DNA of 64,000 nucleotides. It comes from an uncultured Bacilli bacterium (lineage in GTDB: Bacteria > Bacillota_I > Bacilli_A > RF39 > UBA660). Of this stretch, positions 1 to 64,000 are shown one piece after another. The notes under the pieces were generated by a model that saw only the letters and a program-made list of their open reading frames with translations, was not told the DNA's origin and ran no database searches. Location: the NCBI GenBank assembly GCA_934102215.1, contig CAKOSH010000003.1, positions 59,187 through 123,186 of the forward strand. The letters are read 5' to 3'. The position numbers and the translations under genes are program-made. How positions within the stretch are numbered: position 1 is the stretch's first letter; each line of letters opens with the position of its first letter.

Positions 1-441
1 TATTGTTGCATGATCTCTTATAACTTTTTCTGTACCAATTGAAGCTGCTTCTACAAAAGGTATTTCTTCAGGAAACCAAGGTGTTTTAACCATTCTAGGA
101 TTACCAAGTTCATCCTCATAACCAACTGATTCAGGTGTAATATATCCTACGCAATCAACAAGTTTAATATTAGTAACAAGGCCATCAATATTAATTGTTG
201 CTCCACTTGATGGTACAAATTTTGGCTCAACTGTCATAATAGTTTTACCTTGAGCAGTTTGAGGAACTTCATCCATACATCTTTTCTTTTCAATATCATC
301 ATCCATATATGGAAGAATTAATGTTTCAATACATTTCTTTATAAATGTACTTTTACCAGTTCTAACCGCACCTACAACTCCTAAATAGATTTCTCCATTT
401 GATTTTTTACCTAAACTTTTGATAATTTCACTTTTATCCAT
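1..441 (-). CDS. spoIVA: Stage IV sporulation protein A, N-terminal part (gene continues beyond window start)
   Basis: Minus-strand translation from ATG at 439-441 gives MDKSEIIKSLGKKSNGEIYLGVVGAVRTGKSTFIKK...LVDCVGY..., close to B. subtilis SpoIVA N-terminus (Walker A GxVRTGKST), as recalled from memory. Confidence 0.9.
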   Translation of the reverse strand, partial: MDKSEIIKSLGKKSNGEIYLGVVGAVRTGKSTFIKKCIETLILPYMDDDIEKKRCMDEVPQTAQGKTIMTVEPKFVPSSGATINIDGLVTNIKLVDCVGYITPESVGYEDELGNPRMVKTPWFPEEIPFVEAASIGTEKVIRDHATI

Positions 442-469
442 ATTTTACCCACTTTCTAATTTCTAATAA

Positions 470-500
470 AATATATGAATAAATTTATACAATATTACTA
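470..500 (-). promoter_or_regulatory. Possible sigma-E type promoter upstream of spoIVA (ATATT-N13/14-CATATAtT on minus strand)
   Basis: Eye match to sigma-E consensus kmATATT..CATACAnT about 30-60 nt upstream of the spoIVA start; weak in an AT-rich background. Confidence 0.2.
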
Positions 501-654
501 CTTTTTATATTTACATTTTATTGTCATAAATAAATAGTATTTTACACTTGATACATTTAATAAATTATAATTTATCCTTTAAATCAAAATAAAAAGAAAT
601 TTACATATTATATACACATAAATTTCTCATATTTACATTGTATCTATTTTGATA

Positions 655-1125
655 CTAATTATTAAATATAAATTCAGGAAGTAAAGTTCCTATAAATAAA
701 AGTATTACTAGAACTATCCAGTTAGTTAAAATATTCATAACCTTACTAAATGTATCATTATTATAAACCATCTTGCCATATACATTTTGAAGATTATATT
801 CATTAAGTACTCCATTATCATCTTTAACATATATATTGTATTTGTCTACTTTTTCTACTTTTCCAAGCTTTGTTGTATTTGTATATTTATATACTACATA
901 ATCATTCACATCTATTGCTTTTGTTTCTTTAAGTATAATAATATTATTCTTTTTGATATCTGGTTCATAAATATCACTATCTACTTTAATATACGTATAG
1001 CCTAATACGGTTGGAAACATATCATTATAAACTTTTCTTTTTGTATACATTGATACCATTATTGCAGTGAATGCTACTAAATATATAATTATTAATATTC
1101 TAATTACATTTAATATATTTTTCAT
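655..1125 (-). CDS. Membrane protein with signal-peptidase I (SipW/ER-type) architecture but non-canonical catalytic positions
   Basis: N-terminal TM, about 100 aa extracytoplasmic region, C-terminal TM. Segments align by eye to S26 boxes: SDIYEP vs SGSMEP, NNIIILKE vs GDLILVK, KDDNG vs KGDNN; the nucleophile Ser position reads Ile. Overlaps the secA start by 4 nt (ATGA). Confidence 0.35.
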   Translation of the reverse strand: MKNILNVIRILIIIYLVAFTAIMVSMYTKRKVYNDMFPTVLGYTYIKVDSDIYEPDIKKNNIIILKETKAIDVNDYVVYKYTNTTKLGKVEKVDKYNIYVKDDNGVLNEYNLQNVYGKMVYNNDTFSKVMNILTNWIVLVILLFIGTLLPEFIFNN

Positions 1126-3668
1126 TTTAAATACATTCCGCCTTCCAATTTAGGATCTATTGTTTTACCAAATTTTAAATCAGGATTAGTCGCATATAAT
1201 AAGAAATCTGCTTGTATTTTCGGATTTAGATTTATAAATTCAGTATTAGCTGCATGTTCATATTCTTTAAATGGATCCATTCCTGATAATGTATAATATG
1301 ATGTTTGTTTCTTTATATCTTCTAATTTATCTAAATGGTCTATCCAATAAGAATCAACTACATTTAACATATTCTTTCTTACTTTTTCATTATTATCTTC
1401 ACGAGATATACTTCCTTTTATTTTTGAAAGTACAAGTGAATTTATTGATTCTCTTAAACTTTCTTTACTTGTAGTATCTAGTCCTTTAGTATCAATTATT
1501 CCATCTAAACTACTACTTATTTCATCAAGTGAACAATTATTTACTAAGTAATCAGTATATGATGGAACTATTCTATCAAATAATGTTTTAACTTCTTTTG
1601 TATCAAGAATCATGTTACGTTGATTATACATTAAATCTTTTTGAGTAGTCATTACTTTACCATATTTTTCACTTGTAATTCTTACTTTTTCTTCAAATCC
1701 TTCTTGTGCTTTTTGACATCTATCTACTAGTTTAATTATATTTTTATTAGTGATTTCTTTGTCTTTATCTTTAACAAGAGAAGATGCTGCATTAAATAGT
1801 TCTTCGCTTCCTCTTGTTTTAACTAAATCATCTTCAAGTGAACTATAATATTTTGTTTTACCTGGTTCTCCTTGTCTACTTGCTCTACCACGAAGTTGAT
1901 AATCAATTCTTTCATTATTATTTCTTGATGTACCAATTACATAAAGACCTCCTAGTTCACGAACTCCTTCGCCTAGTCTTATATTACTACCACGACCAGC
2001 CATATTAGTAGCAACAGTTACTTTACCTTTCATACCAGCATTTTCAATAATACCAGCTTCATTTTCATTGTTAACTGCATTTAATAATTGATGTCTTACT
2101 CCTGCTTCTTCAAGCATTTTACTTATGATAACACTTTCTTCTACACTTGTTGTACCAATTAATACAGGTTGTAATGTTTCATTTGCTTTTAATACTTCTT
2201 CAACAATTGCTTTATATTTAGCATTCTTAGTAAGATAAACGCTTCCCTTTAAATCTTTTCTTATATTAGGAAGTCTACTTGGTACTTCATATGTAGGTAA
2301 ATTATATATCTCATTAAATTCTTCAATATTACTAGTACCTGTCATACCACTTATACCACTTTTATATCTTGACATAAAGTCTGGATATGTACATGTTGCA
2401 GTAGTAACTGTTGGACTTTGTATTGCTACATGATAACTTTTACCTTTTGAAAGTAACTCTTCTTTTGCTTCAAGTGCTTCATGTATACCATGGCCTTTTC
2501 TTCTTCCTGGCATAAGTCTTCCTGTACTTTCATCTATTAAAACTATTTCTTTACGAGGTTTCTTTCCAGGTTTTACTGGAACACTACTAAGGACATAATG
2601 TTCACCATTCTTATAATAGAATTTAGCAAGAATACAATTTTCTACTGCAACAGTGAAATTCATAAGATTTTCTTGTTCTTCTAAACTAAGTTTAGATACA
2701 TCTTTATTACCATATATTTTTCTATATAACTTTTCGCTAAATATTACTCTTTGGCTATCTTGATATAACAAACAATCTTCTTTGAATCTTATTTCTTTTT
2801 TCTTATCAAGCTCATCTTGCGGTTCTATTTTACATGTAAGAGTATCAGCAAGTAACATTGCTTTTCGATACATTTCTCTATTAAGCTCATTTCTTCTTTT
2901 GAATTCTTCTTCTCCAATATCGCTCTTCTTTTGACCTGGATATCCTCCATTTATAATAAGAGGTACAGTCGCATCATCTAAAAGAATACTATCAACTTCA
3001 TCTATAATCGCATAGTTAAATGCTTTACCATAGTTTTTATCATGTTTATCTGGTAAATTAAATACTCTGTCTTCTTTTTTAGTAACAGTATTATCAAGTA
3101 AATAATCAAATGCTAAAGTTTTAGCAGTACCATAAACTATATCACTCTTATATATTTCACGTCTTTCATCACGAGTCATTTTATCATTACCATAAACTAC
3201 TCCTGAAGTAAGTCCTAATAAATCATAAACAGGTTTTGTTTCTTCAAGATCTCTTCCAATAAGATAATCATTTGCTGTAATAACATGCACACCTTTTCCA
3301 TCTAAGGCATTTAAATATGCTTCAATTATTTGAATGAATGTTTTGCCTTCACCAGTTTTAACTTCAGCAATCGCACCTTCCCTCATCGCAAGAGCAGCTT
3401 CAATCTGAACATCATAAAGGCTTACACCAATAGCCCTTTCAGTTGCAAGATAACATAAAGCAGTAGCCTCTATTAATTTATCATCAACAGTACTTTTACC
3501 ACTTCTTATCTCATTCATTAAACTGATGCTTCTTCTTTTAATTTCAGCAGATGTTATATTACTTTCTTTGTAAGAATTAACTCTATTTTTAACTTCTCTA
3601 ACAAGTTCTCTAATTCTTTTTTGATTATTTCTTGTATAACTACCAAATATCTTATCTGTTAAACTCAT
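1122..3668 (-). CDS. secA: Preprotein translocase ATPase SecA (848 aa, lacks C-terminal Cys-rich zinc-finger tail)
   Basis: DEAD-like motor motifs (KTGEGKT, DEVDSILLDD), full-length SecA similarity. C-terminus ends ...KLEGGMYLK without a CxCxSGKKYKxCHG motif. RBS AGGTGA before ATG. Confidence 0.9.
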   Translation of the reverse strand: MSLTDKIFGSYTRNNQKRIRELVREVKNRVNSYKESNITSAEIKRRSISLMNEIRSGKSTVDDKLIEATALCYLATERAIGVSLYDVQIEAALAMREGAIAEVKTGEGKTFIQIIEAYLNALDGKGVHVITANDYLIGRDLEETKPVYDLLGLTSGVVYGNDKMTRDERREIYKSDIVYGTAKTLAFDYLLDNTVTKKEDRVFNLPDKHDKNYGKAFNYAIIDEVDSILLDDATVPLIINGGYPGQKKSDIGEEEFKRRNELNREMYRKAMLLADTLTCKIEPQDELDKKKEIRFKEDCLLYQDSQRVIFSEKLYRKIYGNKDVSKLSLEEQENLMNFTVAVENCILAKFYYKNGEHYVLSSVPVKPGKKPRKEIVLIDESTGRLMPGRRKGHGIHEALEAKEELLSKGKSYHVAIQSPTVTTATCTYPDFMSRYKSGISGMTGTSNIEEFNEIYNLPTYEVPSRLPNIRKDLKGSVYLTKNAKYKAIVEEVLKANETLQPVLIGTTSVEESVIISKMLEEAGVRHQLLNAVNNENEAGIIENAGMKGKVTVATNMAGRGSNIRLGEGVRELGGLYVIGTSRNNNERIDYQLRGRASRQGEPGKTKYYSSLEDDLVKTRGSEELFNAASSLVKDKDKEITNKNIIKLVDRCQKAQEGFEEKVRITSEKYGKVMTTQKDLMYNQRNMILDTKEVKTLFDRIVPSYTDYLVNNCSLDEISSSLDGIIDTKGLDTTSKESLRESINSLVLSKIKGSISREDNNEKVRKNMLNVVDSYWIDHLDKLEDIKKQTSYYTLSGMDPFKEYEHAANTEFINLNPKIQADFLLYATNPDLKFGKTIDPKLEGGMYLK

Positions 3669-3779
3669 ATGATCACCTATTTTCTATATAAATAATATCA
3701 TTTTAAGCAACATTTTTCAATAAAAATTGAATTTTAGTATACAATCATAATGATTGACTGAAATAGAAATTTAAATAAA

Positions 3780-5420
3780 TCAATTAGTTTTTAAAGTAAA
3801 GTATCCAGGGCTACTTGTGCCTCCATCTATACGAGCATATTCTTTATCGATATGATTAGCATCATATTTGGTTCCTGCACCGCCTACTAGGTTTGTACTA
3901 TCTTCAAACATACTAGTACTTTTAGTGGCCTTATTAGTATTAAATTTATCACTAGCATATATTGTTTTTAAATTAGCTGAATTATAAAACATACCACTCA
4001 TATATATTACATTGCTTGTATCAAAATTACTTAAATCTAAAAATGAAACTTGACTTTCTCTAAACATGCTAGTCATATCAGTTACATTTTTTGTATCAAA
4101 ACTGCTTAAATTTATTGTTGTTGCCTTACTTTCCCAAAACATTCCATTCATGTTTGTTACATTGCTTGTATCAAAGCTCCTTAAATCTAGCGTTGTAGCT
4201 CTACTAGCATAAAACATCATTCTCATATTTATTACTTTACTTGTATCAAAATTACTTAAATCTATTAATGTTACTTGACTACTTCCAAACATAAAATTCA
4301 TACTAGTTACATTACTGGTGTTAAAATTGTTTAAATCTAAAGATGAAACTTGGCTACCATAAAACATATAATCCATAGAGGTTACATTGCTAGTATCAAA
4401 ATTGCTTAAATTTAAAGATGCAGCCTGACTCTCATAAAACATTAATTCCATAGTGACTACATTGCTCGTATCAAAACTGCCTAAATCTAATATTGTCGCT
4501 TGGCTTTCTCTAAACATACCACTCATATTTGTTACATTGCTAGTATCAAAACTGCCTAAATCTAATATTGTCGCTTGGCTTTCCCAAAACATACCACTCA
4601 TATTTGTTACATTGCTAGTATCAAAACTGCTTAAATCTATTGTTGCAGCCCGACTTTCTTCAAACATATAACTCATAGACACAATAGGCATATTATTTAT
4701 ATATGTACATAACTTGCTTGTTACTGCATTAGTGCTTACTTCGTTAGTTAATTGAACTCCCCAACCAGTAGTCGCAATATTTTGCCAACCTGACGCACTG
4801 CCTTCTTGCATATATCTATAAGTGTATTGCCCATTTACATACTCTGCACCCTGTGTAAGATCGCCATCATATGTACAATATACAGGATTAATTGATGATT
4901 CATTTAAGCCAAGTTTTCCTTTAAATGCTTTATTTTTGTTATAATTTTGAAGCTTACCTGTATCAATAAATGTTATTTTGATTGTGTATTCTTGTGTATA
5001 ACCGGGTTTTATTGGAACATTTGTTAAAATTTTTCCTTCTTTAACTACTTTTTGCGATACTGAACTACATGTTCCATCTTCTGTGTTACTTGAATTCAAA
5101 TTTTTACATGTTCCTTCAATAACAAGTTCATTATTCGTAATTTCATTTACAAGTTCTTGCCACATAAGATTATAAATTACTTGTTTTGTTCCAGTGTTCT
5201 TTACTGATATTGTTTTAGTTATTGAGTCCCCTGGCATTGCTCCATCAAGTGATACTTCATTATCATCAGTAAATACTAATTCTAAATCACCTGTTGTTAT
5301 CTTGTTATATTTAGCAGTATCGTTTCCAATTATATTAAGCGAAAAAAATGCTAGTGAAACTCCAATTACTGCGAATAGTATTGATATCACTAGCAATATA
5401 TACATTTTCTTATCTTTCAT
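3780..5420 (-). CDS. Secreted protein: TasA/CalY(camelysin)-like N-terminal domain with SipW-cognate-type signal region fused to about 9 DUF285 (Mycoplasma-type, BspA-like) 26-aa repeats
   Basis: N-terminus LAFFSLNIIGNDTAKYNKITTGDLELVFTD..PGDSITKTISVKNTGT resembles TasA/CalY (AFFSD..AGTLDL..PGD..N.GSL). C-terminal half has repeats L(D/N)LSxFDTSNVTNMSGMFxESQ. ORF track starts at GTG (5429); ATG at 5418-5420 with AAGGAAG RBS preferred. Confidence 0.8.
   Translation of the reverse strand: MKDKKMYILLVISILFAVIGVSLAFFSLNIIGNDTAKYNKITTGDLELVFTDDNEVSLDGAMPGDSITKTISVKNTGTKQVIYNLMWQELVNEITNNELVIEGTCKNLNSSNTEDGTCSSVSQKVVKEGKILTNVPIKPGYTQEYTIKITFIDTGKLQNYNKNKAFKGKLGLNESSINPVYCTYDGDLTQGAEYVNGQYTYRYMQEGSASGWQNIATTGWGVQLTNEVSTNAVTSKLCTYINNMPIVSMSYMFEESRAATIDLSSFDTSNVTNMSGMFWESQATILDLGSFDTSNVTNMSGMFRESQATILDLGSFDTSNVVTMELMFYESQAASLNLSNFDTSNVTSMDYMFYGSQVSSLDLNNFNTSNVTSMNFMFGSSQVTLIDLSNFDTSKVINMRMMFYASRATTLDLRSFDTSNVTNMNGMFWESKATTINLSSFDTKNVTDMTSMFRESQVSFLDLSNFDTSNVIYMSGMFYNSANLKTIYASDKFNTNKATKSTSMFEDSTNLVGGAGTKYDANHIDKEYARIDGGTSSPGYFTLKTN
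3930..4640 (-). repeat. Array of about nine 78-bp (26-codon) tandem repeats encoding DUF285 units; two adjacent units nearly identical at DNA level
   Basis: Near-identical 78-bp units around 4489-4566 and 4567-4644. The spurious plus-strand ORF 4453..4671 shows the same periodicity (LLVSKLPKSNIVAWLS x3). Confidence 0.8.
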
Positions 5421-5442
5421 AATGATCACACTTCCTTATCTT

Positions 5443-5482
5443 ATGATCATTATAGCAAATATTACCCCCCCCGCAAGCAAAC
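5443..5482 (-). promoter_or_regulatory. Conserved promoter cassette with G8 homopolymer in spacer (minus strand: TTGCTTGC-GGGGGGGG-TAATATT-TGCTATAAT)
   Basis: Extended -10 TGCTATAAT at 5449-5457, poly-C (plus strand) 5465-5472, TTGCTT -35-like box immediately upstream. Same cassette found upstream of two paralogous genes. Confidence 0.6.
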
Positions 5483-5499
5483 ATTTGTTCTTGTTTACC

Positions 5500-6438
5500 T
5501 TAATCTATTCTTCTACCAACAACAACCATTAGTTTTCCTTGGTGTTTTCCAAATAGGCATGTTTGAAGAACTATTATTTTATCATCCTGATTTAATTCTA
5601 CATCTGTCTTATAAATACTTCTATTTTTTAATCTATTGAAATGTTTTAACCAATCACTATCTTTTTTATATTTTAATTTCATATGTTCTTCTGTACCCAC
5701 TTTATCAGCAAGAACTATACTAAATATTTCATATTTTAAAGTCTCATTGTCAATCTTTAATTCAATGATTCTATGTTCATCAAAATATTCTTTCTTTAAA
5801 TAACCCTCTAATGTTTTAAATGGTGGATTATATTTTTTATTACTATGATTATGTCCGTATATATTAATCTGTTTACTATCTTTACTAACTCTATAATCCA
5901 TAAATGTACTTCCAATAGCACTTCTCTTTTTACTTAATGAATATTTTAAATAATATTGGTTATCTTTAGTTTAAACTACTGGAGTATATATTTCATCATC
6001 AATACTTAAAATTCCAATAACATCATTATTATTGTATTTTTTCTTTAAATCATTTATTTCTTCTTCTACTGTTTTCTTTGGAACTTCTATATCTGAAGCA
6101 GGTTTAACTAATTTACTTTCATTAATTTCTATTATTGTTTTTTCTTCTTCTTTTCTCTTTTGAATTAACAATACAAAACTAACTACCACTATTATAGATA
6201 AAATAACTATTAATATATTAAATATAAGATTTCTTTTGTTATCTTTTTTAATATCTTTTGAATTAGTTTTCTTTGTTGATTTATTATTTACTTTACTACT
6301 AGAAACTCTCTTTGCTGAACTTGCTTTTGTTTTGTTATTTGTTATCTTCTTTGCTGAAGATACTTTTGCTTTATTACTTGTAGTTTTCCTTAATGTAGTT
6401 ACTTTCTTAGTAGTATTATTCTTTTTATTATTTGTCAA
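5500..6438 (-). pseudogene. srtB: Sortase B (class B sortase) with an in-frame TAA stop at 5971-5973 replacing the Gln of the conserved PVVQGKDNEYY motif
   Basis: ORFs 5971..6438 and 5500..5901 are in the same frame separated only by TAA. Read-through gives ...IYTPVV*TKDNQYYLKYSL..GSTFMDYR..IYGHNH...LQTC...RR, matching SrtB signature blocks (DYPVVQGKDNEYYL, GSIFMDYR, TLxTC, Arg). Confidence 0.75.
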
Positions 6439-6445
6439 TCACACC

Positions 6446-9331
6446 TCACATTTGAAACATGCCATATACTATTAACTGATATGATTCATCCCTTTTTTCT
6501 ACTTTAGCATTAACTTTATATACTTTATTTTTATTAAGTTCAGTAACTTTTAATAAGGCATCACTAAACATTACGGCCTCTATACTTCCATACTCATCAC
6601 TAAATTTCAAGAAACACATATTATCATTATTACGTGTTTTTATCATTCTAGTATCTTCTAAAAATAATATAAGACTTATTACTTTATTATAATATTTAGA
6701 TATATCATCTAATTTAACATAGCCTTCTCTTATATATTTAGTAACAGGATGTCTTGATAAATAGAATCCATAATTATTTATTTCATTATCAATAGTTTCA
6801 ATAGAATCATAATCATCTATATCATTAACTATAGGAGCATTATCCATAACAACACCTAAATCTTTACATAACATAGCATAATTAATTATTTCATCTAATA
6901 TTTCTATTGTAGCTTTCTTATTAATACCAAAACTATCAAAAGCGCCACATAATATTAATGATATAACTACTCTTTTATTAATATTTTTACTATAACATCT
7001 TATCATGAAGTCATTAAATGATTTAAATTCACCTTTACTTCTTTCTCTTAATATATCTTCACTTACTATATTAGATATATTTTTTATTGAATTAAATGGT
7101 AATACAAGATAATTATTATATATTACAAATTCTTTATCACTTCTATTTATATCTACTTTTAAGAAACGTATTCCTAGTTTCTTAGATTCTTCAATATAAT
7201 CTTTTATCTTATCACTAGATATATTCATATTAAGTAAATTTCTCATGAAATATTTAGTATAATTACTCTTTAGATAAGCCATTTGATATGCGACTAATGA
7301 ATACACTACTGAATGTGATTTATTAAATCCATATGAAGAGAACTTTATAATTAAATCATATAATTCATTTCCTATTTTTTCATCATAACCATGTTCTATA
7401 ACACCACTTATAAATTTAGATTTATTTTTCTCTATTACATCTGCTTTCTTTTTAGACATTGCTCTTCTTATAAGGTCTGCTTCTGCATAAGTATATCCAC
7501 CAATTATTCTTAATATTTCAAGTACTTGCTCTTGATAAATAATAATACCATATGTACTTCTAAGTATTGGTTCTAATTCTTTTACTAAGTATGTTACTTT
7601 CTTTTTACCTTCTTTTCTTAATATATATTCCCCTATCATATCTCTAGGACCAGGTCTATATAAAGCAATCGCATCAACTAAAGTATTAAAATTATCTACT
7701 TTAAGTTGTCTTAAGAAATTTTTCATACCACTGCTTTCAAATTGAAATATACCAGTAGTATAAGCATTCTTAAATAGATTCAATGTATTTATATCATTAA
7801 GTGGTATATTATTTAAATCAATATTAATATTATCTTTCTTTATATCATTTACTATATTAGATATAGTATTAAGATTCTTTATAGATAAGAAATCCATCTT
7901 TAGAAGTCCTAAAGATTCAATATATTCCATACTATAACCTGTAAGTATAACATTATTGCTTTTATATAAAGGCATAAAATTATAAAGAGATACATCACTT
8001 ATAACAACACCAGCAGTATGCATACTTGTATTCTTTTTAAGACCACATAATTTATAACAACAATTCACTAAATACTTGATATTATTATTTTTATTTATTA
8101 AATTCATAAATGATTTATTATCTTGAAGTGATATAAAATCTTTCTCATTATTAATAGTTTTACATATATTATCTATAACAATATTCTCATATTTTAAAAC
8201 ACGGCCCATATCTCTTATTATTTGTTTAGGTAACATTGTATTAAATGATATAATTCTAGCAGTCTTATCGTGGCCATATTTATTACTTACATATTCAATT
8301 ACATCATCTCTTTTAGTATTATCAAAATCTATATCTATATCAGGCATAGTAATTCTATCAGGATTTAAAAATCTTTCAAATATAAGATTATACTTTAAAG
8401 GATCTACATTTATTATACCTAAACTATAATTAACTAAAGAAGCAGCACCACTTCCTCTACCAGGACCTACATATATATTATGCTTTTTAGCATATAAAAC
8501 AAAATCATAAACTATTAAGAAATAGTCTACAAAGTTCATCTTTTCTATTACTGATAATTCATACATAAGTCTATTTTTATATATATCAGGTACATTATTA
8601 TTAAGTCTTTTCTCTAGCCCCTTTTTAGCGAGTGCTTTTAAGAAGGATAATGAATTATCATTATATACTGGTATATGTAATTCTTTACTTGGTGGTTCTA
8701 TATCTATGAGACTTGCAAATTCTATTGTTGTATTAGTATCACTTTCACTTATATTTAATCTAAAATTACTATCATATATATTTATTTTATCATCAATAGT
8801 TTTACCTTCATCAATATATTTTAAGTATTTAAAAGTCTCTTTATCTTCTTCATTAAAATATCTTATAAGGTCCATATATACTATATTATCAGTTAATTTT
8901 AATGCTTCTTCTTTTAATTTAGATGTATGGTATTTAATATAAACATTATCAAAATATTTACTTACTAGAGGATAATGTTTTCCATTTGTAACAATTATTA
9001 AATCACTTGAATTATCTTTTATATAATCTATATCAATATTATCTTCTATATTTTTATGAGATACTATTTTAAATAAATTAATAAGTCCATTATAGTTTTT
9101 GGCATACATAAGCATATACATATCATTAACTATTATTTCTGCTCCTATAATAGGTTTTATATTGTTTTTATTACATTCATTAATGAATTCCATTGTTCCA
9201 AACATATTAGGATCTGTTATACCAAGTGCATATATTTCTTTCTTTAATGCAAAAGAAATAAGATCTTTTATTCTTATTAAACTATTCATTAAATCATATT
9301 CAGTTTTTATATTTAGTGGTATATATCTCAT
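6446..9331 (-). CDS. dnaE: DNA polymerase III alpha subunit, DnaE-type (short, about 960 aa form)
   Basis: PHP domain N-terminus, polymerase core motif GPGRGSGAASLVNYSLGI..DIDIDF. Start probably Met5 (GAGGGAAG RBS); ORF track begins 12 nt upstream. Confidence 0.85.
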   Translation of the reverse strand: MRYIPLNIKTEYDLMNSLIRIKDLISFALKKEIYALGITDPNMFGTMEFINECNKNNIKPIIGAEIIVNDMYMLMYAKNYNGLINLFKIVSHKNIEDNIDIDYIKDNSSDLIIVTNGKHYPLVSKYFDNVYIKYHTSKLKEEALKLTDNIVYMDLIRYFNEEDKETFKYLKYIDEGKTIDDKINIYDSNFRLNISESDTNTTIEFASLIDIEPPSKELHIPVYNDNSLSFLKALAKKGLEKRLNNNVPDIYKNRLMYELSVIEKMNFVDYFLIVYDFVLYAKKHNIYVGPGRGSGAASLVNYSLGIINVDPLKYNLIFERFLNPDRITMPDIDIDFDNTKRDDVIEYVSNKYGHDKTARIISFNTMLPKQIIRDMGRVLKYENIVIDNICKTINNEKDFISLQDNKSFMNLINKNNNIKYLVNCCYKLCGLKKNTSMHTAGVVISDVSLYNFMPLYKSNNVILTGYSMEYIESLGLLKMDFLSIKNLNTISNIVNDIKKDNINIDLNNIPLNDINTLNLFKNAYTTGIFQFESSGMKNFLRQLKVDNFNTLVDAIALYRPGPRDMIGEYILRKEGKKKVTYLVKELEPILRSTYGIIIYQEQVLEILRIIGGYTYAEADLIRRAMSKKKADVIEKNKSKFISGVIEHGYDEKIGNELYDLIIKFSSYGFNKSHSVVYSLVAYQMAYLKSNYTKYFMRNLLNMNISSDKIKDYIEESKKLGIRFLKVDINRSDKEFVIYNNYLVLPFNSIKNISNIVSEDILRERSKGEFKSFNDFMIRCYSKNINKRVVISLILCGAFDSFGINKKATIEILDEIINYAMLCKDLGVVMDNAPIVNDIDDYDSIETIDNEINNYGFYLSRHPVTKYIREGYVKLDDISKYYNKVISLILFLEDTRMIKTRNNDNMCFLKFSDEYGSIEAVMFSDALLKVTELNKNKVYKVNAKVEKRDESYQLIVYGMFQM

Positions 9332-9390
9332 TTCTTCCCTCAATTTAATTATACAATATTTAATACAAAAGAAAAAGTAGGAAGTCCTAC

Positions 9391-19695: not shown

Positions 19696-20232
19696 CTACT
19701 TTATTATTGTTATATCTGCTTCTTTTTTAGGCTTTGGTTTAAAATATTCTTCATTAAAATAACCTAATATACAATACCCTACTCCAACATAATTATTTGA
19801 AACATTCCATTCTTCTAATAGTTCTTTCCCTTCTTCTGTTTCAAAATCTTCTTTTACTCCAATAATTTTTTCTGAATCAACTCCATATATTTTAGTCTTA
19901 TTGTTTATTAATTTAATCGCTGTTTCTCCAATCATACTGTATTGTTTTACTTTCGTTTCATCTTCTAAAATTACTATTACTGTTGGAGCTCCATAAAATG
20001 AATCTGTATCTTTTCCTGTAACGATTGCATTAATCTTTGATAATTTCTCAATCATTTTTTTGTTTTGAAGTACAATAACTTTAAATGAGTCTGGACTTTC
20101 TGGTCTAATACAAATATCATCAAAAATTTGTTTTATTTCAGATACTATTTCTTTTAAATCTTCATCTTTGACTTGTTTTGTTTTATATTTTCTAATTTTT
20201 CTTTCTATTTGATTATTTGCTGTTTCGTTCAT
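19696..20232 (-). CDS. Nitroreductase-family protein
   Basis: N-terminal IERKIRKYK (RRSxRxF-like nitroreductase motif), about 178 aa, typical size. Confidence 0.6.
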   Translation of the reverse strand: MNETANNQIERKIRKYKTKQVKDEDLKEIVSEIKQIFDDICIRPESPDSFKVIVLQNKKMIEKLSKINAIVTGKDTDSFYGAPTVIVILEDETKVKQYSMIGETAIKLINNKTKIYGVDSEKIIGVKEDFETEEGKELLEEWNVSNNYVGVGYCILGYFNEEYFKPKPKKEADITIIK

Positions 20233-20331
20233 TATCTTTTCTCCTTCAATTTTAATTATAGCATACTTTTTTCATTTACTATCAAAGAAAAAACAATTTT
20301 ATTCTTATTTTTAAATATATGGCTTTAGATA

Positions 20332-21417
20332 TTATTTATTATTAACATTAAGAATTATTCCAATTGAAATCATACTTACTATTAAAGAACTACCGCCATA
20401 ACTTATGAAAGGTAAGGTAACTCCAGTGATCGGAACTAGTCCTACAACTACAGATAGATTTAATAATGTCTGAAACATAAGTAAAAATGATAATCCAAAT
20501 ATTAAATACTTACCATAAAGATCATTACAATCTATTGCTTTCTTAATTATATTATAAAATAAAATTATAAATAAAATTATTATTGTCAGTGCACCTATAA
20601 ATCCAAACTCTTCAGTTATTATTGAAAAAATAAAATCCGTTTGAGGTTCAGGAAGATAAAAATGTTTTTGTCTTGAACCAAGAAATCCAAACCCTAAAAG
20701 TCCTCCTGGCCCTATCGCATATAAACTTTGTATCATTTGAAATCCACTACCAAGTGGGTCACTCCATGGATCTAAAAATGAAGTAATTCTATCCATTCTA
20801 TAAGGTGCGATTAATATTAAAATAACTATACCAATTACACCTAGAACTCCAAGTTTAATAAATATAGAAAAGTCAGCACCACTTATAAAAATAAGTCCAA
20901 TTAAAGAACAAACAATTACCATACCAGTACCAAAATCAGGTTCCAACATAATTAGTCCAAAGAACAACAATATCACTAAAAACAATGGAACAATAAACTT
21001 AAAAGTATTTCTCTTGATTCTATCATTATTAGATAAATATTTAGATGTAAAAATTATTAATGATAATTTAGTTATCTCACTAGGTTGAAAACCAAAACCT
21101 AATATACCAAACCAACTTCTGCTTCCATTTCTAACACTACCTATTCCTGGTATTAAAACTAATATAAGTAAAATAAAACATACAAGTAAAAATTTATTAG
21201 AATGTTTTTTATACAAATTATAATCTATTTTAGAAAAAATAAACATCATAAAGATACCAATTATTAAGAAACAAAATTGACTAATAAAATATTTATAAGC
21301 ATTTCCATATTTGAAACTAGCCCATATATAACTACTTGAATATATCATAAGGGCACCTATTAAGGATAGTATTATAGTTGTAATAATTATTATTTTATTT
21401 CTTTTAATAAAAATCAC
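20332..21417 (-). CDS. ftsW: SEDS-family peptidoglycan glycosyltransferase (FtsW/RodA/SpoVE)
   Basis: 10-TM protein with conserved ...GSRSWFG..FQPSEITKL... and C-terminal ...LPFISYGGSSL... blocks. Confidence 0.85.
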   Translation of the reverse strand: MIFIKRNKIIIITTIILSLIGALMIYSSSYIWASFKYGNAYKYFISQFCFLIIGIFMMFIFSKIDYNLYKKHSNKFLLVCFILLILVLIPGIGSVRNGSRSWFGILGFGFQPSEITKLSLIIFTSKYLSNNDRIKRNTFKFIVPLFLVILLFFGLIMLEPDFGTGMVIVCSLIGLIFISGADFSIFIKLGVLGVIGIVILILIAPYRMDRITSFLDPWSDPLGSGFQMIQSLYAIGPGGLLGFGFLGSRQKHFYLPEPQTDFIFSIITEEFGFIGALTIIILFIILFYNIIKKAIDCNDLYGKYLIFGLSFLLMFQTLLNLSVVVGLVPITGVTLPFISYGGSSLIVSMISIGIILNVNNK

Positions 21418-21458
21418 CTATTCATTATATAGTATGAATAAGTGATATTATTTATTAT

Positions 21459-21770
21459 TTAAAATGTTTTATTATTAGTATAATTTGTTATAATTACTTC
21501 TTTTACATTACCACGTTTTTTACTATTAGAATTAATACTTCTTTTAGCTTCTATTAAATATATATGATAATCTTTATATAATTCGTTTACAAGCATTGTA
21601 TTATGATTAGAAAGCATTACATAACATTCTCTATCAGATAATTCTTTGAATACTCTTGCAAGTCTTACTTGTTCATTTTTATTAAATCTTTCTTCAGTAT
21701 AACTATTAAATGTACTTGTATTTGAATCATATTGTGAATCAAAATATATAAAATCTCCTTCACAAGCTAT
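21459..21770 (-). pseudogene. Remnant of a Dam-family (D12-class) N6-adenine DNA methyltransferase: C-terminal 100 aa only, catalytic DPPY decayed to DSQY, preceded by TAA TAA TAA
   Basis: Minus-strand frame reads ***IACEGDFIYFDSQYDSNTSTFNSYTEERFNKNEQVRLARVFKELSDRECYVMLSNHNTMLVNELYKDYHIYLIEAKRSINSNSKKRGNVKEVIITNY.., recalled as matching the Dam C-terminal region (..YxDPPY..RLa..lk.l...g.yvmlSN..t.lv.elY..y.i..v.akRsIn...krG.v.EviitNY). Confidence 0.65.
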
Positions 21771-21820
21771 TTATTATTATACACGTAAGGCCACAAAAAA
21801 GAAACAAATCTCTTTGTTTC

Positions 21821-22813
21821 CTACATCCATACTCCATAATAGATAGCTATCATGCCAAGCATAAATCCTATTATTAAGAACATTTTTACTATATCTGTTT
21901 CTTCCCATCCTAGTTTTTCAAAATGATGATGTATGGGTGTCATTAAAAATACTTTCTTATGAAATTTCTTTATTGCTGTTAACTGTATTATTGAAGATAA
22001 AGCTTCTATTACAAATACTCCACCTATTACAGCAAGTGATAATTCATGTTTAGTAAGTATTGCTATAGCAGCAAGTGTTGCACCTAGTGAAAGTGAACCA
22101 GTATCTCCCATAAATACTTTTGCTGGATGTGTATTATAAACTAAGAATCCAAGTATTGAACCCACTAATATAAAACAAAATATTGCTATTTCTTGATAAC
22201 CTTCTACCCAGGTAGTTCCCCAGGTAATGATACCAAAACTTAAGAATGCTATTAATGAAAGACCGCCAGCAAGACCATCAAGTCCATCTGTTAAATTAAC
22301 AGCATTAGATGAACCAACAAGTAAGAACAATATAAATAATCCATAGAACCATCCCATATCTATACTTATACCAAGTGAAGTAATAGTGACATTCGCATCT
22401 CCTCCACCTTTCATATAAATATAGAAGAATACAAGAGCAATCAATACTTGAACAGCGAGCTTCTGTGGTATAGAAAGTCCTGCATTATTATGTTCTTTTA
22501 TCTTTAAATAATCATCTACAAATCCAAGTAAAGCATAACTTATAAAGACAAATATTATAATAAGTAAACTATGTGTTATTTCAAGACTACCTCTTAAATA
22601 CAAAAATAACATTGTAATAAGTGTTGGTATTATAAATATAAGTCCTCCAAGTGTTGGAGTTCCATTCTTAGAAGCATGTCTAAATGCAGTAAAAGAACTT
22701 ATACTCTGCTTACATTTCATTTTCCTTAAAAGTGGTATTAAGAAGAATCCTAGTATTACTGCTATAAAAAAGCCTAACATTAATCCTAATATACTTTTCG
22801 CAAGAATTAACAT
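21821..22813 (-). CDS. mraY: Phospho-N-acetylmuramoyl-pentapeptide transferase
   Basis: Polytopic membrane protein with MraY blocks (NAVNLTDGLDGLA, DTGSLSLG). Confidence 0.9.
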   Translation of the reverse strand: MLILAKSILGLMLGFFIAVILGFFLIPLLRKMKCKQSISSFTAFRHASKNGTPTLGGLIFIIPTLITMLFLYLRGSLEITHSLLIIIFVFISYALLGFVDDYLKIKEHNNAGLSIPQKLAVQVLIALVFFYIYMKGGGDANVTITSLGISIDMGWFYGLFILFLLVGSSNAVNLTDGLDGLAGGLSLIAFLSFGIITWGTTWVEGYQEIAIFCFILVGSILGFLVYNTHPAKVFMGDTGSLSLGATLAAIAILTKHELSLAVIGGVFVIEALSSIIQLTAIKKFHKKVFLMTPIHHHFEKLGWEETDIVKMFLIIGFMLGMIAIYYGVWM

Positions 22814-22896
22814 TTTATCACATCCCTTACTTTTATTATACTTTATATATTTTACTTCTCATAATAATTTTACGTTTTTTATGTAAAGTCTATACA

Positions 22897-23820
22897 TTAT
22901 AAATTAAGAAAAAAATTCTCAAGTACTTTATTTTTATCATTACCTTTTACTTTTATACTAATATCCATATCACTTAATTTATATAAAATATCTAATATCT
23001 CTTCTTCACTAAAGTTTCTAGTGCTTTCATATAATTTCTTACCTACATATGGATTTATTGATATTTTAGTAACTATACTAGGTAAAGGCATACTTTTCAT
23101 AAGCACTTTTATTTGATATAAATATCTAAATTGTTTACTTATCGCATCAATAATAACAGTCGCATCAGTATTATCTTTAAGTATTTTGTATGAAGTAAAA
23201 CAATTACCAATATTCTTACTCATAACTGCATCTATCAAAGTAAACATTTCTTTTTCATTACTTTTACTTATTGTATCTTCAACATCTTTTATAGTAATAT
23301 TTTTATCATCTATTTTATAAAGCATTAACTTTTCTATCTCTTTTAAAGCATAATCAGCATTATTTTCACATAAACTAAGTATCTTTTTAACTACATCATA
23401 ACTTACATTAAATCCATTATCTTTAAGTATTTTAGTTATAAATTCATGAGTAGCTTTATAGTCCATTTTAACTATCTCTACTACCTTACATTTTTCTTTT
23501 AACTTCTTAATAAGTGAATCTTTACTATCTAGCTTTTCATCTATACATTTAAATATAATAACATTTTCATTCATATTATCTATATATTTTTTTAAAGATT
23601 CTTTTTCTTTATCTTTCATTTTCTTAAACGTAAAAGATGAAACTATAATAAGTTTCTTTTCATTAAATAAATCTATATAACATACTTCTTCTAATATTTC
23701 ATTTATAGATGTATTACTATAATCATATTCTATAATATTTTTTATGTCTAAAGAATAAATAAGTTCATTTATTCTCATTTTTAAAATATTAATTTCATTA
23801 CCTAAATAAACATATATCAT
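22897..23820 (-). CDS. holA: DNA polymerase III delta subunit
   Basis: MIYVYLGNEINILKMRINEL... N-terminus and about 307-aa length typical of HolA; AAA-lid-like organisation. Confidence 0.65.
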   Translation of the reverse strand: MIYVYLGNEINILKMRINELIYSLDIKNIIEYDYSNTSINEILEEVCYIDLFNEKKLIIVSSFTFKKMKDKEKESLKKYIDNMNENVIIFKCIDEKLDSKDSLIKKLKEKCKVVEIVKMDYKATHEFITKILKDNGFNVSYDVVKKILSLCENNADYALKEIEKLMLYKIDDKNITIKDVEDTISKSNEKEMFTLIDAVMSKNIGNCFTSYKILKDNTDATVIIDAISKQFRYLYQIKVLMKSMPLPSIVTKISINPYVGKKLYESTRNFSEEEILDILYKLSDMDISIKVKGNDKNKVLENFFLNL

Positions 23821-23822
23821 AT

Positions 23823-24683
23823 TTAATCCTTTATTATTACGCTTCTTATACTAGAATCTATAACAAAGTCTTTTATTTCATTTATTTCTTTATTATTAAC
23901 TAGTATCTTTTTATCTTTATAAGCTATTCTTAATGCTTTTAAAACTTCATAAAGTGAAGTATATAGTTTTACTTTTACTATTGTACTTTTACCATTATTT
24001 ATTGTTATTATTGTGTTATCATACATATAATCTAAATGTATAGCCTTATATATAGCAAGTATTTCTTCTATACTATAGAATACACAAGTACTATCTTTAA
24101 ACTTACTATTAGAATGAACTAAACATATATTCATAAATGCATTAATATATTTTTCATATGCACAAGTAGAATATAAATCAGTTTTAGGAATGCATATATA
24201 ACAATTCTTCATATTAAATATAGACATAAACTCATCTATTGCTTCAAGTATACCCTCATATGACTCATAATTAATAACCATATCTTTAAGATCATAATTC
24301 TTATTATATAAAGAATTTACTACAAGAGTAGTCTTACTATTGATTTTCTTATTAAGATTATATTTTTGTAAGGATGCTACTATATCACTTTTTTTAACCT
24401 TATTTATATTTCTTGATGGATTTAATTTTTCACGTTTATCTTTGTAATCATTCATTATTACAAGTGTGTTACTTTTCTTATTATTAAATTCCATCTCTTT
24501 TATACCAATTATTTTACCACTAACAGGACTAAATATTCCACTTCCATCATTATTAGTCCCAAGACTCATATTATGATAAACTAATCTATTTTTATTTAAT
24601 GTAAGTAACATTTCATTATCATAAGGTATATAAATATACTCTGGTGTTAAATAAGTTATATATTCTTGTACTTGTTTTTCCAT
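23823..24683 (-). CDS. Hypothetical protein
   Basis: 286-aa intact ORF immediately upstream of holA; no confident motif. Confidence 0.4.
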   Translation of the reverse strand: MEKQVQEYITYLTPEYIYIPYDNEMLLTLNKNRLVYHNMSLGTNNDGSGIFSPVSGKIIGIKEMEFNNKKSNTLVIMNDYKDKREKLNPSRNINKVKKSDIVASLQKYNLNKKINSKTTLVVNSLYNKNYDLKDMVINYESYEGILEAIDEFMSIFNMKNCYICIPKTDLYSTCAYEKYINAFMNICLVHSNSKFKDSTCVFYSIEEILAIYKAIHLDYMYDNTIITINNGKSTIVKVKLYTSLYEVLKALRIAYKDKKILVNNKEINEIKDFVIDSSIRSVIIKD

Positions 24684-24778
24684 AATCTACTCCTACTAAA
24701 ATATTATATATTAAAATTTAATATTTTAAAAGAAAAATATGTATGATATACTAATATTAATAATATGAGGTGTAAAAT

Positions 24779-26353
24779 ATGAAAAAGAAAATTATTATTT
24801 ATGGAGTTTTTGTTACATTATTATTTTGTTTGGTAGTATCAAGTATTTATGCTTTTGTTACTCTTGGAAAGAAGCCAATTAGTGATATTGAAAATGAAAG
24901 TACTACTGTTCCATCTATTACTGAAGAATTTAATGCAGTTACAAGTAAATTACTTAGTAAATATGATGGCGTTATTACTTATAACGAAAAAAGTACAGAA
25001 ATATATGAAGTTACTAGTAGTGAAAAATACATACTTGGTAGTAATGGAAAACTTTATCCAGATAAGATTAAGTATATTAATAGTAATGAAGAACCTAGTG
25101 ATGAAATATTAAAATTTGATAGATATGAAATAAGAAAAAATGAAGATAAAAATGATAATACATTATATTACTATTATGATAAATTAAATAAAAAGAGCTC
25201 AGATAGTTATATCTTTATAACACCTATTTATTATAAAGATAAAAATACTCCTAGATATTTACTTTTAAAAGGAGATAATATTGAACTTCTTGATATTAAA
25301 ACACATAAAGTTATTACTCTTAACAAAGATATTTCATGGCTACCTGAATTTAGTAATGAACTTTATGGATATGAAATAATCACTAATAATGAATATGAAA
25401 TAGTAGTAAAAAGTAATAATGATAAATATGGTATTATTAATTCTAAAGGTGAAATACTAATAGACTTCGTATATGATAATATTGTTAGTTATAAAAATGG
25501 ATTATTTATCGCTAAAATGAATGATAAATATGGTATTATTGATAAAAACAATAAGATAATATTAAACTTTAATTATGATAGTATGTCTACTTCTGGTAAT
25601 TATATTATAGTTACTAAAGGTGATAAACTTGGTGTTTTAAATAATAAATATAAAGTTATAGTTGACTACAGTATTACAATTGATACAAGTATAGATTTTT
25701 ATAATATTCCAAATAATGATATACATGGTACATATAGTTCTACTATATCAAGTGGTTCATTACTACTTATGATATATCCTAAAGGGTACGTTTTAGATGA
25801 AGGGGGTATATTTAGGAAGAATGATAGTACAGCCAAAGATATTAAAGCATATGTAATTAGTTCAAGAGGTATAGATAGGGCTTTCACTATTAATAGTAAT
25901 ATTGAACCACTTTATACAGATAATAATTATGAGAATATTGGTTACTACTACTCTATTTCTAATACAGATGGTAAAGTTACTGTTACTTTCTATGACACAG
26001 ATTATTATGAATACTATAAATATACAACTAAAAAACTAATTAATTCTAATTATAACGTTTCAGTATATATGATAAATAATATTTGCTATATTGAAATCTA
26101 TTATGATGTTAATGGTAATTATGATACTATATATTTAGATTTAATAAATTCAAAAGAGATAAAAGAAATTGATGCTTTATATAAATATTTTGATAATGGA
26201 TATGGTTATACTTTGAAAGATAATGTATTAAAAGTTTATAAGAATAAAGATGAACTTGAAAAGTTTGATAATATTAAAAGTTATTTAGGAGGATATCTAT
26301 TTTCTACAAATGATAATTCTATTATTGAACTTGAATTTCATAAAGAAAAATAA
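24779..26353 (+). CDS. Membrane-anchored protein with WG-type beta repeats (KYGIIxxxGxIxIxFxYD)
   Basis: N-terminal TM/signal anchor; several repeats NDKYGIINSKGEILIDFVYDNI / NDKYGIIDKNNKIILNFNYDSM / GDKLGVLNNKYKVIVDYS resembling KWG/WG_beta repeats. Confidence 0.6.
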   Translation: MKKKIIIYGVFVTLLFCLVVSSIYAFVTLGKKPISDIENESTTVPSITEEFNAVTSKLLSKYDGVITYNEKSTEIYEVTSSEKYILGSNGKLYPDKIKYINSNEEPSDEILKFDRYEIRKNEDKNDNTLYYYYDKLNKKSSDSYIFITPIYYKDKNTPRYLLLKGDNIELLDIKTHKVITLNKDISWLPEFSNELYGYEIITNNEYEIVVKSNNDKYGIINSKGEILIDFVYDNIVSYKNGLFIAKMNDKYGIIDKNNKIILNFNYDSMSTSGNYIIVTKGDKLGVLNNKYKVIVDYSITIDTSIDFYNIPNNDIHGTYSSTISSGSLLLMIYPKGYVLDEGGIFRKNDSTAKDIKAYVISSRGIDRAFTINSNIEPLYTDNNYENIGYYYSISNTDGKVTVTFYDTDYYEYYKYTTKKLINSNYNVSVYMINNICYIEIYYDVNGNYDTIYLDLINSKEIKEIDALYKYFDNGYGYTLKDNVLKVYKNKDELEKFDNIKSYLGGYLFSTNDNSIIELEFHKEK

Positions 26354-26362
26354 GTATAATAA

Positions 26363-26396
26363 AACTTCACATTTAAGTGAAGTTCTTTTTTATTAA
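26363..26396. terminator. Bidirectional rho-independent terminator (AACTTCAC-ATTTAA-GTGAAGTT plus T-run) between the convergent WG-repeat gene and yqeY
   Basis: 8-bp perfect stem with flanking T-rich (plus) / A-rich tracts. Confidence 0.6.
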
Positions 26397-26846
26397 TTAA
26401 TTTAATTTAGAACGAACAATTTCATTAACAATTTTCATATCAGCTTTACCTTTAAAGATTGGAGTTAATTCTTTCATAATTAGGCCCATATCTTTCATAC
26501 TAGTAGGTTTAACTTTATCAAATACTTTATCTATTTCAGCATTAATTTCTTCTTCTGTTAATTGTTTAGGTAAATATTTACTCAATAAATCTATTTCTTT
26601 TAGTAATTTATCTACTAAGTCTTGTCTATTACCTTTTTTAAATTCTTCTATACTTTCTTTATGAGTTTTAACTTGTTTACTTACTATATCTATAACTATT
26701 TCATCACTACATGAATTTCTTTCCATTTTATTGTTAACTAGATACATATCAATAGCTGACTTTAATAGTCTTATAGTATTTAATGAATCTTTGTCATGAG
26801 CCTTCATGGCTTCTTTCATATCATTTGATATAGTTTCATATAACAT
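26397..26846 (-). CDS. yqeY: GatB/YqeY-domain protein
   Basis: YqeY-family sequence, and conserved rpsU-yqeY gene order. Confidence 0.7.
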   Translation of the reverse strand: MLYETISNDMKEAMKAHDKDSLNTIRLLKSAIDMYLVNNKMERNSCSDEIVIDIVSKQVKTHKESIEEFKKGNRQDLVDKLLKEIDLLSKYLPKQLTEEEINAEIDKVFDKVKPTSMKDMGLIMKELTPIFKGKADMKIVNEIVRSKLN

Positions 26847-26863
26847 AATTATCTACTCCTTTA

Positions 26864-27055
26864 TTAATATCTTTGTTTGTTATGTTTTTTAGCATTTCTG
26901 ATAGCTTCTTTTTTAGCTTCTCTTCTCTTAATGCCAGGTTTAGAATATTCTTTTCTTTTTTTCATTTCAGTAGGGATTCCACTTCTTTGAACTTTCATTT
27001 TGAAACGTTTTAATGCGCCCTCGATATTTCCGTCTTTAACTTCTACGTGTGTCAC
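26864..27055 (-). CDS. rpsU: 30S ribosomal protein S21 (GTG start)
   Basis: ...VKDGNIEGALKRFKMKVQRSGIPTEMKKRKEYSKPGIKRREAKKEAIRNAKK matches S21. GGAGGG RBS 8 nt before GTG at 27053-27055; ORF track extends further upstream without RBS. Confidence 0.8.
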   Translation of the reverse strand: MTHVEVKDGNIEGALKRFKMKVQRSGIPTEMKKRKEYSKPGIKRREAKKEAIRNAKKHNKQRY

Positions 27056-27152
27056 TATTTCTTCCCTCCCTTCATGACTATAATTGATTATAGAACAAAA
27101 AGTGCCAAATTTCAAGTAAATTCTACTTATTTTGTGATTAAATTTGACATTT

Positions 27153-27512
27153 TTATAATTTTAATGTTTTTGGTTTACCATATAAAAACTCTTTTGTTTC
27201 TTTTCTAAGTTCCCTCATCCCTTCTATATGTGCTGTATTTGGACTAGAATTAGAACAATTTATCTCTATAAATAACCATTGCCATTTATCATATAAGTCT
27301 CTATTTCTTGCCTGTAGCTTATTTAATACTTGATGACTTTTTCTAGTAAGTAATGCTCCATTAGATACAATTGTATCGCCTTTTTTTCTTTTTACTATAT
27401 GATGAAAAGTTAAAGGATTATTCTTTTTGATTTTAGTACCCATCCAGTCAATATCACCAGGCTTATATATTTCAATCATTCTTTGTAGTACTTTTTGTTC
27501 TTCTGTATTCAT
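27153..27512 (-). CDS. Small HNH-motif endonuclease-like protein
   Basis: FHHIVKRKKGDTIVSNGALLTRKSHQVLN fits an H-N-H bba-Me motif; 119 aa, solitary between rpsU and tsf. Confidence 0.5.
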   Translation of the reverse strand: MNTEEQKVLQRMIEIYKPGDIDWMGTKIKKNNPLTFHHIVKRKKGDTIVSNGALLTRKSHQVLNKLQARNRDLYDKWQWLFIEINCSNSSPNTAHIEGMRELRKETKEFLYGKPKTLKL

Positions 27513-27574
27513 ATTTCACCTCGTTGCATTATTATAATATAAATGTATTTTGTTGTCTACCAAAAATTAATTTA

Positions 27575-27606
27575 AAAGAAAAGGACACCATTTAGGTATC
27601 CATATT
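27575..27606 (-). terminator. Rho-independent terminator after tsf (GGATACC-TAAAT-GGTGTCC plus TTTTCTTTT)
   Basis: 7-bp stem (one G-U) and U-tract on minus strand directly after the tsf stop. Confidence 0.55.
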
Positions 27607-27608
27607 AA

Positions 27609-28481
27609 CTACTTAATTTGACTCATTACTTCAGCAGCGAAGTCATCATTTCTCTTTTCCATTCCTTCACCAACTTCATATTTAACAAGTTTTACTAATG
27701 TAGCTTTGTTATTTTCTAAATAAGCTTTTACTGTTAATCCAGAATCTTTAATGAAAGCTTGTTCTTCTAAAACAGTTTCTTCATAGAATTTTCTAATTCT
27801 ACCTTCAACAATTTTATCAGCAAATTCAGGCTTTTTACCTTCATTAATAACTTGTTCTTTAATAACAGATTTTTCTCTTTCTAAATCTTCTTCTGGTACT
27901 GATTCAATATTGATATATTGAGGTCTCATTGCTGCTGCTTGCATTGCTACATCACGAGCAACTTCTTCATTTCCACCTTCAATAATTGTTAAAGATGAAA
28001 TTTTTCCTCCCATATGTAAATATGAACCAAATACTTGTGAATCAGTTTTAGTAACTTTTTCAAATCTTCTTAAAGATATTTTTTCACCTATTTTAGCAGT
28101 AGCATTAACTATTAAATCGTTAATAGTTTCATCTCCACATTTAGTATTTAATGCTTCTTCCATAGAAGTTACATTATTTTCTAAAATAGTATTTCCAATT
28201 TTATCTAATAATTCTTTAAATTCAGCATTTTTAGCAACGAAATCAGTTTCACTATTAAGTTCAACTACAACTGCATCGTTACCTTTAATATAAATATTTG
28301 AAAGACCTTCTGCAGCTATTCTTTCAGCTTTTTTAGCAGCTTTAGAAATACCTTTTTCTCTTAAATAATCGATTGCTTTTTCCATATCTCCATTAGTTTC
28401 AACAAGAGCCTTTTTGCAATCCATCATTCCTGCTCCAGTTTTTTCTCTTAGTTCTTTAACCATACTAGCACTAATATTCAT
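27609..28481 (-). CDS. tsf: Elongation factor Ts
   Basis: N-terminal UBA-like MVKELREKTGAGMMDCKKAL... and full-length EF-Ts similarity. Confidence 0.9.
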   Translation of the reverse strand: MNISASMVKELREKTGAGMMDCKKALVETNGDMEKAIDYLREKGISKAAKKAERIAAEGLSNIYIKGNDAVVVELNSETDFVAKNAEFKELLDKIGNTILENNVTSMEEALNTKCGDETINDLIVNATAKIGEKISLRRFEKVTKTDSQVFGSYLHMGGKISSLTIIEGGNEEVARDVAMQAAAMRPQYINIESVPEEDLEREKSVIKEQVINEGKKPEFADKIVEGRIRKFYEETVLEEQAFIKDSGLTVKAYLENNKATLVKLVKYEVGEGMEKRNDDFAAEVMSQIK

Positions 28482-28491
28482 ACTTTGCCTC

Positions 28492-29451
28492 CTAATTTAA
28501 AGCATCAACTAATTCATCTTTTTTCATTGTTGAATATCCAGAAACGCCTTTTTCTTTAGCGATTTTCTTTAATTCAGCAACGCTCATTGATGAATAATCA
28601 ACTTTTTCTTCTTTTTTAGCTTCTTTTTTTTCTTCTTTTTTAGTATTCTTTTCTACTTTCTTAGGTTCTTCTTCACTAAAATCATCAAATTCAACTACTT
28701 TAGTTTCAACTTTGATTTCTTTTGATGGTTTTACTGCATTTTCATCTTCAGTAACATAGTCTACTAATGGAAGTCCGTTTGCTTCACAAACAGCATTAGC
28801 TAAAACACCTAAAACTACTTTAACACTTCTAACAGCGTCATCATTAGCTGGAATTGGGAAATCAACATCATCTGGATCACAGTTAGTATCTACAATTCCA
28901 AATACTGGAATATGTAATTTACGAGCTTCATGTATAGCATTAGCTTCTACTCTTGGATCAACAACGATGATTGCTTTTGGTAAACGATCCATTTCACGAA
29001 CTCCACCTAGAAGTTTATTTAATCTGTCATATTCTTTTTGAATTTTTGCAACTTCTTTTTTAGGTAGTAATTCGAATTTACCATCCTTTTCCATTTTTTC
29101 GATTTCTACAAGTCTCTTAATTCTTTCTTTAATAGTTCTAAAGTTAGTAAGAGTACCCCCTAGCCATCTTTCTGTTACATAAAAACTATTACATCTAGTT
29201 GCTTCTTCGATACTAGCTTCTTTAGCTTGCTTTTTAGTACCTACGAATAGAACCTTACCACCGTTTTCGCATGCTTTAAGAAGTTCAGCGTAAGCTTCTT
29301 CTATTTTTTCAACAGTTTTTTGTAAATCAATAATATGAATGTCATCTCTTGTAGTAAAAATGTATTCCTTCATTTTAGGATTCCATCTTTTTGCTTGATG
29401 TCCAAAGTGAACACCTGCTTCTAATAAATAACTTTTTGCAATTACTGCCAT
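28492..29451 (-). CDS. rpsB: 30S ribosomal protein S2 with about 70-aa Lys/Glu-rich C-terminal extension ending in a Rho_N/SAP-like motif
   Basis: S2 core (HFGHQ..RWNPKM); tail [12 protein letters not shown]...[30 protein letters not shown]. Confidence 0.9.
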
Positions 29452-29668
29452 TTTTCATTTCTCCTTTCGTTAATTCTTCTGCCTATCTTTAAATTAATAT
29501 TCACTTATATTAAGCACTAGAATATTAAATCAATAAGCATGTCTTTTTTCTTAAAGCGAGTTTATTTTAGCACATTTTAGATCAAAAAAAAAGAGTTTTG
29601 TGAAAATTCTATGGTGCTAATAGTGGAAAGTTAACTCTTTTTAAATGTGGTTGGTTGAATTGTGTGCG

Positions 29669-31003
29669 TTAGCCGATGCGGAAAGCTGGCGCAACGCCAC
29701 ATGTAGAATAAGCATCAATATTAGAACCGCCACCATTATTATTCACTTTAAAGAAAGATTTTTCACTGATAGACACAGCCGAACGAAGGCACCATGATGA
29801 AGTACTAGTTCTATTATTTTTTATCGCTCCATTAAAATTAGTTGTAGTTACGCCTAAATTTTTATAGTAATCTAATTGTTTTGTTATATCTCTTGCTTTA
29901 TCATATTTAAATCCAAATTTCTCTGGTTCTGTAACACTAACCAATGGTGAAACTGTTAACTTAGAAATTGATTCATTCATACTATTGGAACTTGATACTA
30001 CATCTGCCCTTACTTCTGCTGTGCTTAATAAATATAATTTATCTGTTGATGTAAAGTTTGTTGTGTCTTCGCTTCCAGGTCCTGATACTACTGTTGTATC
30101 TATTATTGCATTCTTTATTTCACTTGGTATTACATTATATATATCATTATTTACAAATGTTCTCATTGTTGTTGCTGGCCAGCCATCCTTATTCCAACCA
30201 TAATTATATTGTGTTCCATTATATTCTCCACTTGGATTCATATTATGTGTTGTTATGATATTTGCAAATTCTAGTACAAATCCACATGCTGTTTGTGAAA
30301 AACCTGTTGTACTACATTCACTTGGTGTTGAAGTATTTGCTACGCGAAGTGTATGTGTTCCATATGTTCCAAGATTTACTTCTTTTGTACTTCCAACTTT
30401 ATACTCACTTCCATACCCAGCTTTTACATTTGCTATAATTGTTGACCAACTATCAGTTGCAAAATCAGGAGCCTTATATTCTTCAATGCCAAGTACACCA
30501 TTGAATTGTTTACCTTGATTATAATTTTGGTCTGCATTTATTTCTTTAAATAATATTGTAAATGTATATTTATGAGTAATTCCTGATTCTATTGATATTT
30601 TCTTTGCGATTGTCATATCACTAATTGGTGATTGTGATATAGATTCACATGTTCCTTCAACTGTACCTGATGCATTTAATCTTTGACATGTCGCGCTTAA
30701 AACAAGTTCATCATTTGTAATTCCATTTGTTAGTGATTGCCAAATAACATTGTAATATGCATCTAATGTACCATTATTTTTTACTGATACTTCTTTTGTT
30801 GTTGACCATCCTGGTTTTATATATTGTGCATTTATTGCTGGTCCATCAGTATATGTAAGTTTTAGTGTTCCAGCTTCCACTATTACATCTTTTGCATTAT
30901 CATTTCCTTTTACAGCAGTACTAAAGTACGCATAAGAAAGACCTGTTGTTAAAAGCAATAACAATACAAGAAACGTTCCAATTAAAATTTTGTTATCTTT
31001 CAT
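29669..31003 (-). CDS. Secreted protein: TasA/CalY-like N-terminal domain plus Cys/Trp-rich C-terminal domain ending ...GVAPAFRIG (paralog of 10456..11682)
   Basis: LSYAYFSTAVKGNDNAKDVIVEAGTLKLTYTD..KPGWSTTKEVSVKNNGTLD N-domain; C-terminal blocks GFSQTACGFVLEFANIITTHNMN, GWPATTMRTFVNNDIYN, KLYLLSTAEV, QLDYYKNLGVTT shared with 10456..11682. Confidence 0.75.
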   Translation of the reverse strand: MKDNKILIGTFLVLLLLLTTGLSYAYFSTAVKGNDNAKDVIVEAGTLKLTYTDGPAINAQYIKPGWSTTKEVSVKNNGTLDAYYNVIWQSLTNGITNDELVLSATCQRLNASGTVEGTCESISQSPISDMTIAKKISIESGITHKYTFTILFKEINADQNYNQGKQFNGVLGIEEYKAPDFATDSWSTIIANVKAGYGSEYKVGSTKEVNLGTYGTHTLRVANTSTPSECSTTGFSQTACGFVLEFANIITTHNMNPSGEYNGTQYNYGWNKDGWPATTMRTFVNNDIYNVIPSEIKNAIIDTTVVSGPGSEDTTNFTSTDKLYLLSTAEVRADVVSSSNSMNESISKLTVSPLVSVTEPEKFGFKYDKARDITKQLDYYKNLGVTTTNFNGAIKNNRTSTSSWCLRSAVSISEKSFFKVNNNGGGSNIDAYSTCGVAPAFRIG

Positions 31004-31024
31004 AATTTATCTACCCTACTTTCA

Positions 31025-31064
31025 TTAGTAAGTATAGCATAAATTACCCCCCCGCAAGCGAACA
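31025..31064 (-). promoter_or_regulatory. Conserved promoter cassette with G7 tract (TCGCTTGC-GGGGGGG-TAATTTA-TGCTATACT)
   Basis: Extended -10 TGCTATACT at 31031-31039, poly-C 31047-31053 (plus strand); third copy of the cassette. Confidence 0.6.
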
Positions 31065-31312
31065 TTTATTCTTGTTTAAGAAGCAAAATGTAGATTGACG
31101 ATTTATTTGATCCAACTTTTGACGAATTATTTGGACCAATTCAAATATTTTTAACTTTTTGAAATTTTCTTAAAATTTAATTTTGCATATTAAAACATGG
31201 TTGATAATTGAATTTTTGCCTAGAGAATAATTAAATTTTCACTATGAAAAACTACCTCAAAATTGAATTTTACCTATTTGCATTGCATTTTTATATATGC
31301 TATTCTACATTC

Positions 31313-31550
31313 GAAGTGCCTGAGGCTAGGTGTCACCAATATTAATTTTCTGTATCCAGAGATCTAATGGAGGTGATGTTATATGAGTAAGAAAGATTTC
31401 TTAATAAGTTTTTTACTTGTTATTATATTCGTATTACTTTTTATAATAATTTCTTTAATTTTCGCAAATTAAAAAAATCACCTAACTCACTTTGTAGTTA
31501 GGTAAACATATTACATGTGATACCTAGCCTACAGGGGTCAGGTGCTTCAC
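31313..31550 (+). ncRNA. Structured mRNA: 5' element (31313-31337) and 3' element (31517-31550) form a roughly 24-bp long-range duplex around the small ORF; internal hairpin 31479-31501
   Basis: 5' GAAGUGCCUGA pairs with 3' UCAGGUGCUUC (11 bp, two G-U); 5' GGCUAGGUGUCAC pairs with 3' GUGAUACCUAGCC (13 bp). Candidate promoter TTGCAT-N17-TATTCT at about 31279-31306. Confidence 0.5.
31383..31472 (+). CDS. 29-aa hydrophobic peptide MSKKDFLISFLLVIIFVLLFIIISLIFAN (candidate type I toxin)
   Basis: Strong RBS GGAGGTG 7 nt before ATG; single TM helix with short charged N-terminus; flanked by complementary GC-rich 5' and 3' UTR elements. Confidence 0.5.
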   Translation: MSKKDFLISFLLVIIFVLLFIIISLIFAN

Positions 31551-31589
31551 TAATAATAGTTTATCATATTTAAATATACATTGTAAATA

Positions 31590-31622
31590 ATTTATCAAAA
31601 GAAAAAGCACTATTTCTAGTGC
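31590..31622 (-). terminator. Rho-independent terminator after the 31628..32035 gene (GCACTA-GAAA-TAGTGC plus TTTTTCTTTT)
   Basis: 6-bp stem, 4-nt loop, U-tract on minus strand. Confidence 0.55.
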
Positions 31623-31627
31623 AATAT

Positions 31628-32035
31628 TTATGCTATACAAGACATATCAAACTTAAATATTGTTCCTATTAAATTTAATATCAATGGGAAGAAGCAAATT
31701 ACTGCTAAAATGATTGCCATCTTTACACATTTATCAAATGCTTTTTTAAGAGCACTTGCATCTTTTGATATTACCGCTGGTATTAATTGTAACATACCAT
31801 TTACTATTGCAATAATAGCGCCACCTATTCTAACTACTGTAATGCCAAGTTTAACAAATTCAGTAAGTGTTGGACCAAGTATATCACTACAACTTTGCTC
31901 TCCATCTCCAAAACCAGTTATTGTTGGTGAATCAGCAAGTATATAAATATTGTTATTTGCTTTTTCTATACTGCTTGCATTTACATTTAAAATTCCTATT
32001 AAAAATAATAATATTATCATTAAAACTTTCTTCAT
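31628..32035 (-). CDS. Small secreted/membrane protein (signal peptide plus two hydrophobic helices)
   Basis: MKKVLMIILLFLIGILNVNASS signal; two hydrophobic segments; topology reminiscent of VirB2/TrbC-type pilins or bacteriocin-associated membrane proteins; no sequence match claimed. Confidence 0.35.
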   Translation of the reverse strand: MKKVLMIILLFLIGILNVNASSIEKANNNIYILADSPTITGFGDGEQSCSDILGPTLTEFVKLGITVVRIGGAIIAIVNGMLQLIPAVISKDASALKKAFDKCVKMAIILAVICFFPLILNLIGTIFKFDMSCIA

Positions 32036-32147
32036 AATATACCCCTTTAATGCGGTATATTATATCACTTTTAATATAATTTGTCAATTTACACTCTAAA
32101 GTATAATATATAGAAAAATAATGTCATTTATAGTATAATGTATGTAG

Positions 32148-32699
32148 GTGGTGTGCATTATGAATATTACATCTATAGATAATTCTACTTATAAAAATAG
32201 AGGTATGTTTCTTGAAAATATATTGAATGATTCAAACACATATTATAATAATATTGAAAAATGTTTAATATATAAAAAGCCTACACCTATTAAAGTACTT
32301 AATGTTAGTTATCCTACTAACAACTCACATTTGATAAATAAAGCAGTTTATTCTAGTATTTCAACACTTGATTATAATGGTATATATAGAGAAAAATATA
32401 TTGAATTTGATGCGAAAGAATGTCATTCTAAAACATCTTTTCCACTTAACAATGTTAAAGAACATCAAATACTTCATATAAGAAGAGTTATCAGGCAAAA
32501 AGGAATTGTGTTTTTGATAATATTTATGAATAATGAATTTTATTTGTTTAAAGGTGAAGATTTAATTGATTTTATAGATAATAATGAAAGGAAATCTATA
32601 GAATATAATTATATTAAGGAAAAAGGATATAAAATAAGTGAAAGTTATACACCAAGACTTAAGTATTTAGATGCAGTTGATAAGGCTTATTTTAATTAA
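32148..32699 (+). CDS. recU: Holliday junction resolvase RecU
   Basis: GMFLENILNDSNTYY..LIYKKPTPIKVLNVSYP..DYNGIYREKYIEFDAKEC..SFPLNNVKEHQILH matches RecU conserved blocks; classic recU-ponA arrangement. Confidence 0.85.
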   Translation: MVCIMNITSIDNSTYKNRGMFLENILNDSNTYYNNIEKCLIYKKPTPIKVLNVSYPTNNSHLINKAVYSSISTLDYNGIYREKYIEFDAKECHSKTSFPLNNVKEHQILHIRRVIRQKGIVFLIIFMNNEFYLFKGEDLIDFIDNNERKSIEYNYIKEKGYKISESYTPRLKYLDAVDKAYFN

Positions 32700-32712
32700 A
32701 GGAAGGAATTTT

Positions 32713-35472
32713 ATGAAAAAATTTAGAAAGAAAAAAGATAATGTTGATGGTGAAAGTACTCCTAAAAAGAAACGTAGATTTAGATTTGGATATTGGTTAC
32801 TTGTATTTATACTGACATGTGGTTTGCTTTGTTTTATGGCTGGTATTGGATTTTGCTACTACATTGTAAAGAGTGCTCCAGAGTTTGATAAAAATAATAT
32901 GTTTGAGAAAGAATCAACAAGAATATTTGATGCTGATGGAAATATATATGCCACTCTTGGTAGTGAAAAAAGAGAAAAAGTTAGTTATGATGAACTTCCT
33001 CAAGTATTAATTGATGCGATTATAGCAACTGAAGACTCAAGATTCTTTCAACATAATGGATTTGATGCTCCTAGATTCTTAAAAGCATCAATTAGTCAAG
33101 TACTTGGTCGTGGAGGTGGTGGTGCTTCTACCCTAACAATGCAACTTTCAAAATTAGAATACACAGATTTTGAAGATCAAGGTATAAAAGGTATCATTAG
33201 AAAATTTACTGATATATATATGGCTGTATTTAAACTTGAAAAAGCATTTACTAAAGAAGAAATAATTGAATATTATGTAAATATTCCTTGTATGGGTGGT
33301 AATATTTATGGAGTTCAACAAGCTAGTCAATATTATTTTGGTAAAGATGTTGGCGATATTAATTTAGTTGAAGCAGCAATGATAGCTGGTATGTTTCAAT
33401 CACCTAATGGATATAACGCTTATATAAATCCTAATGATGCAAATGCTAGAAAAAATACAGTTCTTTACTTAATGAAAAGACATGGATATATAACAGATGA
33501 TGAATATAAAGCTGGTACATCAGTTGAAATAAAGGATTTCTTAGATGAAGGTGTATCAAGTACAAATGAATATATTGGATTTATTGATACAGTTGTTGCT
33601 GATGTAATTGAGAAAACTGGTCATAATCCATATGATGTTCCAATGGACATATATACAACTATGAGAAAAGATAAACAAGATGTTATAAATAATTTTTATA
33701 AGACTTATAAATTTAAAGATAGTAAGATTCAAGTTGGCGTTGCGGTTGTTGATGTTAAAACTGGTGCTTTAATTGCTGTTGGTGCTGGTAGAAATAAGAA
33801 AGGCGCTAATACTCTTAACCTTGCTACATTTGATTATCAAACTAAGAGACACCCTGGTAGTACAATTAAACCTATTCTTGATTATGGTCCTGCTATTGAA
33901 TATGAAAACTTAAGTACTTATGGTCCATTTATTGATGAAAAAACTCCTTATGGAAGTGGATACATGAGAAACTTTAATGGTAAATATAAGGGATTTATGA
34001 CAATGAGAGATTGCTTAAAGAACTCTGTTAACACATGTGCTTTACAAGCATTTAATATGACTACTAATGAACAAAAGATGGAATTTATGACAAATCTTGG
34101 TGTACAACCTGAAGAAGGAATTACTAAACTTCCTCAATCATATTCAGTTGGAGCATTTAATACTGCTACTCCTGAAATACTAGCTGGTGCTTATGCAGCA
34201 TTTGGTAATGGTGGATATTACACTAAACCTTATTCTTTTACTAAAATTGTATATCGTGAAAGTGAAGAAGAATATACTCCTGAAATTGAAAGAAAAAGAG
34301 TTATGAAAGAGCAAACTGCTTACATATTATCAACTGTATTAACTGGGGTTACTACTTCAAGACTTAAAGTAAGTGGTACACAAGTTGCTACTAAAACTGG
34401 TACTAGTAGTTATGATACAGCTCTTCTTAAAACATATGGTCTTAGTAGTCAAGTAATACCTGATTCATGGACATCAAGTTATACAACTGATTATGCTATG
34501 GCAATATGGTATGGTTATCCAGAGGGTCTTACAAAAGACAATGTTAAAAATAAATATTATATGAGAATGGATCATGCTAGTAACGAAAGATTAAAAATAC
34601 AAGCTGCTCTTGGAAATAAAATATATGAAAAGAATGCCAAATTTAAAAATCCGGGTGGACTTACTACTACAGAAGTTGAACTTGAAACAATACCTGCTCA
34701 AAAACCAAGTGCTTATACACCAAGCAAACTTAAAAATAGTTTCATATTTATAAGTGGTACAGAACCTAGTGAAGTATCAAATAGATTTTCTAAACTTACT
34801 GATCCTACTCCTGGAACATATTCAATTACTGGTAAGAGATTGACAGTTAGTTGGAATTCTCCTGGTACTCCTGATGCGATTAGTGAAACATATTTAACTG
34901 ATTATTTCAATAAAGGATATACAATATGGGCTGAAGATTATTTAAAAAAGAGAATTAGTTATAATAATTCTAATATTGGAGAATTTGGATTTGCTGTTTA
35001 CTTAACTTCAGGTACAAGTTCTACGTATGTTGGATTTACTAAAGATACTTCAATGGAAATAGATTTAAATAAATATCGTGGAACATTTGATGGTGTTATT
35101 ATTAAGAGTATGTATTCTATATTTAAGAATAATGCTTCTGATGGAATAAAGATATCATTTAATGTTACTGGTAATGAGGATAAAGTATTTGATGTTTCAA
35201 TAAATGATTCTGCAAAGACACTTAATTTAAATGATAAATATAGTTATCTTGATAGTTCTTCAGTAAGTACGATTATGTTAAATGGTGTTGATGTTAAAAA
35301 TGTAGTTAACGATTTAACAGTTAGTTATTCTTCAATAAGTGGTAATGGTGGTCCTACAATTAATAACTTTACTGCTACTGCTGGAACTTATAAAATCACT
35401 TACACTGTTACATTTAAATATGAAGGAGAAACATATAGTAAAAAAGTTACACAAACTGTGACTGTGAAATAA
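32713..35472 (+). CDS. ponA: Class A penicillin-binding protein (PBP1A/1B; glycosyltransferase plus transpeptidase) with about 250-aa C-terminal Ig-like extension
   Basis: GT51 motifs (EDSRFFQHNGFD, GGSTLTMQL), transpeptidase STIKP, SxN, KTG(T). AAGGAAGG RBS 7 nt before ATG at 32713; ORF track start is upstream. Confidence 0.9.
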   Translation: MKKFRKKKDNVDGESTPKKKRRFRFGYWLLVFILTCGLLCFMAGIGFCYYIVKSAPEFDKNNMFEKESTRIFDADGNIYATLGSEKREKVSYDELPQVLIDAIIATEDSRFFQHNGFDAPRFLKASISQVLGRGGGGASTLTMQLSKLEYTDFEDQGIKGIIRKFTDIYMAVFKLEKAFTKEEIIEYYVNIPCMGGNIYGVQQASQYYFGKDVGDINLVEAAMIAGMFQSPNGYNAYINPNDANARKNTVLYLMKRHGYITDDEYKAGTSVEIKDFLDEGVSSTNEYIGFIDTVVADVIEKTGHNPYDVPMDIYTTMRKDKQDVINNFYKTYKFKDSKIQVGVAVVDVKTGALIAVGAGRNKKGANTLNLATFDYQTKRHPGSTIKPILDYGPAIEYENLSTYGPFIDEKTPYGSGYMRNFNGKYKGFMTMRDCLKNSVNTCALQAFNMTTNEQKMEFMTNLGVQPEEGITKLPQSYSVGAFNTATPEILAGAYAAFGNGGYYTKPYSFTKIVYRESEEEYTPEIERKRVMKEQTAYILSTVLTGVTTSRLKVSGTQVATKTGTSSYDTALLKTYGLSSQVIPDSWTSSYTTDYAMAIWYGYPEGLTKDNVKNKYYMRMDHASNERLKIQAALGNKIYEKNAKFKNPGGLTTTEVELETIPAQKPSAYTPSKLKNSFIFISGTEPSEVSNRFSKLTDPTPGTYSITGKRLTVSWNSPGTPDAISETYLTDYFNKGYTIWAEDYLKKRISYNNSNIGEFGFAVYLTSGTSSTYVGFTKDTSMEIDLNKYRGTFDGVIIKSMYSIFKNNASDGIKISFNVTGNEDKVFDVSINDSAKTLNLNDKYSYLDSSSVSTIMLNGVDVKNVVNDLTVSYSSISGNGGPTINNFTATAGTYKITYTVTFKYEGETYSKKVTQTVTVK

Positions 35473-35486
35473 ACATGATAATAATG

Positions 35487-35522
35487 AAAAAGAGATGAAT
35501 TGATATTGTTCATCTCTTTTAT
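35487..35522 (+). terminator. Rho-independent terminator after ponA (AAAGAGATGAA...TTCATCTCTTT plus TT)
   Basis: 11-bp stem directly after the ponA stop. Confidence 0.6.
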
Positions 35523-35665
35523 GTGATTTAATATATGATAGTATTTTATAAATTTTATTTTAAATAATTGGTTCTTTGCTTTAAATACTTATTCTTTTAA
35601 AACTTTTTGTTAGTTTTATTTCTTGTCTAGTATTATATTTTGATTTGGTGTACTCATTTTTTATT

Positions 35666-36292
35666 TTATTTAATTTCTTTGTATTTACACATACCTTTTA
35701 AATTACAATTATTACATTTGGGATTTTTACTGGTACATATATATCTTCCAAATAAAACCATTTGTGAATTTATTCTATTCCATGTGTTTTCATTAAAATA
35801 TTTTTCAAGTTTGATTTCTGTTTTTAAGACATCATCTTTTGAAGTAGTTATTCCAAACCTTTTTGATATTCTATAAACATGTGTATCTACTGCAAAAGAT
35901 GGTACATCAAATAGCATTCCTAGTACCACACTTGCAGTTTTTCTGCCTACTCCACTTAGACTCTCTAAAAATTTTCTATCATTAGGAACGTATCCTATTT
36001 CTTTGATTTTTGTTACAATCTCTTTAAAATATTTAGACTTTGTTTTATGAAATCCTATTCTTCTTATGTAATTATCTATTTCTTCTATAGAAAGTGTATC
36101 TAATTTATCAAGTGTATCATATTTTTTATATAGTTCTTTTGTTACAGTATTTACACTTTTATCTGTTGTTTGAGCAGATAACATAACTGATAATAATAAT
36201 TCATAATCTTTTGAATATTCTAATTCGCATTTTGGATTATTAAAGTGTCTATCTAATTCTTTTATTATTAATTCTTTATTCATTTTCATCAA
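35666..36292 (-). CDS. nth: Endonuclease III
   Basis: HhH-GPD motif LSGVGRKTASVVL, C-terminal 4Fe-4S Cys cluster C-x6-C-x2-C-x5-C. Confidence 0.9.
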   Translation of the reverse strand: MMKMNKELIIKELDRHFNNPKCELEYSKDYELLLSVMLSAQTTDKSVNTVTKELYKKYDTLDKLDTLSIEEIDNYIRRIGFHKTKSKYFKEIVTKIKEIGYVPNDRKFLESLSGVGRKTASVVLGMLFDVPSFAVDTHVYRISKRFGITTSKDDVLKTEIKLEKYFNENTWNRINSQMVLFGRYICTSKNPKCNNCNLKGMCKYKEIK

Positions 36293-36887
36293 ACCATTCG
36301 AAATCTAATATATCTTCTTCGTGTATATCTTTTTTATTATCTTCTTTTATCTTGTTTTTTATGCCTTTTTTAGTCCATTCGTATATTATCTTGTCAATGT
36401 ATTTAAAGTTTCTGACGTTATTTAATACAGCTTCTTTTAAAGCTTTTTTGATAGTTTCTTCTTCTACTCCTTTTTCTAACCATTTATTTATCATTTCATA
36501 TTCGAAACTACTTAATGTACGACCAAGTTCACTTTCAAACATAGTATATATGTCTTTTGATTCTATTTTATCAGTTTTCTTATTAAGAGCAAGTCTATCA
36601 TATAGTGGATCTAGTTTTATTTGTTCAATCACTTCTCCATTATTATTTGTAACAACCATTTCGATATATTTTTTATTAATAAGACTTGTGAATGTGTTAA
36701 ATATTTTTTCTTCATCAAAGCCTAGTTTTTCTTTAATATCATCTGTGTTTAAGAATGAACTTATGTTGATGAAATATAATACAAGCAAAAATTCATCTAA
36801 TGTGATGTCAATTGTGCTTATGCATTTGACTATATTAGAATTGATAACGAAATCTCTACTTGTAAAAATATTTCTTAAATCACTCAT
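36276..36887 (-). CDS. dnaD: DnaD-domain replication initiation/membrane attachment protein
   Basis: C-terminal DDBH2-like block EYEMINKWLEKG...YIDKIIYEWTKKGI; conserved dnaD-nth neighbourhood as in Bacillus. Confidence 0.65.
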   Translation of the reverse strand: MSDLRNIFTSRDFVINSNIVKCISTIDITLDEFLLVLYFINISSFLNTDDIKEKLGFDEEKIFNTFTSLINKKYIEMVVTNNNGEVIEQIKLDPLYDRLALNKKTDKIESKDIYTMFESELGRTLSSFEYEMINKWLEKGVEEETIKKALKEAVLNNVRNFKYIDKIIYEWTKKGIKNKIKEDNKKDIHEEDILDFEWFDENE

Positions 36888-37956
36888 ATCTATTATTTAT
36901 TATAAACCTTTCTATTTCATCATGATCATTTAATAGAGAGCCTGATATTATTGCTTTCTCTATTTTCTTGAACATTGTTTTTGTTTTTGATATGCCAACT
37001 AGTGTTGAAATTTCATATATATCAAAATTTATATCTATTATACTATGTAATTTTGTAATTTCTAGTATTTTTTTCACTTTCGAATCAATATTTAGAAGTG
37101 AGGCAGCATTTTTTATGATGTCTTCGTTGTAATTTTTTACATCTTCTATTGTGATGTCGCCATTTGATACTAGTTTATTTATGTATTTAATGTTGTATGT
37201 TTCTTTTCGTGTAAGTGGGAGTTTTGTATTTAATTGAGACCATATTCCATAGTAGTTGTACGATGGTTGAATGTTTGTAAATTCTATATTTAAATATTTA
37301 TTTAGTTTGAATTTTTGTACGATATCGAAGAATTTTATATAGTTTCCACTTGTGAATATTTTATCAAGTTCTTTTTTGATATATTCTTTTGGTATTTGAT
37401 TTAGATATTTGCCATTCTTTTTTAGAAATTTTTCTATGTCTTTTGATAACGTAAAATCTAGTGTGCATGCGAAGCGAATAGCTCTTATAATACGTGTTTT
37501 GTCTTCTTTTAATCTCGTTTCCGTATCACCTACTACTTTTATAATCTTTTTGTCTAGATCTTTTTTAGCATGCATTACATCTATCAATTTTCCATCTTTG
37601 TCTATAGCTAATGTATTAATTGTAAAATCTCTTCTTTTTAAATCTTCTTTTAGTGTTTGTGCATATTCTATTTTGTATGGTTTATTATTTTTGTATTTCA
37701 ATTCTTTTCTATATGATGTTATGTCGTATGTGTAGTCTTGTTCTTTTATATGGTAGCTGTAGTAGTTTGGATAAGACTTTCCTTTTTCTTTAAATATTCT
37801 TTCTATATCTTCTATTTTTGCATTTGTACATATATCTATGTCTTTTGACTCATATGAAAGAAGGTAGTCTCGAACGTAGCCACCCACTATGAAACATTCA
37901 TATCCAGCTTTTGTTAATTCCTCTATTATATTATTCATACATATATTATAAAACAT
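36880..37956 (-). CDS. cca: CCA-adding tRNA nucleotidyltransferase
   Basis: Pol-beta head motif GGYVRDYLL...DIDI and RRDFTINTLA. Confidence 0.8.
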   Translation of the reverse strand: MFYNICMNNIIEELTKAGYECFIVGGYVRDYLLSYESKDIDICTNAKIEDIERIFKEKGKSYPNYYSYHIKEQDYTYDITSYRKELKYKNNKPYKIEYAQTLKEDLKRRDFTINTLAIDKDGKLIDVMHAKKDLDKKIIKVVGDTETRLKEDKTRIIRAIRFACTLDFTLSKDIEKFLKKNGKYLNQIPKEYIKKELDKIFTSGNYIKFFDIVQKFKLNKYLNIEFTNIQPSYNYYGIWSQLNTKLPLTRKETYNIKYINKLVSNGDITIEDVKNYNEDIIKNAASLLNIDSKVKKILEITKLHSIIDINFDIYEISTLVGISKTKTMFKKIEKAIISGSLLNDHDEIERFIINNRYE

Positions 37957-37995
37957 TTTGTCAAAATAAAAAAGCCATTAATGGCTCTTTTATAA

Positions 37996-38268
37996 TTAAT
38001 TTAAAGCGTCTTTTAATTTGCTTCCAGCTTTGAAAGTAGCAGCAACCTTTGCAGGAATCTTAATAGTTTCCTTTGTAGCAGGATTGATACCTTCTCTTGC
38101 AGGTCTTTTCTTAGCTGCAAAAGTTCCAAAACCAACTAATGAAACTTTTCCATCCTTTTTAAGACCAGCAGTAACGCCTTCGATTGTAGCTTCTAATGCT
38201 CTTTGTGCATCAGCTTTAGTAAGTCCAGCTTTTGCAGCAATAAATTCTACTAATTCAGTTTTACTCAT
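37996..38268 (-). CDS. hup: DNA-binding protein HU
   Basis: MSKTELVEFIAAKAGLTKADAQRALEATIEGVT...GFGTF...R.ARNP.T; 90 aa. Gene is markedly GC-richer than surroundings (codon bias). Confidence 0.9.
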   Translation of the reverse strand: MSKTELVEFIAAKAGLTKADAQRALEATIEGVTAGLKKDGKVSLVGFGTFAAKKRPAREGINPATKETIKIPAKVAATFKAGSKLKDALN

Positions 38269-38533
38269 CGTAAATTACCTCCCATTATTAATATTAGCAC
38301 TGTATATATTCTTCATACGATGCTTACATATTAATTGTAGCATAACTCACTAAAAATGCAAGCAATTTGATAAAATTTTTACATTGAGATACTCAAAAAA
38401 GTAAAATTTTCGCTAATTTCAGCTACTTTCTGCTTCATTGACACTCTTACGAGTCTTCTCTGCAGACTTAAATTCCGATAATTGATACCGTACATATTTT
38501 TATTTTTTGATATTGTTTAAATTCTTGTAATTA

Positions 38534-40600
38534 TTATTTTTTGTTTTTCTTTATATATTTACATTCAGGATAGTTAGAACATGATATAAATTTTCCATAT
38601 CTTCCTACTCTTTCAACTAACTTGTTTCCACATTCTGGGCAAATCTCTTCTAATTCTTTTGGTTCTTCCTGCTTAATATATTTACATTTTGGATAATTTG
38701 AACAAGCTGTAAATTCACCACGTTTTCCTTTTCTTATCACTAGCATACTTCCACAATTAGGACAGGTTTCTCCTGTTTCTTTTGGTTTTTCTTTTTCTTC
38801 GTGCTTTATATATTTGCATTCAGGATAATTTGAACAAGCAGTAAACTCACCATATTTTCCTTTTCTTAGAACTAATGCATTTCCACATAAAGGACAAGTT
38901 TCACCAGTTTCTTTAGGACTAACCTTTTCCATTTCTTTAAACGCTTTATTTAGTAGAGGCTCAAAATCTTTATAAAATTCATCAACAACAGTATCCCATT
39001 TCATTTTTCCTTCAGCAACTTCATCTAGTTCTTTTTCCATGTTGGCCGTGTAATCAACATTGATAATTCCAGAGAAGAATTCTTGAAGTTTGTCTGTAAC
39101 GTTTATACCTGTTTCGGTTGGATAGAATTTTTTATCTTTAAGTTCGACATATTCTCTATCCTTTAAGATTTTTATTATAGTAGCATAAGTACTTGGCCTA
39201 CCAATTCCTAACTTTTCAAGTTCAGCAATTAATTTTGCTTCTGTGAATCTTGGCTTTGGTTCTGTAAAATGTTGTATTTTTGATACTTTGTCTGATACGA
39301 TAACTGAAGACATATAGTTTGCAAAATCTGGAAGTACAGTATCTTCTATATCTTCGTAATCCTTATAAACTTTTAAATAACCATCAAAGACATATACCTG
39401 GCCAGTTGCATGAAATATATAATCATTGTTTTCTAAATCAACACTTGTGGATTCAACTTTAGCATCAGCCATTAGAGAAGCAAGTGTTCTTATATATATT
39501 AAATTATATAATTTATATTCATCTGTTTTTAAATATTTTTTGATACTTTCTGGTGTTCTATCTATACTTGTTGGTCTAATTGCTTCATGTGCATCTTGAA
39601 CATTTTCATTCTTTTTAGAAGACTTAGCATATCCAGCATAGTCTTTACCGTAATTATTTTTGATATATCTCTCTGTTTCTGTGACAAATAAATCAGAAAG
39701 TCTAATTGAATCAGTTCTCATATATGAAATAAGACCGACAGTTTCAGTGCCTATATTGATTCCTTCATATAACTTTTGAGCAATACTCATAGTTTTTGAG
39801 GCTGGGAATCCTAGACGATTAGATGCCATTTGAGTAAGTGTACTTGTTGTAAATGGTAATTTGCTTTGTTTATTTTTTAATTTTTTATCAACATTTACGA
39901 TATTGTAAGCATTTGATAATTTATTTATAATTTCATCTGCCTCTACTTTACTATTGATTTCTATATCTTTACCTTTATATTTTGTTAATTCTGCTTTAAA
40001 ATCTTTGAAATCTGTTTCAATTGTGTAATATTCTTTTGGGGTGAATGCTTCTATTTCTCTTTCTCTATCAACAATTAACTTTAAAGCGACACTTTGTACT
40101 CTACCTGCACTTTTACCTTCAGTTTTATTTTGCATTAATCTACTCAATCTAAATCCAATTATTTTATCAAGCATAAGCCTTGATTCTTGACTATGAACAA
40201 GATTATCATCTATTTTTCTTGGATGTTTAAATGATTCAAGTATTGCTGGCTTAGTTATTTCATTAAATACTACTCTTTCATAATTGTTATCTTTTATATT
40301 AAGAGCCTCTTTTAAATGCCAACTTATTGCTTCTCCTTCACGGTCTGGATCGGTTGCGAGTATAACATTATCACAATCTTTGATTGCTGATTTTAACTCT
40401 TTTACGACTTTGCTTTTTTCTTTTAAAATAACGTAATTAGGTTTATAACCATTTTCAAGATCAATGCCAAGTCCAAACTTACCAGTATTTGATAAATTTC
40501 TTATATGACCTTTACTTGATAATACCTTATAATCACTGCCTAGATATTTTTCAATTGTTTTACTTTTACTAGGGCTTTCTACTATAACAAGATTCTTCAT
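38534..40600 (-). CDS. topA: DNA topoisomerase I with three C-terminal C4 zinc ribbons
   Basis: TOPRIM N-terminus (LVIVESPSKSKTI), catalytic Tyr region, three CPxCG...CSNYPxC repeats. Confidence 0.9.
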   Translation of the reverse strand: MKNLVIVESPSKSKTIEKYLGSDYKVLSSKGHIRNLSNTGKFGLGIDLENGYKPNYVILKEKSKVVKELKSAIKDCDNVILATDPDREGEAISWHLKEALNIKDNNYERVVFNEITKPAILESFKHPRKIDDNLVHSQESRLMLDKIIGFRLSRLMQNKTEGKSAGRVQSVALKLIVDREREIEAFTPKEYYTIETDFKDFKAELTKYKGKDIEINSKVEADEIINKLSNAYNIVNVDKKLKNKQSKLPFTTSTLTQMASNRLGFPASKTMSIAQKLYEGINIGTETVGLISYMRTDSIRLSDLFVTETERYIKNNYGKDYAGYAKSSKKNENVQDAHEAIRPTSIDRTPESIKKYLKTDEYKLYNLIYIRTLASLMADAKVESTSVDLENNDYIFHATGQVYVFDGYLKVYKDYEDIEDTVLPDFANYMSSVIVSDKVSKIQHFTEPKPRFTEAKLIAELEKLGIGRPSTYATIIKILKDREYVELKDKKFYPTETGINVTDKLQEFFSGIINVDYTANMEKELDEVAEGKMKWDTVVDEFYKDFEPLLNKAFKEMEKVSPKETGETCPLCGNALVLRKGKYGEFTACSNYPECKYIKHEEKEKPKETGETCPNCGSMLVIRKGKRGEFTACSNYPKCKYIKQEEPKELEEICPECGNKLVERVGRYGKFISCSNYPECKYIKKNKK

Positions 40601-40719
40601 ATTTCTCCTTTTCTATTTCTCTTCACAAAAATAATATTAACATTAATATTTTATTTGTCAAGAAATTATTTCTTTTGCCTCTACTAATTATATATACGAA
40701 AAGTTTTAAAAACACTACT

Positions 40720-40763
40720 TTTTTTAAAAAAAACATTTAAAAAAGTAGAACTAAATCTACTTT
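40720..40763 (-). terminator. Rho-independent terminator after the coat-protein-like gene (AAAGTAGA-ACTAAA-TCTACTTT plus T-run)
   Basis: 8-bp stem followed by T8 on minus strand. Confidence 0.55.
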
Positions 40764-40780
40764 CTTCCAAAATAATTATA

Positions 40781-41233
40781 TTATAAACATTCTACATAGG
40801 TATCATTTAAGCATCTTATTGAGCATAAACAATTACAATCCATTGTGAAAATTGAATCTGTACTTACATATGGATAAAGTGAAGTTGTATCAGGGTTTGC
40901 AGCTAGAACTCTAAATGTGCAGCAGCATCCATCTACTTTTTCAACTCTAAATACTGAACTAGTTGTATCTGTTTCTGTTCTACTTACAGGCATACTCCAA
41001 GGTGTGCCATTTCCACAGCAAGTATATAACATAATTGGACGAGTGTTGCATATTACACAGTTAGTGCCGCCACCTAAAGCAGGTCTATCACATGAAAGTA
41101 AGCAATTATCAGGGCAAGCATTAGACTGTAATACATTAATAACTTGTAATATTTCCATTATGCAGTTATCACATGTATTGCAATTGTTTTCATTATTATT
41201 ACACATATAATCCACTCCTTTATTTCTATTCAT
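40781..41233 (-). CDS. Cysteine-rich spore coat/exosporium protein of the CotY/CotZ/ExsY family
   Basis: Over 20 Cys in 150 aa; block SSVFRVEKVDGCCCTFRVL matches the CotZ/CotY signature ...FFRVEKL.DCCATL... Confidence 0.6.
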   Translation of the reverse strand: MNRNKGVDYMCNNNENNCNTCDNCIMEILQVINVLQSNACPDNCLLSCDRPALGGGTNCVICNTRPIMLYTCCGNGTPWSMPVSRTETDTTSSVFRVEKVDGCCCTFRVLAANPDTTSLYPYVSTDSIFTMDCNCLCSIRCLNDTYVECL

Positions 41234-41279
41234 TAATATGGTATGAATTATATTTATTTTTAGTTACATTATTTACCTA

Positions 41280-41558
41280 TTATTTAGTATATATTGGTGT
41301 TAAATTCTTATATTTATTTGGTACATTTAGTACAGTTACTAGTTTATTATTTTTAATTATATATATGTAGTTATTATAAACTGTTATTTTATGTTTGTTT
41401 TTATGTGCTAAATAGTCTAGGAATCTTCTAAAGTCACCATCGTATTGATAGTTATAATTTCCTTTCATTCTTGCTTGTTTGTAGTTGTGTCTTGTGTTTC
41501 TTACACCTACTCTTTCTTTAATTCTTTTCTTTCCGTGTTTAGTTACTATTCTTTTCAT
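41280..41558 (-). CDS. Hypothetical small basic protein
   Basis: 92-aa ORF, Lys/Arg/Tyr-rich; no motif. Confidence 0.35.
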   Translation of the reverse strand: MKRIVTKHGKKRIKERVGVRNTRHNYKQARMKGNYNYQYDGDFRRFLDYLAHKNKHKITVYNNYIYIIKNNKLVTVLNVPNKYKNLTPIYTK

Positions 41559-41564
41559 TCTTTT

Positions 41565-41936
41565 TTAATACCCCATTCTTTTAATTTTACTTATAATTTC
41601 ATCTTTATTAAATAATAGTATATCTTGTGAATTGTTGCTTATATCATATAGGATGTCACATAGTTTATCAATGCTGTAATCATATTTAAAATGTCTTGCT
41701 GATTCTAGCCATAGTTCATTTAATATATTTATTAATTTATAAGCGTTATCATGAGAATTAAATACCATTATTAACGAATCGTATTCATATAATCTTGTGA
41801 TATTTAATGTACCAAGTTTATTTCTTAATTCATTTAGTTCATCTTTATTTAGAATTTCTTTGTGTTCTGTTTCTGGTGCTTCTTCAAAAAATGTATTTAT
41901 AATTTTATTTTTAATATTATTTAATACTTTTATCAT
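41565..41936 (-). CDS. Hypothetical protein
   Basis: 123-aa ORF, tightly packed with neighbours. Confidence 0.35.
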   Translation of the reverse strand: MIKVLNNIKNKIINTFFEEAPETEHKEILNKDELNELRNKLGTLNITRLYEYDSLIMVFNSHDNAYKLINILNELWLESARHFKYDYSIDKLCDILYDISNNSQDILLFNKDEIISKIKRMGY

Positions 41937-41950
41937 TTTAATATTACTTT

Positions 41951-42415
41951 TTAATAAACTTCTTTTAATATTTCTATCATACTCAAATTATGAATTTTAT
42001 TGCCTTTTACTTTGTAAGTGCTGATAAGTTTCTTACATAAATTATTGATATTGCAATTTACTTTTAACTCTTTTTCAGTAAATATGATAAGGTAAGTTAA
42101 TATTCCAGTTAATTCATATGATAATTCTTTATCTTTTGTTTCTTTCATTAGTTTTGAAAATGCATATAGACTAGTGATACTTGATTCTCCTACTTGATCG
42201 TATAGTTTTAAAAATTCTTCTTTTGATAATTCATTTTCATTTGTATCAAATAATGTCTCACCATTAATAATGAGTTTCAATAATGTTTTTCCTTTCTTAT
42301 TATTATCGTTTTCTTTTGTAATTAAATTTTCTTTAATGTTTCTTTTTTCCATTATACTTTCTCCTTTTGATGGCATAAGTATAACATGCGTTTTTTTATA
42401 TCTTGTGTTTTTCAA
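41951..42415 (-). CDS. Hypothetical protein
   Basis: 154-aa ORF. Confidence 0.35.
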   Translation of the reverse strand: MKNTRYKKTHVILMPSKGESIMEKRNIKENLITKENDNNKKGKTLLKLIINGETLFDTNENELSKEEFLKLYDQVGESSITSLYAFSKLMKETKDKELSYELTGILTYLIIFTEKELKVNCNINNLCKKLISTYKVKGNKIHNLSMIEILKEVY

Positions 42416-42474
42416 AAAAAATTCGAGAAAAAAAGCACAAAAATGTGCTTTTGCTTTACATACTTTACATAGAA

Positions 42475-43857
42475 TTACGTATAAAATATGATTTTTTCAC
42501 TCTTTTTAAGGTTCTTTTGACTGCTGTTTTCTGGTTCTTCTTGTGTTTTCTCTATCTCTAAACTTCTAATTAATTCTAAAATATCCTCTATAGACTCTTC
42601 TGTACTTAATTCAAATTGTATATTATTTTTAAATAATCCAGTTTGTATTAGTGATTTAATTGATAATAATATTGACTTTCTTAAATCATTAAAGTAACTA
42701 TCTTTTAGTCTGTTAGGATCTACTTCATTTTCATTTTCTTTTACTTCAAGAGCATAAATAGTAGCAAAATTTCTTAATATTTTTCTTTGTTCTAATATAC
42801 TATAACTATCTTTTGTTTTTAAGAATAGTTCCATAAGTTTATCTAAGTCGTCTAGTGAAATTGATGTTTTCTCTTGTGTTTTTGAAATAAAATGTGATAA
42901 ATATTCATTTTTTAATTCATCTAGTTTTTCTACTAGGGTTGTATTTTCTCCTTTTGTAAACATTAATTCAAATTCGAGTCTTGCTTCTAATGAAATAAGT
43001 GCTGACTCCGATACTGTTTTATTTTGCATGATATCTATACTATTTAAAGCACGCTCATATTCTTCACTATAAAATTTACTTCTTTCTGGATTTATACTTT
43101 CTAATCTGCTTATCATATATTCTATATTTTCCATACTTATTGTAAGAGTATTTTGACTTTGTCTTTGTGGTTTTTCTTTTTTTCTTTTAGATATTTCTGT
43201 TACTTCTACCTCTTCACTTAAAACATTTTTATTTGATTCATATGTTATTTTGTCTATTCTTTTTTGTTTTTTCTTTTCACCAAAGAACATTCTATCATAT
43301 TCATTTAAATATTCATCTAAATCATTTTTATCAGCTACTTCTTCAAACATCATGACTGAATATATTTTCTCATAGTTTGGATGTCTATACTCTGTTTCTA
43401 TTTTAATTGTGAATGTTGATGCATTTGGGCATGATGGGATATCAGTGAGAGTATATTTCATAAATTTTGTATGACTATCACTTATTGGAAATAATTTTCC
43501 GCTTAGTAGTTCTCTTGCATATATATTACCTTCAGCATCTTCTACTTTTTCATACATTAGATTTAGTAAAACATCATTTTCATATATGGTTGGTCCTACA
43601 TCTTTAAATACATTATTTAATGATGCGATCATTTGTGGAGATGTTACTTCTACACTGCTTTTTCTATTAAAAGTTCTAAGTGCTTCTTTAGATAAGCTTT
43701 GTATTATATCGCATATTTCTATATCTGAGATTCTTCTTCCATCTAATTCTACTACTCTGTATCCATAACCTTGTAGTGCCACGTCTACGCTAGGATAATC
43801 TGTAGCATCAGCACAAGATATTAAACATCCTTTAAAATATTGCTTCATATTAATCAC
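42475..43857 (-). CDS. Hypothetical protein, tandem paralog A (460 aa)
   Basis: Shares N-terminal block YEKVEDAEGNIYARELLSGKLFPIS, basic linker KRKKEKPQRQSQNT and a 200-aa helical C-terminal domain (about 70% identical) with 43914..45263. Confidence 0.5.
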   Translation of the reverse strand: MINMKQYFKGCLISCADATDYPSVDVALQGYGYRVVELDGRRISDIEICDIIQSLSKEALRTFNRKSSVEVTSPQMIASLNNVFKDVGPTIYENDVLLNLMYEKVEDAEGNIYARELLSGKLFPISDSHTKFMKYTLTDIPSCPNASTFTIKIETEYRHPNYEKIYSVMMFEEVADKNDLDEYLNEYDRMFFGEKKKQKRIDKITYESNKNVLSEEVEVTEISKRKKEKPQRQSQNTLTISMENIEYMISRLESINPERSKFYSEEYERALNSIDIMQNKTVSESALISLEARLEFELMFTKGENTTLVEKLDELKNEYLSHFISKTQEKTSISLDDLDKLMELFLKTKDSYSILEQRKILRNFATIYALEVKENENEVDPNRLKDSYFNDLRKSILLSIKSLIQTGLFKNNIQFELSTEESIEDILELIRSLEIEKTQEEPENSSQKNLKKSEKIIFYT

Positions 43858-43913
43858 CTTTGAGTGATATTATATATTATTTTTTAGCAAAAGAAAAGAA
43901 CTTTTATAGTCCA

Positions 43914-45263
43914 CTACATAACTAATTCAAGTTCTTTTGCATCTTCTAATGATATTTTCTTAAATTCTAAGTTTTTAATTAAATTTAGTATTTCTTCTGT
44001 ATTTTCAGTATCTGTTAACTCTGTTATTATATTGTCTTTAACATATCCACTTTCTACTAAAGCATTTATAAATAATAATATAGATTTTTTTAAATCTTCA
44101 AAATAGCTATCTTGTAGTCTTTCAACAGTTACTTCGCTTTCATTTTCTTTAACTTCTAAAGCATAAACACTAGCAAAGTTTCTTAGTATTTTTCTTTGTT
44201 CTAAAATACTATAGCTATCTTTTGTTTTTAAAAATAGTTCCATTAGTTTATCTAAATCATCAAGTGTTATTGATGTTTTTTCTTGCGTTTCACTCACAAA
44301 ATGTAATAAATATTCTTTTCTTAATTCTTCTAACTTATCCGTTAAAGAAGTATTTTCTCCTTTTGCAAACATTAATTCAAATTCAAGTTTTGCTTCTAAT
44401 GCGATTAATGCTGCTTCTGATACCATTTTATTTTGCATAATATCTTCTATATTTAATACTTGATCATATTCTTCACTAAATTCTTTTGCTTTTGCTGGAT
44501 TAACTTTTTTTAGTTTTTGTATTAAATATTCAATGTTTTCCATACATTTTGTAGTAATATTTTGACTTTCTCTTTTTCTTTTTTCTTTCTTTTTAGGCTT
44601 AATAGGATACACTTCTACTTCACTATCAAGAGTATTTGACATGGAATCCTCTCTTACTTTGCTTAAAAACTTTTCTTTTGCTTTTTGATGTCTAAATCCA
44701 CCATCAAATTGTGTTTTATAATTTTCCACATCATTTGGTGAAGCAATTTTATAATCAGTAACAATTTTTTCTATTCTAGCATAATTAACATGATTAGAAT
44801 CTGAAGAAATAGTAAGATCACAATAATCAACAATGCTTCCATTGGTTACTAATCTTTTAACAGTATATACCTTTGTTTCAACAGCACCATCGCATGAGAT
44901 TGGAAATATAGAACCAGTTAATAATTCTTTAGCATATATATTTCCATCTTGATCTTCTACTCTCTCATATATTATTTCTTCATAAGTGCTGTTGTCGATA
45001 TAATAATGTTGTGTATTAGAATATTCTTTATTTAATATTTTGATTATTTCTTCATCATCAATTTGAAATGTTTCAAATTCAGTTATTCTATTAGATAATG
45101 ATTTTAAATAATTTGTTAATATTTTTTGACTTTTACTATCTATATTAGCAAAGTCTTTACCATTTAATTTTGAAAAACTACCATAGCTATATATTAATCT
45201 TACATCTATTGGTTTTATAGCATTCTTTGGTATTACTCTACCTTTATATAACATATTAATCAC
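43914..45263 (-). CDS. Hypothetical protein, tandem paralog B (449 aa)
   Basis: See paralog A; the upstream 55 bp (RBS/promoter region) is also duplicated (CATATTAATCACCTTT...AAAGAAAAGAACT). Confidence 0.5.
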   Translation of the reverse strand: MINMLYKGRVIPKNAIKPIDVRLIYSYGSFSKLNGKDFANIDSKSQKILTNYLKSLSNRITEFETFQIDDEEIIKILNKEYSNTQHYYIDNSTYEEIIYERVEDQDGNIYAKELLTGSIFPISCDGAVETKVYTVKRLVTNGSIVDYCDLTISSDSNHVNYARIEKIVTDYKIASPNDVENYKTQFDGGFRHQKAKEKFLSKVREDSMSNTLDSEVEVYPIKPKKKEKRKRESQNITTKCMENIEYLIQKLKKVNPAKAKEFSEEYDQVLNIEDIMQNKMVSEAALIALEAKLEFELMFAKGENTSLTDKLEELRKEYLLHFVSETQEKTSITLDDLDKLMELFLKTKDSYSILEQRKILRNFASVYALEVKENESEVTVERLQDSYFEDLKKSILLFINALVESGYVKDNIITELTDTENTEEILNLIKNLEFKKISLEDAKELELVM

Positions 45264-45287
45264 CTTTAAATAGTATTATATATTATT

Positions 45288-45320
45288 TTTAAATAAAAGA
45301 AAAGAACTATTACTAGTTCT
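45288..45320 (-). terminator. Rho-independent terminator of the rplU-prp-rpmA operon (AGAACTAGTAATAGTTCT plus TTTCTTTTATTT), overlapping the rpmA stop
   Basis: 7-bp stem, 4-nt loop, U-tract on minus strand. Confidence 0.55.
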
Positions 45321-45597
45321 CATAAACGCTAACTTGTTTTTTGTCTTTTCCTTTTCTTTCAAACTTTACATTTCCATTAATTTTAGCATATAAAGTATGA
45401 TCTTTACCCATTCCTACATTGTTTCCTGGATAAATTTTAGTTCCTCTTTGACGATAAATTATTGCGCCAGCTTTAGCAGTTTGTCCGTCGCTTAACTTAG
45501 CACCTAATCTACGACCAGCAGAATCTCTACCATTCTTTGTAGAACCAACACCTTTTTTAGATGCGAATAATTGTATATTTAACTTCATCTTATTCAT
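45313..45597 (-). CDS. rpmA: 50S ribosomal protein L27 with N-terminal propeptide ([16 protein letters not shown])
   Basis: [19 protein letters not shown]... matches Firmicute L27 including the Prp cleavage site (F/A). AAGGAGG RBS before ATG at 45595-45597. Confidence 0.9.
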
Positions 45598-45904
45598 GGT
45601 TTTCCTCCTTAATATTAATATTTTTATCATAATTTTCTCTTAGTTCCTTCATCATTTGAACTAAGTTGTTAAGTAAGCCATTTGTTATATTATCTTTCTT
45701 GATATTAATAATTTCTAAATCATTAGTATCAGTATAACTAATAGCATCTTTGTCAAACTCAAGTATTGCATTTACAGTAGTAATAATCATAGTACTAAAA
45801 GATGCACAAACTATATCTTTTCCATCTCTTGAATAATTCGCATGACCATTACAATGAATACTCTCGATAACATTATTTTTTTTAGTAATTCTTACTTTTA
45901 TCAT
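45590..45904 (-). CDS. prp: Ribosomal-processing cysteine protease Prp (YsxB, DUF464)
   Basis: His/Cys dyad context [21 protein letters not shown]; conserved position between rplU and rpmA. Confidence 0.85.
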
Positions 45905-46203
45905 TACTTAGAAATAGATTTGATAAGAATCTTAGTATAAGGTTGTCTATGTCCTTGAGTTTTTCTATATTTTTTCTTTGGTTTATATTTAAACACAAGT
46001 ACTTTCTTTTGTTTACCATGTTTTAATACTTTAGCAACAACTTTAGCACCCTTAACAGTAGGAGTTCCTACCTTACCATCAACATATAAAACTTCATCAA
46101 AAACAACTTCTGATTCTACTTCATTATCTAGTTTTTCAACATATAGTTCTTGTCCTTCTTCAACCATATATTGTTTTCCACCAGTTACGAAAATTGCTTT
46201 CAT
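45904..46203 (-). CDS. rplU: 50S ribosomal protein L21
   Basis: [25 protein letters not shown]... matches L21. Confidence 0.9.
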
Positions 46204-46309
46204 TTTATTCCTCCTTCAATAAGACTCGCTTTTAAGGCAAGAATTTTTCATCTTTTAAATAACCTTTTCAATGCGGTTGTAGAGAAAGATTTCTACAAAC
46301 ATGGATATT
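46204..46309 (-). promoter_or_regulatory. rplU leader region with sigma-A-like promoter TTGACA-N17-TAAAAT and a stem-loop (possible L21 leader)
   Basis: Minus strand TTGACAGAACCACGTATTTATGCTAAAAT followed by inverted repeat TGTAGAGAAAGATTTCTACA. Confidence 0.4.
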
Positions 46310-47053
46310 TTAGCATAAATACGTGGTTCTGTCAAATAATTTCTTTAAGTATTTCTTCTCTAACATATTATTTATTATGTGATAATTATCTCTTTTTAAA
46401 TTATTTATATTATTGATTATTCTTGTTCTTTTAAAATTATAATCATTTAGATATCTTTCTAATAAGAATTTATTATATTTGTATTTTAGATTATTTATTT
46501 CTAAGATGATACATTTTATTAAAAATAATGTTAAAAGTAATCCTAAATATGTTCTTTTTGATAATAAAAATATTATAGTAAAAATAATAGAAATTACTAT
46601 TGATATTTTAAATGAAAGTTTATATGGAAATATTTTATCGAGTATGATATTTAGTAGTTTACCACCATCAAGTGGTAGTATTGGAAGAAAGTTATATGAT
46701 ACGAGTAGTTTATTTATATTATTAATTATATTATAGGTATGATATGTTACATAGTTATTTTGATATAGAATGAGTATTAAATAAACAAAACATAATTGAA
46801 ATGTGATACCACCTATTAAAGTAAAAAGTTCTTTATTTACGCTTACATTTAAGTCTTCATTATAATTAGTTATACCACCAAATGGATATATTACTATTTC
46901 ACTATATTTAAAGTCTACTATTTTGCTAAAGATATAGTGTCCACTTTCATGAATAAATATTATCAATAAAAAAAGATATACATACTCAAAATATCCACTT
47001 AAAAAAGATAAAAGAACGAATATATATGTTGTATTATGTATATTAATTTTCAT
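46310..47053 (-). CDS. spoIVFB: Site-2 protease (M50), SpoIVFB-like pro-sigma-K processing enzyme
   Basis: HESGH (HExxH) in TM helix and LPILPLDGGKL (LDG motif); located upstream of rplU as spoIVFB is in Bacillus. Confidence 0.7.
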   Translation of the reverse strand: MKINIHNTTYIFVLLSFLSGYFEYVYLFLLIIFIHESGHYIFSKIVDFKYSEIVIYPFGGITNYNEDLNVSVNKELFTLIGGITFQLCFVYLILILYQNNYVTYHTYNIINNINKLLVSYNFLPILPLDGGKLLNIILDKIFPYKLSFKISIVISIIFTIIFLLSKRTYLGLLLTLFLIKCIILEINNLKYKYNKFLLERYLNDYNFKRTRIINNINNLKRDNYHIINNMLEKKYLKKLFDRTTYLC

Positions 47054-47591
47054 CTATATTAACTGGTTTATTGTCTTTTAAAAGAACATAATAATATTCA
47101 TTACTTGCTGTACCTATTATTTCACCAGATTCAATATAGTCATAAAGTTTAACTGATTCTTTTACATTTCCATACCAAGCATAATAACCATTGCTTTGTT
47201 GAATTATTATTGTATTGTTATAACCATCTTTATTACCAATAAATGTAACTATTCCACTATCTTTTAAATATATATTTTCACTTTTACCTACCATATATTT
47301 AATACCATCTTTATATTTTTCATGCTTTGTTTCTTCTTTAAATACCTTTCTTGTATCATTATTTTTAAATACATCTGTTGTCTTATTCATAAACTTATTT
47401 ATGAAGCTAAAATCTATCGTACTATTTAATACTTTATTAGTAACGAAATCTCTAAATTTAGGTGAATAATTACTTATAATAACAACTAACATTGTAAAAA
47501 TAACTATTGTAAATAGTTTACTCATGAATGTTTTAAATATACTTTTACCACCTGTTTCTTTTTTATTATTTTTATATTCTTCGTATGTCAT
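47043..47591 (-). CDS. spoIVFA: SpoIVFA-like protein (TM plus degenerate LytM/M23 domain)
   Basis: Single N-terminal TM; C-terminal region with M23-like beta-barrel blocks lacking metal ligands; position upstream of spoIVFB. Confidence 0.45.
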   Translation of the reverse strand: MTYEEYKNNKKETGGKSIFKTFMSKLFTIVIFTMLVVIISNYSPKFRDFVTNKVLNSTIDFSFINKFMNKTTDVFKNNDTRKVFKEETKHEKYKDGIKYMVGKSENIYLKDSGIVTFIGNKDGYNNTIIIQQSNGYYAWYGNVKESVKLYDYIESGEIIGTASNEYYYVLLKDNKPVNIDEN

Positions 47592-47608
47592 ATTAAATTA
47601 TATAATGT

Positions 47609-48286
47609 TTATTCTTTTTTATGCATATTTTCATAGAAACTATAATAGTTATCTTTACCAATTATTATATGATCAAGAAGTGGTATTGCCATAATACTTC
47701 CTATTTCAAATAGTTTGTTAGTAAGGTCTATGTCTTCATTTGATGGTGTCGTATTATTTGATGGATGGTTATGTATCACTATTATTGAGTGAGCACTTTC
47801 TAAAAAAGCATGTTTAAATATTTCTCTTGGATGAACTACAGATGTATTAATAGTACCTTTAAATAGTAATTTATATGATATTAATTCCATTTTAGGATTA
47901 AGATACAAAGCATAAAAATTTTCTTGTGTTTCGTTTATAAATAAGTCTTTAAATGTATCAAATATAAGTGTTGAATTATTAAGCTTTATTTTATCTTTTA
48001 TGTTTGTGTAATAGACTCGTTTTCCAAGTTCTAAAGAAGCTAATAGTTCTATTGCTTTTACACTGCCTATTCCTTTTATTTTAATAAGTTTATTATATGT
48101 AATATTTCTTAAATTTGTTATATCATGTATTTCTTTTAATAATGTTCTTGATAAATCTTTTACTGATATATTTTTAGTACCCGTCTTTAATATTATTGAA
48201 AGTAACTCTTCATTTGATAAAGAAGATGCTCCTGCGTTTAATAATCTTTCTCTTGGTCTTTCACTTTTGATTATATCTTTTATCAT
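47609..48286 (-). CDS. radC: RadC-family JAB-domain protein (UPF0758)
   Basis: ERPRERL N-terminal motif, HhH region, JAMM motif HNHPS...D; AGGGGGA RBS before ATG at 48284-48286 (ORF track start is an upstream GTG). Confidence 0.8.
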   Translation of the reverse strand: MIKDIIKSERPRERLLNAGASSLSNEELLSIILKTGTKNISVKDLSRTLLKEIHDITNLRNITYNKLIKIKGIGSVKAIELLASLELGKRVYYTNIKDKIKLNNSTLIFDTFKDLFINETQENFYALYLNPKMELISYKLLFKGTINTSVVHPREIFKHAFLESAHSIIVIHNHPSNNTTPSNEDIDLTNKLFEIGSIMAIPLLDHIIIGKDNYYSFYENMHKKE

Positions 48287-48333
48287 AAAAAATATCCCCC
48301 TATTATTTATATACGAGGAATATTTATAATACA

Positions 48334-49344
48334 CTACCTATTTTTTAAACTTTCTATTACATTATGAAGATTATCTGCTTTGATAAGTTCAATATCATAA
48401 TTATTTTCTTCTTTTAATTTTAATGCTTCTTCATAATTACCGCTTGGTACGATAAACACTTTTGCTTTATTTTTAACAGCACCTTTTAGTTTATATTTAA
48501 CTCCATCTATATTGCCTACAGTTCCATCTGCTTCTATACTACCAGTTCCAGCAATAATATCTCCTTTAGTGATATCAAAGTCAGTAATTCTATTATATAT
48601 TTCAAGTGCACACATAAGACCTCTTGATGAACCGCTTTCATTATTTTTAAATACATATGTTACTTCTTCTTTGGTAGATACATTTTTAAGTACTGCTAGA
48701 TATATACCAATTGTTAAATCGCCGTTTTTATCTTTCTTTAATATTGCATAACATTCTTTTTCTTTATTATTTCTAAGTACTTTTATATTTAACCTATCAT
48801 TTTCATTATATTTTTCTTTTTCTTGCTTTAGTGTTTCATAACTATTTATTTTAACACCATTAATTTCTTTTATAGTGTCTCCTACTTTTAAATCATTATT
48901 ATCTTTATCAACAATGTACGTTACTTTTAAATCAACACTATTAACTATGTATGGTTTATTTGCTTCTTCATATGCAGCAATAATAGCATTATAGCTTGTT
49001 TCTTCTAAATATATCTTATTACGAAGATTAACCTCATCCATACCTTCATTATCTACTTTAACTTCACTTGCTGGTACTAAGTCCCATGAAGGTATCACAT
49101 AAGAAAGAAGTACTACTGGTAATATTCCACTTCTTGATGTAACATATGTTAAATTGAAACTACCTTCTTCAGTATATCTATTATTAGTTTCAATTCTATC
49201 ATTTAAATTAATAAGTCCACCTGGTGAATATACATTATAATCTAACTTTATAAAGAAAGTTGAAATTATTAATATAAATACTATATAAGACTTATAATTA
49301 TTTTTTATATCATTTTTTATATAATTTAATATCTTTTTTATCAT
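48334..49344 (-). CDS. YlbL-like membrane protein: TM, PDZ domain and Lon-protease C-terminal (S16)-like domain
   Basis: N-terminal TM, PDZ-like LKVGDTIKEINGVKI, C-terminal Lon_C-like region with GSS and Lys. Confidence 0.55.
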   Translation of the reverse strand: MIKKILNYIKNDIKNNYKSYIVFILIISTFFIKLDYNVYSPGGLINLNDRIETNNRYTEEGSFNLTYVTSRSGILPVVLLSYVIPSWDLVPASEVKVDNEGMDEVNLRNKIYLEETSYNAIIAAYEEANKPYIVNSVDLKVTYIVDKDNNDLKVGDTIKEINGVKINSYETLKQEKEKYNENDRLNIKVLRNNKEKECYAILKKDKNGDLTIGIYLAVLKNVSTKEEVTYVFKNNESGSSRGLMCALEIYNRITDFDITKGDIIAGTGSIEADGTVGNIDGVKYKLKGAVKNKAKVFIVPSGNYEEALKLKEENNYDIELIKADNLHNVIESLKNR

Positions 49345-49389
49345 ATTTTTCTCCCATTATTAATAGTATATCACATATAAGGAAATTAA

Positions 49390-50298
49390 ATGAAAAAAAT
49401 CAAATATGTAATACTTACTATAATTTTTATTATATTTATTATTAATATTGATATTGTTATTACTTCTGTAAAGAGTGCATCAATTATATTTTTTAATAAG
49501 GTTTTTGTGAGTATTTTTCCATTTATTATACTTAGTGATATATTATATTATTATAATTATCATTTATTCTTAAAAGATAATATTGGTGCATTTATATCTA
49601 AAATATTCAATATTAGTAGTAAGTCTAGTAGTATATTTTTACTATGTTTATTTACTAGTCATCCAGGAAATGCAATATACATTAAGAATATGCTTGATAA
49701 TGATGAAATTAGTTTAAATGATGCTTCTAATTTACTTTGTTATACATTTTTTCCATCAATTGCTTTTGTTATTGGAACAATTGGAATAAGTTTATATGAT
49801 AGTTATAAATTTGGATTATATCTATATTTAATATGCTTAATAAATAATATTTTAATTGGAATATTTTTAAGAAATAAGAATGATAATATTGATAGTGATG
49901 TTGTTATTAATAATAATTCTAATATTTTTGATGTTATTTCTAGTTCTATAATGAAAGGTATTAATACTTCATTTATCATTCTTGGAACTCTTATTATATT
50001 TACTATTATTATTAATTTAATTCTTAAATATATAAATATTAATTCATATATGATTGGTATTTTTAGTGGTATTTTAGAACTAACTAGTGGTGTTATTAAG
50101 ATAAGTGATATAAGTAGTAGTATCAACATTAAATTTCTTTTAACAACTCTTATTTTATGTTTTAGTAGTCTATCTATATTATTTCAAAGTTTTACTATAC
50201 TAAGTAAATATAAAATTAACATTAAAAAAATATTAATCGTTAAATTAATATTTTCTATTATGACTACTTGTCTACTGTATCTGTTCCATATAATTTAA
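49390..50298 (+). CDS. Polytopic membrane protein, possibly YlbJ-like sporulation integral membrane protein
   Basis: 8-10 predicted TM helices; adjacency to the ylbL-like gene as in Bacillus; no motif-level support. Confidence 0.35.
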   Translation: MKKIKYVILTIIFIIFIINIDIVITSVKSASIIFFNKVFVSIFPFIILSDILYYYNYHLFLKDNIGAFISKIFNISSKSSSIFLLCLFTSHPGNAIYIKNMLDNDEISLNDASNLLCYTFFPSIAFVIGTIGISLYDSYKFGLYLYLICLINNILIGIFLRNKNDNIDSDVVINNNSNIFDVISSSIMKGINTSFIILGTLIIFTIIINLILKYININSYMIGIFSGILELTSGVIKISDISSSINIKFLLTTLILCFSSLSILFQSFTILSKYKINIKKILIVKLIFSIMTTCLLYLFHII

Positions 50299-50878
50299 TA
50301 TTATAATCTTCATCACTTAAATGTATTGTAAGTATATTAAGTACATCTTTTTTAGTACTATTCTTTTTATTATCATAAGAATATTCATCTAATGAAAGAC
50401 CTATAAATTTATGACCACTTGTTGTAAGTTTATCTGGATCGCTAAAGTCCATTCTGTTTTCCATCTCTATTGTACGTATAAATTTTCTTTTATTTGTCTT
50501 ACTATCAGTATATGAAATTGTACTCAAATCAGTCTTTCTTCTACCTATTCTTTTACCTGATTCGTCTGTTATTTCTACATAACCATTTTTATCTGTTGTA
50601 TATATTTCTAATGTTCTTTCTTCTCCATTTTTGAATTTTAATTTGCATTTACTTCCTTCTTCATTACATGTTCCGCTTGATATACCTTTATTATTTATAA
50701 TATCATTATTTATATGTCTTGATATTGAAGCACTATATATTCTTATATCACTATCTTCTTCAATTACTTCATATGTTTGTTTTAGTTTTACTAATGTTGC
50801 TAAAAGTGATACTAATATAATTGATACTAATGTTATACTTACTATTAACTCGATTAATGTAAATCCTTTTTTATTCAT
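50264..50878 (-). CDS. Type IV pilin / pseudopilin-like protein (canonical prepilin N-terminus KGFTLIELIV)
   Basis: Class III signal peptide motif G/FTLIE with Glu+5 followed by hydrophobic helix. Confidence 0.7.
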   Translation of the reverse strand: MNKKGFTLIELIVSITLVSIILVSLLATLVKLKQTYEVIEEDSDIRIYSASISRHINNDIINNKGISSGTCNEEGSKCKLKFKNGEERTLEIYTTDKNGYVEITDESGKRIGRRKTDLSTISYTDSKTNKRKFIRTIEMENRMDFSDPDKLTTSGHKFIGLSLDEYSYDNKKNSTKKDVLNILTIHLSDEDYNIKLYGTDTVDK

Positions 50879-50888
50879 AGTTCCTCCG

Positions 50889-51389
50889 TTATAGCATTAT
50901 AGATGCATAATAATATTTTCCTTTTCTATAAAATACACCAACTATATAATTTATTGGTAATCCTGTATCGTCATCTAATTTCTTTAATGTTTTTATATAT
51001 TCTAGTGTTCCATTATCATATTTTTTTGTATTATAGTTTCCACTTGAATCTTTTGTTTTTAATGCATCTTCTACATTATTTATTTTTATAAAATATATTA
51101 AATCAGTATCTTTAAATACTTGAGTGCAGTTACTTAGTACTGTTCCCATAGTAGTACTTGTGCAGTTGTCTTTAGAAGCAATCATGTCATTTTGATAACT
51201 TGAACCTGTTTTATTACCTAGTTCATTTATTGTCCACAATAGATATTTATCACTTGCTACATCGTAATATTTTCTTTCTTTTGATTTACTTTCTAATAAG
51301 TCATAACTTGAAAGTGACATTGCGAGTGCAAGTGCAACTACTATTAAAACTGTTACGCTTTCTATAAATATGAATCCATCTTTTTTCAT
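50889..51389 (-). CDS. Type IV pilin-like protein (N-terminus DGFIFIESVTVLIV)
   Basis: GFxxxE prepilin-like motif plus hydrophobic helix. Confidence 0.55.
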   Translation of the reverse strand: MKKDGFIFIESVTVLIVVALALAMSLSSYDLLESKSKERKYYDVASDKYLLWTINELGNKTGSSYQNDMIASKDNCTSTTMGTVLSNCTQVFKDTDLIYFIKINNVEDALKTKDSSGNYNTKKYDNGTLEYIKTLKKLDDDTGLPINYIVGVFYRKGKYYYASIML

Positions 51390-51390
51390 G

Positions 51391-52632
51391 TTATTCTCCT
51401 ATTACATATGGACTTGTTGAAAGTCCTGTACCACTTTCTATAACTGCATCTCCTCTTAATGTGATAACTGGAAATAATTTACCTGATGTTGAAGTTGTTA
51501 TTTCACTTAAAATTCCATTTGCGTCTAAACCAAAAAGATATGAGTCGTTAGAAGCTAAAGAGCTATTATATTTATACGCTTTTGGTGTCATTGTGTAATA
51601 ATAATTTCCATTAGATAAATAGAATGTACTTGATGATGTTTTACCAGCTCCTGCATATAAAAGTTCATCCATTGTAATTAAAGCTACTGGATATAATAAT
51701 TCACTATTTCCATTTGTTAGGGCAGTTGTGTATTTATCATTATCATTTATACAGTTAAATGAAGGACTACTACTATTAAATCTAAGTAAAGGGTCATAAT
51801 CTGTTGTGTTATTTCCATATCCAAGTTGTGTAGCTGAGCCTGTATATCCTTCACTACTTACTGTTATTTTTCTATCATTACAATAAATTGTATTAGCAAG
51901 ATATTTTGTAACATTATCACCTTTATTATATATATTGTTTTGTGTCCATGTTTCTAGTGCTTTCTTTGCGTTACTATCAGCTATTCCTTTGTGAGCAATA
52001 TCGTATGAAGTTGATGGTACTGTAGCATTACATGTTGTAGTATTTTCACATCCTTGATTTAATCCAACTCTAAATCCTATAAAAGCATTATCTTTTCTAG
52101 TTTGATTAAACATAGTTCCACTAATAGGAGCGGTAATTGTACCAGTTGGACAGCTTCCATTTATAGGTGTTCCTGCATATTGCATTCTTACAGCATTTCC
52201 TTCTGTAGTTCTAATTATTCTAAAACAAAATCCTGCATATATAACATAATTATTATTAACATTTCCTCTAAAATAATATACTTTAGTACCATTTATAGTT
52301 TTAGTTTGATCAATTGTATAATATAATCCTTGTCCATTTGTTGAACTAGATGGTATACTGAAATTTATTCCTGTAGTAGAGCTTACGTTTGTACTACTTA
52401 CATTATCAGGATAACTTAAATTATCTATTAAAATTCTATAATATAGTTTACTTTTTTGTTCATTTGAAACCTTTAAATCATTGTTAATTCTTTCGCTAAA
52501 AGTAGTTAATATTTTATTATTTCTTGAATATGTCTTAAGTATAGCAAGCATAACAAATAGAAATAATATTAAAAATGTATAAACAAGTGTTACTGATATA
52601 AATCCATTTTTATTTTTCATATTTTTCTTCAT
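51391..52632 (-). CDS. Large pilin-like protein (N-terminus NGFISVTLVYTFLIL, no Glu+5), Thr/Ser/Gly/Asn-rich
   Basis: Prepilin-like N-terminus lacking the +5 Glu, 413 aa, beta-rich low-complexity composition; first gene of a three-gene pilin-like operon. Confidence 0.45.
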   Translation of the reverse strand: MKKNMKNKNGFISVTLVYTFLILFLFVMLAILKTYSRNNKILTTFSERINNDLKVSNEQKSKLYYRILIDNLSYPDNVSSTNVSSTTGINFSIPSSSTNGQGLYYTIDQTKTINGTKVYYFRGNVNNNYVIYAGFCFRIIRTTEGNAVRMQYAGTPINGSCPTGTITAPISGTMFNQTRKDNAFIGFRVGLNQGCENTTTCNATVPSTSYDIAHKGIADSNAKKALETWTQNNIYNKGDNVTKYLANTIYCNDRKITVSSEGYTGSATQLGYGNNTTDYDPLLRFNSSSPSFNCINDNDKYTTALTNGNSELLYPVALITMDELLYAGAGKTSSSTFYLSNGNYYYTMTPKAYKYNSSLASNDSYLFGLDANGILSEITTSTSGKLFPVITLRGDAVIESGTGLSTSPYVIGE

Positions 52633-52700
52633 CTTGTACTCCTCTATTGTAATTATATAACAAAATAAAATAAAAATCTACACGTATATTAATGTGTAAA

Positions 52701-53519
52701 TTATTTATTTTCACTTACTACTCCTATACCAGAATATATATAAGAAAAAGTATTCTTAATATTATATGTGTTGTCCATTTCATTATCTATTCTTACTATT
52801 TTAGGTGGTATAGATATTAAGACATTAAATAACATTTTTTCTTCATCTGTTAAAGACAATGTTTCATTATATACCTTTAAAAGATATGGAAAATCTAATT
52901 TATAGCCTTCTTTTTTATAAAATTTATATAGATCAAGAATTGGAGTGTCAACCAAATAATTATCCCAACTGATTAAATAATTTTTATCTCCATGAATAAA
53001 ATGTTCAAATGAAACATTGTTATGATTTATACATACTCTTTCTTTTGATTTATATTCTACTATTTTGAACCACTTTTTTAGTTCTTCTTTAGCATACTTA
53101 AGCGATCCATCTATAGCACTATAGTTTCTTGCAAATAAATAATGTGATGGTGACATTAATTCTTCATTTTCTATTTCTTCTATAGCTTCTTCATAATATT
53201 TAGTTAAGTATTCTATATTTGATAACAATTTATTATATATTGTTTTATATTTATTCTTACTAACGTCTTTAAAAAACATTGTTTTATAGTGTAACATTGA
53301 TAATGTCTTTATAAGTTCTACGCCTTTAGATACTTCATGATATTTTTCTTCTTTTATATATTTAGTTGTTACTTCTCTATCATTTATATCTATTATTTCA
53401 GGGTAATTATCATATCTAACTGTATCAAGATATTCATATAACTCTAGTAAGTCATTATTTCTTTTTTTAACTACTTTGTCTTCATCAATTTGTACACTAT
53501 TTTTATACTTCTTACTCAT
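52701..53519 (-). CDS. CotS/YsxE-like (aminoglycoside-phosphotransferase fold) spore coat protein candidate
   Basis: FIHGDKNYLISWDNYLVDTPILDL resembles the APH/CotS H.D...N / IDxD blocks; located next to a LysM protein as ysxE-spoVID are in Bacillus. Confidence 0.4.
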   Translation of the reverse strand: MSKKYKNSVQIDEDKVVKKRNNDLLELYEYLDTVRYDNYPEIIDINDREVTTKYIKEEKYHEVSKGVELIKTLSMLHYKTMFFKDVSKNKYKTIYNKLLSNIEYLTKYYEEAIEEIENEELMSPSHYLFARNYSAIDGSLKYAKEELKKWFKIVEYKSKERVCINHNNVSFEHFIHGDKNYLISWDNYLVDTPILDLYKFYKKEGYKLDFPYLLKVYNETLSLTDEEKMLFNVLISIPPKIVRIDNEMDNTYNIKNTFSYIYSGIGVVSENK

Positions 53520-54183
53520 TTACTTCAGGTATAATTATCTTATCACCTATTTTTAGATCAGAGAGCGTATTATACATAGATAATTCTTCTTTAGTAATAT
53601 TATATTTATTACATATTGTATCTACTGTATCACCTTCTCTTAGAATGTAGATTTTATAGGTGTAATATTTATTTTCATTATTTATTATTGTATTTGTTAT
53701 ATTTGATATATTATTTTCTATATCAACGTCATTTATTACTGGTTCAACTGTCTTTTCTACTTCTTTAGGAAGTTTCATATCATCTTTAAAATAGTTATTT
53801 AAATAGTCATCTAATTCATCAGGCTCTTCTTCTATTTCGTTTTTCACTTCTTCTTTTGTTTCTTCTAATTCATCACAAGTAAGTAATAAATCAATATTAA
53901 CTTTTAATACATCTTTATTTATATCATATTTAAAATCATCTATATCTATTTTAATAGTATCTTTATCTACTTTTTTAGATATAGCTATACCAAATGGTAC
54001 TTTATATTCAAATTCTTCATCAATTACACTTGCTTCAGTCATCTTGTATGTACCATTTATATTTACTTCACCTTCAACTAAATCATCTAATATTTTATAG
54101 TCATGTTCTAAGCTGATATTAGTTATCTCTCCAATTTTAGTCTTGAAGATAATATCTTTTTTTAATGGAATAATTTCTTTCAT
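53512..54183 (-). CDS. LysM-domain protein, possible SpoVID/SipL-like coat morphogenetic protein
   Basis: C-terminal LysM YKIYILREGDTVDTICNKYNITKEELSMYNTLSDLKIGDKIIIP; acidic middle region. Confidence 0.4.
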   Translation of the reverse strand: MKEIIPLKKDIIFKTKIGEITNISLEHDYKILDDLVEGEVNINGTYKMTEASVIDEEFEYKVPFGIAISKKVDKDTIKIDIDDFKYDINKDVLKVNIDLLLTCDELEETKEEVKNEIEEEPDELDDYLNNYFKDDMKLPKEVEKTVEPVINDVDIENNISNITNTIINNENKYYTYKIYILREGDTVDTICNKYNITKEELSMYNTLSDLKIGDKIIIPEVNE

Positions 54184-54225
54184 ATATTCATCCTTTCTAA
54201 TTAAATATATGAAAAAAAATATCCT

Positions 54226-56544
54226 TTATGAGAATATTTTTTCGTATATTTCTAAATAATTACTTACAAGGACAAATTCTATATTATTTTTAAGATCTTT
54301 TTCTAACCATTCTATATCATTTAAGTTGTCTTTTGGTATAAATAGTTTTTCTATATTTTGTCTTTTACAAGCAATAGTTTTTTCTTTAAGGCCACCTATT
54401 TTAAGTATATCTCCATTAAGTGTTATTTCTCCAGTTAAAGATATTTTATCACTTATTATTACACCTTTTATATGTGAAAGTATTGCTGTTACGATTGATA
54501 TACCAGCAGATGGACCATCTTTATTAATGGCACCTTCTGTAAAATTAATATGAAAGTCATTATTTAAAAAGAAGTCTTCATCAATATCAAATCTTTTAGC
54601 ATTACTTTTTATATAACTAAGTGCAATCTCTATACTTTCTTTAGTAATACTACCAAGTGAGCCTGTAAATGTATATTTTCCAGTTCCTTTAAAAGAGGTA
54701 CATTCTATATATATTGATACCCCACCTATACTACTACAAGCAACAGCAGTAACTACCCCTGGATGAATTAGTTCTTTATATTTAGATTCTTTATATAATT
54801 CTTGTTCAAGATAATGTGGTATATCATTTTCTTTTATTCTAACACTTACTATTTTTCTTGATGATTTAATATGTTCTGTTATTACTTTTCTTATTATTTT
54901 ATTTATATCTCTTTCTAGTTCACGAACTCCTGATTCATTTGTATATTCATTTATTATTTTCTTTATGGCATCTGTTTCAAATTTAATAATTGTATTTTTA
55001 AGTCCATGTTTTTTTAATGCTGATGGGATGATGTAGTTCTCACTTATAAGTAATTTTTCATTGTCAGTGTATCCTGTTAAATCTATTATTTCAAGTCTAT
55101 CTAAAAGTGCTGGTGGTATATTAGATATATCATTTGCGGTTAATATAAATAATATTTTAGATAAATCTATTTCTTCATCTATATAATTATCAACAAATCT
55201 TTTATTTTGACTTACATCTAATATATCAAGTAATGTTGATGCAGGATCTCCTTTATAATCTTTTTTTAATTTATCAACTTCATCAAGTAAAAATACTGGA
55301 TTATTACTACCACATTTTATAAGAGAAGTAACTATTTTACCTGGGTTAGAACCTATGTATGCTCGTCTATGACCCACTAATTCAGCTGAATCACTCATAC
55401 CACCTAAAGATATTTTTACGAAATTTCTATCAAGTGCTTTAGATATTGATTCAGCAAATGTAGTCTTACCTACTCCAGGAGGACCTACTAAACATATAAT
55501 TGGACTAGATACTTCATCAGTAATACTTTTTACTGCGATGTACTCAATTACTCTTTCTTTAGCCTTTTTCATTCCATAATGAGTATCATTAAGTTTTTTT
55601 TCTATTTTAAGTAAATCTCTTTCATCTCTTGTTTCAGTGTACCAAGGTACATTTAATAAATATTCTATATAGTTTCTTATGATACCTGCATCAGGACTCA
55701 TTTCACTAGTAGCATTATATCTTTCTATTTCACTTAATAATTTATTTCTTATTCTCTCTGGATATTTAGGACTATTTGCAAGATTTCTATAATTTAATAT
55801 ATCTTCTTCTTTAGTATTAGTTTCACCAAGTTCATTTTTGATAACTTTTAATTTTTCTTTTAAAATAAATTCTTTTTGAGTGTCATCTAATCCCTTTTTA
55901 ATTTCACTTTCAATATGACCTTCAAGGTCTATTACAGCACTTTCAACAGCAAGTTCTTTTATCAATATTTTACATCTACTTATTGGGGAAGAATCTAACA
56001 TTAGATTAAGTTTCTTTTCAAAAGAAAGTGGTAAGAAATTAGCAATTACATCTGTTAATTTATCTAAATTGATTCCCCCTTTTACTTCACTCATTATAGA
56101 GTTACCAACAAATGGATTTTTATTAATATAAAGTTCTAATTCAGCCTGTAATTTTCTTTGATAAGCTACCCATTCTATTTCACTTTCATTCATTTCAATA
56201 TTAGTAATAATACTATCAAGAATATCTTCTTCATTTGAATAATTTACATAACTAATTATTTTAACTCTATAAAGACCTGTTATTATTACTCTTTTATTTC
56301 CATTAGGAAGATCAATAACACTATTTATTTTTCCAACTACACCTATTCTTGGTAAATCAGATGTATCAGGCTTTTCTTCTAAAAGATTTAGAGGGCATAC
56401 GATTAAGACTTCACTATCATGATATAATTTAGATATTTCAGTTACTTTCTTACTTATATCACTTTTTATTTCTACTCGTACTTCTTCTCCTGGAAGCAAG
56501 ACTAGTTTTTTTAACAAAATTACAGGTAAATTACTCTTAATCAT
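54226..56544 (-). CDS. lon: ATP-dependent Lon protease
   Basis: LON N-domain, Walker A GPPGVGKT, proteolytic DGPSAG. Confidence 0.9.
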   Translation of the reverse strand: MIKSNLPVILLKKLVLLPGEEVRVEIKSDISKKVTEISKLYHDSEVLIVCPLNLLEEKPDTSDLPRIGVVGKINSVIDLPNGNKRVIITGLYRVKIISYVNYSNEEDILDSIITNIEMNESEIEWVAYQRKLQAELELYINKNPFVGNSIMSEVKGGINLDKLTDVIANFLPLSFEKKLNLMLDSSPISRCKILIKELAVESAVIDLEGHIESEIKKGLDDTQKEFILKEKLKVIKNELGETNTKEEDILNYRNLANSPKYPERIRNKLLSEIERYNATSEMSPDAGIIRNYIEYLLNVPWYTETRDERDLLKIEKKLNDTHYGMKKAKERVIEYIAVKSITDEVSSPIICLVGPPGVGKTTFAESISKALDRNFVKISLGGMSDSAELVGHRRAYIGSNPGKIVTSLIKCGSNNPVFLLDEVDKLKKDYKGDPASTLLDILDVSQNKRFVDNYIDEEIDLSKILFILTANDISNIPPALLDRLEIIDLTGYTDNEKLLISENYIIPSALKKHGLKNTIIKFETDAIKKIINEYTNESGVRELERDINKIIRKVITEHIKSSRKIVSVRIKENDIPHYLEQELYKESKYKELIHPGVVTAVACSSIGGVSIYIECTSFKGTGKYTFTGSLGSITKESIEIALSYIKSNAKRFDIDEDFFLNNDFHINFTEGAINKDGPSAGISIVTAILSHIKGVIISDKISLTGEITLNGDILKIGGLKEKTIACKRQNIEKLFIPKDNLNDIEWLEKDLKNNIEFVLVSNYLEIYEKIFS

Positions 56545-56626
56545 GCTTCCTCCCTACTTGACTTATTATTATAAATTTAATTCAAAAAAATGTAAACCCA
56601 AAAAAGAAATTTTCACAAAAAAAGAG

Positions 56627-57568
56627 CTATAAAGTTTGACTTTGCTCTCTTTCTTTGACTTGTTTTTCAAAATTACGTTTATATGCACAATAAATTAAAG
56701 ATAATTTTTCACGAGTAAGTTCTCCATCATAACTAACAGTTTTATTCGCAGGCTTTTCTAAATGTTTTCTAATAGTGTCAACACTTGCTTTAGAAGATGA
56801 AGATTTTATCGCACCATATACTCTTGTAATTGGTGGTCTACTTGTAATTAAATCAGTATTTTCATAGAAAACTTTATCTTCTAATGATACAAGAGAAAGT
56901 ATTGCAAGTTCACTCATAATTTTTGAAGTTGGTACTTGTAATAAATCTAAATTTTGATTTATAAATTCACGAGCCTGTTCTTTACTAAATCCATCATTTA
57001 AAAATTTATCAATTATAAATTTATATGTAGCTTCCATTTGATCAATTGGAGCAGTCTTTTTATCTTCTTTTCTAAGTTCTGAATTAGTAGCTTTATCAAT
57101 CTCTATAAATCCAAATTCGTTATCTAGTTCTTGTATTACTGTAAAAAATTTATTTAATGGAATTTTTCTTGTTAAAATTCTTGGATAATTATAAAAAACT
57201 CTATCAGCTGCTTCTTTTGTTTTAAACATACTTAAAATAGTTGCTAATCTCTCACTATTTACTTCTAATAAATCTTTAAAATGTTCTATATATCTTATAA
57301 TGTCTTCTTCACTATAACCATCATTTTGCATTTTAAAATGTATAAAGTCATATGTGGCTTCCATTTCTTTATCATCAATATCTCTTATATGAGATCTAAC
57401 GTATAAAACTATTATCTTACTTTTAGTTTTTTCTCCCCATTTATAAAACATTTTTTCTCTATTACATGCATTCTCATGAATATCAGACATTTTTCTTCTA
57501 TCCATTCCTAATAATCTTCTATCTCCAGAATCTCTTAACATATCATTTTCCCCCTTAATAATGTGCAT
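56627..57568 (-). CDS. Hypothetical protein with two internal about 50-aa repeats (MEATYxFI...)
   Basis: Repeat blocks MEATYDFIHFKMQNDGYSEEDIIRYIEHFKDLLEV / MEATYKFIIDKFLNDGFSKEQAREFINQNLDLLQV. Confidence 0.4.
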   Translation of the reverse strand: MHIIKGENDMLRDSGDRRLLGMDRRKMSDIHENACNREKMFYKWGEKTKSKIIVLYVRSHIRDIDDKEMEATYDFIHFKMQNDGYSEEDIIRYIEHFKDLLEVNSERLATILSMFKTKEAADRVFYNYPRILTRKIPLNKFFTVIQELDNEFGFIEIDKATNSELRKEDKKTAPIDQMEATYKFIIDKFLNDGFSKEQAREFINQNLDLLQVPTSKIMSELAILSLVSLEDKVFYENTDLITSRPPITRVYGAIKSSSSKASVDTIRKHLEKPANKTVSYDGELTREKLSLIYCAYKRNFEKQVKEREQSQTL

Positions 57569-57628
57569 ATTATATCATATTTGATACATAAAGTCAATTG
57601 TTATATAAGTTTACAAAAAAAATCACTA

Positions 57629-58018
57629 TTACTTAGTGATTCTCATTGATTTTGATTCAAATAGTTCTAATACTTCACTATATTTTTGATAGATTCTTTG
57701 CTTTATGTTAGCAATTCTATTTATTGATGATTCTATTTCTCTTCTTTTATTAGGATCTTTTTCTGTATTTAACTCATTAAGAAGCTTATGTAATTTTACT
57801 GTTAATCTATTATATTCAGTATAGCATCTTTCCATATCTTCTATTCTTTTATCTATTTCATCTTTTTGAAAAGCAAGTGAACTATTATTACCTTTTTGCA
57901 TTTGTCTTATTATATTTATTCTCATTAATTTGTAGTTACCTATTTTTTCATATAATTTACTTATAAAGGTATAATCTCTTTCTATATTTAATTCATACAT
58001 TTTCATTATTCCTTTCAA
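57629..58018 (-). CDS. Hypothetical coiled-coil protein
   Basis: 129-aa ORF downstream of rbgA. Confidence 0.35.
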   Translation of the reverse strand: MKGIMKMYELNIERDYTFISKLYEKIGNYKLMRINIIRQMQKGNNSSLAFQKDEIDKRIEDMERCYTEYNRLTVKLHKLLNELNTEKDPNKRREIESSINRIANIKQRIYQKYSEVLELFESKSMRITK

Positions 58019-58911
58019 TATTTTATTTCATCAATTCTATCAAATGTTATATTTTTAACTTTTTCTTGTTTAATTGAATTAATGATTACTAAACTAACTT
58101 TTTCATAATCTACTTCACCTTTAACAGGTATATTTTTCTTTTTAGATATTTTAGTAAAACATTCTTCTACTTCATCATCATTATAATAATCAATTCCAAA
58201 TTCTTGTTTTAGAATATTAGGATAATACTTATCAAGCATTTTTAATATATGAATAGCTACTTCTTCTATAGTTATTACTTCTTCTTTAATAATTGTCATA
58301 CTTGCTAGATTATATGCGACAAGATTATTTTCAAATTTAGGCCATAATATACCTGGTGAATCGACGAGGTCTATAGTATCATTAATTCTAAGTGTTGTCA
58401 AACTTTTTGTAACACCAGGCTTATTTCCTACGCCAACTATATTCTTACCAACAAGTTTATTAATAAGAGTACTCTTTCCTACATTTGGAACACCAACTAT
58501 TAAACATTTTGCTTTTTTAGGAAGTAATCCTTTACTTTTTCTTTTCTCGTTAATAGATTTCATTAGTTTAGTAACTTCTTCTATTATCTTTTTATAATCA
58601 TTTGTATTTTTAGAATCACATGTTACTGTTATAAAACCTTCTTTATTATATTTTTCTATCCATTTACTTGTTTCATCTTTATCACATAAATCATATTTAT
58701 TAAACACAATTATGTTTTGTTTTTCTCTTGTTATTTTTGCTAAATCTGGTATCATTGATGAATATGGTATTCTTGAATCTATAACATTTATTACTACATC
58801 TATATTTGAAATAATATTTGTTATTTCTCTTTTTGTTTTAGTCATATGACCTGGATACCAGTTTATATTTGTTTTATTTTCGTTATTCATTGTTTTCACC
58901 TCTTCTTTCAA
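58015..58911 (-). CDS. rbgA: Ribosome biogenesis GTPase A (YlqF/RbgA)
   Basis: Circularly permuted GTPase: NKxD-like, then GVPNVGKSTLINKL (G1). Confidence 0.85.
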   Translation of the reverse strand: MKEEVKTMNNENKTNINWYPGHMTKTKREITNIISNIDVVINVIDSRIPYSSMIPDLAKITREKQNIIVFNKYDLCDKDETSKWIEKYNKEGFITVTCDSKNTNDYKKIIEEVTKLMKSINEKRKSKGLLPKKAKCLIVGVPNVGKSTLINKLVGKNIVGVGNKPGVTKSLTTLRINDTIDLVDSPGILWPKFENNLVAYNLASMTIIKEEVITIEEVAIHILKMLDKYYPNILKQEFGIDYYNDDEVEECFTKISKKKNIPVKGEVDYEKVSLVIINSIKQEKVKNITFDRIDEIKY

Positions 58912-59761
58912 TTCTTACTATTAATCTTCTTTGCTTCATTATTTTCTAACTTTTTCTTCTCTTTTTCAAGCACTTTTAGACTTTTTTCAGGAGTAGGCAT
59001 GTCCTCCGGCATCATTCCACCAATATCTGCGATTGCTTTTCTAACTTTTTTACCAACCTCATAATGTACATTTTTTGCTTTTTCTTCACCTTGTACATTA
59101 TCTCTTAAAAGTTTCTGTTTTGTTTGATTTATTCTAAATAAATTGGCAACTAACTCATCTTCATTCATGTTATCTAAAATATCTTCACGATATCTTAACT
59201 TTTTTCTTTTAAAAATATCATCAGCAGTTTCACCATTATACAGTCCTTTATACCCTGCGTTATGAAATTCAGACATATTTTTAACACCAGCAGATAATGC
59301 AACTTTTTGAAGTGTATAGTTACCTTGCTTTGTTAGCTTTCTTTGATAAAGTCTTTTTTCATCATCAGATAAGGAATCATATTCCTGCTCAGTTATTTCT
59401 TGTTTTCTTGTTTGAATAGCAAAATATGTTTGACCCAAAGCAACAACTTGTTTACTTGGATCAGCATTTTGCACTATTAAATAACATATATATCTTGATA
59501 GCTTATAATCCTTAATAATTTCTTCTTTTCCTTTACCAGTTTTTATTGGCTTGTCGACCTCAACAGCCCAATCTTTTTCACTTGAAATACTGTTATTCGC
59601 AGATAAGATTGCTTTATCTATTACTTTTTTAAAGTTTCTCCAGTCCTTGTATTCTAATACTTTTAAAGTTCCCTGGCATACCAATATTCATTGCCATATT
59701 CATCAATGTGCTTTATATTTTCAAAAATACTATTATTATATTTATTTTCTATTTTTTCCAT
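58908..59761 (-). pseudogene. dinD: DinD-like (DNA-damage-inducible protein D family) gene with -1 frameshift in a T/A homopolymer near codon 32
   Basis: ATG 59759-59761 preceded by GGAGGGG RBS encodes MEKIENKYNNSIFENIKHIDEYGNEYWYAREL then TAA. The next frame continues ...KVLEYKDWRNFKKVIDKA... through the DinD-like C-terminus (RINQTKQKLLRDNVQGEEKAKNVHYEVGKKVRKAI). Adding one T at about 59661-59667 restores a single ORF. Confidence 0.6.
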
Positions 59762-59814
59762 AAAATCCCCTCCGTTTCTATTAAATGCAACATCACTCAC
59801 AGTTATATTTACTA

Positions 59815-60381
59815 TTAATTATTTTTTATGATTACATCTAATTTATATAGATTGTCATTATCATTAATTCGCAAAATATTTTTAGGAATCTTATTTAGTA
59901 ATTCAATTGGTAAATTATTATAATGTGGAACAATAATTTTATCATAATAATCAAATCCATTATTCATTATTAAAAGTTCTCCTGTTGTTGTATCCAGATA
60001 ATTTTTATTAAATATCATTGCTCCAGCTGATTGGCCAATTATTATACCACCATTATCTATAAATTTCTTAATAATTTCATAATTGTTAGATTCGATTATT
60101 GAGTCCATTAAATTTTTAGGTTCTCCACCACTTAAATATAATGCATCATATTCTTCGATATTTAATTTTTGTTTATTTAAATCTATTATTTTAGAATTAA
60201 TATCATTTTTAGTAAATTCCTTCCTAGCCACAACTGAATTAGTCCTATCTTCTGATATCAACTTAGCGTTTGGAATAATTGCTACATTCTTATCTTTTAA
60301 GACTTTTATAATATCTTGATAACTATTCATATAATCTTTATATCTAGTATCTACTCCATATGATGTTAAATATATATTCAT
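59815..60381 (-). CDS. Peptidase S51 (dipeptidase E-like, class I glutamine amidotransferase fold)
   Basis: YLSGGEPKNLM ... GQSAGAMIF nucleophile elbow. Confidence 0.65.
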   Translation of the reverse strand: MNIYLTSYGVDTRYKDYMNSYQDIIKVLKDKNVAIIPNAKLISEDRTNSVVARKEFTKNDINSKIIDLNKQKLNIEEYDALYLSGGEPKNLMDSIIESNNYEIIKKFIDNGGIIIGQSAGAMIFNKNYLDTTTGELLIMNNGFDYYDKIIVPHYNNLPIELLNKIPKNILRINDNDNLYKLDVIIKNN

Positions 60382-60409
60382 ATTTTTTCCTTTCTTCCCT
60401 ACTGATAAG

Positions 60410-60688
60410 TTATTTTTTTAATTTTCTTCTTTTAATAAAATATATAATAGAAACTATTATTAGTGCTAATAAACTGATTAAAAATATTATTCCAAGTATG
60501 ATAAATTTTCCTGTTCCCTCTAGTGCTGATAATCCAAATTCTTTATTATTTTCTACTACTATTAGTCCTATAGCGCTTAATATGATAATTACAATGTCTA
60601 TTATATAAAATACTTTTATTTTCTTGTTCATTTTAATAATTCCTTTTTCATTACTAATATTTTTATATTTGTTCAAATAAATATACAT
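60410..60688 (-). CDS. Small membrane protein
   Basis: 92 aa, two hydrophobic helices, C-terminal KRRKLKK. Confidence 0.35.
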   Translation of the reverse strand: MYIYLNKYKNISNEKGIIKMNKKIKVFYIIDIVIIILSAIGLIVVENNKEFGLSALEGTGKFIILGIIFLISLLALIIVSIIYFIKRRKLKK

Positions 60689-61166
60689 TTTCTGGTAAAT
60701 TTAATTTCTTATAAATTCTAGTTTTTATTAGCTTTCCTCCCATATGTTTATAAAATTCATTTGATGGATTGCCTTCTAAACATCCTATAATCATTTTATC
60801 AAAGCCCATTTCTTTTAATGTGTCTTTGCATGATTCAAATAGTTTTTTACCATAACCTTTTCCTTTATATTCACTTATGATATAAATAGCAAATAATTCA
60901 CCACAATTATTATATGTTGTGTCGTTAGGCTTACCAACGTTTGCAAAGCCTACAACTTTATTATCAACTTCGAGTACTAGTTGTTCATCTTCATTTGTAT
61001 CAAAATTTTTAAGAGAATTGTTTGCTCTTTCTTCTTCATTACTATATAAGTTATTTAAAATATCATCATTGATAATTCCTTTATATGTTTCATTCCAAGC
61101 AATTGTTATGACATGTGCTACACTCATACAATCCCTTTTTTCCATTTTTCTTATATTATAATCCAT
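60663..61166 (-). CDS. GNAT-family N-acetyltransferase
   Basis: Acetyl-CoA binding motif A region ...GKGYGKKLFE...; GAGAGGTGA RBS before ATG 61164-61166. Confidence 0.7.
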   Translation of the reverse strand: MDYNIRKMEKRDCMSVAHVITIAWNETYKGIINDDILNNLYSNEEERANNSLKNFDTNEDEQLVLEVDNKVVGFANVGKPNDTTYNNCGELFAIYIISEYKGKGYGKKLFESCKDTLKEMGFDKMIIGCLEGNPSNEFYKHMGGKLIKTRIYKKLNLPENVYLFEQI

Positions 61167-61334
61167 TTTCTTCACCTCTCTTATATTTATTTTATAGGTT
61201 CTAAATACATTATCTCTTTGCCTAATGTTTTGATAAAGTTATCTAATTCTTTATAATTAATGCTTACATATTTACTATTTAGTGATACATATTCGCATGA
61301 TTCTCTTATTTTTTCTAACGTATTTATCTTTCGT

Positions 61335-61913
61335 TTAACTTTCAAATTCCCAATTGATTGTATAATCTTTTGATGAAATTCCTGCGAATTGATTTACACT
61401 TTCTTCTATAATTATTTTTGCTCTTGTTTGTGCTGTACTTAAAAGTTGTTCATCACTTTCAGCACTCTTTTTCATTTCATTTTGAGCATCATCAAATGCT
61501 TTTGATATATCATCTCCAGTAATTGGATTTTTAATTAAGAATCCATCTTCTGATTCAATGAATTTTTCTTTCTTAAAATCACTTTCATCAACATTAGGTT
61601 CACCTATTATTTTTGCTTTAGGTATTAATACATTAATTGTATTCCCTTGAACATCTATTTTTACTTTTGATAAGTCAATCCCAAGTTTAATTGTTCCAGT
61701 GTATTCAGCAAATAATTTTCTATCTTTTTTAAATATTGAATCAGAATCTTTCGTAGTTTCTAATACATTATGGAAATATGCTTCATATGTTACTAAGTTT
61801 CCTGTAAGTTCTAATTTCTTTATGTTTTCACTTAAAGTTTCATTTTTATTATCACAAGCGGATAACATTATAATCATTGATAATATTACTATATATTTAC
61901 TTACTTTCTTCAT
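61335..61913 (-). CDS. Lipoprotein (LSAC lipobox), DUF4230-like
   Basis: Signal peptide MKKVSKYIVILSMIIMLSAC; paralogous to 61923..62549 (shared ...KVKIDxxxNxI..xxPxxxxxGEP block). Confidence 0.5.
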   Translation of the reverse strand: MKKVSKYIVILSMIIMLSACDNKNETLSENIKKLELTGNLVTYEAYFHNVLETTKDSDSIFKKDRKLFAEYTGTIKLGIDLSKVKIDVQGNTINVLIPKAKIIGEPNVDESDFKKEKFIESEDGFLIKNPITGDDISKAFDDAQNEMKKSAESDEQLLSTAQTRAKIIIEESVNQFAGISSKDYTINWEFES

Positions 61914-61922
61914 TTTACTCCT

Positions 61923-62549
61923 CTACTTTACTTCTACTTTATAACTAGAATCATATGCTTTAATCCAATTTTTATAAAATTCTTCTAAAACTATTCTTGC
62001 TTGTTCTTTAGCAGCTGGTAATAATTTGTTGTCTTCTTCGCTTCTAGTTTTAACAGTTTCCTGACATAATTTTCTTGCCGCTGGTAACTCATCAGCAGGT
62101 ACTTCACTTCCGTTTAGAAATTTTACACTTCCAATAGTTGGTTCACCTTTTAGTGTAACTTCTGGCATTTCTATCTTTAATATTTTATTGTTATTATTAA
62201 TATCAATTTTTACTTTACTAAAATCTATTCCTGCAGTAAGTGTTCCTTTACATGAAACTACATATTCAAAATTACTCATTTTATTTGAATTTAAATCACA
62301 TTTCTTTTCATTTTTACATTTTTTGCCAATCACGTTATAAGTTATATTTGCTGTTTCTAAATCACTCTTTTCTACTATTTTATCCAGTGATATTTTAGCC
62401 TTTGTTTCTATATTTCCACCATTACTATAAGTGTTAATGAGAAAAAATACTATTGCTAATATAAGGATAATTAATATTAATTGTTTAATAATACCTTTAC
62501 TTTTTGAACTCTTTTTCTTTAAATCATTTTCTTCTTTTACTTCATTCAT
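61923..62549 (-). CDS. Membrane-anchored paralog of the adjacent lipoprotein (DUF4230-like)
   Basis: N-terminal TM; GIDFSKVKIDINNNNKILKIEMPEVTLKGEP similar to the neighbour. Confidence 0.45.
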   Translation of the reverse strand: MNEVKEENDLKKKSSKSKGIIKQLILIILILAIVFFLINTYSNGGNIETKAKISLDKIVEKSDLETANITYNVIGKKCKNEKKCDLNSNKMSNFEYVVSCKGTLTAGIDFSKVKIDINNNNKILKIEMPEVTLKGEPTIGSVKFLNGSEVPADELPAARKLCQETVKTRSEEDNKLLPAAKEQARIVLEEFYKNWIKAYDSSYKVEVK

Positions 62550-62621
62550 AATTCTTTTTTACTCCTTCAATACAATGTATGTTTTTGACGCGACCAAATT
62601 GGCAACAGCTTGTTTCCAATT

Positions 62622-63071
62622 TTAAATATTATTATGTATATAATATAATGTTAATGTTTCACTATCAAATAAGAATATACTATAGTTATCAAATTTACCA
62701 TAAGTAGAGTCTCCAATAGGTGTTCCTTCTTTAGTAACTATTCTTACATAATCATTTTCAGTAATAGAATTTACATCAAAATCATATTCATTTAATCTTT
62801 CCAACGATTCCATTACATCTTTAAAATCATTAAAGTAACTTTTAATACTTTCTATATCATTTTCATTTACCTTTGTATAATTATCATCATTTTCAACAAT
62901 TATTTTATCATAAACATATTTGGCATAATCAGTATGATCTTGAATACCTTCTTTGTCATAATATTCTGTTTTAGATGTATATCCTTTTGGTATTTCTGTA
63001 TTCATAGTTCCACCACAGGCAGTTAATAATAAAATTAGTATTATTGTTATTAAAATCTTTTTCATATTCAT
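62622..63071 (-). CDS. Lipoprotein (LLTACGG lipobox)
   Basis: Signal peptide plus Cys lipobox; 149 aa. Confidence 0.5.
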   Translation of the reverse strand: MNMKKILITIILILLLTACGGTMNTEIPKGYTSKTEYYDKEGIQDHTDYAKYVYDKIIVENDDNYTKVNENDIESIKSYFNDFKDVMESLERLNEYDFDVNSITENDYVRIVTKEGTPIGDSTYGKFDNYSIFLFDSETLTLYYIHNNI

Positions 63072-63077
63072 CTCTCC

Positions 63078-63935
63078 TTAATTTATATTTATAAATACAT
63101 ATTCAGATTTGCATCCTGTCTTAATTTTAAGTTCCCAATCTGATATTCCTGATGTAACTATAAAATTAGTATTATTTATTTTTTCATAACCATAAACACT
63201 ATCATTTTCACTTACATATGTACTAAGTAATTGAAGTGGTATCATTTGTCCTCCATGAGTGTGTCCTGATACTACTAAATCAATATTACTTTTAGATTCA
63301 TTAAGATAATCAGTTGGTTGATGATTAATATCTGTCATAAATTTACTTTTATCTAAATCTTTTGTTAAATCTTCAGCACTCATTCTACTTCTATCTTCAG
63401 CATCTTTTCTACCTATAATATATATTTCATTATTAATAAGTATACTTTCATCTTTTAAAACTTTTACATTATTTTTAGTAAGTTCCGTCTCTAAATCTTG
63501 CGCAGAGTACCCTCTTTTTTCACCATAATATCCTTTATCATGATTACCATGGGCAAAATATATTCCATATTTAATATTGATTTTACCTAGTGCTTCACAT
63601 GAAGCAATCATATCTTCTTTAGTAGTACCATCATCTACAAAATCGCCTGCGATAAGTAAGATATCAGGATTTTCTTTTTCTATTTCCTTTAAATATTCAT
63701 AAAACTTTTCAGCATGGAACGTTGTTCCTATATGACTATCTGAAAGTAATGCTACTTTATATTTACTATTTAATTTATCTGATTTTATATCATATGTAGT
63801 AATGTCAACATTATAAACATTATATATTCCTTTTAATATGTAAAGCGGTACAAATGTTAGAGTTATTATACCTGCTAGATAATATTTAAAATCTTTCTTT
63901 CTTATCTTTTTAATAATCAAAAATACTAAGTCCAT
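63078..63935 (-). CDS. Calcineurin-like metallophosphoesterase with N-terminal TM
   Basis: Motifs DSHIG, GDFVDDG, GNHD, SGHTHGGQ. Confidence 0.8.
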   Translation of the reverse strand: MDLVFLIIKKIRKKDFKYYLAGIITLTFVPLYILKGIYNVYNVDITTYDIKSDKLNSKYKVALLSDSHIGTTFHAEKFYEYLKEIEKENPDILLIAGDFVDDGTTKEDMIASCEALGKINIKYGIYFAHGNHDKGYYGEKRGYSAQDLETELTKNNVKVLKDESILINNEIYIIGRKDAEDRSRMSAEDLTKDLDKSKFMTDINHQPTDYLNESKSNIDLVVSGHTHGGQMIPLQLLSTYVSENDSVYGYEKINNTNFIVTSGISDWELKIKTGCKSEYVFININ

Positions 63936-64000
63936 AAATAACCATATAAATAGATAATGAATAACTATTATCGCAGATGTTGTAAAGTTAAGTATAAGTG

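Follow-up and report, generated by a model that had tools for sequence, protein, structure and literature searches.

The three TasA-like genes that lie within the 64,000-nucleotide stretch of DNA analysed here (the window), which derives from an uncultured Bacilli bacterium, are each preceded by a run of seven or eight guanines embedded in a conserved promoter cassette. From the sequence of this cassette and its comparison across related loci we propose, with our confidence evenly balanced for and against, that the G run serves as a spacer, tunable by slippage, within a promoter of the extended -10 type, which would make each copy a contingency locus. The three genes are the only ones of their type in the window (tblastn with the N-terminal domain as query), the tract being found upstream of all of them, and the surroundings of the tracts at the three sites are near-identical, with a distance of about 30-45 nt from cassette to gene. 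The elements of the three copies are as follows.

Site 1, 5479..5490, minus strand: operator-like palindrome GAACAAATGTTT (family consensus GAAC-wwwT-GTTY), adjoining GCTTGC on its upstream side
Site 1, 5480-5473, minus strand: TTGCTTGC, the sequence read directly before the G8 run
Site 1, 5473..5478, minus strand: GCTTGC, conserved in the family
Site 1, 5476-5471, minus strand: -35-like box TTGCGG, which shares its TTGC with GCTTGC and its GG with the start of the tract
Site 1, 5465..5472, minus strand: G8 tract (C8 on the plus strand), within the putative promoter spacer, G8 in nine independent samples
Site 1, 5449..5464, minus strand: TAATATT (5464-5458) and the very probable extended -10 TGCTATAAT (TGC 5457-5455, TATAAT 5454-5449)
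Site 1, 3780..5420, minus strand: gene of 546 aa, with signal peptide, TasA-like jelly-roll N-domain and DUF285/PARCEL repeats
Site 2, 11738..11749, minus strand: palindrome GAGCATTTGTTT, two mismatches to GAAC-N4-GTTC
Site 2, 11708..11737, minus strand: core of GCTTGC, G8 (11731-11724), TAATATA and TGCTATAAT, starting 5 nt past the glyS stop codon
Site 2, 10456..11682, minus strand: gene of 408 aa, with TasA-like N-domain and DUF6273
Site 3, 31060..31071, minus strand: palindrome GAATAAATGTTC
Site 3, 31031..31059, minus strand: core of GCTTGC, G7 (31053-31047), TAATTTA and TGCTATACT
Site 3, 29669..31003, minus strand: gene of 444 aa, with TasA-like N-domain and DUF6273

At site 1 the G8 tract in front of the TasA-like/DUF285 gene reads letter for letter as it had been described in a first-pass annotation of this DNA, and is followed by a leader of 28 nt with AAGGAAG and then by the ATG at 5420. 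The same region (5420-5452, minus strand) holds a perfect 9-bp inverted repeat, TAATGATCA-N15-TGATCATTA, which extends from the -10 to the start codon, carries the ribosome-binding site between its arms and is partly conserved in site 1-type leaders. Some 25-65 nt upstream of the site 3 cassette (31095-31137, minus strand) lie the direct repeats CCAAATAATTCGTCAA and TCAAATAAATCGTCAA, 24 nt apart, which may be a further regulator site; resembling sequence is found upstream of related cassettes in L043, L047 and L061 (L numbers denote related loci).

Long G or C runs are rare in this DNA. The window has a GC content of 25.9%, close to the 26% given earlier, and contains eight G/C runs of at least 5, among which those of at least 7 are the three cassette tracts only, so that the confinement of such runs to site 1 and the two paralogous promoters, as previously claimed, is borne out by the count. 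An i.i.d. model predicts 0.12 runs of at least 7 and 0.019 runs of at least 8 in the window, which places the runs of at least 7 about 25-fold above chance, to be read with the qualification that the three sites are paralogous copies and hence not three independent events. In about 0.6 Mb of redundant low-GC DNA from short-read assemblies, 24 of the 28 distinct G/C runs of at least 6 fall inside the cassette, the other four belonging to three loci of unrelated organisms that had matched by chance.

Searches by protein similarity and by DNA pattern turned up numerous copies of the cassette, which lie in human-gut metagenome contigs, in the complete 1.53-Mb metagenome-assembled genome (MAG) CP091739.1 and in one 'Bacilli bacterium' MAG; the contigs come from human-gut samples, those of the Hadza cohort among them, and metagenome OIZL01 alone holds 12 copies. 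Its consensus consists of an A-rich stretch, the palindrome (a/c)GAAC-wwwT-GTT(C/T), the hexamer GCTTGC, zero to three extra bases, the G run, and finally TAAT-w-T-w-TGCTATA(A/C)T. When TasA-like genes were gathered by protein similarity alone, the cassette was present in 27 of 34 distinct upstream regions, and the other seven had ordinary AT-rich promoters. Behind the cassette stand TasA-like, DUF285 (PARCEL) and DUF6273 surface-protein genes, including DUF285 and DUF6273 genes with a non-TasA N-terminus (L046 4232-4270, L042, L033, L030, L035, L045 and L051), in which TATAAT is placed exactly 6 nt before the ATG without a Shine-Dalgarno sequence; judged from this layout, their mRNAs are probably leaderless. 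In every case TAAT follows the 3' end of the G run without a gap, 10 nt from the -10, the extra bases (A, AC, GC or TGA) occurring on the 5' side of the run only. The run is kept at 7-9 G across diverged species and different gene types in a genome of 26% GC; a plain spacer could do without a homopolymer, and this one must be upheld by selection.

The genes behind the cassette form a multigene family, with which the cassette is exclusively associated and whose products are, as supported by sequence and a structural model, secreted or surface proteins. The three window products (546, 408 and 444 aa) have in common a signal peptide as well as an N-domain, beta-rich and some 180 aa long, which matches the camelysin/TasA family PF12389 over residues 12-85 or thereabouts only, with 36.1 bits at site 2, 38.2 at site 3 and 21.7 at site 1 against a cut-off of 22.5, and NCBIfam TIGR04090 with 17-32 bits against a cut-off of 60. 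An AF2 model (pLDDT 79) has the TasA fibre 8aur as its top PDB match, at a modest TM of 0.42 and an E value of 4e-5, with the archaeal TasA-like filaments 7pnb and 7ueg also among the matches. The C-termini consist of DUF285/PARCEL repeats or DUF6273. A common N-terminal signal peptide and beta-rich jelly-roll domain link these proteins to the SipW-dependent fibre proteins TasA, CalY and BsaA, from which they differ by their large fused C-terminal DUF285 or DUF6273 domains; for site 1, the earlier description of a large repeat-bearing surface protein agrees with the signal peptide, TasA-like domain and DUF285/PARCEL repeats found there.

The neighbourhood of these genes offers several further observations. 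Directly downstream of the site 1 gene (655-3668, minus strand) lies a SecA paralog of 848 aa that scores below both the SecA and the SecA2 cut-offs, together with a 156-aa membrane ORF (655-1125) of faint SipW resemblance (18.8 bits against a cut-off of 190, E 9.5e-4), and the two may constitute a dedicated export set for the family. Upstream of site 1 (5500-6438, minus strand) is a class B sortase gene with one in-frame TAA at about 5971-5973, where sortases have Gln (..PVV*TKDNQYYL..). All strain contigs examined show this gene divided into ORFs of 155 and 133 aa, and the split sortase is either a pseudogene that has become fixed or an instance of recoding. Housekeeping genes of the chromosome occupy the remainder of the window, namely dnaE, glyS, sepF, divIVA, rpsB, tsf, topA, lon and a PBP gene, and ribosomal protein S2 (28492-29451, minus strand) bears a C-terminal Rho_N/SAP-like extension (PF07498, E 2.9e-9). 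Among the cassette genes themselves, single in-frame stops with an intact downstream frame occur in L013 (10576-10578), L012 (10799-10801) and L091 (1798), as a TAG at a Gln codon (L013-L016), a TAA at a Ser/Thr codon (L012) and a change of GGA to TGA (L091), and nonsense inactivation seems frequent in the family.

The hexamer TATAAT with its preceding TGC, which had been described as a perfect extended -10, has gained support: TGCTATAAT is very probably a real extended -10, both because the cassette is conserved before many genes and because the leaderless TATAAT-N6-ATG alleles, which lack a Shine-Dalgarno sequence, need TATAAT as their -10, a layout that would place the transcription start about 7 nt after it. 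The upstream half of the promoter requires a different assignment. The box TTGCTT, proposed as the -35, is not conserved, 21 of 28 cassettes having TTCGCTTGC instead, and the associated spacing of 20 nt at G8 and 17 nt at G5 is sound as arithmetic, the questionable point being the choice of the box from which it was counted. What is conserved is TTGCGG, in which the TTGC that ends GCTTGC is completed by two G from the start of the run, and which lies 16 nt from TATAAT at G8; for this reason a scheme in which G8 means 20 nt and 'off' and G5 means 'on' is unlikely. From the conserved sequence we infer that TTGCGG acts as the -35. A more distant relative carries GCTTGACGGG... at the homologous place, that is, the textbook promoter TTGACG-17-TATAAT, which counts in favour of this -35 placement and of a tunable spacer alike. 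The G run would then occupy about -30 to -23, between TTGCGG and TGCTATAAT.

A generic promoter scan missed the cassette and is uninformative in AT-rich DNA, its hits numbering 63 against 70 in shuffled sequence. The only Rfam match in the window is an L21 leader elsewhere than the tracts (RF00559, 46212-46288, minus strand, 45 bits), no tRNA genes were found in the window, and folding gave small local hairpins only, with no terminator after the run. Readings of the G-rich region as a sigma-54, sigma-B or sporulation-sigma promoter were set aside upon a by-eye check, the consensus sequences being a misfit.

We measured the spacer from TTGCnn to TATAAT in 34 family alleles from short-read assemblies. 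It is 15 nt long in 3 alleles, 16 nt in 15 (the mode), 17 nt in 5, 18 nt in 8 and 19 nt in 3, and a pure G8 with a 16-nt spacer accounts for 14 of the 34. Where the run is broken by substitution, as in GGGGAGTGG, GGGTAGTGG (twice), ACGGGTGGG and GCGGGTGGGG, the spacer is 17 or 18 nt in all five cases, which fits a promoter dependent on spacing whose interrupted tracts are locked near the optimum, and is at odds with G8 as an 'off' state at 20 nt.

On the reading that we favour, each member of the surface-protein family would carry its own copy of a sigma-A-type promoter cassette, composed in 5' to 3' order of the operator-like palindrome GAAC-N4-GTTY, a weak -35 (TTGCGG), a spacer made up of the rest of the G run and TAATwTw, and TGCTATAAT, with transcription predicted to start about 7 nt past the extended -10. 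Slipped-strand gain or loss of a single G would set the spacer to 15 nt at G7, 16 nt at G8 and 17 nt at G9, and the same indel would shift the operator relative to RNA polymerase, such that each gene's transcription could be tuned or switched in a manner that is heritable, reversible and separate from that of the other genes of the family. Because the -10 is a perfect extended -10, a rheostat would be likelier than a clean on/off switch. We infer, furthermore, that tract length affects expression and that its mutation rate is high enough to matter. The excess of G runs and their length polymorphism at orthologous loci count for a tunable spacer; against it count the strong predominance of G8 and its invariance at three loci, the lesser dependence of a perfect extended -10 on the spacing of the -35, and the length of the tract itself, G8 being at the low end of the tract lengths known to be hypermutable.

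The first-pass annotation had put forward the run as a phase-variation candidate and suggested that tract lengths be compared among related isolates, and the outcome of a comparison between strains is divided. Of the distinct alleles in the short-read data, about 20 have G8, about 5 have G7 and 3 have G9, so that G8 is strongly modal. Among the five orthologous loci compared, two differ by one base in length and three are invariant. The site 1 locus is G8 in nine samples and a fourth locus is G8 in six; at the site 2 locus the run reads G8 in five samples, with L071 lacking the T after the run and being equally readable as G7, while other strains have AC-G8 or ACGGGTGGG there together with a different gene allele. 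At the site 3 locus, on the other hand, conspecific strains whose flanks match closely, and whose alignment there holds no further indel, show G7 (the window), G7, G8 and G9, and the L013/L034 locus shows G8 in one strain and G9 in the other. The candidate is supported by the differences between strains at site 3 and at L013/L034 and weakened by the invariant G8 at the remaining three loci. Over 9 kb, L013 and L034 share 99.2% identity, and the only two indels between them are the G8/G9 difference and a T7/T6 difference 87 nt away; small indels are also found in other nearby non-coding DNA, and the tract is therefore not demonstrably less stable than its background. A/T runs of at least 6 differ in 1 of 346 observations, as against, by our own tally, roughly 3 of 19 for the G tracts; the A/T runs make a weak control, being mostly coding and having required exact flanks. 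These comparisons would agree with a tract that is prone to slippage and that selection keeps at about 8 G. At L013 14421-15575 there is in addition an IS605-family OrfB/TnpB gene that is absent from L034, and in L091, a strain of the G7 lineage, the nonsense mutation mentioned above falls in the site 3 gene, a single anecdote that hints at weak use of this gene.

Two apparent sources of variation were discarded. The lengths in CP091739.1 (G4, G6, G6, G7, G8 and G9; L020-L026) were dropped because the family genes there have as many as four frameshifts apiece, as is characteristic of long-read assemblies whose homopolymer errors were left uncorrected, and they provide a practical warning that homopolymer lengths in long-read MAGs can pass for phase variation. 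Contig ends at the cassette were likewise rejected as a sign of heterogeneity, a break being expected from a k=31 graph at a repeat shared by paralogs.

The main rival to this reading is that the run is a fixed, sequence-specific promoter or operator element, of which about 8 G are kept by purifying selection. It could, for example, belong with GCTTGC and the palindrome to the site of a regulator, or form a stiff stretch of GC on which promoter kinetics depend; where strains differ by one base, as they rarely do, the change would be an ordinary indel without a switching role. We consider this somewhat unlikely. It draws on the dominance of G8 across species and paralogs and on its invariance at three loci in 20 samples, on the constant 3' boundary at TAAT with extra bases only on the 5' side, by which the run and not the total distance looks conserved, and on the interrupted alleles that are still G-rich (GGGGAGTGG, GCGGGTGGGG); that a promoter homopolymer need not switch is shown by the T-tract of Mycoplasma agalactiae vpma, which has no role in variation (PMC2268961). 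It is opposed by the two loci at which length differs between near-identical strains, by the convergence of the interrupted alleles on 17-18 nt, which points to spacing rather than to G identity, and by some family members in the same genomes that have ordinary AT-rich promoters free of any tract, for which reason the run is dispensable for expression; nor is any regulator or sigma factor known that recognises a G8 run. The copies in OIZL01 count in turn against the tunable-spacer reading, as 11 of the 12 have G8 and the sharing of one state by nearly all copies is a misfit with classical antigenic variation, in which one gene is on and the rest are off.

A run with no function of its own, copied passively with the genes by duplication and gene conversion, is very improbable in our view. 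The family is indeed highly recombinogenic, with mosaic alleles whose junctions lie inside the cassette (L075, L077), and contigs often break at the cassette, which is a repeat; but the run has been retained against a strong AT mutational bias where the flanks are at 70-75% identity, it is kept before genes with unrelated leaders and N-termini, and drift would have produced a much wider spread of lengths.

The palindrome raises the question of regulation. In 422 kb of related DNA, nine of the ten distinct perfect copies of GAAC-N4-GTTC lie within the cassette, at a predicted position of about -48 to -37 next to the -35-like box, and the distance from palindrome to -10 differs by up to 4 nt between alleles, the tract region being 7-11 nt. 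The LexA box is GAACN4GTTC in Bacillus subtilis and GAACnnnnGTT(T/C) in clostridia (PMC4234289), and the cassette consensus (a/c)GAAC-wwwT-GTT(C/T)-G equals this Firmicute box, known also as the Cheo box, as a matter of sequence resemblance, here outside any SOS gene context. The palindrome could accordingly be read as a LexA (SOS) operator that would render the family DNA-damage inducible, with the G run only spacing the operator from the -10, a reading that can coexist with either the tunable spacer or the fixed element and that we think distinctly unlikely. Beyond the match to the consensus, it is favoured by the concentration of perfect copies in cassettes and by their location beside the -35-like box. 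Weighing against it, the one-mismatch motif is unenriched in the window (10 found, 9.5 expected); recA, lexA and uvr genes are absent from the window and the related loci searched; an SOS regulon of a dozen surface-protein genes would be unusual; and regulators of the SinR type or specific to the family are equally possible. No mutS or mutL gene lies in the window or these loci either.

The cassette also appears to act as a recombination junction between paralogs, as judged from mosaic alleles. Junctions within the core (GCTTGC, G run, TAAT) are seen in L075, L077 and L078 compared with window sites 1 and 2, in L026 compared with L038/L058 and in L024 compared with L033, the examples including an upstream flank of site 2 fused to a leader of the site 1 type (L075, L077) and one upstream flank found with different gene types. 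Cassette and gene together are furthermore a presence/absence polymorphism within the species (window 10270-11755 and 29452-31627; L062, L065, L068, L076, L079): in empty strains glyS directly precedes sepF, or a 135-aa gene is followed by rpsB, and in occupied strains alleles of 383 to 771 aa stand at the same place. Comparison of the empty and the occupied glyS-sepF site revealed no target-site duplication, and a look-up of GlyRS variants (P0124) returned empty sites only. One may combine these strands into a three-in-one diversification module of uncultured gut Bacilli, comprising a LexA-type operator, a hypermutable G run and a core that serves as crossover point, in which the operator would couple expression of the adhesin family to DNA damage, the G run would set the level of each gene stochastically, and adhesin cassettes would be exchanged at GCTTGC/G run/TAAT between loci and strains. 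We regard this combination as highly doubtful; if true, the TasA-like fibre adhesins of human commensals would be subject to a contingency system coupled to stress.

Should the G runs switch, as the tunable-spacer reading holds, a dozen TasA-like/PARCEL surface proteins would be varied in combination by a gut lineage that is widespread, uncultured and small in genome, with bearing on colonisation, on immune and phage evasion and on strain tracking, and the cassette provides an exact anchor for counting tract lengths in existing metagenome reads. Our literature search found no description of such a cassette and family system, nor a paper linking TasA with DUF285. The kind of system is well known; what is new here is the poly-G cassette with an operator-like palindrome, the TasA-like/PARCEL/DUF6273 family behind it and its occurrence in an uncultured lineage of gut Bacilli. 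In the human gut microbiota, the phase variation known so far is mostly that of invertible promoters of Bacteroidales, and to our knowledge repeat-based switches in commensal Firmicutes/Bacilli have hardly been charted. A comparison that had been drawn with vsa as an example of slipped-strand variation does not stand, as vsa varies by DNA inversion. In Neisseria meningitidis, porA (poly-G between -35 and -10) and opc (poly-C) show graded expression over about three adjacent tract lengths; they are alike in having a G/C homopolymer in the spacer, and differ in being single genes of a Gram-negative pathogen, whereas the present cassette is common to a dozen paralogs.

The mycoplasmas offer a parallel in which spacer indels switch the promoters of vlp in Mycoplasma hyorhinis (poly-A), maa2 in M. 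arthritidis and vmm in M. mycoides on and off (PMC2268961), and in M. capricolum contingency tracts, either homopolymers or dinucleotides, flank PARCEL lipoprotein genes in Vmc-type modules (PMC2996958). Common to these loci and to ours are a family of surface genes, a conserved promoter belonging to each gene, a simple repeat between the -35 and the -10, a small AT-rich genome and the DUF285/PARCEL repeat. The repeat, however, is poly-A or TA in the mycoplasmas and a short poly-G (7-9) here, where switching is a prediction; lipoprotein signals there are replaced by TasA-like signal and N-domains here; the present cassette includes an operator-like palindrome; and the host is a walled gut bacterium, probably spore-forming, with MurT, SpoVA, SepF and DivIVA genes nearby. 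In Bordetella pertussis, the fim2 and fim3 promoters have a poly-C tract between the site of a BvgA dimer and the -10, in which the gain or loss of one C abolishes expression and whose length is mixed within cultures (PMC10172299). Their layout of palindrome, homopolymer and -10 is the same as that of our cassette, and the genes controlled are paralogous genes for fibre subunits; the tracts there are of 11-16 C and visibly heterogeneous, in contrast to the 7-9 G known here from consensus assemblies, and the upstream factor there is BvgA, whereas here we have a candidate operator only, whose spacing from the -10 varies by up to 4 nt.

Follow-up and report, generated by a model that had tools for sequence, protein, structure and literature searches.

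A probable recent nonsense allele of an accessory class-B-type sortase gene in the dnaE-secA surface-protein island of an uncultured gut Bacilli bacterium

The class B sortase of C. difficile, SrtB, recognises (S/P)PXTG, and the second sortase gene of C. difficile 630 is a pseudogene: an in-frame stop precedes its catalytic cysteine, and the gene is absent from other lineages (PMC4155245). The locus described here brings together a sortase comparable to the first of these and a lesion comparable to that of the second. It belongs to an uncultured, 25%-GC gut Bacilli bacterium, described as "Mollicutes-like", and lies between dnaE and secA in a 64-kb stretch of DNA (the window, by which the whole of the stretch that was analysed is meant). 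What is found there is very probably a genuine nonsense allele that became fixed recently; the gene encodes an accessory class-B-type sortase and lies in a surface-protein island that varies from strain to strain. It is an instance of ordinary ongoing gene loss and a known kind of pseudogene.

The interrupted reading frame and its neighbours

Read on the minus strand, the sortase gene (Table 1) runs over 313 codons in one frame, which only codon 156, a stop, interrupts, in the context IDDEIYTPVV-(stop)-TKDNQYYLKYS. The original prediction had started from two ORFs in the same frame, separated only by a TAA and placed directly between dnaE and a surface-protein gene. The analysis recovers both the split and the placement, and adds that the interrupted gene, like its two neighbours, is on the minus strand. 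When the stop is read as Gln, the product is a membrane-anchored class-B-type sortase of 312 aa. Its match to an intact homologue of 313 aa (P0001; 96% identity, E=7e-176) spans the break; such a match of the frame to intact proteins across the break is far beyond chance. A homologue search with the read-through protein returned ~260 relatives, nearly all of them intact and 250-365 aa long. In the protein alignment the column of the stop holds Gln in all close relatives and Lys in more distant ones, and the in-frame stop is restricted to alleles that are 99.8-100% identical; this is the outcome of the comparison with orthologous srtB genes that had been proposed as a check, divergent orthologues being free of the stop. 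At the level of DNA, the window has GTT TAA ACT where the nearest intact alleles have GTT CAA ACT, GTG CAA ACT or GTA CAA GCT (CAA at this codon is found in L014, which is 94.8% identical in nucleotide sequence, in L011 and in L015). One C-to-T transition turned the CAA of Gln156 into TAA, just as the original prediction had it. (Slipped-strand phase variation at the stop was also considered and is ruled out: the site, GTTTAAAC, has no repeat.)

What can such an allele still produce? The 5' ORF holds an N-terminal tail (residues 1-70), the membrane anchor (71-92), a linker helix and, of the beta strands, only beta-1 and beta-2; it begins with TTG where relatives have ATG (GATATG having become GATTG). 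The catalytic His196 and Cys294 are both encoded downstream of the stop. Since translation ends after tail, anchor and two beta strands, and since His196 and Cys294 lie beyond, in an ORF that provides no export signal, the TAA allele should yield no active enzyme.

Table 1. The sortase gene of the window, its parts and its neighbours (positions of the window)
Feature	Position	Strand	Remarks
dnaE	6446-9343	-	Upstream flank of the variable island
Class-B-type sortase pseudogene	5500-6438	-	312 sense codons, one internal TAA, terminal TAA at 5500-5502; from translation and profiles
5' ORF, 155 codons	5974-6438 (5971-6438 with stop)	-	TTG start at 6436-6438
Premature TAA, codon 156	5971-5973	-	In place of Gln (CAA) of PVVQ, in strand beta-2
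3' ORF, 133 codons from first ATG	5500-5901	-	His196 (codon 5851-5853), Cys294 of LQTC (5557-5559), Lys302 (5533-5535); signal peptide and membrane anchor both absent
G8 tract (C8 on the plus strand)	5465-5472	-	Between TTGCTT and extended -10 TGCTATAAT; upstream of the DUF285 gene
-10 hexamer TATAAT	5449-5454		Upstream of the DUF285 gene
DUF285/PARCEL-repeat surface protein	3780-5429	-	N-terminal SipW-type signal-anchor region; no C-terminal sorting signal
Spacer DUF285-secA, 111 bp	3669-3779		A relative (L073) has a 603-aa MucBP gene at this position
secA	1122-3668	-	Downstream flank of the variable island

The order of genes in the window is dnaE-sortase(TAA)-DUF285-SecA. In the family, the order SepF-DivIVA-(DUF285)-dnaE-sortase, followed by one to three genes on the opposite strand and then by SecA, is conserved, and the DUF285 gene of the window occupies the position at which, or beside which, relatives carry sortase substrates. 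The nearest species-representative genome is that of Clostridium sp. CAG:524, with a sortase that is 86% identical in protein sequence and a dnaE that is 95% identical in DNA; the other relatives, MAGs that go under the labels Bacilli, Mollicutes, Mycoplasmatota or Tenericutes, come in many cases from the human gut (for example, the Hadza set). The window encodes FtsW, MraY and a class A PBP, from which it follows that the organism is walled and that anchoring by a sortase is, accordingly, meaningful in this lineage. Relatives also have SpoIVA, located just past orf156, downstream of secA (L075 12228-13703); the corresponding end of the window, 1-650, runs off the end of the stretch. These gene contents suggest that a "Mollicutes-like" low-GC lineage may have kept sporulation genes as well as its cell wall.

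Several observations concern the surface-protein genes themselves. The G8 module upstream of the DUF285 gene precedes both DUF285 genes of L073 too (L073 919 and 7925). Length variation of the tract was not seen, every contig that spans it having G8, and several short assemblies (L007-L009, L014) end at the tract or just past it. A promoter and terminator scan of 3600-6700 found no terminator after the sortase gene, and the simple rule that was used missed the G8 promoter. The DUF285 protein differs by one PARCEL repeat of 75 nt (25 aa) between otherwise identical strains, being 546 aa long in one form and 521 aa in the other (comparison with L003 and L006; the difference is located at ~4500-4750 of the window): repeat copy number varies. 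Elsewhere in the window, two paralogous secreted proteins (10456-11739 and 29669-31003, minus strand) combine a camelysin/SipW-type N-terminus with DUF6273. The gene at 10456-11739 is absent from a sister lineage, in which GlyRS is directly followed by SepF (L075), and is consequently a strain-variable surface gene.

The sortase family, its missing arginine and its substrates

The read-through protein scores below the curated thresholds of the profiles that recognise it: 123.6 bits (7.5e-36) with TIGR03064 (class B sortase), for which the cutoff is 153.75, and 26.1 bits with Pfam Sortase PF04203, just under the cutoff of 26.6. By these scores the clade is a divergent one. A profile search against solved structures found C. 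difficile SrtB (5GYJ/4UX7) as the best match, with E ~1e-30, and further matches to the SrtBs of B. anthracis, C. perfringens, L. monocytogenes and S. aureus, down to 1e-22; one homologue (P0103) is named "class B sortase" by one source. The AF2 model of the intact P0001 has a pLDDT of ~80-90 in its catalytic domain. When this model was compared with the PDB by Foldseek, each of the top 19 matches was to a class B sortase (E 8.9e-16 for the best; TM-score on target 0.61-0.76), so that the class B fold is found in the model of the intact allele, short as the sequence falls of the curated HMM threshold. Profile, alignment and the fold of the intact allele agree in this, and the gene can be called, as it originally was, an interrupted class-B-type sortase. 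Membership in class B (MEROPS C60B) is backed by fold, by His and Cys, by the membrane anchor (hydrophobic residues 71-92, a long helix in the model) and by the linkage to substrates in relatives; the transpeptidase activity of the intact form is a prediction from sequence and model.

The blocks of the sortase domain that can be recognised in the read-through protein are PVVQ (153-156), FMDYR, YGHNH with His196, and LQTC with Cys294. His196 (YGHNH) and Cys294 (VLQTC) are invariant across 52 homologues. The original prediction had listed "all signature blocks", a catalytic Arg included. It was right about PVVQ, FMDYR, His and LQTC, and wrong about the Arg, which is missing from the entire clade: Arg217 of C. 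difficile SrtB stands opposite Leu303 in the HMMER alignment; the residue eight positions beyond Cys294 is Lys302, followed by Leu303, and this Lys-Leu pair is invariant in the subfamily. In the model of the intact allele the last beta strand starts at Lys302. Related clades have Tyr, Phe or Thr at the Arg site, and clostridial SrtBs retrieved by the same search have DDAR or DSR. The absence of the canonical Arg from this clade of gut-Bacilli sortases was noted over loci L021-L067 (the Lys302-Leu303 codons are at 5533-5538 of the window); the cysteine motif of the clade is LQTC, not TLxTC. Going by the alignments, the missing Arg is a clade-wide property and the only unusual feature here. It is not to be taken as a sign of decay, because it is shared by the whole clade, in genes that are under selection: intact members that lack the canonical Arg are under purifying selection and adjoin substrates. 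On sortases that have Lys where the catalytic Arg would stand, a search of the literature turned up nothing specific; if it is confirmed, the loss throughout a clade of what passes for a "universal" sortase Arg could interest enzymologists.

Another feature of the family is the N-terminal tail. In the window protein it comprises residues 1-70 (encoded within 5974-6438) and is K/N/T/S-rich, highly basic and cytoplasmic; among relatives its length ranges from near nothing to ~150 residues, and it evolves fast (alignment columns 1-115). To our knowledge, no function has been described for a sortase tail of this kind.

What would the intact enzyme anchor? In relatives, one to three substrates are encoded beside the sortase. 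They are secreted proteins of 500-1500 aa, and their C-termini consist of an xPxTG signal, a membrane span and a K/R (KKK) tail, that is, they are classical cell-wall sorting signals (those found in relatives are ...GGTGGDDPDFPRTG, FPRTG, FPKTG, FPITG, VPNTG, VPETG, IPYTG, PPMTG and PPKTG). Proteins with sorting signals adjoin the sortase in 29 of the 51 related loci. One case is L073, with a sortase that is 79% identical: its MucBP protein of 603 aa, encoded on the opposite strand between DUF285 and secA, ends with DDPDFPITG, a membrane span and KKRFM, and the gene is missing from the window. A scan for a C-terminal hydrophobic segment together with the motif found no sorting-signal ORF among the 110 ORFs of the 64-kb window, and a tblastn search of the window with 13 substrate proteins from relatives found no match. 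Linked substrates are, then, a property of the relatives, and none is found within the 64 kb, though the rest of the genome may encode some. This also settles an observation that had been made about the surface proteins, namely that none has an NPxTx signal: the window does lack sorting signals of any kind, but NPxTx was the wrong motif to look for, since it is xPxTG that the substrates of relatives carry.

Loss of the gene and competing readings of the lesion

Other members of the species complex have lost the gene independently and in other ways. Loci L015-L020, in which the end of dnaE is 97-98% identical to that of the window, carry a different sortase allele with an AAA-to-TAA and a GAA-to-TAA change, and this allele has also lost its stop codon and undergone a Gly-to-Arg change. 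In 52 contigs of a close sister lineage, which between them carry four variants of secA from the 90% cluster to which the window belongs, dnaE is followed by 505 bp and then by secA; sortase and DUF285 gene are gone, and only ~21 nt of the sortase 5' end are left. (The ~400 bp that replace the two genes, at L075 8496-9000 and likewise in L076-L087, contain …ACFSEILRQLEYKSKF…YYPSSQT…, which we take to be a degraded TnpB (IS605 OrfB) remnant.) One species complex thereby presents a loss series: an intact gene, a gene with a single TAA, a gene with two other TAAs, and complete deletion beside an IS605-type remnant. The sortase is dispensable, and accessory, in this complex; that each step of the loss can be seen across it makes surface anchoring by this enzyme an accessory matter there.

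Selection on the gene was gauged with Nei-Gojobori estimates of omega, computed from the membrane anchor to the C-terminus. Omega is 0.32 for the intact L011 against the older, two-TAA L015, and 0.06-0.14 among other pairs; the intact alleles are under strong purifying selection. Between the window and the intact L014, 13 changes are synonymous and 4 are non-synonymous (omega 0.06, a value that mostly represents history before the lesion), with few changes in the TAA lineage itself, in which Y194C and A-to-G changes occur as rare variants. Decay is apparently visible in the broken alleles, variants of which are changed at residues that are invariant in the family (Y194C, P205L, D181N, P153L). 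Because intact alleles are so strongly constrained, and because the window is so close to L014, the lesion should be recent. Recent inactivation was one of three options that had been offered for the stop; it is the one that the reproducible TAA (see below), the other losses and omega all favour. Intact L014, L011, L021 and L072 have the same DUF285 promoter region downstream of a sortase gene under strong purifying selection, which implies either that substrates persist in those genomes or that the enzyme has another role; the statement that no substrates are left would hold for the window lineage only.

The course of events can be pictured as follows. With the downstream substrate genes missing at the locus, selection on the window sortase would have been relaxed: the enzyme would have been left without a job there and would already have been redundant in the window lineage before it was hit. 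A C-to-T change replaced Gln156 (CAA) by TAA, and translation now stops after residue 155. In isolation, one more bacterial pseudogene carries little weight, and the value of this one is practical and illustrative: 1) the locus should be annotated as a sortase pseudogene, rather than as two hypothetical proteins or as an assembly error; 2) public metagenomes show each step in the loss of a sortase-substrate island from one uncultured gut species complex.

Was the loss merely tolerated, or was it favoured? The window and L002 have zero differences over a tract of ~2.75 kb (~6250-3500) that takes in the broken sortase, the DUF285 gene and the start of secA, while in the same L002 contig dnaE, on one flank, is 3.5% different (at 95 sites, most of them within 6500-8750) and the secA flank diverges as well. 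Sortase alleles within the species have a dS of ~0.4, to be compared with ~2% in DNA for dnaE. That sortase alleles are so much more divergent than dnaE, and that the tract shared with L002 is identical, implies that the island recombines, and suggests that recombination may have spread the TAA allele. (P0129, another sortase sequence, is an intragenic mosaic of two alleles.) The null allele may have been selected, or may have hitch-hiked with its DUF285 allele, rather than having decayed neutrally. A more definite version holds that the null and the adjacent DUF285 allele are advantageous, for example because they alter the cell surface that host immunity or phages see, and that homologous recombination, not neutral drift, has spread them. 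We regard this as unlikely. The identical tract between diverged dnaE and secA flanks agrees with it, but that tract may have been carried along with the DUF285 gene, or it may be dnaE that recombined; loss of the gene at least three times in the complex agrees with it, but is just as well explained if a gene without use decays neutrally; and the presence of the TAA allele on 19+ public contigs, against 2 for the nearest intact 313-aa alleles, is a ratio of contig counts, which are not population frequencies.

A still wider proposal would combine two parts: (a) that these genes represent an unrecognised subclass of Arg-less sortases in uncultured gut Bacilli; and (b) that TAA null/DUF285 alleles are spreading by advantage. 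That both should be true has, in our judgment, only a small chance. If (a) were true, a sortase would work without the canonical Arg (with Lys, Tyr or Phe in its stead, and with LQTC), would carry a long K/S/T-rich tail and would anchor adhesin-like proteins by way of [F/V/I/P]PxTG signals. If (b) were true, losing sortase-anchored adhesins would be an advantage in the gut, and recombination between strains would be what spreads the alleles.

Neutral or selected, inactivation is the preferred reading of the stop. Programmed read-through, in which TAA is decoded (for example as Gln) and the cell regulates how much full-length sortase it makes, is very improbable. Two facts might seem to invite it: the stop falls exactly where a Gln codon is conserved and is a single step away from CAA, and the frame beyond it remains open, with hardly any change from the intact L014. 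An open downstream frame is, though, to be expected anyway after a recent lesion, and the usage of stops in the window speaks against read-through. TAA is the commonest terminator there (39 of 57 long ORFs end with it). No other interrupted gene was found in the 64-kb window, the four other same-frame pairs of adjacent ORFs that were inspected being separate genes with starts of their own (phosphoesterase and lipoprotein; two lipoproteins; Lon and LysM protein; GlyRS and DUF6273 protein); the rest of the window is densely coding, and leftover gaps hold normal small ORFs. UAA is the stop codon that is terminated most efficiently in bacteria, and no tRNA gene, hence no suppressor tRNA, was found in the 64-kb window. 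Nor do the relatives look like carriers of a regulatory stop: it is confined to one allele, none of the 250+ homologues that are more divergent has it, sister alleles have either been deleted or carry their stops at Lys and Glu codons instead, and broken-allele variants are changed at invariant residues. The suggestion of a regulated or suppressible stop is accordingly set aside. (The same stop usage and the same four ORF pairs rule out a change of the genetic code with reassignment of TAA.)

Sequencing error was the last of the three options. The exact 133-aa downstream product (P0121) is recorded on 19 contigs. The 155+133 split between dnaE and the DUF285 gene was encountered in ten places, from at least 10 samples, in assemblies built by MEGAHIT, SPAdes and Logan, and the DNA over the gene in 10 independent contigs is 99.8-100% identical to the window, with the same base at the stop. 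(An exact look-up of the 155-aa 5' product, with one query sequence, returned no match; gene callers do call the ORF.) That the true codon is CAA and the gene intact has next to no chance of being right: a single-base substitution is a plausible mistake in one draft MAG, but here an identical TAA was assembled from at least 10 independently sequenced samples by three pipelines, with the gene DNA nearly invariant across samples and gene callers agreeing on the split, so that the lesion is not an assembly artefact. Equally negligible is the proposition that an active split sortase assembles from a membrane fragment of 155 aa and a catalytic fragment of 133 aa: each ORF is intact, and gene callers report both in every assembly, but the 3' ORF begins at Met180 and so omits residues 157-179 (from the last part of beta-2 up to the strand with FMDYR), its product has no signal peptide or anchor and would remain in the cytoplasm, away from lipid II and substrates, a consensus promoter before it was not found in the scan of 3600-6700 (the best match, at 5875-5848, is 9 of 12), and no relative is organised in two pieces.

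Comparison with described sortases

How the genuine nonsense allele and its family fit among sortases already described can be stated in three comparisons. With the SrtBs of S. aureus and B. anthracis they share the class B fold, the PV(V/L)Q...DN and FMD(Y/F)R blocks and the N-terminal anchor. Those enzymes act on NPQTN/NPKTG in Isd haem-uptake anchoring; the window family, in contrast, has no isd context, the substrates encoded beside it resemble adhesins (MucBP or beta-helix proteins) and carry xPxTG, and the canonical Arg is absent.

The likeness to C. difficile SrtB (CD630_27180; 4UX7, 5GYJ) extends further, to the class B fold, the membrane anchor, the His, the Cys in xxTC and the nature of the substrates, those of the relatives having xPxTG, a membrane span and a basic tail where C. 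difficile SrtB has (S/P)PXTG. The two are nevertheless only ~30% identical. LQTC replaces TLxTC/LSTC, and the equivalent of Arg217 is missing (Lys302-Leu303 in the window family, Tyr or Phe in neighbouring clades); the window family has an N-terminal tail of 70-150 aa, rich in K/S/T; and the copy in the window is broken by TAA.

For the lesion itself, the closest precedent comes from C. difficile 630, whose second sortase gene likewise has its in-frame stop upstream of the catalytic cysteine. The organism and the gene copy are different, and the window's allele is one of a series that can be traced across public metagenomes.

Follow-up and report, generated by a model that had tools for sequence, protein, structure and literature searches.

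The stretch of DNA analysed here (the window; 64,000 nt, GC content of 25.9%) comes from an uncultured Bacilli bacterium and carries, on its minus strand, exactly three genes for TasA-like paralogues detectable by tblastn, each of which is preceded by its own copy of a short conserved cassette. An earlier note on this DNA had described the third copy as a promoter cassette with a run of seven G residues and the -10 hexamer TATACT, and such a copy is indeed present, on the minus strand, the letters given in that note being the reverse complement of positions 31025-31064. Read directly from the minus strand (31071..31031), copy 3 consists of GAATAAATGTTC-GCTTGC-G7-TAATTTATGC-TATACT. Extended to the start codon in gene orientation (31071..31001), it reads GAATAAATGTTC GCTTGC GGGGGGG TAATTTATGC TATACT TACTAATGAAAGTAGGGTAGATAAATT ATG, with approximately 28 nt separating the -10 hexamer from the ATG of a gene encoding a 444-aa protein. 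The coordinates of all features are collected in Table 1.

Table 1 Features of the three cassettes, of the genes behind them and of the intergenic region upstream of copy 3 (positions in the window).
Feature	Position	Strand	Remarks
Copy 1 gene, 546 aa	3780..5420	-	TasA-like N-terminus and DUF285/PARCEL repeats
Cassette copy 1	5449..5490	-	GAACAAATGTTT-GCTTGC-G8-TAATATTTGC-TATAAT
Copy 2 gene, 408-aa paralogue	10456..11682	-	
Cassette copy 2	11708..11749	-	GAGCATTTGTTT-GCTTGC-G8-TAATATATGC-TATAAT
Copy 3 gene, 444-aa secreted protein	29669..31003	-	signal-anchor helix
ATG of 444-aa ORF, copy 3	31003..31001	-	
TATACT (-10), copy 3	31036..31031	-	read directly
Extended -10 element TGC-TATACT, copy 3	31031..31039	-	TGCTATAMT invariant in all cassette copies
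TGC, copy 3	31039..31037	-	read directly
TAATTTA, copy 3	31046..31040	-	read directly
Poly-G tract G7, copy 3	31053..31047	-	read directly
Candidate -35 hexamer TTGCGG, copy 3	31052..31057	-	by inference
TCGCTTGC, copy 3	31061..31054	-	read directly
Palindrome position GAATAAATGTTC, 12 bp, copy 3	31060..31071	-	one mismatch to family consensus GAAC-N4-GTTC
Two 21-bp direct repeats	31095-31115, 31119-31139	+	18/21 identical, 24-nt period
Type I toxin-like mRNA, neighbour outside the cassette	31306..31556	+	
29-aa hydrophobic ORF with Shine-Dalgarno sequence	31384-31473	+	
Antisense small RNA unit	promoter-like site 31587..31558, terminator 31505..31478	-	

The core of the cassette was matched at three minus-strand sites in the window (5466, 11725 and 31047), with 0.00 matches expected from 100 shuffles. 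Runs of seven or more G residues likewise occur at three sites, all of them cassettes (0.19 expected), and G/C runs of at least six are confined to the same three places. The tract lengths of copies 1, 2 and 3 are 8, 8 and 7, respectively, as the comparison of paralogues in the earlier note had implied.

The product of the copy 3 gene has a predicted TasA-like beta-sandwich N-domain (approximately residues 40-175) and a C-terminal DUF6273 (PF19789; 52.8 bits). Its match to PF12389 (38.2 bits, cut-off 22.5) spans residues 14-82 and covers only profile positions 15-78 of 196, while NCBIfam TIGR04090 gave 17.5 bits against a cut-off of 60, and a sequence search of the PDB found TasA at E = 0.3. 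An AlphaFold model built on 26 homologues was confident for the N-domain only (N-domain pLDDT 70-90, mean 57.8). Its top Foldseek match in the PDB was the TasA fibre 8aur_A (E 8.1e-5, probability 1.00), with low TM-scores (0.22/0.38), and the archaeal TasA-like filaments 7pnb and 7ueg were also matched, behind meprin entries. With PF12389 above its cut-off and 8aur at the head of the structural matches, the name TasA-like, used in the earlier note, is reasonable for the predicted N-domain and unproven for the protein as a whole. The combination of an above-threshold Pfam camelysin/TasA N-terminal match and a C-terminal DUF6273 is shared by the products of copies 2 and 3. A 156-aa ORF (655..1125), located downstream of both copy 1 and a SecA paralogue, scored 18.8 bits with the SipW model NF046067, for which the cut-off is 190.

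Public collections were scanned with the pattern GCTTGC-G5-N(0-10)-TAATNTNTGCTATA, and further copies were gathered through homologues of the driven proteins. Among species-representative genomes this revealed four cassettes, all in CP091739.1 ('MAG: Clostridium sp.', 1.53 Mb), while 12 loci of the metagenome collection match the pattern. In related public assemblies, 24 further surface-protein genes are preceded by the same module, and a single metagenome (OIZL01) holds 10 cassettes. Wherever the sequence downstream of a cassette is available, the gene behind it encodes a secreted protein that carries a TasA-like N-terminus, DUF285/PARCEL repeats or DUF6273; in L012, for example, the product is an 803-aa protein combining DUF285 and DUF6273 with a different N-terminus. 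The family of driven proteins is very large (>7,400 matches, with >7,000 homologues in public metagenomes), and some of its members are named 'CalY family protein' by NCBI. The source lineage itself is an uncultured, low-GC gut Bacillota with a genome of ~1.5 Mb, and its relatives carry the label 'Clostridium sp. CAG:1000' or 'Tenericutes bacterium'. A phage origin of the cassette was considered and rejected, as the pattern had no match in IMG/VR.

The family consensus is aaGAACAAATGTTC-GCTTGC-G(n)-TAATwTwTGC-TATAmT, with 70-75 nt from the module and 42-43 nt from the G tract to the start codon. An alignment of 10 diverse copies showed an invariant block which reaches from TGTT as far as the TATA of the -10 hexamer and no further, and the leaders that follow belong to several unrelated types; the idea of a shared promoter module, put forward in the earlier note, is well supported by this solid block and its collapse just downstream. 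All 31 G runs of six or more found in ~0.5 Mb of relatives' DNA and the window lie within cassettes.

The abrupt end of conservation at the -10 hexamer, together with the lack of a conserved RNA fold, indicates that the block acts as a promoter signal in DNA and not as an RNA element. RNAalifold, applied to 10 copies, yielded a consensus of -2.3 kcal/mol with 0 covarying pairs, and Rfam gave no match at any cassette, either with permissive thresholds on positions 30000-33000 or with gathering thresholds on the whole window. A transcribed leader or riboswitch would be conceivable where read-through can occur, as copy 1 begins 9 nt past the stop codon of the upstream gene and copy 2 starts 5 nt after that of glyS (11757..11755). 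Such an element is nevertheless extremely improbable in view of the missing structure, covariation and Rfam match, of a conservation that ends at a canonical extended -10, and of the unrelated leaders.

In its layout the module resembles a promoter of the housekeeping-sigma type with the extended -10 TGCTATAMT. The candidate -35 hexamer, TTGCGG, agrees with TTGACA at 3/6 positions and ends with the first two G residues of the tract; because of this poor match, a simple consensus scan missed the cassette promoter. The distance between TTGCGG and the -10 hexamer would be 15, 16 or 17 nt for G7, G8 and G9, respectively. This assignment is supported by a sister species, in which orthologues occupying matching genomic contexts (behind trmK and pcrA) are preceded by TTGTAG/TTGTCC-17-TGTGCTATACT, and by another promoter-like site within the window (TTGTAA-16-TGTGCTATAAT); the extended -10 motif also recurs at other promoter-like sites of the window. 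The sister-species promoters of the orthologous genes have no G run and no palindrome, which suggests that the tract was added in the lineage studied here. Together, the G tract and the palindrome thus appear to have replaced, specifically in this lineage, the upstream half that an ordinary promoter would have. The tract (G7-G9) sits between TTGC and TAATwTwTGC-TATAMT, i.e. inside the candidate core promoter. A perfect 13-nt inverted repeat is also present (31032-31044 / 31626-31638). An invertible promoter was rejected, as the orientation is the same in L013, L018-L021 and the window-identical L001, and there is no adjacent recombinase gene.

Tract lengths were counted in 27 copies from public assemblies and the window, which comprise 21 with G8, four with G9 and two with G7, the last being the shortest tract. 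All four G9 copies represent one lineage and one locus, and each of the 10 copies of the OIZL01 metagenome has G8. The tracts of CP091739.1, the only complete genome of a relative (G6, G9, G6 and G8), were discarded as unreliable, because its paralogue ORFs contain frameshifts at A runs, a sign of homopolymer errors in long reads.

Orthologous tracts differ in length between close strains. At the rpsB/tsf locus (copy 3), there is G7 in the window and in the identical contig L001, G8 in L013 and G9 in L018-L021, the latter coming from four samples and two assemblers and encoding a protein 98% identical to the copy 3 product. The alignment of the window with L018 (5,072 nt) contains four indel events and shows a divergence of 1.14%, and among 6 long homopolymer runs the G tract alone changed. 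At the glyS locus (copy 2), G8 of the window corresponds to G7 in L050 (99% identical protein) and to G8 in L051/52 (83% orthologue). At a third, lexA-adjacent locus, G8 was found in L006 and L046-48, and the rpsB locus of the same three samples has G9, which means that the length is specific to the locus. Consensus lengths also recur between hosts (G9 in four samples, G8 in three). The exact copy 3 protein of the window is encoded on nine contigs, in one of which the G7 allele was read.

Homopolymers are prone to errors, and CP091739.1 is clearly affected, so that the differences might be thought to originate from sequencing or assembly. We regard this as very unlikely, since G9 at one locus was obtained in four independent assemblies made with two assemblers, three of those samples have G8 elsewhere, and A/T runs of seven or more agree between strains in the same contigs; lengths that are reproducible across assemblies do not behave like artefacts. 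The earlier note attributed the difference between paralogues to slippage, and this explanation gains from the polymorphism at orthologous loci of close strains (G7/G8/G9 and G8/G7). The notion of free slippage is tempered by the prevalence of G8 (21/27) and by the repetition of the same lengths in independent samples. As a whole, the tract data are evidence for an elevated mutability of the tract and for selection on its length.

The reading that we favour, and hold to be moderately probable, is that of a contingency promoter (phase- or level-variable), in which the G tract in the -35/spacer region would set the transcription of each paralogue. Slipped-strand mispairing would add or remove one G, which would shift the -35/-10 spacing by 1 bp and, at the same time, alter the distance between the palindrome and the -10 hexamer by 1 bp. 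Each paralogue would thereby have its level of transcription set by its own spacing, without regard to the other copies. The architecture, its copy number, its conservation pattern and the length polymorphism between close strains are observed; how length acts on expression, and how fast and how reversibly the tract switches, are the parts of this model that we infer. In its favour, the genes behind the cassettes encode surface or fibre proteins, which contingency loci typically control. Against it, tracts of seven to nine G residues are short for hypermutable ones. Moreover, extended -10 promoters tolerate a poor -35 and variable spacing, and a change of 1 bp may matter little. The spacing of the G9 allele (17 nt) equals that of the sister-species promoters, and on this model copy 3 of the window would probably be in a low or OFF state, with its coding sequence intact, considering its 15-nt spacer and mutated palindrome.

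The main competitor of the contingency promoter, which we find rather doubtful, is a static promoter, where the G run would serve as a fixed spacer or recognition element, G8 would be the functional form and G7 and G9 would be neutral, slightly deleterious or decaying indels. The predominance of G8, complete within one metagenome (10/10), and the recurrence of identical lengths in independent samples agree with such a promoter, and so do the 16-nt spacer of the other promoter-like site in the window, which is that of G8, and the palindrome mutation accompanying G7 in copy 3, as expected from decay. Yet tract length differs at both loci that can be compared between near-identical strains, and the G7 and G9 alleles precede intact coding sequences. 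Furthermore, G/C runs are otherwise avoided in this 26% GC genome and still kept in every cassette, while the sister species manages without a G tract.

The earlier note overlooked a conserved palindrome that lies just ahead of the tract. GAAC-N4-GTTC/T, the form of the LexA box (Cheo box) of Bacillus and Clostridium (PMC4234289), lies directly upstream of GCTTGC and is exact in 16/26 scorable cassette copies. In the window there is no exact match, its three cassettes having 1-2 mismatches each; in copy 3 the palindrome reads GAAT-AAAT-GTTC. In ~200 kb of non-redundant related sequence, the only occurrences outside cassettes are two sites in coding sequences of a sister species. The centre of the palindrome is 30 nt from the -10 hexamer with G8 and would be located at about -41.5 (G7), -42.5 (G8) or -43.5 (G9), if transcription is assumed to start 7 nt after the -10. 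Several copies have a degenerate left half-site (AAAC, GAAT, GAGC or GGCC). In the copy 2 orthologues this half-site is essentially lost, with the remaining cassette kept, which suggests that some copies may not need the palindrome.

It is possible, and we propose it tentatively, that the palindrome is an activator site, bound near -42 by a dimeric regulator which would replace a good -35. This would refine the contingency model instead of competing with it, as the tract would set the distance between the activator and the -10 hexamer in a manner resembling the Bordetella fim promoters. A centre at -42.5 with G8 corresponds to class II geometry, the -35 match is weak (3/6), the palindrome and the tract occur together and are both missing from the sister-species promoters, and the fim genes provide a precedent (PMC1891110). 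On the other side are the degenerate left half-sites, with that of the copy 2 orthologues essentially lost, and the fact that no candidate regulator gene was found.

A LexA (SOS) operator, which would place the family under LexA repression and make DNA damage its inducer, in addition to any effect of tract length, is in our opinion unlikely. The exact box in most cassettes speaks for it, and the lineage does encode LexA (L006, 8908-9531, with Pfam LexA_DNA_bind and Peptidase_S24 domains), which is 51% identical to B. subtilis LexA. In L006 and L046-48, the cassette even adjoins the PAP2-lexA gene pair. The lexA promoter of this clade, seen at 10 loci in two genomic contexts, is built as TTTACA-ATCATTTGTTTGTATG-TTATTAT (ATAATAT in CAG:1000-like loci), and its spacer contains at all 10 loci no GAAC-N4-GTTY, only AATC-ATTT-GTTT (CTTT in L043). 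Since the clade lexA promoter is without an exact box, membership of the cassettes among LexA operators is unproven and the resemblance may be coincidental; the recognition-helix region of the clade LexA differs from that of B. subtilis LexA, and none of the window cassettes carries an exact box. The half-site of B. subtilis SinR is GTTCTYT, which the cassette GTTCGCT resembles. A tblastn search with SinR had no match in the window or related loci, and fragments of MutS/MutL had none in related DNA; both searches covered a small part of the genome and are uninformative.

Combining these elements, one may envisage a portable contingency promoter present in at least 10 copies per genome, in which an operator of SOS type (LexA) or of another dimeric regulator is joined to a slippage-prone G tract. 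We consider this combination improbable as a whole. If true, each TasA-like fibre or adhesin paralogue would be switched singly while all of them would be gated by one regulator, and a Gram-positive commensal would possess combinatorial surface variation of the kind represented by Bordetella fim.

By analogy, the closest known system appears to be that of the Bordetella fim promoters. In the promoter element shared by fim2, fim3 and fimX, a C-stretch separates the activator region from the -10, and a difference of one base in fimX (C7 vs C8) results in a 3.8-fold change of transcript (PMC1891110). In a B. pertussis mutant, the deletion of a single C in the fim3 promoter accompanied the loss of Fim3-dependent autoagglutination (PMC10172299). 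Like the genes fim2/fim3/fimX/fimN with their 'fim box' and 'C-stretch', the cassette genes are paralogous, encode putative surface-filament proteins and have their own copies of a promoter element, with a G/C homopolymer between an upstream candidate regulator region and the -10. The Bordetella tracts are longer (C7-C22, compared with G7-9) and the activator is BvgA. In addition, Bordetella is a Gram-negative pathogen with chaperone-usher fimbriae, whereas the cassettes have an extended -10 of the Firmicute type and TasA-fold/PARCEL/DUF6273 cargo.

Repeat length in the promoter spacer sets promoter spacing and the level of expression also in porA and opc of Neisseria meningitidis and in hif of Haemophilus influenzae. 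In these genes, as in the cassette, the repeat tract is placed inside the -35/-10 spacer (the H. influenzae case is summarised in PMC9187656). Unlike the cassette, which occurs in at least 10 copies and with a palindrome, porA/opc and hif are single loci without an adjacent palindrome, and their switching was demonstrated experimentally, while that of the cassette is predicted. In Bifidobacterium breve, slippage of G-tracts controls sortase-pilus genes, with length distributions measured in vivo, and the authors mention, without data, more G-tracts in promoter spacers (PMC9187656). This organism is likewise a Gram-positive gut commensal with a G-tract at genes for surface appendages; its tract is intragenic (G10-G12) and acts as a frameshift switch, whereas that of the cassette is in the promoter. 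Besides, G runs are compositionally unexceptional in the high-GC B. breve, in contrast to the window with its low GC content. As for the LexA operator of Bacillus and Clostridium, the palindrome has its exact form in most cassette copies, and the lexA promoter of the same clade is without it.

The known cases of surface variation in gut commensals rely mainly on the inversion of promoters, as in Bacteroides and C. difficile, and on intragenic G-tracts in the case of Bifidobacterium. A promoter cassette present in many copies, each with a homopolymer placed in the spacer, would represent a mechanism distinct from both. Control of promoters by homopolymer tracts is a known mechanism; our search of the literature on promoter poly-G switches in Firmicutes and gut metagenomes found no description of the cassette, nor of such control in this bacterial group. 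If real, the mechanism would generate heterogeneity between and within strains of a prevalent and unstudied gut group. The cassettes break short-read assemblies and are miscounted in long-read ones, and therefore the tract states of this group in public MAGs should not be taken at face value.

Copy 3 is also distinguished by what lies upstream of it. The pair of 21-bp direct repeats reported there was confirmed, except that the second ends at 31139 and not, as previously given, at 31140. The window contains these 2 matches, compared with 0.02 expected. In gene orientation the repeats read TTGGTCCAAATAATTCGTCAA / TTGGATCAAATAAATCGTCAA and end at a distance of 21 nt (31094..31074) upstream of the palindrome. 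The orthologues L013 and L018-21 retain the repeat unit (TTGnnCCAAATAnnTCGTCAA in gene orientation), and the unit appears in a second context, downstream of a pcrA/uvrD-type helicase gene (two units in L003, one in L010), where the neighbouring cassettes belong to the same subfamily as copy 3. The unit is absent from copies 1 and 2 of the window and from most other cassettes. The repeats therefore seem to be an accessory element of one cassette subfamily, for which a regulatory role is possible. The activator binding site suggested in the earlier note is less easily reconciled with their position: the distance from the conserved repeat end GTCAATCTA to the palindrome is 20, 17 or 5 nt depending on the copy, which argues against a strictly positioned site.

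The intergenic region of 600 bp in which the repeats were placed does exist (31004-31627). It is not empty, being mostly occupied by a putative module of the type I toxin-antitoxin kind, which had been overlooked and which is a neighbour of the cassette, not a part of it. The 5' and 3' ends of the toxin-like mRNA are predicted to pair extensively (MFE -74.5 kcal/mol, z = -6.9), and the mRNA is overlapped by a convergent small-RNA unit with an intrinsic terminator.

The intergenic region upstream of the 444-aa gene driven by the third poly-G promoter cassette (positions 31004-31627 of the window) contains a module resembling type I toxin-antitoxin systems, which is made up of an open reading frame (ORF) for a hydrophobic peptide, pairing between the ends of its mRNA and a convergent small RNA. 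In the mRNA of the toxin-like ORF, the 3' end (31521-31549) is paired with the 5' end (31313-31337), with a z-score of -6.9. The antisense unit has a promoter-like site, TTTACA-18-TAAACT, as well as a terminator. This module is kept in the orthologous loci L013 and L018-L021. Rfam has no family for it; across the window, the ribosomal protein L21 leader alone exceeded the gathering threshold of its Rfam family.

A perfect 13-nt inverted repeat was also found at this locus. One of its arms is ATTTATGCTATAC, within the -10 region of the cassette, and the 135-aa gene carries the second, reversed, at its 3' end; the whole intergenic region is therefore bracketed. The chance expectation for such a repeat is roughly 0.1 (a rough estimate). 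Close orthologues keep the repeat, all in one and the same orientation, and no recombinase is present in its vicinity.

Features identified in the window and in related loci
Feature	Location	Strand	Details
Second SecA-type ATPase and 156-aa membrane protein	window 655-3668	-	immediately follow the gene for paralogue 1 (546 aa, TasA-like N-terminus)
133-aa ORF	window 5500-5901	-	partial class B sortase match; just upstream of cassette 1
155-aa ORF	window 5971-6438	-	precedes 133-aa ORF; lysine/serine-rich N-terminal region, membrane helix
13-nt inverted repeat	window 31032-31044 and 31626-31638	arms opposite	perfect; 581 nt apart
Type I toxin-antitoxin-like module	window 31306-31587	ORF +, antisense unit -	
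29-aa hydrophobic peptide ORF	window 31384-31473	+	MSKKDFLISFLLVIIFVLLFIIISLIFAN; preceded by GGAGGTG
Antisense small-RNA unit	window 31587..31478	-	convergent
Ribosomal protein L21 leader (RF00559)	window 46212-46288	-	45.3 bits
Variant cassette	L032 9940-9960		TTTGCTT-G8-TAAT; GC before tract absent
lexA promoter	L006 9532-9600	-	also upstream of lexA in L033-L043

Around cassette 1, the second SecA-type ATPase (848 aa) has the full SecA domain set, and the 156-aa membrane protein gave a sub-threshold match to signal peptidase SipW; the two may constitute a dedicated export/processing pair for TasA-like proteins. The sortase gene on the other side appears to be split or frameshifted, since the 133-aa ORF matches only positions 113-234 of the 235-position profile for class B sortase, its C-terminal half, and the apparent N-terminal part, judged by eye, is in the 155-aa ORF.

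Assembly quality affects how the cassettes can be read. In CP091739.1, a "complete" MAG chromosome (L002-L005), paralogue ORFs are interrupted at A runs (e.g. MKDNKNTIWNN... instead of MKDNKILFGT...); the assembly therefore contains indel errors at homopolymers, which makes the poly-G lengths it shows (6, 9, 6 and 8) unreliable. In the short-read metagenome OIZL01, five contigs (L006, L007, L011, L014 and L016) end 3-25 nt past a cassette. Because the promoter is repeated and the genes share conserved 5' ends, assembly breaks here, and thus cassette-driven genes are systematically fragmented in short-read metagenomes.

As a consequence of the missing GC, the cassette of L032 has no TTGCGG hexamer (the candidate -35) and TTGCTT lies 18 nt from the -10; an apparent tRNA gene (judged by eye) is located just upstream. 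The lexA promoter of the clade, TTTACA-ATCATTTGTTTGTATG-TTATTAT, seen in L006 and L033-L043, is conserved across two genomic contexts, with ATAATAT replacing TTATTAT in the CAG:1000-like loci L033-L038. Canonical GAAC-N4-GTTC is absent from its spacer in these loci; the symmetry found there is ACAA-N4-TTGT or TACAA-N8-TTGTA, and the LexA operator may have diverged in this clade.

Follow-up and report, generated by a model that had tools for sequence, protein, structure and literature searches.

Among type I toxin-antitoxin systems, a Gram-positive class whose transcripts overlap at their 3' ends has been described (PMC8594479), and RNase III-dependent control has been shown (PMC3531473). Its Bacillus subtilis examples, txpA/RatA, bsrG/SR4, bsrE/SR5 and yonT/SR6, each pair a gene for a small hydrophobic peptide with one for an antisense RNA, the two converging and overlapping at their 3' ends (PMC8594479, PMC3531473), an arrangement that the locus described here is predicted to share. 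The systems of Clostridioides difficile have short, abundant antisense RNAs, structured mRNAs and sequestered ribosome-binding sites (PMC5961336). Type I systems easily escape detection, since their toxins are tiny and fast-evolving and gene callers pass over them. To our knowledge, none has been described from the CAG:524-like, Mycoplasmatota-related gut Bacilli. The element studied here, from a window of 64,000 nucleotides (the whole stretch of DNA that was analysed), is probably one intact copy of a type I toxin-antitoxin-like module that is chromosomal and present in multiple copies, and the features of its sequence are best read as those of a new family of such modules, belonging to the Gram-positive class with 3' overlap. 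The occurrence of such a family in uncultured gut Bacilli with small genomes would widen the known range of type I modules.

A sequence-only reading of this DNA had reported a small hydrophobic ORF of 29 residues behind a strong ribosome-binding site, and direct reading and comparison of copies confirm it. The ORF lies at 31383-31472 on the plus strand and encodes MSKKDFLISFLLVIIFVLLFIIISLIFAN (29 aa), in which a polar MSKKD N-terminus is followed by about 23 hydrophobic residues, i.e. one transmembrane-length stretch. The Shine-Dalgarno sequence GGAGGTGA occupies 31369-31376 (plus strand), with the ATG 6 nt further 3', and is found in every intact full-length copy as GGAGGTG, GGAGATG or GGAAGGTG; the 5'-truncated copy L045 has none. 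The ORF is uninterrupted in all full copies, where its length is 29-33 aa, and the ATG, the MSKKD start and the ribosome-binding site are kept across the intact ones. Both indels within the ORF (12 nt and 3 nt) are in frame, while those of the UTRs are of arbitrary length, and substitutions in the peptide swap one hydrophobic residue for another. Variable sites are distributed 12/5/12 over the three codon positions, lowest at the second, a split that is not significant alone; nonsynonymous codon changes outnumber synonymous ones, and the coding statistics are modest. The peptide was uncalled as a gene on all contigs examined. Small (<60 aa), hydrophobic, with one predicted transmembrane segment and a short predicted mRNA, it has the features of the class, and we refer to it as a putative toxin. 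If toxic, it would be a very short membrane-active toxin.

The earlier statement that no annotated protein accounts for these elements was borne out by the database searches. Rfam gave chance-level matches only, both for the whole window at gathering thresholds and for 31000-31700 at E <= 10. Pfam, NCBIfam and PHROGs, queried with three peptide variants, returned nothing relevant, and with the limit relaxed to E <= 10 neither Pfam nor NCBIfam showed a toxin family; the peptide is not detectably a Fst-family toxin, because it has no Pfam match (best E-value 0.37). A phmmer search with the 30-aa translation (one extra upstream codon) yielded 0 matches among 1.84 billion protein representatives, and an exact look-up showed the peptide to be absent from the protein collection. 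With blastn the element found AT-rich noise only in plasmids and nothing in phages, and tblastn of the peptide against plasmids gave no match. In viral contigs, a 15-mer from the 5' arm of the helix described below had six chance matches, none of which contained the second arm, and a 3'-arm pattern had none. A literature search on the peptide motif found no paper.

Related gut metagenomes and MAGs provided 14 distinct full-length copies, 12 of which were aligned. On each of two contigs there are two intact copies and a remnant, on a third there is one intact copy with a remnant, and the intact copies are located in unrelated housekeeping intergenic regions. Decayed copies are seen in L012 and L045, and L013-L015 are without the module at the same locus; the same-species contigs L001-L003 are 100% identical and so uninformative. 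No more diverged copies were detected by an nhmmer family profile in 617 kb of sequence, nor elsewhere in the window. In all 8 contexts with both flanks known the peptide gene points against both neighbours, and therefore read-through would add antisense RNA, never toxin mRNA. A functional tie to the adjacent gene for a 135-aa membrane protein, or to that for a 444-aa Peptidase_M73/DUF6273 protein, was rejected because other copies have entirely different neighbours. This multi-copy, patchy and sometimes decayed distribution is like that of chromosomal type I loci.

The distribution also bears on the idea that the ORF is a small membrane-protein gene with a non-toxic role, such as a transporter or sensor subunit or a modulator, tuned by a cis-antisense RNA and a stabilizing 5'-3' helix. 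Many bacterial membrane peptides of 20-40 aa are regulators, not toxins, and a conserved ORF, ribosome-binding site and RNA elements do not need toxicity. In addition, the charges of the peptide (KKD) are N-terminal and its C-terminus is uncharged, so that it is without the charged C-terminal residues with which type I toxins are typically described and which form a tail in many of them (PMC5961336). We nevertheless consider a non-toxic gene unlikely: a contig may carry as many as two intact copies, at unrelated sites and without a shared partner gene, close relatives differ in whether one locus has the module, lacks it or has it in decayed form, and the module always stands alone, opposed to its neighbours. 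Scattered copies, patchy presence and stand-alone opposed orientation suggest a selfish or addictive habit rather than that of a housekeeping subunit.

The two complementary segments that had been proposed to flank the ORF, pairing as 11 and 13 bp around an 8-nt bulge, were confirmed. On the plus strand the 5' arm (31313-31336) comprises the outer strand GAAGTGCCTGA (31313-31323) and the inner strand GGCTAGGTGTCAC (31324-31336), and the 3' arm (31517-31548) comprises the inner strand GTGATACCTAGCC (31517-31529), the bulge TACAGGGG (31530-37) and the outer strand TCAGGTGCTTC (31538-48), 3 of the 24 pairs being G-U. The arm duplex has an energy of -40.0 kcal/mol, compared with -19.9 kcal/mol for the best unrelated pair of the same geometry when the whole window was scanned, and the minimum free energy of 31305-31560 is -74.6 kcal/mol on the plus strand (shuffles -45.9 +/- 4.6; z = -6.2) and -63.7 kcal/mol on the minus strand. 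In the 12 distinct copies, most of them closely similar to the window copy (sampled diversity is limited, the diverged copies being L016, ~77% identical, and L058), 99-100% of the cells in the 24 pairs are paired, against 24-42% in slid controls, and RNAalifold recovers an identical helix without prior input. One-sided changes in 7 pairs are switches between G-U and Watson-Crick pairing that are valid on the plus strand only, and two-sided (compensatory) changes in 2 pairs turn T-A into C-G, those in the outer 3' arm being invisible because the metagenome search pattern fixed that arm. The conservation of pairing and ORF in relatives, on which the earlier proposal depended, is thus found, with substitutions that fit a plus-strand RNA.

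In predicted folds the ribosome-binding site is mostly paired (probability unpaired 0.08-0.33) and the AUG likewise largely so, and together with the covarying long-range helix this predicts an mRNA fold that would restrain translation. The UCACC tail (31333-37) and the GGUGA in the ribosome-binding site are complementary to one another, and this anti-Shine-Dalgarno pairing shows up in constrained folds with the 3' UTR blocked. A clear closure of the ribosome-binding site on blocking of the 3' UTR was not borne out, the effect being small and inconsistent between copies; for the window copy, accessibility is nearly equal in the closed fold (0.33) and with the 3' UTR blocked (0.29), and since it barely changes between folds we advance a translational gating step with reserve. 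The 3' arm had also been taken as the 3' end of the mRNA. Its pairing stands, but comparison of copies found no conserved sense-strand terminator beyond it, so that the arm may not mark where the primary transcript ends.

The 5' end is placed by a predicted promoter of the peptide mRNA (31278-31306, plus strand), made up of a -35 hexamer TTGCAT (31278-83), a 17-nt spacer that contains a TG at 31298-99 (extended -10) and a -10 hexamer TATTCT (31301-06), from whose position the +1 is predicted at about G31313, where the 5' arm begins. This promoter was recognized in the sequence itself, a simple scanner having missed it with 4/6 matches per hexamer (cut-off 9/12); alignment A3 shows conservation of the -35 hexamer, the TG and TAYTYT, together with a variable spacer and zero indels. 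Alignment of copies also revealed four 13-bp palindromic boxes, AAAATT-N-AATTTT (31172-84, 31204-16, 31227-39 and 31259-71), with centre-to-centre distances of 32, 23 and 32 bp and 7 nt from the end of box 4 to the -35 hexamer. All four are kept in 9/9 aligned upstream regions, including those of the diverged L016 and L058, with a varying centre base, and only one exact box occurs elsewhere in the 64 kb. The boxes may be operator sites, an UP element or curved DNA.

On the opposite strand, the features between the stop codon and the right edge of the module point to an antisense RNA. The internal hairpin, earlier suggested to be either the target of an antitoxin RNA or a terminator, does exist, at 31480-31503, and it is as the intrinsic terminator of this predicted RNA, not as a target, that it is best accounted for: as a terminator element (31478-31505) it has 10 pairs (3 G-C) followed by T7, and its better stem is on the minus strand. 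The closing pair is A-U in 9 copies, whereas one copy has G-C and one G-U, of which the latter can form on the minus strand only, and L058 has a compensatory change. The predicted promoter (31558-31587, minus strand) consists of a -35 hexamer TTTACA (31587-82), an 18-nt spacer, TGA and a -10 hexamer TAAACT (31563-58), and was listed by the promoter scanner as TG-extended. Its hexamers are kept in 12 copies, with variable spacer sequence, fixed spacing and zero indels; the region survives even in decayed copies, and similarity between copies stops just past it. The linker from the 3' arm to the terminator is variable at 13/14 columns, so the conservation is specific to the elements. The putative antitoxin, an RNA of ~80 nt (31471-31551, minus strand), would start at about A31551/G31550, 2-3 nt outside the 3' arm, and end in the U-run 31477-31471, where it would reach no more than 2 nt into the stop codon. 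Its complementarity to the mRNA 3' UTR is perfect and takes in the 3' arm in full (duplex -149 kcal/mol). The conserved TG-extended promoter, the U-run terminator on the minus strand and the strand specificity of the substitutions suggest an antisense gene with its own promoter, and every testable sequence-level prediction of the type I-like reading (conservation, antisense gene signals, multi-copy patchiness) proved positive.

It could be argued that the minus-strand hairpin and 'promoter' do not belong to a separate RNA, the hairpin being a back-up terminator of the convergent neighbour and the antisense RNA its read-through. Read-through into the module is plausible because, wherever both flanks are known, the module is closely followed by the end of a minus-strand gene, and the antisense promoter is a consensus match only. 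However, the TTTACA/TGATAAACT hexamers, the hairpin and the U-run accompany the module at every site, moving with it at fixed spacing while spacer and linker vary; the neighbouring gene in the window has its own terminator (31622-31607); and read-through would supplement, not replace, a dedicated antisense RNA. We therefore regard this explanation as decidedly improbable. That terminator, of the convergent 135-aa gene on the minus strand, is the hairpin GCACTATTTCTAGTGC with an A-run and T-rich flanks (31607-31622), which is also the nearest, weak candidate for a terminator of the sense mRNA. A version of it is found behind the truA-site copies (L049, L050, L052) and behind the L012 remnant, where it has a compensatory change.

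With the antisense RNA that the predicted promoters and terminator indicate, the module would have the layout of TxpA/RatA and BsrG/SR4, a 3'-end overlap of ~80 nt that lies in the 3' UTR only. An extended perfect duplex is possible, which in txpA/RatA is an RNase III substrate (PMC3531473), and the predicted toxin mRNA is highly structured with a paired ribosome-binding site, as in the B. subtilis 3'-overlap systems. Neither the peptide nor the RNA has a sequence or profile match to these systems. The B. subtilis toxins have ~38-59 residues, compared with 29 here, and a charged C-terminus that is missing here, and the predicted antisense RNA is ~80 nt whereas the txpA/RatA overlap alone is ~120 nt (PMC3531473). 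Moreover, the overlap here covers 3' UTR and stop codon and spares the coding region, the antisense target is the 3' strand of the helix that closes the mRNA 5' end, and the B. subtilis loci are in prophages, unlike the copies in housekeeping intergenic regions.

In hok/Sok of plasmid R1 and aapA1/IsoA1 of Helicobacter pylori, as predicted here, a long-distance 5'-3' interaction gives a compact, stable and poorly translated full-length mRNA (PMC8594479, PMC6733600). The antisense RNAs of those systems bind the 5' region and activation depends on 3' trimming, whereas the predicted antisense RNA here is complementary to the 3' UTR only and would bind the 3' partner of the helix; the leader ORF is absent here, and those systems are Gram-negative and unrelated in sequence. 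The fst RNA is shielded from degradation by a helix with its 5' end. Both fst/RNA II (par, pAD1) and sprA1/SprA1as resemble the module in being Gram-positive, with the antisense on the 3' side and the ORF uncovered, but in both of these function depends on contact beyond the overlap, with the 5' UTR or the translation start (PMC8594479). An Fst-like antisense contact with the translation start found no support here, the energy against the mRNA 5' region (31313-31400), -28.3 kcal/mol, being at chance level (shuffled mean -28.0 kcal/mol). The C. difficile type I systems (CD2517.1/RCd8 and others) likewise come from gut Firmicutes and have convergent overlapping transcripts and several paralogues per genome (PMC5961336). 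Their toxins, in contrast, have 50-53 aa and a lysine-rich C-terminus and their loci lie by CRISPR arrays or in prophages, while the module here has neither such a context nor sequence similarity to them. The sequence-only reading had likened the locus to hok, fst, txpA and bsrG; the txpA/RatA and bsrG/SR4 layout holds, the hok and fst layouts do not, and the peptide falls outside all named families.

The ORF, both helices and their strand specificity, the conserved promoters and terminator and the copy number come out of computation and comparison; from them we infer that both RNAs are produced, that the peptide is toxic and that antisense binding has the following consequences. A plus-strand mRNA from about 31313 would encode the 29-aa single-transmembrane peptide, and its nt 1-24 would pair with the 3'-UTR segment 31517-31548; because the first 24 nt pair with the 3' UTR, the whole message would adopt a closed, ring-like fold. 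From the minus strand, the ~80-nt antisense RNA would be transcribed from its own extended -10 promoter and end at the hairpin and U-run at the stop codon. By pairing perfectly with the 3' UTR it would form an extended double strand open to RNase III-type decay, as happens in txpA/RatA and bsrG/SR4, and it would displace the mRNA 5' arm, in which the antisense 5' end is copied imperfectly, with G-U pairs. Displacement may open the 5' end to 5'-end-dependent nucleases and release the UCACC tail, which could then pair with the GGUGA in the ribosome-binding site.

A joint reading of these elements can be offered tentatively, as one that may well not hold in full: the antisense RNA would be a perfected mimic of the mRNA 5' end that springs an imperfect clamp (24 bp, three G-U, 8-nt bulge) by which the mRNA is held closed and stable, a single binding event would yield an RNase III substrate, an exposed 5' end and a released anti-Shine-Dalgarno tail, the palindromes would bring a dedicated DNA-binding regulator to the toxin promoter, and the orientation would be a safeguard that turns read-through into antitoxin. 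If true, these elements together would represent a type I design undescribed for any characterised family. The module, as a new family, would offer a compact, sequence-defined test case of ~430 bases for how an mRNA clamp between 5' and 3' segments works together with an antisense RNA aimed at the 3' side.

Comparison of copies shows that the unit exceeds the bounds first given to it (31271-31560): the elements are where they had been placed, but the module runs from ~31160, or ~31095 in some copies, to ~31590. A multi-copy intergenic unit of ~430-500 bp with inverted repeats and AT-rich palindromes inside, in which metagenome contigs end (L047, L051, L065) and of which one copy, L060, resembles a recombinant of two others, would also suit a non-coding interspersed repeat (REP/BOX/RUP- or MITE-like, or a portable promoter/terminator cassette) whose terminal inverted repeats mimic the helix and whose ORF is incidental, but this is very improbable, since the arms are internal (the unit reaches ~150 bp further left and ~40 bp further right), every arm mismatch or substitution is tolerated in plus-strand RNA only, start codon (ATG), ribosome-binding site, reading frame and hydrophobicity of the ORF are preserved while the adjoining UTR and linker vary freely with indels of any length, and transposase or other mobile-element genes were not seen beside copies. 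As a repeat, the type I-like module breaks metagenome assemblies and may drive rearrangements in host genomes. An optional left extension, recognized in a repeat search as two direct copies of TTGACGAnTTATTTGRnCCAA (31095-31139, plus strand), is absent from L049, L052, L055 and L058 and is also carried by copies L059, L061 and L069 at other sites.

All the elements of the sequence-only reading lie in an intergenic gap of 624 bases between two minus-strand genes, one for a 444-aa Peptidase_M73/DUF6273 protein (29669-31003) and the other for a 135-aa membrane protein with a signal peptide and no family match (31628-32035). The small ORF with a strong ribosome-binding site, picked out by the sequence-only reading, is present on the + strand at 31383-31472; read from the sequence, it encodes MSKKDFLISFLLVIIFVLLFIIISLIFAN, and the ribosome-binding site GGAGGTGA stands 6 nt upstream of the ATG. 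On related contigs all full copies of the module retain the ATG, with a ribosome-binding site 6-7 nt ahead of it, and encode peptides of 29-33 aa that begin MSKKD(F/L)L. Indels within the ORF are limited to one of 12 nt (L052) and one of 3 nt (L058), unlike the 5' UTR and 3' linker, which carry indels of arbitrary length; its variable sites fall 12/5/12 at codon positions 1/2/3, with hydrophobic residues swapped for one another. Modest evidence by themselves, these statistics point to a translated peptide once the conserved translation signals are added.

The complementary arms around a bulge, also proposed from the sequence, were borne out by folding. The segment GAAGTGCCTGA/GGCTAGGTGTCAC (31313-31336) pairs with GTGATACCTAGCC (31517-29) and TCAGGTGCTTC (31538-48), leaving the bulge TACAGGGG and including three G-U pairs; by themselves the arms form a duplex of -40.0 kcal/mol, and the + strand transcript has a minimum free energy of -74.6 kcal/mol against -45.9 +/- 4.6 for shuffles (z = -6.2). 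A same-geometry scan of the whole window found no unrelated pair below -19.9, and within the window the 5'-arm 25-mer is unique. In alignment A3, which holds 12 of the 14 distinct full-length copies, 99-100% of cells are paired over the 24 helix pairs, compared with 24-42% in the control where the partner strand was slid by 1-3 columns; the pairing and the ORF are both conserved in relatives. RNAalifold recovers the long-range helix without prior input. One-sided changes occur in seven pairs, always as a switch from G-U to Watson-Crick, and two-sided changes, from T-A to C-G, in two pairs of the diverged copies L016 and L058; in the outer 3' strand two-sided changes are undetectable, since it was fixed by the search pattern. 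The minus strand of the transcript interval folds 11 kcal/mol worse because the wobble pairs turn into A-C mismatches, and we infer that the helix is an RNA structure of the + strand. The L016 and L058 substitutions that keep the mRNA helix disrupt pairing in the 5' stem-loop predicted for the antisense RNA itself; the mRNA helix is therefore what selection maintains.

The internal hairpin had been read as either an antitoxin target or a terminator, and only the second role stands, the predicted antitoxin being directed at the 3' arm. Read on the minus strand, the hairpin forms a stronger stem (10 pairs) with a run of seven T residues behind it, and thus has the features of a leftward intrinsic terminator, ending at the peptide stop codon. 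Its closing pair is A-U in nine copies, G-U in one and G-C in one, the G-U pair being legal on the minus strand only, while 13 of the 14 columns of the linker between 3' arm and terminator are variable. A predicted minus-strand promoter with an extended -10 (TTTACA, 18-nt spacer, TGA, TAAACT) lies ~50 nt upstream of the hairpin and would start transcription at A31551/G31550, 2-3 nt past the end of the 3' arm. The predicted antisense RNA of ~80 nt is a perfect complement of the mRNA 3' UTR (-149 kcal/mol); with the mRNA 5' region it is no more complementary than shuffled sequences are.

On the sense side, the predicted + strand promoter (TTGCAT, 17-nt spacer with TG, TATTCT; conserved hexamers, variable spacer) puts +1 at the base where the 5' arm begins, so that the helix would enclose the mRNA 5' end. 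In Firmicutes, with decay of the RNase J1 type, a 5' helix protects RNA from 5'-end-dependent decay, as it does for the fst RNA, and the buried end would be expected to guard this mRNA likewise. The closed fold leaves the ribosome-binding site and AUG mostly paired, with a predicted unpaired probability of 0.08-0.33 for the former. Antisense RNA and 3' UTR would form a perfect duplex of ~80 bp, an RNase III-type substrate of the kind through which txpA and yonT are silenced in Bacillus subtilis (PMC3531473). The first ~34 nt of the antisense RNA are a perfected version of the mRNA 5' arm, and its binding must therefore displace that arm, whose UCACC tail could then close onto GGUGA and gate translation. 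In constrained folds the freed tail does pair with the GGUGA of the ribosome-binding site; the predicted change in accessibility is small, which makes translational gating the weakest step. An antisense RNA competing with the mRNA's own 5' end would be an unusual design feature. A conserved sense terminator after the 3' arm was not found across copies, and sense termination seems to depend on whatever stands downstream, in the window a bidirectional hairpin at 31607-31622; the 3' arm may become the mRNA 3' end only after exonucleolytic trimming.

In its layout the module matches those Gram-positive systems whose antisense RNA is on the toxin mRNA's 3' side (PMC8594479). As in txpA/RatA and bsrG/SR4 the pairing uses the overlap itself, as in fst/RNA II and sprA1 the antisense RNA leaves the ORF uncovered, and as in hok and aapA1 there is a 5'-3' long-distance interaction. 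The module nevertheless belongs to none of these systems. No match was found for the module in Rfam or in plasmid and phage collections, for three peptide variants in Pfam, NCBIfam and PHROG, or for the peptide among 1.84 billion protein representatives, and the literature searched held no counterpart. [quoted passage not shown] The peptide is charged at its N-terminus, unlike type I toxins as typically described, with C-terminal charges (PMC5961336); that it is a small membrane protein of ordinary function, controlled by an antisense RNA, is nevertheless the less likely reading.

The elements first noted are all present, but the unit is larger, since copies at different sites resemble one another from ~120-190 nt ahead of the sense promoter to just beyond the antisense -35 hexamer. 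A metagenome scan with the 20-mer TCAGGTGCTTCACTAAYAAT, from the most conserved stretch, returned 23 loci, several sharing one contig; three contigs (L047, L051 and L065) break off within the element. An nhmmer profile run over 617 kb found no additional diverged copies, and one copy only in the window. ERZ857965.6-NODE-6 and OBKS01000001.1 each carry two intact copies at separate places plus a decayed recU-side remnant, and OPFI01000001.1 one intact copy and a remnant. Intact copies occupy intergenic sites among housekeeping genes that are unrelated from one site to the next (a YqfD-like gene and truA on either side; genes for a ComN-like post-transcriptional regulator and an M16 peptidase on either side; beside the gene for anaerobic ribonucleotide reductase activase; beside that for a DUF285 protein), and genes for transposases or other mobile elements were not seen next to the copies. 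Given this dispersal, the module might be a non-coding interspersed repeat; with a translated peptide favoured, we regard this as less likely. The peptide gene opposes both flanking genes in 8/8 contexts where both are known, so that read-through can only add antisense RNA, but that antisense transcription is read-through only is less likely in view of the predicted promoter, both hexamers of which are kept across copies with a variable spacer and zero indels, and whose region persists even in decayed copies. One locus, L060 (710-1027), looks like a recombinant: its 5' half and left flank match the L055-type copy (L055 7887-8204) and its 3' half and right flank the L061-type copy (L061 1642-1958), either through recombination between two module copies in the genome or as a metagenome assembly chimera.

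Upstream lie four 13-bp palindromes, AAAATT-N-AATTTT, at 31172-31271 (centres 31178, 31210, 31233 and 31265; spacing 32/23/32 bp), the last ending 7 nt ahead of the -35 hexamer. All four are kept in every copy compared, the diverged ones included, with a variable centre base, and could be operator sites for a putative regulator or an UP-element/curved-DNA array. Box strand-matches number 6 against 1.8 expected. Apart from these, the 64 kb hold a single exact AAATTNAATTTT box, at 3722-3735, between genes and ~55-65 nt ahead of where an 848-aa minus-strand gene (1122-3668) begins; the hypothetical regulator might act there too, or the match could be due to chance. The left margin of the module holds a tandem pair of TTGACGAnTTATTTGRnCCAA (31095-31139), which L059, L061 and L069 share and some other copies lack.

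Placed by its neighbour genes, the host is an uncultured low-GC gut bacterium: the adjoining RecU protein shares 97% identity with the one from 'Clostridium sp. CAG:524', and the MAGs that make up the further relatives carry the labels Bacilli, Tenericutes or Mycoplasmatota. Same-species contigs are 100% identical over the whole gap and hence uninformative there. Among the 35 RecU loci compared the rpsB-recU interval differs: L016 holds the entire element (77% identity), L012 (CAG:524) an internally deleted remnant only, and in L013-L015 rpsB directly adjoins recU and the element is absent. L045 keeps the ORF and 3' half, a deletion having taken the promoter, 5' arm and ribosome-binding site; in this MAG chromosome (CP091739.1, 2100-5550) tsf, rpsB and recU are all broken into short reading frames, which suggests assembly indel errors and calls for caution over its truncated copy. 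The interval (29669-32035 in the window; ~2000-5000 in L012-L029) is a variable spot in the lineage, relatives carrying the 444-aa surface protein gene, the 135-aa gene, both or neither. Elsewhere in the window, a ribosomal protein L21 leader (RF00559, 45.3 bits) at 46212-46288 on the minus strand is the sole Rfam family over its gathering threshold.

Follow-up and report, generated by a model that had tools for sequence, protein, structure and literature searches.

The genes that follow rpmA in the window (the whole 64,000-nucleotide stretch of DNA analysed here) may best be read as four separate transcription units rather than one system, in which the two large genes encode an adaptor or scaffold of an orphan family, named family X here, and in which a tandem duplication gave this protein two specificities; we put the probability of this reading at roughly 0.35. 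Units 1 and 2 would be the tandem gene copies, each equipped with a hairpin/T-run, a sigma-A-type −10 box and a strong ribosome-binding site of its own. Unit 3 would be a three-gene operon, transcribed from an extended −10 promoter, with genes for a pair of small paralogs and for a basic, very conserved protein of 92 aa, and unit 4 the cotZ-like coat gene with its mother-cell-type promoter. The duplication itself is real, and the locus is a well-described unknown. All genes of the block lie on the minus strand, with the following features:

45292-45321, minus strand: terminator-like hairpin (GAGAACTA-GTAA-TAGTTCTT) and T-run directly 3′ of the rpmA stop codon (RNAfold −7.9 kcal/mol; kept in all relatives), which we read as a moderate terminator of rplU-ysxB-rpmA.
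45252-45312, minus strand: upstream unit, copy A (one arm of direct repeat D4), with T-run, TATAAT (45275-45280), Shine-Dalgarno AGGTGA (45260-45265) and ATG (45252-45254).
43914-45254, minus strand: large gene A, 446 aa, with N-domain (44640-45254), Lys-rich linker (44559-44639) and helical C-domain (43917-44558).
43846-43906, minus strand: upstream unit, copy B, with weak hairpin and T-run, TATAAT (43869-43874), Shine-Dalgarno AGGTGA and ATG (43846-43848).
42475-43848, minus strand: large gene B, 457 aa, the diverged paralog.
42428-42452, minus strand: intrinsic terminator 3′ of gene B (AAAAGCACA-TTTT-TGTGCTTTT and T-run; RNAfold about −13 kcal/mol; kept in L002 and L019).
42378-42386, minus strand: putative extended −10 box TGTTATACT of the small-gene operon, read from the sequence and its cross-species conservation.
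41951-42352, minus strand: small gene, 133 aa, the form on record (the mechanical ORF extends to 42415, 154 aa).
41565-41936, minus strand: small gene, 123 aa.
41280-41558, minus strand: small basic gene, 92 aa, pI 10.4, highly conserved.
41237-41264, minus strand: mother-cell-type promoter-like element of the cotZ-like gene, AC (41263-41264), 17 nt, CATACCATA (41237-41245).
40781-41206, minus strand: CotZ-like Cys-rich gene, 141 aa with the probable start ATG 41206 (mechanical ORF up to 41233).

A preliminary description of this DNA took the two large open reading frames (42475-43857 and 43914-45263) for paralogs, and they align with 47% identity over 449 aa (E 2e-118). The motif it singled out, YE(K/R)VED..GNIYA(R/K)ELL.G..FPIS, and the Lys/Arg-rich linker are present in both proteins, and the helical C-domain, claimed to be about 70% identical, is 68% identical between A and B, compared with 25% for the N-domain. 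The shared MINM start is an ORF-calling artefact: the GTG belongs to the Shine-Dalgarno motif AGGTGA, translation really begins at ATG 45254 in one gene and ATG 43848 in the other, and the database homologs of the large genes are 446 and 457 aa long. The upstream DNA is indeed duplicated (43846-43906 versus 45252-45312, 61 nt, 87% identity), and this identity far exceeds the similarity at synonymous coding sites (dS ∼0.8), demonstrating that the repeat is conserved rather than residual. TATAAT and AGGTGAT are kept in 11 upstream regions of relatives. As proposed, the duplication spanned the whole unit of terminator-like hairpin, −10 box, ribosome-binding site and gene. The copy B hairpin reaches only −3.1 kcal/mol (RNAfold), making read-through from gene A plausible.

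Relatives carry either one copy after rpmA (L004-L007) or two (L001-L003 and L017-L019). Gene A is the ortholog of the single-copy gene, with an N-domain 43% identical to those of the single-copy orthologs, and the N-domain of gene B is ∼25% identical to that of every other family member. Comparison of A with B gave dS ∼0.8 in both halves and dN of 0.82 in the N-terminal but 0.23 in the C-terminal half. Divergence has thus focused on the N-domain, and gene conversion is rejected as the cause of C-domain similarity. Among close relatives, purifying selection acts on both copies (dN/dS 0.37 for gene A, 0.16-0.20 for gene B). In the Clostridium sp. CAG:524 assembly copy A is interrupted by a nonsense codon, and in L007 the single-copy gene is split. 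Some backgrounds can therefore dispense with the protein, and copy A may be decaying rather than specialising. In the proposed sequence of events, the whole unit would have duplicated about when the lineage split from its single-copy relatives, after which the new copy B would have changed its N-domain almost completely and retained its C-domain. The outcome would be a pair of adaptors that share a docking module and differ in specificity.

Family X comprises 272 representative clusters; at 90% identity, individual clusters contain 463 and 611 sequences. That the large genes belong to no recognisable family, as was first noted, holds: neither A nor B matches Pfam, NCBIfam or PADLOC, and the family has no PDB match. 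The description of the genes as lineage-specific and uncharacterised is likewise supported. A weak Pfam match of copy A to YlmH_1st (E 0.2) was treated as noise. The large genes are inherited syntenically and vertically in all seven species found. No copies occur in phages (INPHARED) or viral contigs (IMG/VR), and a phage or plasmid origin was rejected on these grounds.

The family X protein has two domains, an N-terminal alpha/beta domain and an all-helical C-domain that is the family core, joined by a disordered Lys-rich tether (AlphaFold model pLDDT 81; linker residues 221-228 disordered). The N-domain is the variable part: 5 of 116 full-length members have a different, DUF6273-like N-domain and the C-domain is conserved. 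The possibility that a known N-terminal domain is fused to the C-domain was rejected, as the hits of a C-domain profile search were confined to members of the family and fragments, and no meaningful Pfam domain occurred in any of them. The N-domain fold weakly resembles PAS/GAF/START folds. Conserved columns in 51 diverse members are Tyr, Leu, Ile, Asn and Ser, with no set of His, Cys or Asp, and the protein is acidic, soluble and not Cys-rich; we infer that it is cytoplasmic and probably non-enzymatic. Counting against the latter are two invariant N-domain glutamates, E97 and E110, which could be catalytic. Architecture and evolutionary pattern together suggest the adaptor or scaffold mechanism, in which recognition of a ligand or client protein would fall to the fast-evolving N-domain, and the conserved C-domain would serve for docking to a conserved partner or for self-association.

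The small genes had been described as three unrelated open reading frames of 92-154 aa without a family. The 154-aa frame is called as 133 aa from ATG 42352, and the 133- and 123-aa proteins are distant paralogs that align along their entire length (29% over 77 aa, pairwise E 2e-7). These two match nothing in Pfam, NCBIfam or PADLOC, whereas the 92-aa protein matches phrog_16724 (E 1.9e-11), a family of unknown function. Selection on the operon is uneven, with dN/dS of 0.24 for the 133-aa gene, 0.15 for the 123-aa gene (103 aa in most relatives, with a stop after codon 99) and 0.05-0.09 for the 92-aa gene, whose product shows 89% identity in the same species in which gene A shows 57%, and has invariant residues T6, H8, R12 and R16. 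The idea that the small frames are fragments or relatives of the family X C-domain was rejected (hhalign probability <0.3%).

Promoter type separates the large genes and the small-gene operon from the cotZ-like gene. The former have sigma-A-type promoters (TATAAT or TGnTATAAT), a pattern seen across 16 independent family contexts. In 8 of the 16, an extended −10 box, TGnTAnn(A/T)T, is found 24-33 nt before the start (compared with 10% of random 60-nt windows), and TATAAT is present in most of the remainder. Such boxes, and not a mother-cell (sigma-E or sigma-K type) promoter, are the consensus reading upstream of the large genes. The −10 box of the small-gene operon, TGTTATACT, is kept in L002, and reads TGTTATGCT in L019 and TGATATAAT in L006. 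The cotZ-like element AC-17-CATACCATA is kept in L002, L004, L006, L007 and L019, in L004 despite a different sequence farther upstream. The sigma-K consensus of Bacillus subtilis is AC-16/17-CATAnnnTA, which we take the element to match. These promoter calls are consensus readings in DNA of 75% A+T, and a generic scanner found no excess of sigma-70 sites (44 versus 44.3 in shuffled sequence), so that the promoter inferences rest on cross-species conservation and not on the scan.

A spore-surface role had been proposed for the block from its position beside a CotZ-like gene. The neighbour is correctly named (Pfam Spore-coat_CotZ, PF10612, E 6.2e-13, 49.6 bits against a gathering cut-off of 24): its 150-aa mechanical product has 19 Cys, its dN/dS is 0.08 and its coding sequence probably starts at 41206 (141 aa), behind AAGGAG. 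Adjacency does not carry the role over to the other genes, however, given the difference in promoters; moreover, outside this clade family X adjoins rpmG-efp, glyS, gltX, thrS, ffh, clpP, gmk or folD, not cotZ. Nothing found ties the duplicated gene to the spore surface or to defence. Family X might still be a lineage-specific sporulation protein, a cytoplasmic mother-cell scaffold for coat assembly working with Cys-rich coat proteins and a transglutaminase-like enzyme, and this we regard as doubtful. The host is a likely spore-former; the window holds cotZ-like, M50 and M23 peptidase, spoVID-like LysM and ysxE-like genes (the last two identified by eye), the peptidase genes lying upstream of rplU like spoIVFB/spoIVFA in B. 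subtilis. Family X lies one to four genes from cotZ throughout the clade, and its fast evolution is typical of coat proteins. A CotD-like Cys/His-rich gene within two genes of X in two unrelated contexts, immediately downstream in L013 and two genes upstream in L008, lends weak residual support (the two proteins are 65% identical and that of L008 matches Pfam CotD at E 0.007); in L008 and L014/L026, transglutaminase-like genes come after X, and spoVS is divergently adjacent in L032. Against this, X has sigma-A-type promoters in most lineages, even with the conserved CATACCATA mother-cell-type −10 box of the cotZ-like gene 1-2 kb away; most contexts have no sporulation gene adjoining X; and neither A and B nor the 51 diverse members show Pfam or NCBIfam similarity to SpoIVA, SpoVID, CotE, SafA, CotH or other coat or morphogenetic families. 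The acidic, soluble character of the protein and its lack of Cys-richness also count against this role. Distinctly unlikely, in our view, is that X is a translation-linked factor (ribosome-, tRNA- or aminoacyl-tRNA synthetase-associated) whose Lys-rich linker contacts RNA. Its appeal comes from the same-strand gene directly upstream: rpmA in this clade, efp in L014 and L026, ffh in L013, a class-II synthetase best read as GlyRS in L016, GluRS in L023 and ThrRS in L031, with AsnRS/AspRS genes (L022) and hisS (L032) one gene away. Translation neighbours thus occur in ∼5-6 of 14 independent contexts compared with ∼7% expected in a small genome, a post hoc estimate. Elsewhere, however, the neighbour is clpP, gmk, folD or a NERD-domain gene. 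Because X is in every case served by a promoter of its own that follows a terminator-like hairpin, its adjacency to such genes may simply mark sites that tolerate insertions downstream of highly expressed monocistronic genes. Further, X has no known RNA-binding domain, topA and L27 of the same genomes have a far lower dN/dS than X (0.16-0.37), and nonsense and split alleles exist.

The preliminary description considered a defence or toxin role equally open. For the large genes it is not: none of 51 diverse members matches PADLOC meaningfully (best single-member matches, E 0.0016-0.0024), and their syntenic, vertical inheritance and absence from phage and viral collections speak against it. Extended to the block or any part of it, with abortive-infection-like large genes or a toxin-antitoxin or toxin-immunity operon in which the paralogous pair are antidotes to a 92-aa toxin, we judge this role very improbable. 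The small genes do vary between related species, being absent in L004, and in L007 the place of the first is taken by a membrane protein of 574 aa, interpreted by eye as a phosphoesterase. Their order, two fast-evolving proteins (41-51% identity) and then, 6 nt later, the conserved basic protein (89%), would suit such a system, as would homologs of the 92-aa protein in jumbo phages (phrog_16724, phage G gp136 and one IMG/VR contig) and its invariant N-terminal motif T-x-H-x3-R-x3-R, which may resemble that of DUF4258-type RNase toxins. However, the best PADLOC match, GajA (E 5.6e-4), covers a non-diagnostic stretch of the 92-aa protein and is unconvincing; eight members of that family match neither Pfam DUF4258 nor another toxin at E up to 10; plasmid collections do not contain the 92-aa gene; and its very low dN/dS (0.05) better fits a housekeeping or structural small protein. 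The 123- and 92-aa pair, although small and adjacent (6-nt gap), matches no toxin or antitoxin family in Pfam (E up to 10) or PDB. Assignment of the 92-aa protein to DUF4258/BECR-type RNase toxins, suggested by this motif, finds no Pfam or PDB support at E up to 10 and is kept as a lead only.

Tandem duplicates of hypothetical proteins are common in bacterial genomes. This locus is a clean natural case in which a whole unit was duplicated in tandem and one domain then diverged, and the pattern points experimenters to the specificity-carrying half of the protein. What is new is only that no known family or system attaches to X; no new mechanism is shown. Hosts of family X recur in human-gut metagenomes, and it is conceivable, albeit unlikely, that X is an unrecognised core cell-biology component of abundant uncultured low-GC gut Firmicutes, either a ligand-sensing, PAS/GAF-like adaptor passing clients to a conserved machine such as Clp proteases, or a scaffold organising coat assembly with Cys-rich coat proteins and a transglutaminase-like enzyme. 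If either version were true, a second specificity would have arisen through the tandem duplication.

Among known systems, family X shares with SpoVID/SipL, CotE, SafA and CotY/CotZ a cotZ-like gene nearby in this clade and CotD-like genes recurring near it elsewhere, and it is likewise lineage-restricted and fast-evolving; it differs in having no homology to spore-coat proteins, no LysM domain, no Cys-rich composition and a promoter of sigma-A rather than sigma-E/sigma-K type. In B. subtilis, spo0B follows rpmA, and in this clade the same slot is occupied by X, after M23 peptidase, M50 peptidase, rplU, ysxB and rpmA. X is also partly helical, but it is twice as large as Spo0B, with reversed domain order, and lies beside rpmA in this clade only. 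A Spo0B-like function was rejected, because none of 23 close or 51 diverse members has an invariant His and there is no Pfam or NCBIfam match to Spo0B or histidine kinases. The likeness of the N-domain to PAS/GAF (and START/Bet v 1) folds scores in the twilight zone at 5-10% sequence identity; none of the 51 members has a Pfam PAS or GAF match, and the domain (∼200 aa) has extra strands and no attached signalling output domain (kinase, GGDEF, HTH). MecA-type adaptors combine a substrate-recognition N-domain, a flexible linker and a conserved partner-docking C-domain. X has no sequence or profile similarity to MecA or another adaptor family, and Clp adjacency is confined to 2 of ∼14 contexts, in which the neighbour is clpP or a ClpX-like AAA_2 ATPase gene overlapping X by 8 nt. 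The likeness is one of architecture only, a functional analogy rather than membership: X shares with MecA the layout of N-domain, flexible linker and conserved C-domain.

The window (G+C ∼25%) is a core chromosomal region in which all genes around the duplicated pair of large genes lie on the minus strand, in the following order of transcription:

47043-47591 (−), M23 peptidase gene, first in order
46310-47053 (−), M50 peptidase gene
46212-46288 (−), L21 leader (Rfam RF00559 L21_leader, 45.3 bits, E 1e-6), upstream of rplU
Between the leader and gene A (−), rplU, ysxB and rpmA
43914-45254 (−), large gene A, after rpmA
42475-43848 (−), large gene B
41951-42352, 41565-41936 and 41280-41558 (−), three small genes
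40781-41206 (−), cotZ-like gene
After the cotZ-like gene (−), topA, hup and cca, last in order

The two peptidase genes occupy the positions that spoIVFA and spoIVFB have upstream of rplU in B. subtilis. Because an L21 leader precedes rplU, the ribosomal operon carries the leader usual for it and forms a unit apart from the large genes. Among public genomes the nearest are 'Clostridium sp. CAG:524' and Bacilli/Clostridium MAGs, whose genomes or contigs measure ∼1–1.5 Mb. Elsewhere in the window, three consecutive genes (50264-52632, −), one of which encodes a 413-aa Asn/Ser/Thr-rich protein, carry prepilin-like N-terminal hydrophobic segments of the GFTLIE type and look like comG/pseudopilin genes.

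Genes A and B encode paralogs (47% identity, E 2e-118); taken part by part, the N-domains are 25% identical, the linkers 56% and the C-domains 68%. The 'MINM' start ascribed to both in the preliminary description is an artefact, since its GTG sits inside the Shine–Dalgarno sequence; database homologs all start at an ATG 9 nt downstream, giving proteins of 446 and 457 aa. The proposed duplication of the complete transcription unit is borne out: the 61 nt 5′ of the start are 87% identical between the copies, and each upstream unit runs from a hairpin and T-run through a TATAAT box and AGGTGA to the ATG, the hairpin energy being −7.9 kcal/mol after rpmA and −3.1 after gene A. Synonymous divergence (dS) between A and B is ∼0.8, and the upstream unit is therefore under selection in both copies. 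A, B and the three small genes are all five genuine coding sequences, with dN/dS of 0.09–0.37 against close relatives.

The block is predicted to comprise four transcription units of two promoter classes, because gene B, the small-gene operon and the cotZ-like gene have separate terminator or promoter elements. Gene B is followed by a strong hairpin and T-run (42428-42452, ∼−13 kcal/mol), and between this hairpin and the 133-aa gene lies a conserved extended −10 box, TGTTATACT; the small genes are closely packed, with 14 and 6 nt between them. A further conserved element precedes the cotZ-like gene, AC-17 nt-CATACCATA (41237-41264, −), which the single-copy relative L004 keeps though sequence farther upstream differs. 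The element looks like a candidate sigma-K or sigma-E promoter; it fits the B. subtilis sigma-K consensus (AC, 16–17 nt, CATAnnnTA) and nearly fits the sigma-E −10 box. The cotZ-like gene probably starts at the ATG at 41206, behind AAGGAG, and not at the first ORF ATG (41233). These promoter readings are based on cross-species conservation; a generic promoter scanner returned 44 sites versus 44.3 in shuffles, and was uninformative in such A+T-rich DNA.

Within the small-gene operon, the ORF first read as 154 aa corresponds to the 133-aa gene of the database records. Its product and the 123-aa protein are distant paralogs (29% identity over 77 aa, alignable end-to-end), so that, contrary to the preliminary description, the small ORFs are not all unrelated, and the block therefore holds two tandem duplications, that of the small genes (41565-42352, −) being older than that of the large ones. 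In most relatives a stop after codon 99 shortens the 123-aa gene, giving 103-aa products, and in L007, another single-copy relative, the place of the 133-aa gene is taken by that of a 574-aa membrane protein, which by eye we presume to be phosphoesterase-like. The initial failure to recognise any family stands for the large genes but not for the 92-aa protein (41280-41558, −), which matches phrog_16724 (E 1.9e-11); its homologs from jumbo phages are gp136 of Bacillus phage G and those of Brevundimonas phages and of one 253-kb IMG/VR contig. This protein is basic (pI 10.4), with invariant residues T6, H8, R12 and R16, and its identity between species is 89%, against 41–57% for its neighbours in the same species; dN/dS is 0.05.

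The same synteny was found at the locus in 7/7 species representatives. One copy follows rpmA in L004–L007, and two copies are present in the window, in L001–L003 and in metagenomic loci L017–L019. Copy A is the ortholog of the single-copy gene: the two are 43% identical in the N-domain and 65–73% in the C-domain. The C-domain of copy B is 68% identical to that of A and 60–63% to those of single-copy genes, and its N-domain is ∼25% identical to every other member, a distance like that of members from other orders. Between A and B, dS is 0.84 and 0.76 in the N- and C-halves, and dN is 0.82 and 0.23. As dS is the same in both halves while dN differs, gene conversion is ruled out as the source of the C-domain similarity. 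The copy B N-domain changed at a near-neutral rate, or adaptively, and later came under constraint again; dN/dS for copy B among close relatives is 0.16–0.20. Copy A is now less constrained than B, with dN/dS of 0.37 in both halves. Its reading frame is unbroken in the window and in L001, but has an in-frame TAA at codon 246 (Q246-stop), where the C-domain starts, in CAG:524 (scaffold FR880116.1; L002 10001-11341), and C-domain-only ORFs of 209–242 aa (90–94% identity) occur in other samples. In L007 the single-copy gene (9741-11131) is broken into two ORFs, one N-terminal of 87 aa and one of 302 aa; the 302-aa form is also seen in independent samples (P0095–P0097). Given these nonsense and split alleles, the gene is not essential. 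In the MAG chromosome of L003 (CP091739.1), genes conserved elsewhere (radC, the spoIVFB-like gene, topA and cca) carry many apparent frameshifts, with extra homopolymer bases; these are probably assembly errors, and the gene models of L003 are therefore untrustworthy.

A word-indexed search recovered 127 relatives of the large genes (family X), none of them named or with a meaningful Pfam domain, and an exhaustive profile search gave 272 representative clusters at E ≤ 0.001 (128 of them at E ≤ 1e-30), most 400–540 aa long. Scans of 51 diverse members against Pfam, NCBIfam and PADLOC gave no match, nor did three family profiles against PDB sequences, and no member was found among INPHARED phages or IMG/VR viral contigs. 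The C-domain forms the core of the family. The canonical N-domain motif IIYE..D..GN.Y.KEL.TG..FPI is present in 88/116 full-length representatives, in which the Glu pair E97 and E110 is invariant. Five others (P0200, P0222, P0242, P0246 and P0254) pair the usual C-domain with a different N-domain of the pattern WW..TP...G(I/V)RP...EYG.YPQ, so that the C-domain behaves as a portable module; this alternative N-domain bears a weak resemblance (E 1e-4) to a secreted, DUF6273-like protein of locus L016. Family-wide conserved columns hold aromatic or aliphatic residues, Asn and Ser, with no His/Cys/Asp constellation among them. A full-length AlphaFold2 model (mean pLDDT 81) has an alpha/beta N-domain (residues 1–205), a disordered KPKKKEKRKR linker and about ten helices (residues 233–445).

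Independent gene contexts of family X outside the window clade (upstream genes, X, downstream genes; enzyme names lacking a Pfam match were read by eye from translations):

L008: CotD-like gene, NERD-domain gene, X, transglutaminase-like gene, dam
L014, L026: PBP, rpmG, efp, X, transglutaminase-like gene
L016: class-II aaRS, best read as GlyRS, X
L022: two AsnRS/AspRS-type aaRS genes (by eye), AAA_2 ATPase gene overlapping X by 8 nt, X
L023: GluRS, X
L024: clpP, X
L011: gmk, X, mutL
L013: ffh, X, CotD-like gene
L030: folD, X
L031: ThrRS, X
L032: spoVS (divergent), X, DUF87, hisS
L029: X, unknown gene, rplK

The X gene nearly always stands alone with its own promoter, right after a strongly expressed housekeeping gene and behind that gene's terminator-like hairpin. 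An extended −10 box, TGnTAnn(A/T)T, lies 24–33 nt upstream of the start in 8/16 contexts versus 10% of random windows, and most of the other contexts have TATAAT. In patterns picked out post hoc from this small sample, there is an excess of translation genes among the upstream neighbours, and both transglutaminase-like genes (L008 and L014/L026, weakly related at E 1e-4) and Cys-rich coat-like genes (cotZ-like in the window clade, CotD-like in L008 and L013) recur. The Cys/His-rich small CotD-like proteins (L008 6526-6849, L013 2714-3073) are 65% identical over 62 aa in unrelated contexts, that of L008 matching Pfam CotD weakly (E 0.007).

The recurring coat-like neighbours speak for the spore-surface role suggested in the preliminary description, as does the host, which appears to be a spore-former because the window holds cotZ-like, spoVID-like and ysxE-like genes. 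The last two, which overlap downstream of lon (52701-54183, −), we take by eye to be spoVID (223 aa, ending in a presumed LysM-like stretch) and ysxE (272 aa). That the X genes have promoters which read as sigma-A type, are homologous to no known coat family and occur in such varied contexts argues against it, however, and we consider a coat role unlikely. A translation-linked role, to which the upstream neighbours might point, seems more doubtful still. A defence or toxin function is improbable for genes A and B; in the case of the small operon, whose two fast-evolving paralogs precede a basic protein conserved at 89%, it is an unsupported lead.

The anatomy and evolutionary pattern of family X are best fitted, tentatively (probability roughly 0.35), by a non-enzymatic adaptor or scaffold, in which a flexible basic tether would join a conserved docking or oligomerisation module to a fast-evolving recognition module. 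Through the duplication, one type of docking module would have gained a second recognition module. Since the large genes can be assigned to no known family or system, family X is formally new; what we describe is not a new mechanism but an orphan family and a tandem duplication of the ordinary kind, after which one domain diverged.
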